This document shows positions 1 to 458 of a DNA stretch of 458 bases, one piece after another (positions within the stretch are counted from its first letter, which is position 1; every line of letters begins with the position of its first letter). The notes under the pieces are model-generated. The model saw nothing but the letters and a program-made list of their open reading frames with translations, ran no database searches and had not been told where the DNA came from. This DNA is from Escherichia coli. GTDB lineage: Bacteria > Pseudomonadota > Gammaproteobacteria > Enterobacterales > Enterobacteriaceae. The DNA lies in assembly GCF_003334255.1 (NCBI RefSeq), contig NZ_QOWU01000235.1; one strand, given 5' to 3'. A program made the position numbers and the translations under genes.

Positions 1-458
1 CTTCCCAGCTGGCTGTCAGGTTTTGGTGTACCAAACGGCATGTTCTCCTGGTAAATCTGCGCCCCCATGAAGTTTTCATTCATGGCAAGGTTCGCAAACG
101 GACGCAGAATGGTCGGTGCTGCGTTTTTCAGCAATGCCCCCGACAACGTTTCCGACGTCTCGCTGCCGATCGGGCTGAATGCCCCCAGGATACCGCCGAC
201 AACATTACCGGCAGCACGTGAAGCAGTCAGGTCGCCCGCTGCCACACCTTCAGCTGTATGACCAAGCAGGAAGAACACGTTGTACCCGTAAGGCAGAGGA
301 ATACTCCAGTACTCACCGGCCTTGCCCCCGAACATCGATTTCATGATGACGAGGTTACGCTCTTTCACATGAGACGGTACTTTGTCGTACCAGTTAACCC
401 CGTCATCATCCTCACCCGCCACACTGCGGTTAAGCGAGCCAAGCAGATAACCCGCTCC
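1..458 (-). CDS. Partial CDS (internal fragment, both ends outside the window) encoding a Gly/Ala-rich hypothetical protein; family not assignable from sequence alone
   Basis: Seen in sequence: reverse-complement frame starting at nt 458 is open for 152 codons (nt 458..3, with 2 nt of the next codon at 2..1). Translation: GAGYLLGSLNRSVAGEDDDGVNWYDKVPSHVKERNLVIMKSMFGGKAGEYWSIPLPYGYNVFFLLGHTAEGVAAGDLTASRAAGNVVGGILGAFSPIGSETSETLSGALLKNAAPTILRPFANLAMNENFMGAQIYQENMPFGTPKPDSQLG. The other two minus frames reach stops quickly (TGA and TAA within roughly 30 codons of the window's 3' end). A 152-codon stop-free run at about 55% GC is unlikely by chance (roughly (61/64)^152, under 0.1%). Codon usage is enterobacterial-like: CTG is 8 of 15 Leu codons, with CCG, AAC, TAC, TTC and GGT/GGC preferred. 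No start or stop codon lies in the window, so gene boundaries and full length are unknown. Confidence 0.85.

Follow-up and report, generated by a model that had tools for sequence, protein, structure and literature searches.

The question raised by this stretch of Escherichia coli DNA (458 nt, 55% G+C; hereafter the window) is which of its two strands carries the gene. Only one ORF of at least 60 aa is listed for it, a 64-aa frame with ATG start at 67..261 on the plus strand. An earlier note on the same DNA had pointed out that the ORF track shows nothing else, and had claimed that the minus strand is open over 152 codons from one end of the window to the other. Six-frame translation of the window confirmed both statements. 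From 458 to 3, frame 1 of the minus strand comprises 152 codons with 0 stops; the remaining five frames contain 1-11 stops each. This frame is absent from the ORF track because the lister, by its own definition, skips ORFs running off either end. The further assertion that the window holds neither start nor stop of the frame was right for the stop, but not literally for the start, as 11 in-frame ATG, GTG or TTG codons were counted. None of them has a stop before it, and the true start is located 7.4 kb upstream. That finders delimited by start and stop codons miss such frames was also found to be the case here, and the gene is annotated in RefSeq. On short windows inside long genes an ORF track of this kind fails, and antisense shadow ORFs are reported instead.

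Of 20,000 mononucleotide shuffles, 272 (1.4%) had at least one of six frames open over the entire window, and the analytic estimate for such an occurrence by chance is 0.85%. Taken alone, the open frame is only moderately unusual; it is suggestive, but short of decisive. The coding status of the minus frame is certain because of homology and the codon-position pattern of substitutions. A scan of the window against Rfam at E<=1 gave no match, hence no sign of an embedded RNA.

With megablast, the window was found at 100% identity in the chromosomes of the E. coli strains SCU-104, UCPROB-001 and UCPROB-002. At an identity of at least 90% it was detected in 426 records, which belong to 425 of the 5,426 complete E. 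coli genomes searched, and all E. coli matches are annotated as "LPD38 domain-containing protein" or "LPD5 domain-containing protein". In the SCU-104 stretch (L001) the window occupies 12001-12458 and lies inside HHJ22_RS17470, a CDS of 8,385 nt on the minus strand (L001 11439-19823; "LPD38 domain-containing protein", WP_174147770.1). Its translation gave 2,794 residues with 0 internal stops; the flanks of the window were thus read from the 100%-identical SCU-104 copy. The window corresponds to codons 2456-2607 of 2794, read from 458 down to 3, and bases 2-1 begin codon 2608. The gene was expected to measure at least 456 nt and probably much more, and with 8,385 nt in the 100%-identical records it is about 18 times as long as the window. 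As predicted for the flanking sequence, a long minus-strand gene was found in these records. The homology searches matched the minus frame over the window as well, with Pfam LPD38 (residues 22-148 of the window peptide, E=1.4e-28, hmmscan), with tblastn and with the search for the C-terminal module described below. Thus, the whole window (1..458, minus strand) is an internal fragment of the gene of a giant polyvalent/virion protein, as indicated by the open frame and the 100% DNA match within an annotated CDS. Four records labelled as plasmids likewise carry the window sequence. Some E. coli genomes contain 2-3 copies, and in SCU-104 two places were found. Multiple copies per genome imply several 933W-like prophages in one chromosome.

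The window is also 100% identical to phage GER2. A further 184 phage records match its DNA at 90-95% identity, and nearly all of them are Stx-converting phages of E. coli and Shigella. When the window peptide was used as tblastn query, matches were obtained in 291 phage records. An identity of 97-100% was reached in 182 of these; about 100 are records of Vibrio phages with approximately 45% identity, and these matches are located inside giant CDSs too, for instance the 9,393-nt NVP1205O_20. We consider it virtually certain that the window is an internal coding segment, on the minus strand, of the gene described as L0134 in 933W, vb_24B_48 in phi24B and WP_174147770.1 in RefSeq. L0134, vb_24B_48 and the RefSeq Sepvirinae proteins are the same gene with only allelic differences, the DNA identity over the window being 93-100% in 426 E. 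coli and 186 phage records; the start codon chosen in RefSeq makes the protein 12-13 codons shorter than the versions recorded for 933W and phi24B. The gene is already known. As L0134 it dates back to the 933W genome; RefSeq annotates it, Pfam and PHROGs both classify it, and two papers deal with it. The earlier observation is a correct diagnosis of an ORF-track artefact and no discovery.

Comparison of the window with 933W L0134 revealed 30 differences in 456 aligned bases. By codon position of the minus frame, 27 of them fall on position 3, three on position 1 and none on position 2. Only two amino acids are changed in the window, M to V and I to V. The Nei-Gojobori dN/dS of 0.024 in the minus frame shows purifying selection.

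The plus-strand ORF at 67..261 was examined as a real gene that would replace or overlap the minus frame. It has an ATG start, is the sole ORF of at least 60 aa reported by the lister, and its frame also gave a fairly low dN/dS of 0.094 against 933W. This value is low passively because the third codon positions of the plus frame coincide with those of the true frame, and for the same reason dN/dS alone cannot reject the ORF. Rejection follows from the stop codons, from the lack of conservation at both ends of the ORF and from the distant homolog. In 933W the stop codon of the ORF is replaced, and 5 of the 64 residues differ for 20 nucleotide differences. Across the window, the plus frame holding the ORF includes 5 stop-containing codons. 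In the Vibrio homolog, at 45% identity, none of the three antisense frames stays open, and a stop is found where the ORF has its ATG. Furthermore, none of the annotated records examined puts a gene at this place. There is practically no chance that 67..261 is a gene, and it is regarded as a 64-aa antisense shadow ORF, a by-product of the coding strand opposite. The two observations that, according to the earlier note, would speak against the minus frame were looked for; the frame stays open past the window edges, and the plus-strand ORF received no support. A low dN/dS by itself does not validate antisense ORFs.

The gap in the ORF track recurs in public phage annotation, with GER2 unannotated and antisense ORFs recorded for phi24B. 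In the GER2 record (MG710528) no CDS is given over the giant gene, neither at 5760-6217 nor in the surrounding ~8.4 kb, and only 3 CDSs are present in the 18 kb examined. Many Stx-phage records of the LC6xxxxx series likewise have no annotation under the match. In the phi24B record (HM208303) three CDSs for a "hypothetical protein", vb_24B_50c, vb_24B_51c and vb_24B_52c, are annotated inside vb_24B_48 and antisense to it (L006 7192-7515, 9667-10047 and 10398-10769). These are probably shadow ORFs like 67..261. AP004402, AP005153 and NC_004913 contain two CDS features under the match, named "hypothetical protein (x2)" or "LPD5 domain-containing protein | hypothetical protein". Either a frameshift or sequencing error may divide the giant gene in these records, or the second feature may simply have been annotated on top of it. 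The gene concerned is the largest one in the most widespread family of Shiga-toxin-converting phages, and its product is present in the virion.

In SCU-104, 933W and phi24B the gene is the last one of the late operon, following the tail genes, lom and five small conserved genes. It was thus shown to belong to the late (virion) operon of 933W-like Stx-type short-tailed prophages (Sepvirinae). In 933W (L0129-L0134, L003 3432-15020) as in Vibrio phage 1.205.O (NVP1205O_15-20, L004 550-13002), the giant gene comes after five small genes, which are similar in size in the two phages. L0130 and NVP1205O_16 share 26% identity (E=2e-15), and L0133 and NVP1205O_19 share 29% over 108 aa (E=3e-12). Judged by these similarities, phages of E. 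coli and Vibrio appear to share a conserved block of six genes.

For the copy in SCU-104 it had to be considered whether the gene is a decaying remnant in a defective prophage and the open frame merely a relic. Its stop lies 221 nt from yfdC (junction L001 11217-11439), and the spacer includes 'gtcctcttagttaaatggatataa' at L001 11283-11306, which resembles the 5' part of a tRNA. We take this tRNA fragment at the prophage junction to be argW; an intact tRNA was not detected around the junction with ARAGORN. The ~4 kb that follow L0134 in 933W (L0135-L0142, hokW/sokW) are missing in SCU-104. A Hok/Gef gene adjoins lom there instead (L001 23100-23240). The position of the gene end next to yfdC and the tRNA fragment, the loss of the downstream arm and the splitting of the gene into two CDSs in some public records would fit a pseudogene. 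Against this, the 100%-identical copy has an unbroken frame of 2,794 codons, the dN/dS of the minus frame is as low as 0.024, the same sequence occurs in GER2, which was deposited as a complete phage genome, and the product of the ortholog is present in infectious phi24B virions. Decay of the gene is therefore very improbable.

The domains of the protein were examined with Pfam over its full length in three overlapping pieces. LPD5 was detected at residues 1051-1200, LPD1 at 1361-1440, MuF_C at 1750-1840 and LPD38 at 2477-2682. LPD5, LPD1, MuF-C and LPD38 were defined as building blocks of polyvalent proteins (Iyer et al. 2017, J Bacteriol, PMC5512222). These are giant proteins with many domains, encoded by phages and conjugative elements and proposed to enter the host with the DNA. 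The full LPD38 domain covers model positions 2-189 (E=1.3e-48) and extends past the left edge of the window. The window codes for its first two-thirds; this N-terminal part of LPD38 (PF18857) is found at 15..395 on the minus strand and corresponds to model positions 2-112 of 189 (hmmscan). As for a metallopeptidase domain of the kind that could cut a polyvalent protein into units, two HExxH motifs are located at residues 1284 and 1551, and no peptidase family was matched by Pfam over the full protein. The same search revealed no methyltransferase, helicase or polymerase domain. With PHROG 616 (function unknown) an end-to-end match was obtained, residues 1-2794 against profile positions 1-2793 with 6098 bits, in addition to weaker matches to the C-termini of other giant-protein families. 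One of the weak matches is to PHROG 10089 ("DarB-like antirestriction", E=1.2e-27) and covers residues 2355-2682 only. Among the NCBIfam models, CLCA_X matched residues 1182-1437 below threshold (152 bits against a cut-off of 260), and no other match was found. None of the PADLOC defence-system models was matched at E<=0.01 (0 families).

Three conserved elements were identified inside the window. At its right edge (417..458, minus strand) the C-terminal half of a conserved hydrophobic helix is encoded, which comprises residues 2446-2469 of the protein ('IVLAAVGAGYLLGSLNRSV'). The best 19-mer of this helix (residues 2450-2468) has a Kyte-Doolittle value of 1.35 and is the second in the protein after 1.57 for residues 180-198. 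The median over 147 homologs is 1.32, with 13% reaching at least 1.6. AF2 predicts a helix at module residues 107-130, the position of the hydrophobic helix, with a pLDDT of 80-90. A transmembrane reading of the helix was considered and dropped, the Kyte-Doolittle value being only borderline. The second element is a near-invariant ERN motif at 354..362 on the minus strand (protein 2488-2490). In alignment A1, N151 is invariant and E149 and R150 are conserved at 90% or more; the motif is kept in the 147-sequence alignment, too. The third is the PLPYGYN motif at 279..299 on the minus strand (protein 2509-2515), which is invariant or near-invariant. P170 and P172 are invariant in alignment A1, and Y173, G174, Y175 and N176 reach at least 90%. 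A Vibrio phage homolog keeps it as PMPYGYN. The most conserved motif of the module, TVNFNRxGE, is located just upstream of the window at residues 2392-2400 (L001 ~12624-12650). It sits in the sole internal stretch of the AF2 model with a pLDDT below 50 (module residues 55-69). TVNFNRxGE, invariant and placed in a loop that seems flexible, could serve for interaction, cleavage or catalysis.

The distribution of the C-terminal part was investigated with the last 455 residues as query against 1.84 billion cluster representatives. At E<=1e-3, 7,487 proteins were found, and 3,324 at E<=1e-30. The best 150 of the 7,487 have a median length of 2,519 aa and a maximum of 5,181 aa. In these 150 proteins the distance between the end of the match and the C-terminus has a median of 1 residue, and for 148 of them it does not exceed 15 residues. 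When the full-length protein was searched against the best 150, residues ~1900-2794 were common to 138-149 proteins and any part of residues 1-1900 to 0-52. For this reason, the family is described as a constant C-terminal module of ~900 aa with variable N-terminal parts. In BFVD, the same module was found joined to LT_GEWL, RelA/SpoT and methylase N-terminal regions. When PDB sequences were searched, matches were at chance level only, both for the last 914 aa of the protein and for the profile of the module, and no relative of the module in sequence or fold was found among solved structures. The module is abundant in phage sequence space, and the question of its role concerns the gene family rather than this window.

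Evidence for the location of the protein comes from phi24B. A product designated gp47, stated to have 2,811 aa with LPD5, LPD1, LPD38 and MuF-C, was found by mass spectrometry in purified phi24B virions, and was absent from the cryo-EM map and from negative-stain images (bioRxiv 10.64898/2026.04.10.717836). The authors proposed that gp47 is packaged in the capsid and serves as an ejection protein, forming or extending a trans-periplasmic conduit (bioRxiv 10.64898/2026.04.10.717836). We equate vb_24B_48 with gp47 of this preprint. It is the only giant gene product of phi24B (2,807 aa); its full-length identity with the SCU-104 protein amounts to 92%, and it shares 150 of 152 residues with the window peptide. 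Because of this identity, and because phi24B has no second giant gene, the virion proteomics of phi24B carries over to the gene studied here. The product would be packaged in the capsid and, at infection, leave through the tail together with the DNA or before it. We regard it as probable that the protein is packaged in the virion and ejected; packaging is taken from the mass spectrometry literature on phi24B, and ejection is what we infer. For 933W L0134 or other orthologs no functional study was found in the literature, and a broader search yielded the phi24B preprint only. A demonstration of the transfer of the giant protein into the host was not found there.

Within such a protein, the C-terminal ~900 aa (residues ~1900-2794, including the window) might be the constant delivery part. 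The module would handle incorporation into the head and/or exit and crossing of the envelope, and the variable N-terminal two-thirds would carry exchangeable effector or enzymatic domains, here including the two HExxH motifs. This delivery reading is our own, derived from the family-wide architecture of the sequences, and we put it forward tentatively. A wider form of it is possible, though we would hold to it somewhat loosely: the module may act as a universal chassis, not recognised so far, by which cargo proteins of very large size enter the capsid and leave again through the tail, with the motifs TVNFNRxGE, ERN and PLPYGYN marking an interaction or active site. The chassis possibly forms a conduit across the envelope.

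The main rival is that the LPD38-containing module itself has an enzymatic or effector activity directed at a host target, and is not a structural element of delivery or a conduit. It would account for the invariant polar motifs (TVNFNRxGE, ERN, PLPYGYN and NENF), which are typical of active or binding sites. The weak match of residues 2355-2682 to the "DarB-like antirestriction" family (E=1.2e-27) points in the same direction, as does the anti-defence reading of the polyvalent-protein concept (Iyer et al., PMC5512222). However, an effector would be expected to vary or to be swapped between phages, whereas the module is the one element that stays constant, with a fixed place at the very C-terminus. 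LPD38 is not among the seven LPDs deemed potentially enzymatic by Iyer et al. (PMC5512222), no likeness of the module in fold or sequence to a known enzyme was found, and no PADLOC model was matched. The label "DarB-like" of the PHROG stems from other parts of those giant proteins. We therefore judge an enzyme or effector function of the module to be unlikely, and retain, with the caution stated above, its role in delivery as the preferred reading.

Regarding known systems, a role analogous to that of the ejection proteins gp7, gp16 and gp20 of P22 and gp14, gp15 and gp16 of T7 is proposed. The analogy, if it holds, would concern the role: carriage in the head of a short-tailed phage, invisibility in symmetrised maps and release at infection. 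No likeness in sequence or fold to the P22 and T7 proteins was found, and in contrast to them the giant protein is a single polypeptide, about 2-10 times larger. As regards membrane-inserting segments, its best 19-mers reach 1.57 and 1.35 and give no clear membrane-spanning segment. The virion RNA polymerase gp50 of N4 and DarB of P1 are alike in their general logic, as very large head-packaged proteins delivered with the DNA. They differ in their domains: by Pfam, the giant protein contains no polymerase domain as in N4 gp50, and the methyltransferase and helicase domains of P1 DarB are absent here, the match to the "DarB-like" PHROG covering the C-terminal module only. Among polyvalent proteins, LPD38 is restricted to those of phage type and was given no function (PMC5512222); its place in a constant C-terminal module of ~900 aa was not described by Iyer et al. 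(PMC5512222). With the phage-type polyvalent proteins the product of this gene agrees in that it combines several distinct domains associated with conflict or invasion in one polypeptide of 2,794 aa, and in that it is coded among the late (virion) genes.

Follow-up and report, generated by a model that had tools for sequence, protein, structure and literature searches.

The window analysed here, a stretch of 458 nucleotides from Escherichia coli, is an internal fragment of the gene for a giant polyvalent virion protein; it is read over its whole length (positions 1-458) on the minus strand and codes for aa 2456-2607 of 2,794. Within it, a segment rich in small hydrophobic residues (positions 129-248, minus strand; aa 2526-2565) occupies the middle of the LPD38 domain. 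In our estimation the most likely role of these small residues, with a probability of roughly 0.6, is the close packing of short amphipathic helices in the capsid-stored form of the protein. What the aligned homologues of the family conserve is a small and hydrophobic pattern on one helix face together with the FSP-I-G loop, and not the GxxxG spacing for which the segment was originally singled out. Gene, protein and domain were already catalogued in public databases, which leaves little novelty, and the GxxxG pattern is a detail peculiar to this lineage. What is new with respect to the Pfam entry is that LPD38 belongs to a larger module of ~900 residues that is conserved together and that is C-terminal in nearly all of the best 150 matches.

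All 458 bases of the window match, at 100% identity, both Escherichia phage GER2 (MG710528) and prophages of several E. coli chromosomes, and ~180 Stx-converting phages (including 933W, VT2-Sakai, Min27 and POCJ13) match at 93-95%. In one of the perfectly matching prophages, that of E. coli SCU-104, it falls inside an 8,385-nt minus-strand gene (11439-19823 of the locus L001) whose product, WP_174147770.1, carries the RefSeq name 'LPD38 domain-containing protein'; the orthologues are L0134 in 933W and vb_24B_48 in φ24B. Minus-strand frame 1 has no stop codon over the entire window. When compared with 933W there are 30 nucleotide differences, 27 of them at codon position 3 of this frame, and just two amino-acid changes, a pattern that shows purifying selection on minus frame 1 and marks it as a real reading frame. 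The open reading frames of the plus strand and of the other frames (for example, 64 aa at 67-261) were rejected as coding, having stops and 8-29 residue changes each against 933W. An Rfam search of the window gave zero matches at E ≤ 1 and no direct repeats were found in it; an RNA or repeat explanation was likewise rejected, and the lone 15-nt imperfect inverted repeat was taken as chance.

With respect to gene order, the giant-protein gene stands at the end of the late region of φ24B, with the terminase, portal and tail genes upstream of it, and it comes after the tail-fibre genes and lom; the same neighbours are found at the SCU-104 locus and at a second locus (L002). It is thus a late, virion-type gene of a phage with portal-terminase packaging. 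Its product also has the organization of a phage-type polyvalent protein, with several unrelated domains on one very large polypeptide: LPD5 (aa ~1051-1200), LPD1 (~1361-1440), MuF_C/PBECR (~1750-1839) and LPD38 (2477-2682). The initial annotation had named phage tape-measure and ejection proteins as possible homes for such a segment, and these two suggestions fared differently. A tape-measure gene belongs to a long-tailed phage, where it is flanked by the tail-chaperone and distal-tail genes and sets, through its own length, that of the tail; here the host phages are podoviruses (Sepvirinae) and the gene closes the late region, neither of which fits. The ejection protein, on the other hand, was an apt choice: the φ24B orthologue was detected by mass spectrometry in purified virions, although it is absent from the cryo-EM map, and its authors propose that it is an ejection protein helping to form a trans-periplasmic conduit (preprint 10.64898/2026.04.10.717836).

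The match to LPD38 (PF18857) is high-scoring and spans the full length of the model (hmmscan E 1.5e-48, 165.8 bits, positions 2-189 of the 189 in the model, aa 2477-2682), and the N-terminal two thirds of the domain are encoded by positions 1-395 of the window (minus strand). LPD38 was defined by Iyer et al. (2017, PMC5512222) as a member of a set of 40 'large polyvalent protein-associated domains', their functions unknown, and according to these authors it is confined to polyvalent proteins of the phage type. To delimit the family we made an exhaustive HMMER search with aa 2400-2794, in which 5,999 cluster representatives matched at E ≤ 1e-3. For the best 150 of these, nearly all matches end at the C-terminus of the protein, most of the proteins have 2,000-5,000 residues, and the homology spans aa ~1890 to the C-terminal end; the conserved unit is therefore a C-terminal module of ~900 residues, of which the Pfam domain covers only ~206. 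Among cultured phages, the module is present in Stx phages, ~60-kb Vibrio phages, Ralstonia GP4-like and Burkholderia Bcep22-like phages and one Bacteroides phage. The N-terminal domains of these giants vary, being LPD5, LPD1 and MuF-C/PBECR in the present case. Other resources added little: no family was found in NCBIfam, and PHROGs returned unknown-function families only, along with a weak 'DarB-like antirestriction' label, which goes back to N-terminal regions of other giants. A search for homologous proteins gave mostly contig-end fragments and nothing further in the way of annotation. PDB sequence searches, both with the protein and with the family profile, produced only low-complexity or coiled-coil noise, and no relative of the ~900-residue module was found among solved structures.

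The segment itself, residues 71-110 of the minus-strand translation, reads GVAAGDLTASRAAGNVVGGILGAFSPIGSETSETLSGALL; it had been located correctly, except that the string originally quoted for it begins one residue early, at E70. Our recount agrees with the 21 Gly and 16 Ala reported for the 152 residues of the window translation, and the three GxxxG spacings are indeed there, at window residues 71, 84 and 88, which correspond to G2526-x3-G2530 and G2539-x3-G2543-x3-G2547 of the giant protein. The dominance of small and hydrophobic residues is equally genuine, with G, A, S, V, I and L accounting for 30 of the 40 residues, the highest value for any 40-aa window in all 2,794 aa, and with Gly at 13.8% in the window as opposed to 8.2% in the whole protein (binomial p 0.013). 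The spacing is another matter, since 10% of shuffled segments have at least three GxxxG (p about 0.10), the five found across the window have p 0.11, and a shuffled version of the whole protein holds a 40-aa window of this kind in 54% of cases. Thus the composition of the segment is above chance and the GxxxG spacing is not; the original observation holds as one of composition, not as one of a motif.

Conservation leads to the same distinction. Of 147 aligned C-terminal regions, which are 35-70% identical to the query, 102 are without GxxxG in the equivalent stretch, so we call the spacing non-conserved; it is peculiar to the Stx-phage and Salmonella branch. Position 2526 is Ser, Ala or Glu in most of the homologues, G2539 is kept as Gly in only 41, and G2543 is replaced by Leu in 56, with Gly not even among the top three residues there. 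The flanks of the segment are, by comparison, nearly invariant: EDDDG at aa 2471-2475, K-V-P..V-K-E-R-N, IPLPYGYN at 2508-2515, LGSFSPIG at 2546-2553, P2570 and NENF at 2582-2585.

The structure prediction and homology search that the initial annotation had proposed as a check gave a confident fold, with a helix-turn-helix-loop-helix over the segment, and no homology to any solved fold. The AlphaFold2 model of aa 1890-2794, built on a 57-sequence alignment, has a mean pLDDT of 86.6 and a pTM of 0.84. Moreover, BFVD contains viral proteins, predicted independently, that share this 900-residue fold (TMq 0.6-0.9 at 13-40% identity); E. coli phage PTXU04 and Ralstonia phage Alix each contribute their giant protein to this set.

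Following the protein through the window from its N-terminal side (all coordinates on the minus strand), the model first shows a moderately hydrophobic 24-residue helix, aa 2446-2469 (model residues 557-580), the last 14 residues of which are encoded at positions 417-458. Its family consensus is AQKIAVGMxAGSYALAMLNR, and its KD19 of 1.35 is close to the family median of 1.32, with 12% of homologues at 1.6 or above. The acidic motif E-D-D-D-G comes next (aa 2471-2475; 399-413), with D2472 in 142 and D2474 in 143 of the 147 sequences, and it is followed by the aromatic/proline motif IPLPYGYN (aa 2508-2515; 279-302), where P2509, P2511, Y2512 and N2515 are kept in 145, 146, 146 and 144. This latter motif is part of the most octanol-favourable 19-mer of the protein, aa 2505-2523, at -8.7 kcal/mol in a Wimley-White scan. 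A predicted amphipathic helix, aa 2515-2528 (NVFFLLGHTAEGVA; 240-281; model residues 626-639, pLDDT 83-91, hydrophobicity moment of the family peaking at 100 degrees), then ends in the first GxxxG of the segment. The turn AGDLT (aa 2529-2533; 225-239) is non-helical in the model; G2530 is Gly in 105 and Ser in 29 of the 147 homologues, and position 2532 is charged in 69% of them. The two remaining spacings, GNVVGGILG, are carried by a predicted 16-residue amphipathic helix, aa 2534-2549 (ASRAAGNVVGGILGAF; 177-224; model residues 645-660, pLDDT 75-84). Beyond it there is a loop in which S-P-I-G precedes an acidic and Ser-containing stretch (aa 2550-2559; 147-176; P2551 in 147/147, G2553 in 128/147, S2557 in 120/144), modelled at a pLDDT of about 67, the confidence being lower (67-75) over aa 2540-2559 as a whole. 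Two short helices, aa 2560-2568 and 2571-2581 (81-146; model residues 671-679 and 682-692), surround the invariant P2570 (147/147), and the N-E-N-F motif (aa 2582-2585; 69-80; N2582 in 144, E2583 in 128 and F2585 in 125 of 147) completes the series.

It is in the 16-residue helix that the nature of the conserved pattern is most easily seen. One face is small or hydrophobic and conserved (A2538, L/I2541, A/S2544, L2546, G2547, S2548 and F2549), while polar or variable residues make up the opposite one, with a charge at position 2536 in 79% of homologues and with variation at both 2540 and 2543. Over the segment the hydrophobicity of the family is periodic at 95-100 degrees, as in amphipathic helices, and the positions that are mostly charged in the family are 2525, 2532, 2536, 2558 and 2566. 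We would therefore regard the segment as structural, a succession of amphipathic helix end, turn, 16-residue amphipathic helix, LGSFSPIG loop and short helix in mid-LPD38, in which Gly, Ala and Ser may, by their small size, allow tight contacts between short helices where the module is most hydrophobic; the burial that such core packing implies we infer solely from periodicity and conservation. LPD38 is in turn one part of the ~900-residue module (aa ~1890-2794), the constant C-terminal portion of the giant polyvalent proteins of phages. Presumably this module brings the protein into the capsid and out again via the tail, with the variable N-terminal domains as its cargo. The many invariant polar residues of the module (Asn, Asp, Glu and Arg) might just as well belong to an enzyme or form a binding site.

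What, then, of the membrane? The specific reading of the initial annotation, a transmembrane helix whose tandem GxxxGxxxG drives helix association in the bilayer and perhaps forms a channel, can appeal to the presence of both motif sets in this phage and its closest relatives, but we consider it highly improbable. By the usual criteria, a bilayer-spanning helix has ~19 or more consecutive apolar residues, with KD19 ≥ 1.6 or a negative octanol energy. Here, the longest predicted helix of the segment has just 16 residues with charged residues on its flanks, KD19 reaches a maximum of 0.98, the best 19-mer has an octanol energy of +4.18 kcal/mol, and there are four charged residues (family median 3); indeed, no window with KD19 ≥ 1.6 was found anywhere in the 2,794-aa protein. 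Nor does the segment behave as a glycine zipper: at a cut-off of E ≤ 10, none of the Pfam Gly-zipper models (YMGG/OmpA/Omp) matches the last 1,200 aa of the protein, while the 83-aa product of a neighbouring gene, which serves as a positive control, matches Gly-zipper_YMGG at E 2.2e-6. The central Gly of the tandem motif is most often Leu in the homologues, and its spacing, as seen above, is within chance and is lost in the majority of the family. Helix packing driven by GxxxG in a membrane, and a transmembrane helix as such, thus find no support in the segment.

The same criteria were next tried on ejection proteins of podoviruses for which membrane insertion has been reported. The control proteins T7 gp14 and gp16 and N4 gp50, gp51 and gp52 are also without a KD19 ≥ 1.6, save for one C-terminal stretch of N4 gp50; the 'TMH' regions of T7 gp16 have KD19 maxima of only 1.39 and 1.44 and residues 224-278 of N4 gp50 one of 1.29, all of these regions being Gly/Ala-rich. 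Yet T7 gp16 and the N-terminal domain of the N4 virion RNA polymerase (vRNAP) are both reported to insert into membranes and have a globular form prior to ejection; residues 224-278 of the N4 protein go into nanodiscs (PMC12633501), and the TMH regions of T7 gp16, according to a review (PMC8954989), refold once ejected. Because T7 gp16 and the N4 vRNAP also fail the classical criteria, the lack of a transmembrane helix, or a soluble fold, is not decisive against a membrane role, and we have dropped the hydropathy threshold as a disproof of membrane activity. In this regard, it is perhaps relevant that no other 136-aa window of the protein is as hydrophobic as aa 2446-2581 (mean KD +0.24 vs -0.63 overall; G+A+S 0.33; maximum KD19 1.35), which hold the flagged helices together with the 24-residue helix and the aromatic PLPYGYN stretch, so that this wider region may have a latent membrane role. 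The corresponding values (mean KD; G+A+S; maximum KD19) are +0.10, 0.35 and 1.39 for TMH I of T7 gp16 and +0.69, 0.47 and 1.29 for residues 224-278 of N4 gp50; given this resemblance to membrane-active regions, the island may have a second, post-ejection conformation.

Such a latent insertion, in which the island at aa 2446-2581 would be soluble in the capsid and, after passage through the tail, would refold and enter the inner membrane, is in our opinion somewhat unlikely, albeit the most serious of the alternatives. In addition to the similarity in composition, and to the gp16 precedent of regions that are globular before ejection, it is consistent with the packaging of the φ24B orthologue in the virion and its proposed role in a conduit, as well as with the recurrence of the LPD38 island in the family: among 111 full-length homologues the most hydrophobic window is in this region in 43, in the N-terminal 600 aa in 61 and elsewhere in 7, with a median rank of the LPD38 window at the 99.5th percentile of the protein it comes from. 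An N-terminal island with a glycine zipper would then be the partner of aa 2446-2581. The giant protein has a stronger zipper here than in the flagged segment, aa 408-424 reading G-AAF-G-AAM-G-APF-G-AVA-G, though with only weak Pfam Gly-zipper matches (E about 1), and the 111 homologues have 53 strict GxxxGxxxGxxxG in their first 500 residues, a 26-fold enrichment, against 9 in all the rest and none in the C-terminal 905 residues. However, the core of any large globular module will also look like a hydrophobic island, and the flagged segment falls short of the wider island (KD19 0.98; +4.2 kcal/mol), with charged positions that the family conserves. Neither sequence nor fold similarity was found to gp16 or to any other solved ejection protein. 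Furthermore, far better membrane segments occur in small proteins of the neighbourhood: that of the 83-aa gene two genes upstream, the positive control above, ends in NIGTGIGTGAAMGAAVGGLPGAAIGAVIGGLAGSLF, with eight GxxxG and a KD19 of 1.69. The protein of a 218-aa gene further upstream has a Gly-rich C-terminal tail too. There is also a doubtful third alternative, to which we give only a small chance, in which LPD38 is an enzyme and the segment lines its catalytic or ligand-binding site, with the FSPIG loop and the Gly-rich start of the helix binding a phosphate or a substrate. The near-invariant polar and aromatic flanks (EDDDG, KERN, PLPYGYN, FSPIG, NENF, N2623 and D2637) argue for it, since their conservation exceeds what a purely structural role needs; but LPD38 was not among the LPDs that Iyer et al. 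(PMC5512222) judged to be potentially enzymatic, no enzyme was matched by fold or by sequence, and a nucleotide-binding motif of any known kind is lacking. Our preferred reading of the segment remains that short amphipathic helices pack closely in the protein as stored in the capsid.

In a broader context, the giant virion protein of the Stx phages is abundant in the particles and invisible in cryo-EM maps, and how these phages cross the envelope can now be approached from a ~900-residue C-terminal module without a solved relative and from two conserved hydrophobic islands, the only two of the family, in one of which the window is located. It is conceivable, though rather improbable by our reckoning, that in ~60-kb podoviruses (Stx-phage, Bcep22 and GP4 types) the LPD38 giants serve as the inner-membrane part of the ejection apparatus, a sort of enlarged counterpart of T7 gp16. 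On this supposition, the N-terminal zipper island and the N-terminal half of LPD38, with the flagged segment in it, would refold and insert into the cytoplasmic membrane, the two inserted islands would anchor the chain of effector domains at the site of entry, and the small glycine-zipper proteins encoded just upstream would complete the channel. The constant 900-residue module, the two islands and the glycine-zipper neighbours may, in any case, be of use to research on Stx-phage entry. It may be noted that in phage PTXU04 a 2,198-aa LPD38 protein is critical for efficient infection (preprint 10.1101/2023.09.18.558157).

Considering the known systems, the protein of the window is an ordinary member of PF18857, with no difference in membership. 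To the Gly-zipper membrane peptides (Gly-zipper_YMGG/OmpA/Omp) its likeness is confined to the GxxxGxxxG spacing of GNVVGGILG; unlike them, the segment is matched by none of the HMMs and has a short, partly charged helix, and its motif is not kept in the family. The closest relatives are the orthologues φ24B gp47/vb_24B_48 and 933W L0134 of the Stx podoviruses (Sepvirinae), which have the same gene order and Pfam architecture; identity to the φ24B protein is 150/152 in the window and 2,583/2,794 overall (92%), and the GER2/SCU-104 prophage variant differs from these orthologues by point substitutions only. N4 gp50, the virion RNA polymerase, is similar in being very large (3,500 aa), packed in the capsid and ejected, and in having a comparably Gly/Ala-rich stretch at residues 224-278, but the two proteins share no homology, the giant protein is without an RNA polymerase domain, and the membrane region is N-terminal in N4, whereas the flagged segment is near the C-terminus here. 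As for T7 gp16, there is no detectable sequence or fold similarity, and the protein described here has no transglycosylase domain and twice the size of gp16. Nevertheless, both are large, mostly alpha-helical podovirus proteins stored in the capsid, with two Gly/Ala-rich, weakly hydrophobic regions, one toward each end, that stay below the transmembrane thresholds; and some of the LPD38 giants, such as gp69 of the Bcep22-like phage JC1, with LPD38 at residues 4195-4401, begin, as gp16 does, with a lytic transglycosylase domain (PMC9144972).

The C-terminal module of the giant LPD38-containing virion protein (residues 1890–2794; L001:11442–14156, minus strand, L001 being the prophage locus of E. 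coli SCU-104) is conserved as one unit of ~900 residues, of which Pfam LPD38 covers only ~206. It lies at the C-terminus in nearly all of the best 150 of 5,999 matches, and its predicted structure is confident (pTM 0.84). The same fold is seen again in BFVD models of viral proteins; no relative was found among solved structures.

Within this module, the minus strand of the window (255–311) encodes YWSIPLPYGYNVFFLLGHT (residues 2505–2523), the most octanol-favourable 19-mer of the entire 2,794-residue protein (-8.7 kcal/mol), which contains the nearly invariant motif PLPYGYN. Since the segment is aromatic and proline-rich, a transmembrane helix was ruled out here; it could instead be an interfacial element or part of the core. 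A 24-residue hydrophobic helix (residues 2446–2469) is immediately followed by an acidic patch that is conserved, E-D-D-D-G (residues 2471–2475; window 399–413, minus strand). The coding sequence of the window also holds a 15-nt inverted repeat (343–357 and 395–409; arms 93% complementary, 37-nt spacer), which we take to be due to chance.

Outside the window, residues 408–424 of the giant protein (L001:18552–18602, minus strand) form a perfect five-glycine zipper, G-AAF-G-AAM-G-APF-G-AVA-G. Across 111 full-length homologues, the strict pattern GxxxGxxxGxxxG occurs 53 times in the first 500 residues against 9 times in all of the remaining sequence, a 26-fold enrichment, and not once in the C-terminal 905 residues. 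This N-terminal bias persists even though the N-termini of the homologues can barely be aligned.

Between these regions lies a MuF_C domain (residues ~1750–1839; L001:14307–14576, minus strand), for which the published readings are in conflict: a metallopeptidase that would degrade peptidoglycan (phi24B preprint, 10.64898/2026.04.10.717836) versus a PBECR-type predicted RNase domain (Iyer et al., PMC5512222).

The giant gene may belong to an ejection-protein set together with the 218-, 148-, 83- and 420-aa genes. The 218-aa product (L001:21892–22548, minus strand, upstream of the giant gene) has a Gly-rich hydrophobic C-terminal tail, SLVGAGLGAVGAYAMHKAGGSGGSGG, five GxxxG motifs over its entire length and a weak PHROG match to "virion structural protein"; the 420-aa product is coiled-coil-like. 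Adjoining these putative ejection genes on their upstream side, the prophage carries Hok/Gef family toxin and Ail/Lom outer-membrane protein genes (L001:23100–24206, minus strand). The 83-aa protein, encoded two genes upstream of the giant one (L001:21182–21433, minus strand), has a glycine zipper of 36 residues at its C-terminal end (eight GxxxG; 19-residue hydropathy 1.69). It matches the Pfam family Gly-zipper_YMGG (E = 2.2e-6), and its homologue in POCJ13 carries the annotation "bacteriocin". In turn, "a homolog of a bacteriocin" was found in phi24B virions, where the authors set it aside as a contaminant (10.64898/2026.04.10.717836); alternatively, the 83-aa protein may be ejected and insert into a membrane.

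Follow-up and report, generated by a model that had tools for sequence, protein, structure and literature searches.

An aromatic-rich stretch in an Escherichia coli prophage fragment is the start of the LPD38 domain of a giant phage protein

Reading frame and parent gene

The window analyzed here is the whole stretch of 458 nucleotides of E. coli DNA. Its minus strand contains a single open frame of 152 codons, which runs off both ends. The plus strand and the other minus frames contain only short ORFs or many stops. The plus-strand ORFs of 64 aa and 55 aa gave no PHROG match, and an Rfam search of the window gave no match to an RNA family. When the window is compared with 933W, 29 codons differ, 27 of them synonymous and 2 non-synonymous, so the minus frame is under strong purifying selection. 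A gene or RNA on the plus strand was rejected because neither PHROG nor Rfam supports it and the minus frame with its 27:2 pattern accounts for the sequence.

Phage GER2 and chromosomal prophages in several E. coli strains carry the window DNA with 100% identity. A set of about 180 short-tailed phages, Stx-converting or related to these and including 933W, VT2-Sakai, Min27 and POCJ13, show 93-95% identity to it. Only 4 of the 481 places of the window among E. coli matches are plasmid-borne. In E. coli SCU-104 the identity with the parent protein, WP_174147770.1, is 100%, and the window corresponds to L001:12001-12458 within the CDS 4636-13020 (8385 nt). RefSeq names this product "LPD38 domain-containing protein", and exact matches elsewhere are named LPD38 or LPD5 domain-containing. 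The giant gene is the last gene of the SCU-104 prophage, adjoining the chromosomal yfdC, and lies at the end of the late (virion morphogenesis) region of this 933W/phi24B-type short-tailed prophage. Among the PHROGs, the fragment matches positions 2455-2606 of phrog_616, a function-unknown family of 2793 positions; no NCBIfam model matches it. The main features of the window are as follows.

1..458, minus strand: internal coding fragment, open at both ends; residues 2456-2607 of a 2794-aa giant polyvalent protein of the 933W L0134 type
414..458, minus strand: C-terminal half of a long helix (residues 2446-2469; helix 567-590 of the structural model), rich in small and hydrophobic residues
399..413, minus strand: acidic loop EDDDG with a near-invariant DDD core, just beyond the N-terminal edge of the Pfam match here
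270..395, minus strand: aromatic-rich block NWYDKVPSHVKERNLVIMKSMFGGKAGEYWSIPLPYGYNVFF; residues 22-63 of the fragment, 2477-2518 of the protein
15..395, minus strand: LPD38 portion in the window (Pfam PF18857, model positions 2-112 of 189)

Several observations concern the surroundings of the giant gene. The five genes directly upstream of it (L001:1416-4550) match PHROGs of unknown function (phrog_610, 611, 596, 594 and 601), and L001:1911-2567 matches phrog_8003, 'virion structural protein', weakly (E = 7.6e-9). These five genes may encode further internal or ejected virion proteins. At L001:253-1359, immediately preceding the late genes, are a gene for an Ail/Lom-family outer-membrane protein and a Hok/Gef toxin gene. 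The hokW/sokW genes of 933W are found downstream of L0134, whereas the SCU-104 prophage ends at yfdC; the gene order around the giant gene thus differs. In some Stx records (NC_004914.3 (Stx2 II), AP004402.1 and AP005153.1) the giant gene is present as two or more CDS. The tblastn match to the records with the split gene comes in two pieces at 89.5% identity, which suggests frameshifts, sequencing errors or disrupted copies.

The initial annotation of this DNA had recognized no known motif in the aromatic block. Profile tools, with which alone the relationship is visible, correct this: the block is positions 2 to about 40 of the Pfam LPD38 model (PF18857). On the fragment, LPD38 covers residues 22-148 (model positions 2-112 of 189, E = 1.4e-28), and in the full protein it covers residues 2477-2682 (model positions 2-189 of 189, E = 1.1e-48). 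The block sits about 300 residues before the C-terminus of the 2794-aa protein. The Pfam match starts just past EDDDG. It does not reach the hydrophobic helix that precedes this loop, the Q-K and N-R pairs or the invariant DDD, which are as conserved as the matched part. LPD38 is one of 40 large polyvalent-protein-associated domains of elusive function; it occurs in phages only, and no function has been assigned to it (Iyer, Burroughs, Anand, de Souza & Aravind 2017, PMC5512222). The finding is therefore one of an annotated domain in a known gene, and the aromatic stretch is ordinary, the start of a catalogued domain rather than something new.

The other domains of the parent protein are LPD5 (residues 1051-1200), LPD1 (1361-1440) and MuF_C (1750-1840), and Pfam gave nothing significant within its first 1000 residues. 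As in polyvalent proteins, several unrelated domains are joined in one very large polypeptide encoded among late/virion genes. The context is of the phage type rather than that of a conjugative element, as seen from the prophage setting and the phage matches. The literature disagrees on MuF-C, which is described as a metallopeptidase with a suggested role in peptidoglycan degradation (bioRxiv 10.64898/2026.04.10.717836) or as PBECR, a predicted RNase (PMC5512222). Two segments in the N-terminal part were also observed. Residues 405-432 (IEGAAFGAAMGAPFGAVAGY..., L001:5848-5931) form a glycine-zipper-like segment, which ranks second or third in hydrophobicity within the protein; its Gly-zipper matches in Pfam are insignificant (E about 0.8-0.9). 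A (Val-Pro)n repeat, EVPVPVPVPVPVD, at residues ~872-890 (L001:~7250-7300) looks like a rigid linker before LPD5.

Conservation of the aromatic block and neighboring motifs

The composition reported in the initial annotation is correct. Nine of the 42 residues from 22 to 63 are aromatic (W23, Y24, F43, Y50, W51, Y57, Y59, F62 and F63), and positions 399-413 of the minus strand, directly before the block, translate to EDDDG. This is the highest aromatic count of any 42-residue window in the 2794-aa parent protein. Nevertheless, a count of 9/42 was reached in 830 of 2000 shuffles of the 2794-aa protein (about 41%) and in 165 of 2000 shuffles of the 152-aa fragment (8%), and composition by itself was rejected as a signal for this reason. 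The signal above chance is the conservation of the aromatic positions; composition is weak.

Homologues were collected by a full-database phmmer search with residues 2419-2705 as query, and 148 of the best representatives, with 35-74% identity, were aligned by MAFFT. In these 148 homologues, six of the nine positions are aromatic in at least 94% of the sequences: W23 (96%), Y24 (100%), Y50 (98%), Y57 (99%), Y59 (99%) and F62 (94%). W51 is intermediate (69%). F43 is aromatic in 34% and lies in a loop with 14-29% gaps, and F63 is aromatic in 24%. Conservation of the aromatic positions, which had been put forward as the test of the block, thus holds for most of them and fails for F43 and F63. Position 30, a His here, is aromatic in 70% of the homologues, Tyr in most. 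The block ranks second in conservation among the 42-residue stretches of the C-terminal module, as expected of a conserved region and not of a poorly conserved linker. Because most aromatic positions are conserved and the stretch as a whole is highly conserved, the objection that the block might be an unconserved linker fails. In a separate alignment of 50 sequences covering the last 915 residues, 29 columns are at least 90% aromatic and the block holds 6 of them. It is the densest 42-residue window for such columns (hypergeometric P = 0.0014, uncorrected).

The non-aromatic residues of the block are also conserved. K26, P28, E33, R34, N35, P54, P56, G58 and N60 are each 93-99% conserved in the 148 homologues. 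In the acidic loop, the corresponding values are 93% E/D at E16, 98% D at D17, 99% D/E at D18, 99% D at D19 and 84% G at G20. Three further motifs could be delineated in the same alignment.

375..392, minus strand: WYDKVP, consensus [WFY][YWF]DK[VI]P; the first two positions are aromatic in 96% and 100%, followed by D 84%, K 97% and P 98%
279..299, minus strand: turn PLPYGYN; P 99%, L 82%, P 99%, Y 98%, G 97%, Y 93%, N 98%
42..80, minus strand: polar motif NENFxGxxIYxEN; N 99%, E 87%, N 79%, F 84%, G 95%, I 85%, Y 73%, E 82%, N 73%

At L55 of the PLPYGYN turn, the homologues without Leu have Met.

Four deep-branch phages were aligned to the 148-sequence profile: Vibrio D80 (36-40% identity), Ralstonia Heva (23%), Burkholderia DC1 (25%) and Bacteroides BF1-TP2 (22%). 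All four keep DDD, N35, P54 and a number of Pro, Gly and Asn residues further downstream without change, and position 23 is aromatic in each of them. N127 and N129 of the NENFxGxxIYxEN motif are invariant in the deep clades too (N164 and N166 in alignment A2). The Ralstonia, Burkholderia and Bacteroides phages have SQEF or SPEL in place of the PYGYN turn, and only 3-4 of the nine block positions remain aromatic in these three. Conservation of PLPYGYN thus belongs to the 933W/Vibrio-type subfamily. Because the deep branches keep 3-4 of the nine aromatics and lose PYGYN, the whole aromatic block is a feature of this subfamily. In the sequences compared, the acidic DDD loop is family-wide, and the full aromatic block marks a large 933W/Vibrio-type subfamily.

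A DxDxDG calcium-binding loop was considered for the acidic motif and rejected. The sequence is G-E-D-D-D-G, and position 1 of the pattern is Gly in 63%, Asp in 28% and Glu in 7% of the homologues. The Gly at position 6 of the pattern is absent from the deep clades.

The C-terminal module, its predicted fold and its hydrophobic helices

At the 50% identity level, the phmmer search returned 5727 clusters with E <= 1e-3, of which 960 reached E <= 1e-30. In these proteins, typically of 1500-4000 residues, the family match always ends 62-108 residues (median 88) before the C-terminus. Continuous alignment from about residue 1900 to residue 2794 is seen in more than 130 of 150 representatives, as against 0-50 for any part upstream. 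The conserved unit is thus a C-terminal module of about 900 residues (residues ~1890-2794, L001:10300-13017), which is much larger than the 189-position Pfam model. This LPD38 module is common to thousands of giant phage proteins with differing N-terminal domains, which are LPD5, LPD1 and MuF_C here and include lysozyme, RelA/SpoT and methylase domains elsewhere. Some database members have only 939-1040 aa; instead of stand-alone modules, these may be ORFs cut short in metagenomic data.

AlphaFold2, given 50 sequences, produced a confident model of residues 1880-2794 (mean pLDDT 85.3, pTM 0.83). The module is predicted to be mostly helical with one beta subdomain. The block occupies residues 598-639 of the model (pLDDT 81-92) and follows a 24-residue helix and the DDD loop. 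Its predicted elements are, in order, a short helix, the helix SHVKER, the strand NLVIM, a variable Gly-rich loop, the strand EYWSIP, the turn LPYGY and the start of the helix NVFF.... In a Foldseek search of predicted viral structures, essentially the entire module could be superposed on the C-terminal portions of further polyvalent phage proteins, with TM scores of 0.6-0.88 at identities down to 13-16%. The matches include a protein of phage PTXU04, and all are uncharacterized or named for their LPD or cargo domains (LT_GEWL, RelA/SpoT, methylase).

The solved structures gave no relative. A phmmer search of the PDB with the protein found nothing relevant, and a profile search of the PDB with alignment A1 returned only coiled-coil and low-complexity noise (huntingtin, myosin and dynactin), which is due to non-homologous N-terminal columns. 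A Foldseek search of solved structures with the module model gave no meaningful match, the transporters found being weak (E >= 0.2, TM <= 0.11). Neither sequence nor fold homology to solved ejection proteins (T7 gp14-16, P22 gp7/16/20) was found, which places the protein outside the known ejectosome families. PADLOC reported a match to the SNF2-type N-terminal region of DruE at L001:10921-11376 (module residues 217-368, E = 6.8e-4), upstream of LPD38. With 15 bits it was rejected as probable noise.

The block is surrounded by hydrophobic helices. The core of the helix before it, IVLAAVGAGYLLGSL (residues 2450-2464), is the most hydrophobic 15-residue window of the whole protein (Kyte-Doolittle 2.01) and ends eight residues upstream of the DDD core. 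In 90% of the homologues this core is free of D, E, K and R. Two Gly/Ala-rich helices just past the block rank fifth and sixth for 15-residue hydrophobicity. The fifth-ranked one is the following.

165..215, minus strand: Gly/Ala-rich helix (655-668 of the model) ending in the conserved G-S-F-S-P-I-G, with F in 98% and P in 100%

No 19-residue Kyte-Doolittle window in this region exceeds 1.4. The lowest sums of Hessa insertion energy are +5.3 kcal/mol (17 aa) and +5.8 kcal/mol (19 aa), and no translocon-type transmembrane helix was found. Classical transmembrane helices were rejected on both scales; with a best Hessa sum of +5.3 kcal/mol, the helices around the block are not of this kind. They could be the buried core of a soluble bundle or latent membrane-active segments.

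Possible role and comparison with known systems

Our best explanation has three joint parts, to which together we assign a probability of about 0.55: the block is, as shown above, the N-terminal core of LPD38, the aromatic residues and DDD would form a structural or interface element, and the module would be a delivery chassis for packaging and ejection. The conserved aromatics (W/Y at 23-24, Y50, Y57, Y59 and F62), the invariant Pro and Gly residues and the DDD loop would hold together a small element of two strands, hairpin-like, and a helix. This hairpin-helix element would be wedged between the Gly/Ala-rich hydrophobic helices and may serve as the packed core of the module or as a contact surface for protein or membrane. 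The constant C-terminal module would act as the delivery chassis, placing the protein inside the capsid. It would then take part in the ejection of the protein ahead of or with the DNA and possibly help to form the trans-envelope conduit of a short-tailed phage. The variable N-terminal domains would be the delivered cargo.

We infer the role of the module in packaging and ejection from its position, its conservation and virion proteomics of whole proteins. The gp47 protein of phi24B, which contains LPD5, LPD1, MuF-C and LPD38, was detected in abundance in virions by mass spectrometry but is not visible in the cryo-EM map, and a role as an internal ejection protein has been proposed for it (bioRxiv 10.64898/2026.04.10.717836). 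The same report gives two different lengths for gp47, 2811 aa and >3,000 aa. JC1 gp69, with LPD38 at 4195-4401, is virion-associated by mass spectrometry (PMC9144972). PTXU04_00025, whose sole annotation is LPD38, is required for efficient infection, which is impaired by its knock-down (bioRxiv 10.1101/2023.09.18.558157). Several findings speak against the proposed mechanism. The model resembles neither solved ejectosome proteins nor any other PDB entry, and no segment has the hydrophobicity of a classical transmembrane helix. The conserved polar residues (DDD, K, E-R-N, N-E-N and E-N) would also fit a binding or catalytic site, and the aromatic pattern is only partly kept in the deep clades.

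Short-tailed phages need a trans-envelope conduit. The helices flanking the block might themselves supply a membrane-inserting or pore-forming element: buried in a soluble helical bundle inside the capsid before ejection, the Gly/Ala-rich helices would insert into the inner membrane afterwards in a colicin- or Bcl-2-like manner, with Trp and Tyr at the lipid interface and DDD binding cations or head groups. Such an element would be a specific form of the interfacial role that the initial annotation had considered, next to ligand binding, for the Trp/Tyr cluster. Of the six 15-residue windows with the highest hydrophobicity in the 2794-aa protein, three, the top-ranked one included, lie within 100 residues of the block; the first helix core is uncharged in 90% of the homologues, the conserved aromatics cluster between the hydrophobic helices, and the phi24B authors propose gp47 for the trans-envelope conduit (bioRxiv 10.64898/2026.04.10.717836). 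However, the best Hessa energy of +5.3 kcal/mol for 17 residues is far from the value of about 0 expected of membrane helices, the transporter matches in Foldseek are insignificant (E >= 0.2, TM <= 0.11), and the hydrophobic pattern suits the buried central helix of a soluble bundle equally well. We regard such latent insertion as unlikely. It is distinctly unlikely that the module is only an encapsidation anchor, which would dock to the portal, the scaffold or the capsid interior for incorporation into the procapsid and have no direct role in membrane passage. About 900 conserved residues are many for a docking signal, and the phi24B map shows no ordered portal density attributable to gp47 (bioRxiv 10.64898/2026.04.10.717836), although the module does keep a fixed distance from the C-terminus whatever the N-terminal content, the C-terminal region of N4 virion RNA polymerase is by analogy required for encapsidation (PMC5512222), and a 933W/GP4-like portal and tail are common to the LPD38-bearing phages.

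An enzymatic or metal-binding site, with DDD and the conserved K, E-R-N and N-E-N as its center, the aromatics lining a pocket and peptidoglycan or nucleic acid as candidate substrates, seems improbable to us. Charged and polar conservation in and around the block is unusually strong, and at identities as low as 22-25% DDD and three Asn residues still show no variation. Yet no enzyme family was matched by Pfam, NCBIfam, PDB sequence or fold search, the seven potentially enzymatic LPDs of Iyer et al. exclude LPD38 (PMC5512222), and the DxDxDG calcium pattern is broken at position 1, which is Gly here and Asp in 28% of the homologues. The residues that stay invariant down to the deep branches are mainly Pro and Gly, pointing to a structural role.

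The delivery chassis could also be conceived more boldly. In a tentative extension that we consider possible but doubtful, the ~900-residue module would be an unrecognized fold acting as a single-polypeptide ejectosome, which would dock in the capsid, exit through the portal, engage the host envelope by its Gly/Ala-rich helices, the Trp/Tyr cluster and a cation-binding DDD loop, and deliver swappable cargo. If so, it would explain how podophages of the 933W/GP4/Bcep22 type deliver their DNA without recognizable T7- or P22-type ejection proteins, and the module would carry interchangeable N-terminal anti-defense or enzymatic cargo into the cell.

The phages to which the gene belongs bring Shiga toxin into E. 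coli, and the giant protein is their largest and least understood virion component. The additions made here are modest and leave the classification unchanged: a list of near-invariant residues, a conserved unit that extends beyond the Pfam domain, and a predicted fold with no solved relative. The near-invariant residues DDD 2472-2474, W2478/Y2479, K2481, P2483, E-R-N 2488-2490, Y2505, P-L-P-Y-G-Y-N 2509-2515 and F2517 are targets for mutagenesis.

In comparison with known systems, 933W L0134, phi24B gp47 and the VT2-Sakai homologue represent the same gene, and the window has 93-95% DNA identity to these Stx-phage homologues. In 933W, residues 2440-2705 of the protein (266 aa) are 97.7% identical, 2 of the 152 window codons differ in amino acid, and the giant gene likewise lies at the end of the late region and adjoins the attachment site. 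The LPD5-LPD1-MuF_C-LPD38 architecture is alike in phi24B gp47. Unlike the Stx-phage homologues, the exact allele of the window comes from non-Stx prophages and phage GER2; no functional difference was seen. With respect to Pfam PF18857, the block is the start of the model, the upstream helix, the Q-K/N-R pairs and DDD fall outside the match, and the unit in evolution and structure has about 900 residues as against 189.

The giants called 'DarB-like antirestriction' proteins in Bcep22-like Burkholderia and GP4-like Ralstonia phages (JC1 gp69, DC1 gp67) have the LPD38 module equally far from the end. Giants of the JC1 gp69 type are virion-associated by mass spectrometry (PMC9144972) and occur in short-tailed phages with related head and tail genes. 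Proteins of the JC1 gp69/DC1 gp67 type differ in that identity in this region is 23-25%, PYGYN and most block aromatics are replaced, and the N-terminal cargo consists of lytic transglycosylase, methylase and helicase domains. A similar mode of action is described for the N4 virion RNA polymerase gp50, a giant protein that is carried in a podovirus head and ejected into the host and in which injection, activity and encapsidation reside in separate regions (PMC5512222). It differs in having a metallopeptidase domain in its encapsidation region, and no sign of LPD38 was found in it. Finally, a functional analogy is proposed with T7 gp14/gp15/gp16 and P22 gp7/gp16/gp20; these internal proteins, mostly alpha-helical, exit the capsid and form a channel across the envelope for a short-tailed phage.

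Follow-up and report, generated by a model that had tools for sequence, protein, structure and literature searches.

A 458-nucleotide stretch of Escherichia coli DNA, referred to here in its whole length as the window, is occupied by a Gly/Ala-rich reading frame (Gly + Ala = 37 of 152 residues, 24%) and raises the question of which protein it belongs to and what that part of the protein might do. The preliminary description had left the product unassigned and guessed at a phage structural or mobile-element protein. Six-frame translation showed 152 codons without a stop on the minus strand in frame 0 (window 3–458), with window bases 1–2 forming the start of the next codon, and several stops in each of the five other frames. 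A fully open frame of any kind was found in 249 of 20,000 mononucleotide shuffles (1.2%). The coding assignment is:

Window 3–458, minus strand: internal coding fragment of 152 codons, residues 2456–2607 of a 2,794-aa polyvalent protein (open frame and 100% identity).

The window was 100% identical to positions 15001–15458 of a prophage locus in E. coli SCU-104 (L001), inside a coding sequence at 7636–16020 (HHJ22_RS17470; WP_174147770.1) annotated as a 2,794-aa "LPD38 domain-containing protein", and was also 100% identical in two further E. coli strains. Comparison of the window with 933W L0134 revealed 30 nucleotide differences, which comprised 27 synonymous codons and two conservative replacements (M2497V and I2545V), indicating that the minus-strand frame is under purifying selection. 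Short plus-strand open reading frames at 67–261 and 179–346 were rejected as genes because the differences to 933W were nearly all synonymous in the minus-strand frame. An Rfam search of both strands of the window gave no matches at E up to 1. It is near certain that the window comes from within the polyvalent-protein gene of a 933W-like (Sepvirinae) Stx-type prophage.

Of the 5,426 complete E. coli genomes, 425 had a copy of this gene, in each case under an LPD38 or an LPD5 domain annotation. RefSeq naming was inconsistent between these two labels, as both "LPD38" and "LPD5 domain-containing protein" were applied to genes with 99–100% DNA identity over the window. Among phage records, GER2 showed 100% window identity and 184 other Stx-type phage records showed 92–95% identity, including 933W (L0134), VT2-Sakai, Min27 and P13374, with the window DNA identity to 933W and VT2-Sakai being 93.5%. 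The last ~16 kb of the GER2 record (MG710528.1, 71898–88114; L003) has no annotated feature despite containing the full giant gene. PHROG 616 matched the polyvalent protein over its full length. The gene, its family and its domain are already known, the gene being annotated in RefSeq and the domain in Pfam. In the commonest Stx-converting phages the polyvalent protein gene makes up ~14% of the genome.

In SCU-104 the giant gene closes the late operon of a short-tailed Stx-type prophage and has host yfdC as its neighbour ~222 bp downstream, with mlaA, fadL and others beyond it. Upstream of it are late tail genes, including a tail tip fibre gene, then lom, a hok/gef toxin gene and five small ORFs, and the gene order is the same in 933W and phi24B. 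The Ail/Lom outer-membrane protein gene (L001:3253–3987) and the hok/gef toxin gene (4219–4359) are part of the late operon and separate its tail genes from the small-ORF block that precedes the giant gene. ARAGORN found no tRNA gene at the prophage-host junction (L001:15900–16400, containing the gap to yfdC at 16021–16241). The order of tail fibre, small ORFs, a protein of ~380–510 aa and the giant protein last was common to 933W, phi24B, GP4, Vibrio D80 and a Halomonas prophage. The gene upstream of the giant gene, L0133, has a product of ~420 aa. In the Halomonas elongata prophage (L004:5342–12061) the giant-gene position is taken up by four consecutive ORFs (450, 351, 571 and 686 aa), of which only the last carries LPD38; this can be interpreted as a naturally split version or as a decayed gene.

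The composition of the window had earlier been put at about 55% GC, with GGG in 6 of 21 Gly codons and CTT in 4 of 15 Leu codons, and horizontal acquisition of the gene had been suggested. Our measurement gave 55.5% GC and an identical codon recount. The whole gene had 54.3% GC, in comparison to 49.7% in nine flanking host genes, with GGG/Gly of 0.21 and CTT/Leu of 0.20 in comparison to 0.15 and 0.12 in the same host genes, so that the codon bias is a modest feature of the whole gene. Its place at the end of the late genes in a 933W-like prophage and its departure in composition from the flanking host genes bear out the suggestion of a horizontally acquired phage gene, and a chromosomal housekeeping gene standing apart from mobile-element neighbours was not what the locus contained.

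Several unrelated domains are combined in this one very large polypeptide, and the gene has a late/virion-gene location in SCU-104, 933W and phi24B, both of which are features of the polyvalent proteins of Iyer et al. 2017. Those authors defined polyvalent proteins and the domains LPD1–40, and proposed that such proteins deliver many activities at invasion (PMC5512222). The domains and motifs of the present protein are:

Residues 1051–1200: LPD5 (Pfam).
Residues 1182–1437: CLCA_X-like region (NCBIfam, below its cut-off, outside the window).
Residues 1284–1288, L001:11485–11499: HExxH motif HEWFH, inside the CLCA_X-like region.
Residues 1361–1440: LPD1 (Pfam).
Residues 1551–1555, L001:12286–12300: HExxH motif HEIIH.
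Residues 1750–1839: MuF_C (Pfam).
Residues 2477–2682: LPD38 (PF18857; Pfam E 1.5e-48, 165.8 bits, model positions 2–189 of 189).
Window 3–395, minus strand: start of LPD38, the first 131 of 206 matched residues (2477–2607), mapped from the Pfam match.

The window therefore consists of the first 131 LPD38 residues and 21 residues upstream. CLCA_X was the sole NCBIfam match to the protein, a Pfam search of three overlapping segments found no peptidoglycan hydrolase domain, and PADLOC defence models gave no matches. The phi24B preprint (10.64898/2026.04.10.717836) calls MuF-C the metallopeptidase domain, while Iyer et al. (PMC5512222) describe it as a predicted RNase-like (PBECR) domain; for this latter reason the peptidase candidates are probably the HExxH regions and not MuF-C. 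Two more moderately hydrophobic Gly-rich segments occur near the N-terminus, at residues 179–200 and 404–425 (L001:8170–8235 and 8845–8910), the second of which had weak, non-significant Gly-zipper Pfam matches, and together with a helix at residues 2446–2469 they are the only hydrophobic stretches in the 2,794 residues.

The distribution of these regions among homologues was strongly uneven. The C-terminal 445 residues had 7,421 relatives among 50%-identity cluster representatives, and in 163 of 176 full-coverage matches, many of whose shorter sequences are fragments, the module ended no more than 5 residues from the C-terminus, in proteins of up to 5,181 aa. Residues ~1900–2794 were found in every one of the 112 homologues that reach 1,800 aa, whereas any given part of residues 1–1880 was present in only 0–40% of them, and other giant-protein PHROGs matched residues ~1880–2792 only. 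From this pattern of sharing we infer that the polyvalent protein would be built from a variable N-terminal cargo of ~1,880 residues joined to an invariant C-terminal block of ~900 residues. By tblastn the LPD38 region was found in 335 phage records, and the phages carrying the module included Stx phages, ~100 Vibrio phages, Ralstonia GP4-like phages, Burkholderia Bcep22-like phages and a Bacteroides phage. Plasmid matches were limited to six records, all non-mobilizable, of which five were 50–63 kb and one 212 kb (E. coli EDL933). A restriction of LPD38 to phages is likewise stated by Iyer et al. 2017 (PMC5512222). In Salmonella enterica (P0016, P0027 and P0076) an LPD38 piece is joined to DUF1367, Macro, ORF6N or DUF4043 domains, and these joins may be prophage rearrangements or gene-calling fusions.

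Alignment of 177 sequences identified a series of conserved motifs within the window:

Window 417–458, minus strand: C-terminal half (GAGYLLGSLNRSVA) of a Gly/Ala-rich, moderately hydrophobic helix, residues 2446–2469 (hydropathy and AlphaFold2).
Window 399–413, minus strand: acidic motif EDDDG, residues 2471–2475, directly after the helix (D2472 and D2474 each in 97% of the 177 sequences).
Window 354–362, minus strand: ERN motif, residues 2488–2490, before a predicted beta strand (92–96% conserved; model strand 141–145).
Window 273–299, minus strand: P-L-P-Y-G-Y-N-V-F, residues 2509–2517, the most conserved motif of the window (P2509 and P2511 99%).
Window 171–179, minus strand: F-S-P motif, residues 2549–2551, at a Gly-rich helix end (F2549 97%, P2551 100%).
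Window 99–116, minus strand: P-T-x-x-x-P motif, residues 2570–2575 (P2570 100%, P2575 92%).
Window 63–80, minus strand: N-E-N-F-x-G motif, residues 2582–2587 (N2582 98%, G2587 94%).

Within P-L-P-Y-G-Y-N-V-F, residues Y2512, G2513, Y2514, N2515 and F2517 were 92–98% conserved among the 177 aligned sequences and P160 and P162 of alignment A1 were invariant; K2481, P2483 and G2521 were also highly conserved in the window. The invariant residues of the modelled region (2350–2700) were N, P, G, F, R, T and Q, with His, Cys and Ser missing from this set, a pattern that looks structural and not catalytic. LPD38 is also outside the seven LPDs that Iyer et al. (PMC5512222) flagged as possibly enzymatic.

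An AlphaFold2 model of residues 2350–2700, built with 41 diverse sequences, reached a mean pLDDT of 74.6 and a pTM of 0.52, with block-mean pLDDT across the window varying from 60 to 91. It was mostly helical with a small beta hairpin, and the Gly/Ala-rich helix was placed at model positions 97–120. A Foldseek comparison of the model to the PDB gave no significant match (best E 1.9), and the AFDB50 structure search returned matches to other LPD38 proteins only. A PDB sequence search with the full protein had no matches at E up to 0.01, and one with the family profile returned only noise at E 0.3 or worse (mitoribosomal mS25). The fold predicted for this region is without a relative in the PDB and model confidence was moderate, so that the structure lends no functional support to any role.

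Evidence for the place of the protein in the phage particle comes from its relatives. The phi24B orthologue gp47 (vb_24B_48), a 2,811-aa protein with LPD5, LPD1, LPD38 and MuF-C that is linked to the present protein by this reported domain set and its gene position, was found by proteomics in purified virions of podovirus morphology and was absent from the cryo-EM map, which led the authors to propose that it is an encapsidated ejection protein forming a transperiplasmic conduit (10.64898/2026.04.10.717836). The preliminary description had listed an ejection protein among its options, in agreement with this proposal. JC1 gp69 (4,515 aa, C-terminal LPD38) was represented by 51 unique peptides in mass spectrometry of purified virions, and virion presence thus applies to an orthologue and a relative (phi24B gp47, JC1 gp69) rather than to the exact prophage allele.

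We regard it as reasonably probable that the C-terminal block, including the window, is a structural part for capsid packaging and delivery of the whole protein. In such a mechanism the block would get the protein into the capsid and, when the phage infects, let it leave with the DNA by way of the tail, and the N-terminal ~1,880 residues would be a lineage-specific, exchangeable cargo made up of LPD5, a zincin-like HExxH region, LPD1, a second HExxH and MuF_C. The window itself would act as a scaffold of helices, a small beta hairpin and Pro/Gly/Asn turn motifs and not as a catalytic site, with the moderately hydrophobic helix and EDDDG as a candidate contact for a membrane or another protein. 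As the C-terminal ~900 residues are shared and the N-terminal part varies, the window would lie in a conserved delivery block and not in a swappable effector.

Alternatively, the window may be a membrane-inserting element of a trans-envelope ejection conduit, in which helix 2446–2469 and the low-charge segment after it would, once released from the capsid, insert into the inner membrane and contribute to a DNA channel. No other part of the protein has a charged fraction as low as that of residues 2401–2600 (0.14), where Gly + Ala reach 0.23, and the helix is the sole 19-residue stretch with a Kyte-Doolittle value of at least 1.1 in the C-terminal ~2,300 residues. The most hydrophobic 19-mer falls at the same aligned position in 137 of the 177 sequences, usually with a basic residue before it and the acidic DDDG cluster after it, and the transperiplasmic conduit proposed for gp47 by the phi24B authors (10.64898/2026.04.10.717836) would suit such an element. 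The membrane-associated protein offered as an option in the preliminary description may also hold, as the window begins inside this helix, the most hydrophobic of the C-terminal region. However, the median hydropathy of 1.31 is below the usual transmembrane threshold and the classical value of 1.6 is reached in only 11% of sequences, there is a single such helix in the C-terminal block, and AlphaFold2 shows a folded helix-rich domain, all of which make a DNA channel at this site an unlikely reading. Slightly less likely again is that LPD38 is an effector domain that is injected and then acts on a target in the host, for instance to counter its defences. It lies inside a polyvalent protein, and proteins of this class have been proposed to bring many activities into the host; PHROG 10089 (labelled "DarB-like antirestriction") covers residues 2355–2682, and the polar residues E2363, R2367, D2472, D2474, E2488 and R2489 are conserved. 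Against this, the DarB label stems from methylase/helicase regions of other family members, none of which were found here by Pfam; the module is a constant component at the terminus irrespective of the cargo joined to it, and is absent from conjugative elements; the PADLOC models were without a match; and most of the invariant residues are of turn-forming or structural kinds. A fixed place at the terminus and presence in all homologues are also compatible with a conserved effector on which all of these phages depend.

The tape-measure option of the preliminary description, which has no other support than the abundance of Gly and Ala and the great size of the protein, was refuted by gene context and phage-family morphology and is given almost no probability. 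The carrier phages are short-tailed (Sepvirinae; phi24B is a podovirus), the gene comes after those for the tail fibres, as the last of the late operon, and searches of Pfam, PHROGs and NCBIfam found no match to any tape-measure family. The broader guess of a phage structural or mobile-element protein stood without this option.

The structural reading for packaging and delivery can be extended, tentatively and with more doubt than confidence, to a single widespread delivery module, in which the ~900-residue block would have a fold absent from the PDB and the Gly/Ala helix with EDDDG would enter the inner membrane or dock at the portal to bring interchangeable effector cargo into the cell. If true, this module would be common to thousands of giant podovirus proteins. 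The constant C-terminal position of the block under a variable cargo suggests a general route for loading effectors into capsids. A better understanding of the block could show how Stx phages get into cells and could make it possible to engineer phages that deliver proteins.

The closest known systems are the 933W L0134 and VT2-Sakai orthologues, which have the same domain set (LPD5, LPD1, MuF_C and LPD38) as the present protein. VT2-Sakai and other Stx phages showed 97–98% protein identity over the 351-residue region 2350–2700, and the orthologues of 933W, phi24B and VT2-Sakai are ~2,807–2,811 aa in comparison to 2,794 aa here. In these phages the giant gene is again the last late gene and its differences from the present gene are only allelic; integration beside yfdC is a further point in which the present prophage differs from them.

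More distant are the "DarB-like" proteins JC1 gp69 and GP4 gp68 of Bcep22-like/GP4-like phages, which have a C-terminal LPD38 block like that of the present protein, GP4 showing 28% identity over residues 4–332 of the 351-residue query. JC1 gp69 closes the virion-morphogenesis module of its phage and GP4 gp68 (3,224 aa) is the last gene of the virion module. The N-terminal cargo of JC1 gp69 consists of a lytic transglycosylase, a methylase and a helicase-like region, none of which occur in the Stx-phage protein, whose cargo is instead LPD5, HExxH, LPD1 and MuF_C. Knock-down of PTXU04_00025, a giant protein (2,198 aa) annotated with LPD38 and nothing else, strongly reduces plating, and a putative relative bearing LPD38 is thus needed for efficient infection. 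The preprint on Xanthomonas phage Xacm4-11 does not mention a related giant protein.

"DarB-like" is a database name for relatives of the present protein, and P1 DarB itself is described as a large antirestriction protein carried in the virion. A DarB-type enzyme of this kind was rejected for the present protein, as Pfam found no significant methyltransferase or helicase in three segments (Methyltransf_4 at E 3.4 being noise). All 186 E. coli/Shigella phage records with an LPD38 tblastn match were the same 186 Stx-type records that were found by DNA search, which implies that P1, if it is in the searched collection, would be without a detectable LPD38.

The N4 virion RNA polymerase, gp50, is likewise giant, packaged in a podovirus capsid and injected, and its likeness to the present protein is in the way it works. 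In the summary by Iyer et al. 2017 (PMC5512222), its N-terminal region is assigned to injection and its C-terminal ~1,400 aa to encapsidation, and the latter is described as having a metallopeptidase domain and not LPD38. The need of this C-terminal region for encapsidation makes the N4 polymerase a functional precedent for the block proposed here. T7 gp14/15/16 and P22 gp7/20/16 are ejection (internal core) proteins. The role proposed for the present protein is the same as that of these T7 and P22 proteins, which are capsid-internal, are released through the tail and bridge the cell envelope.
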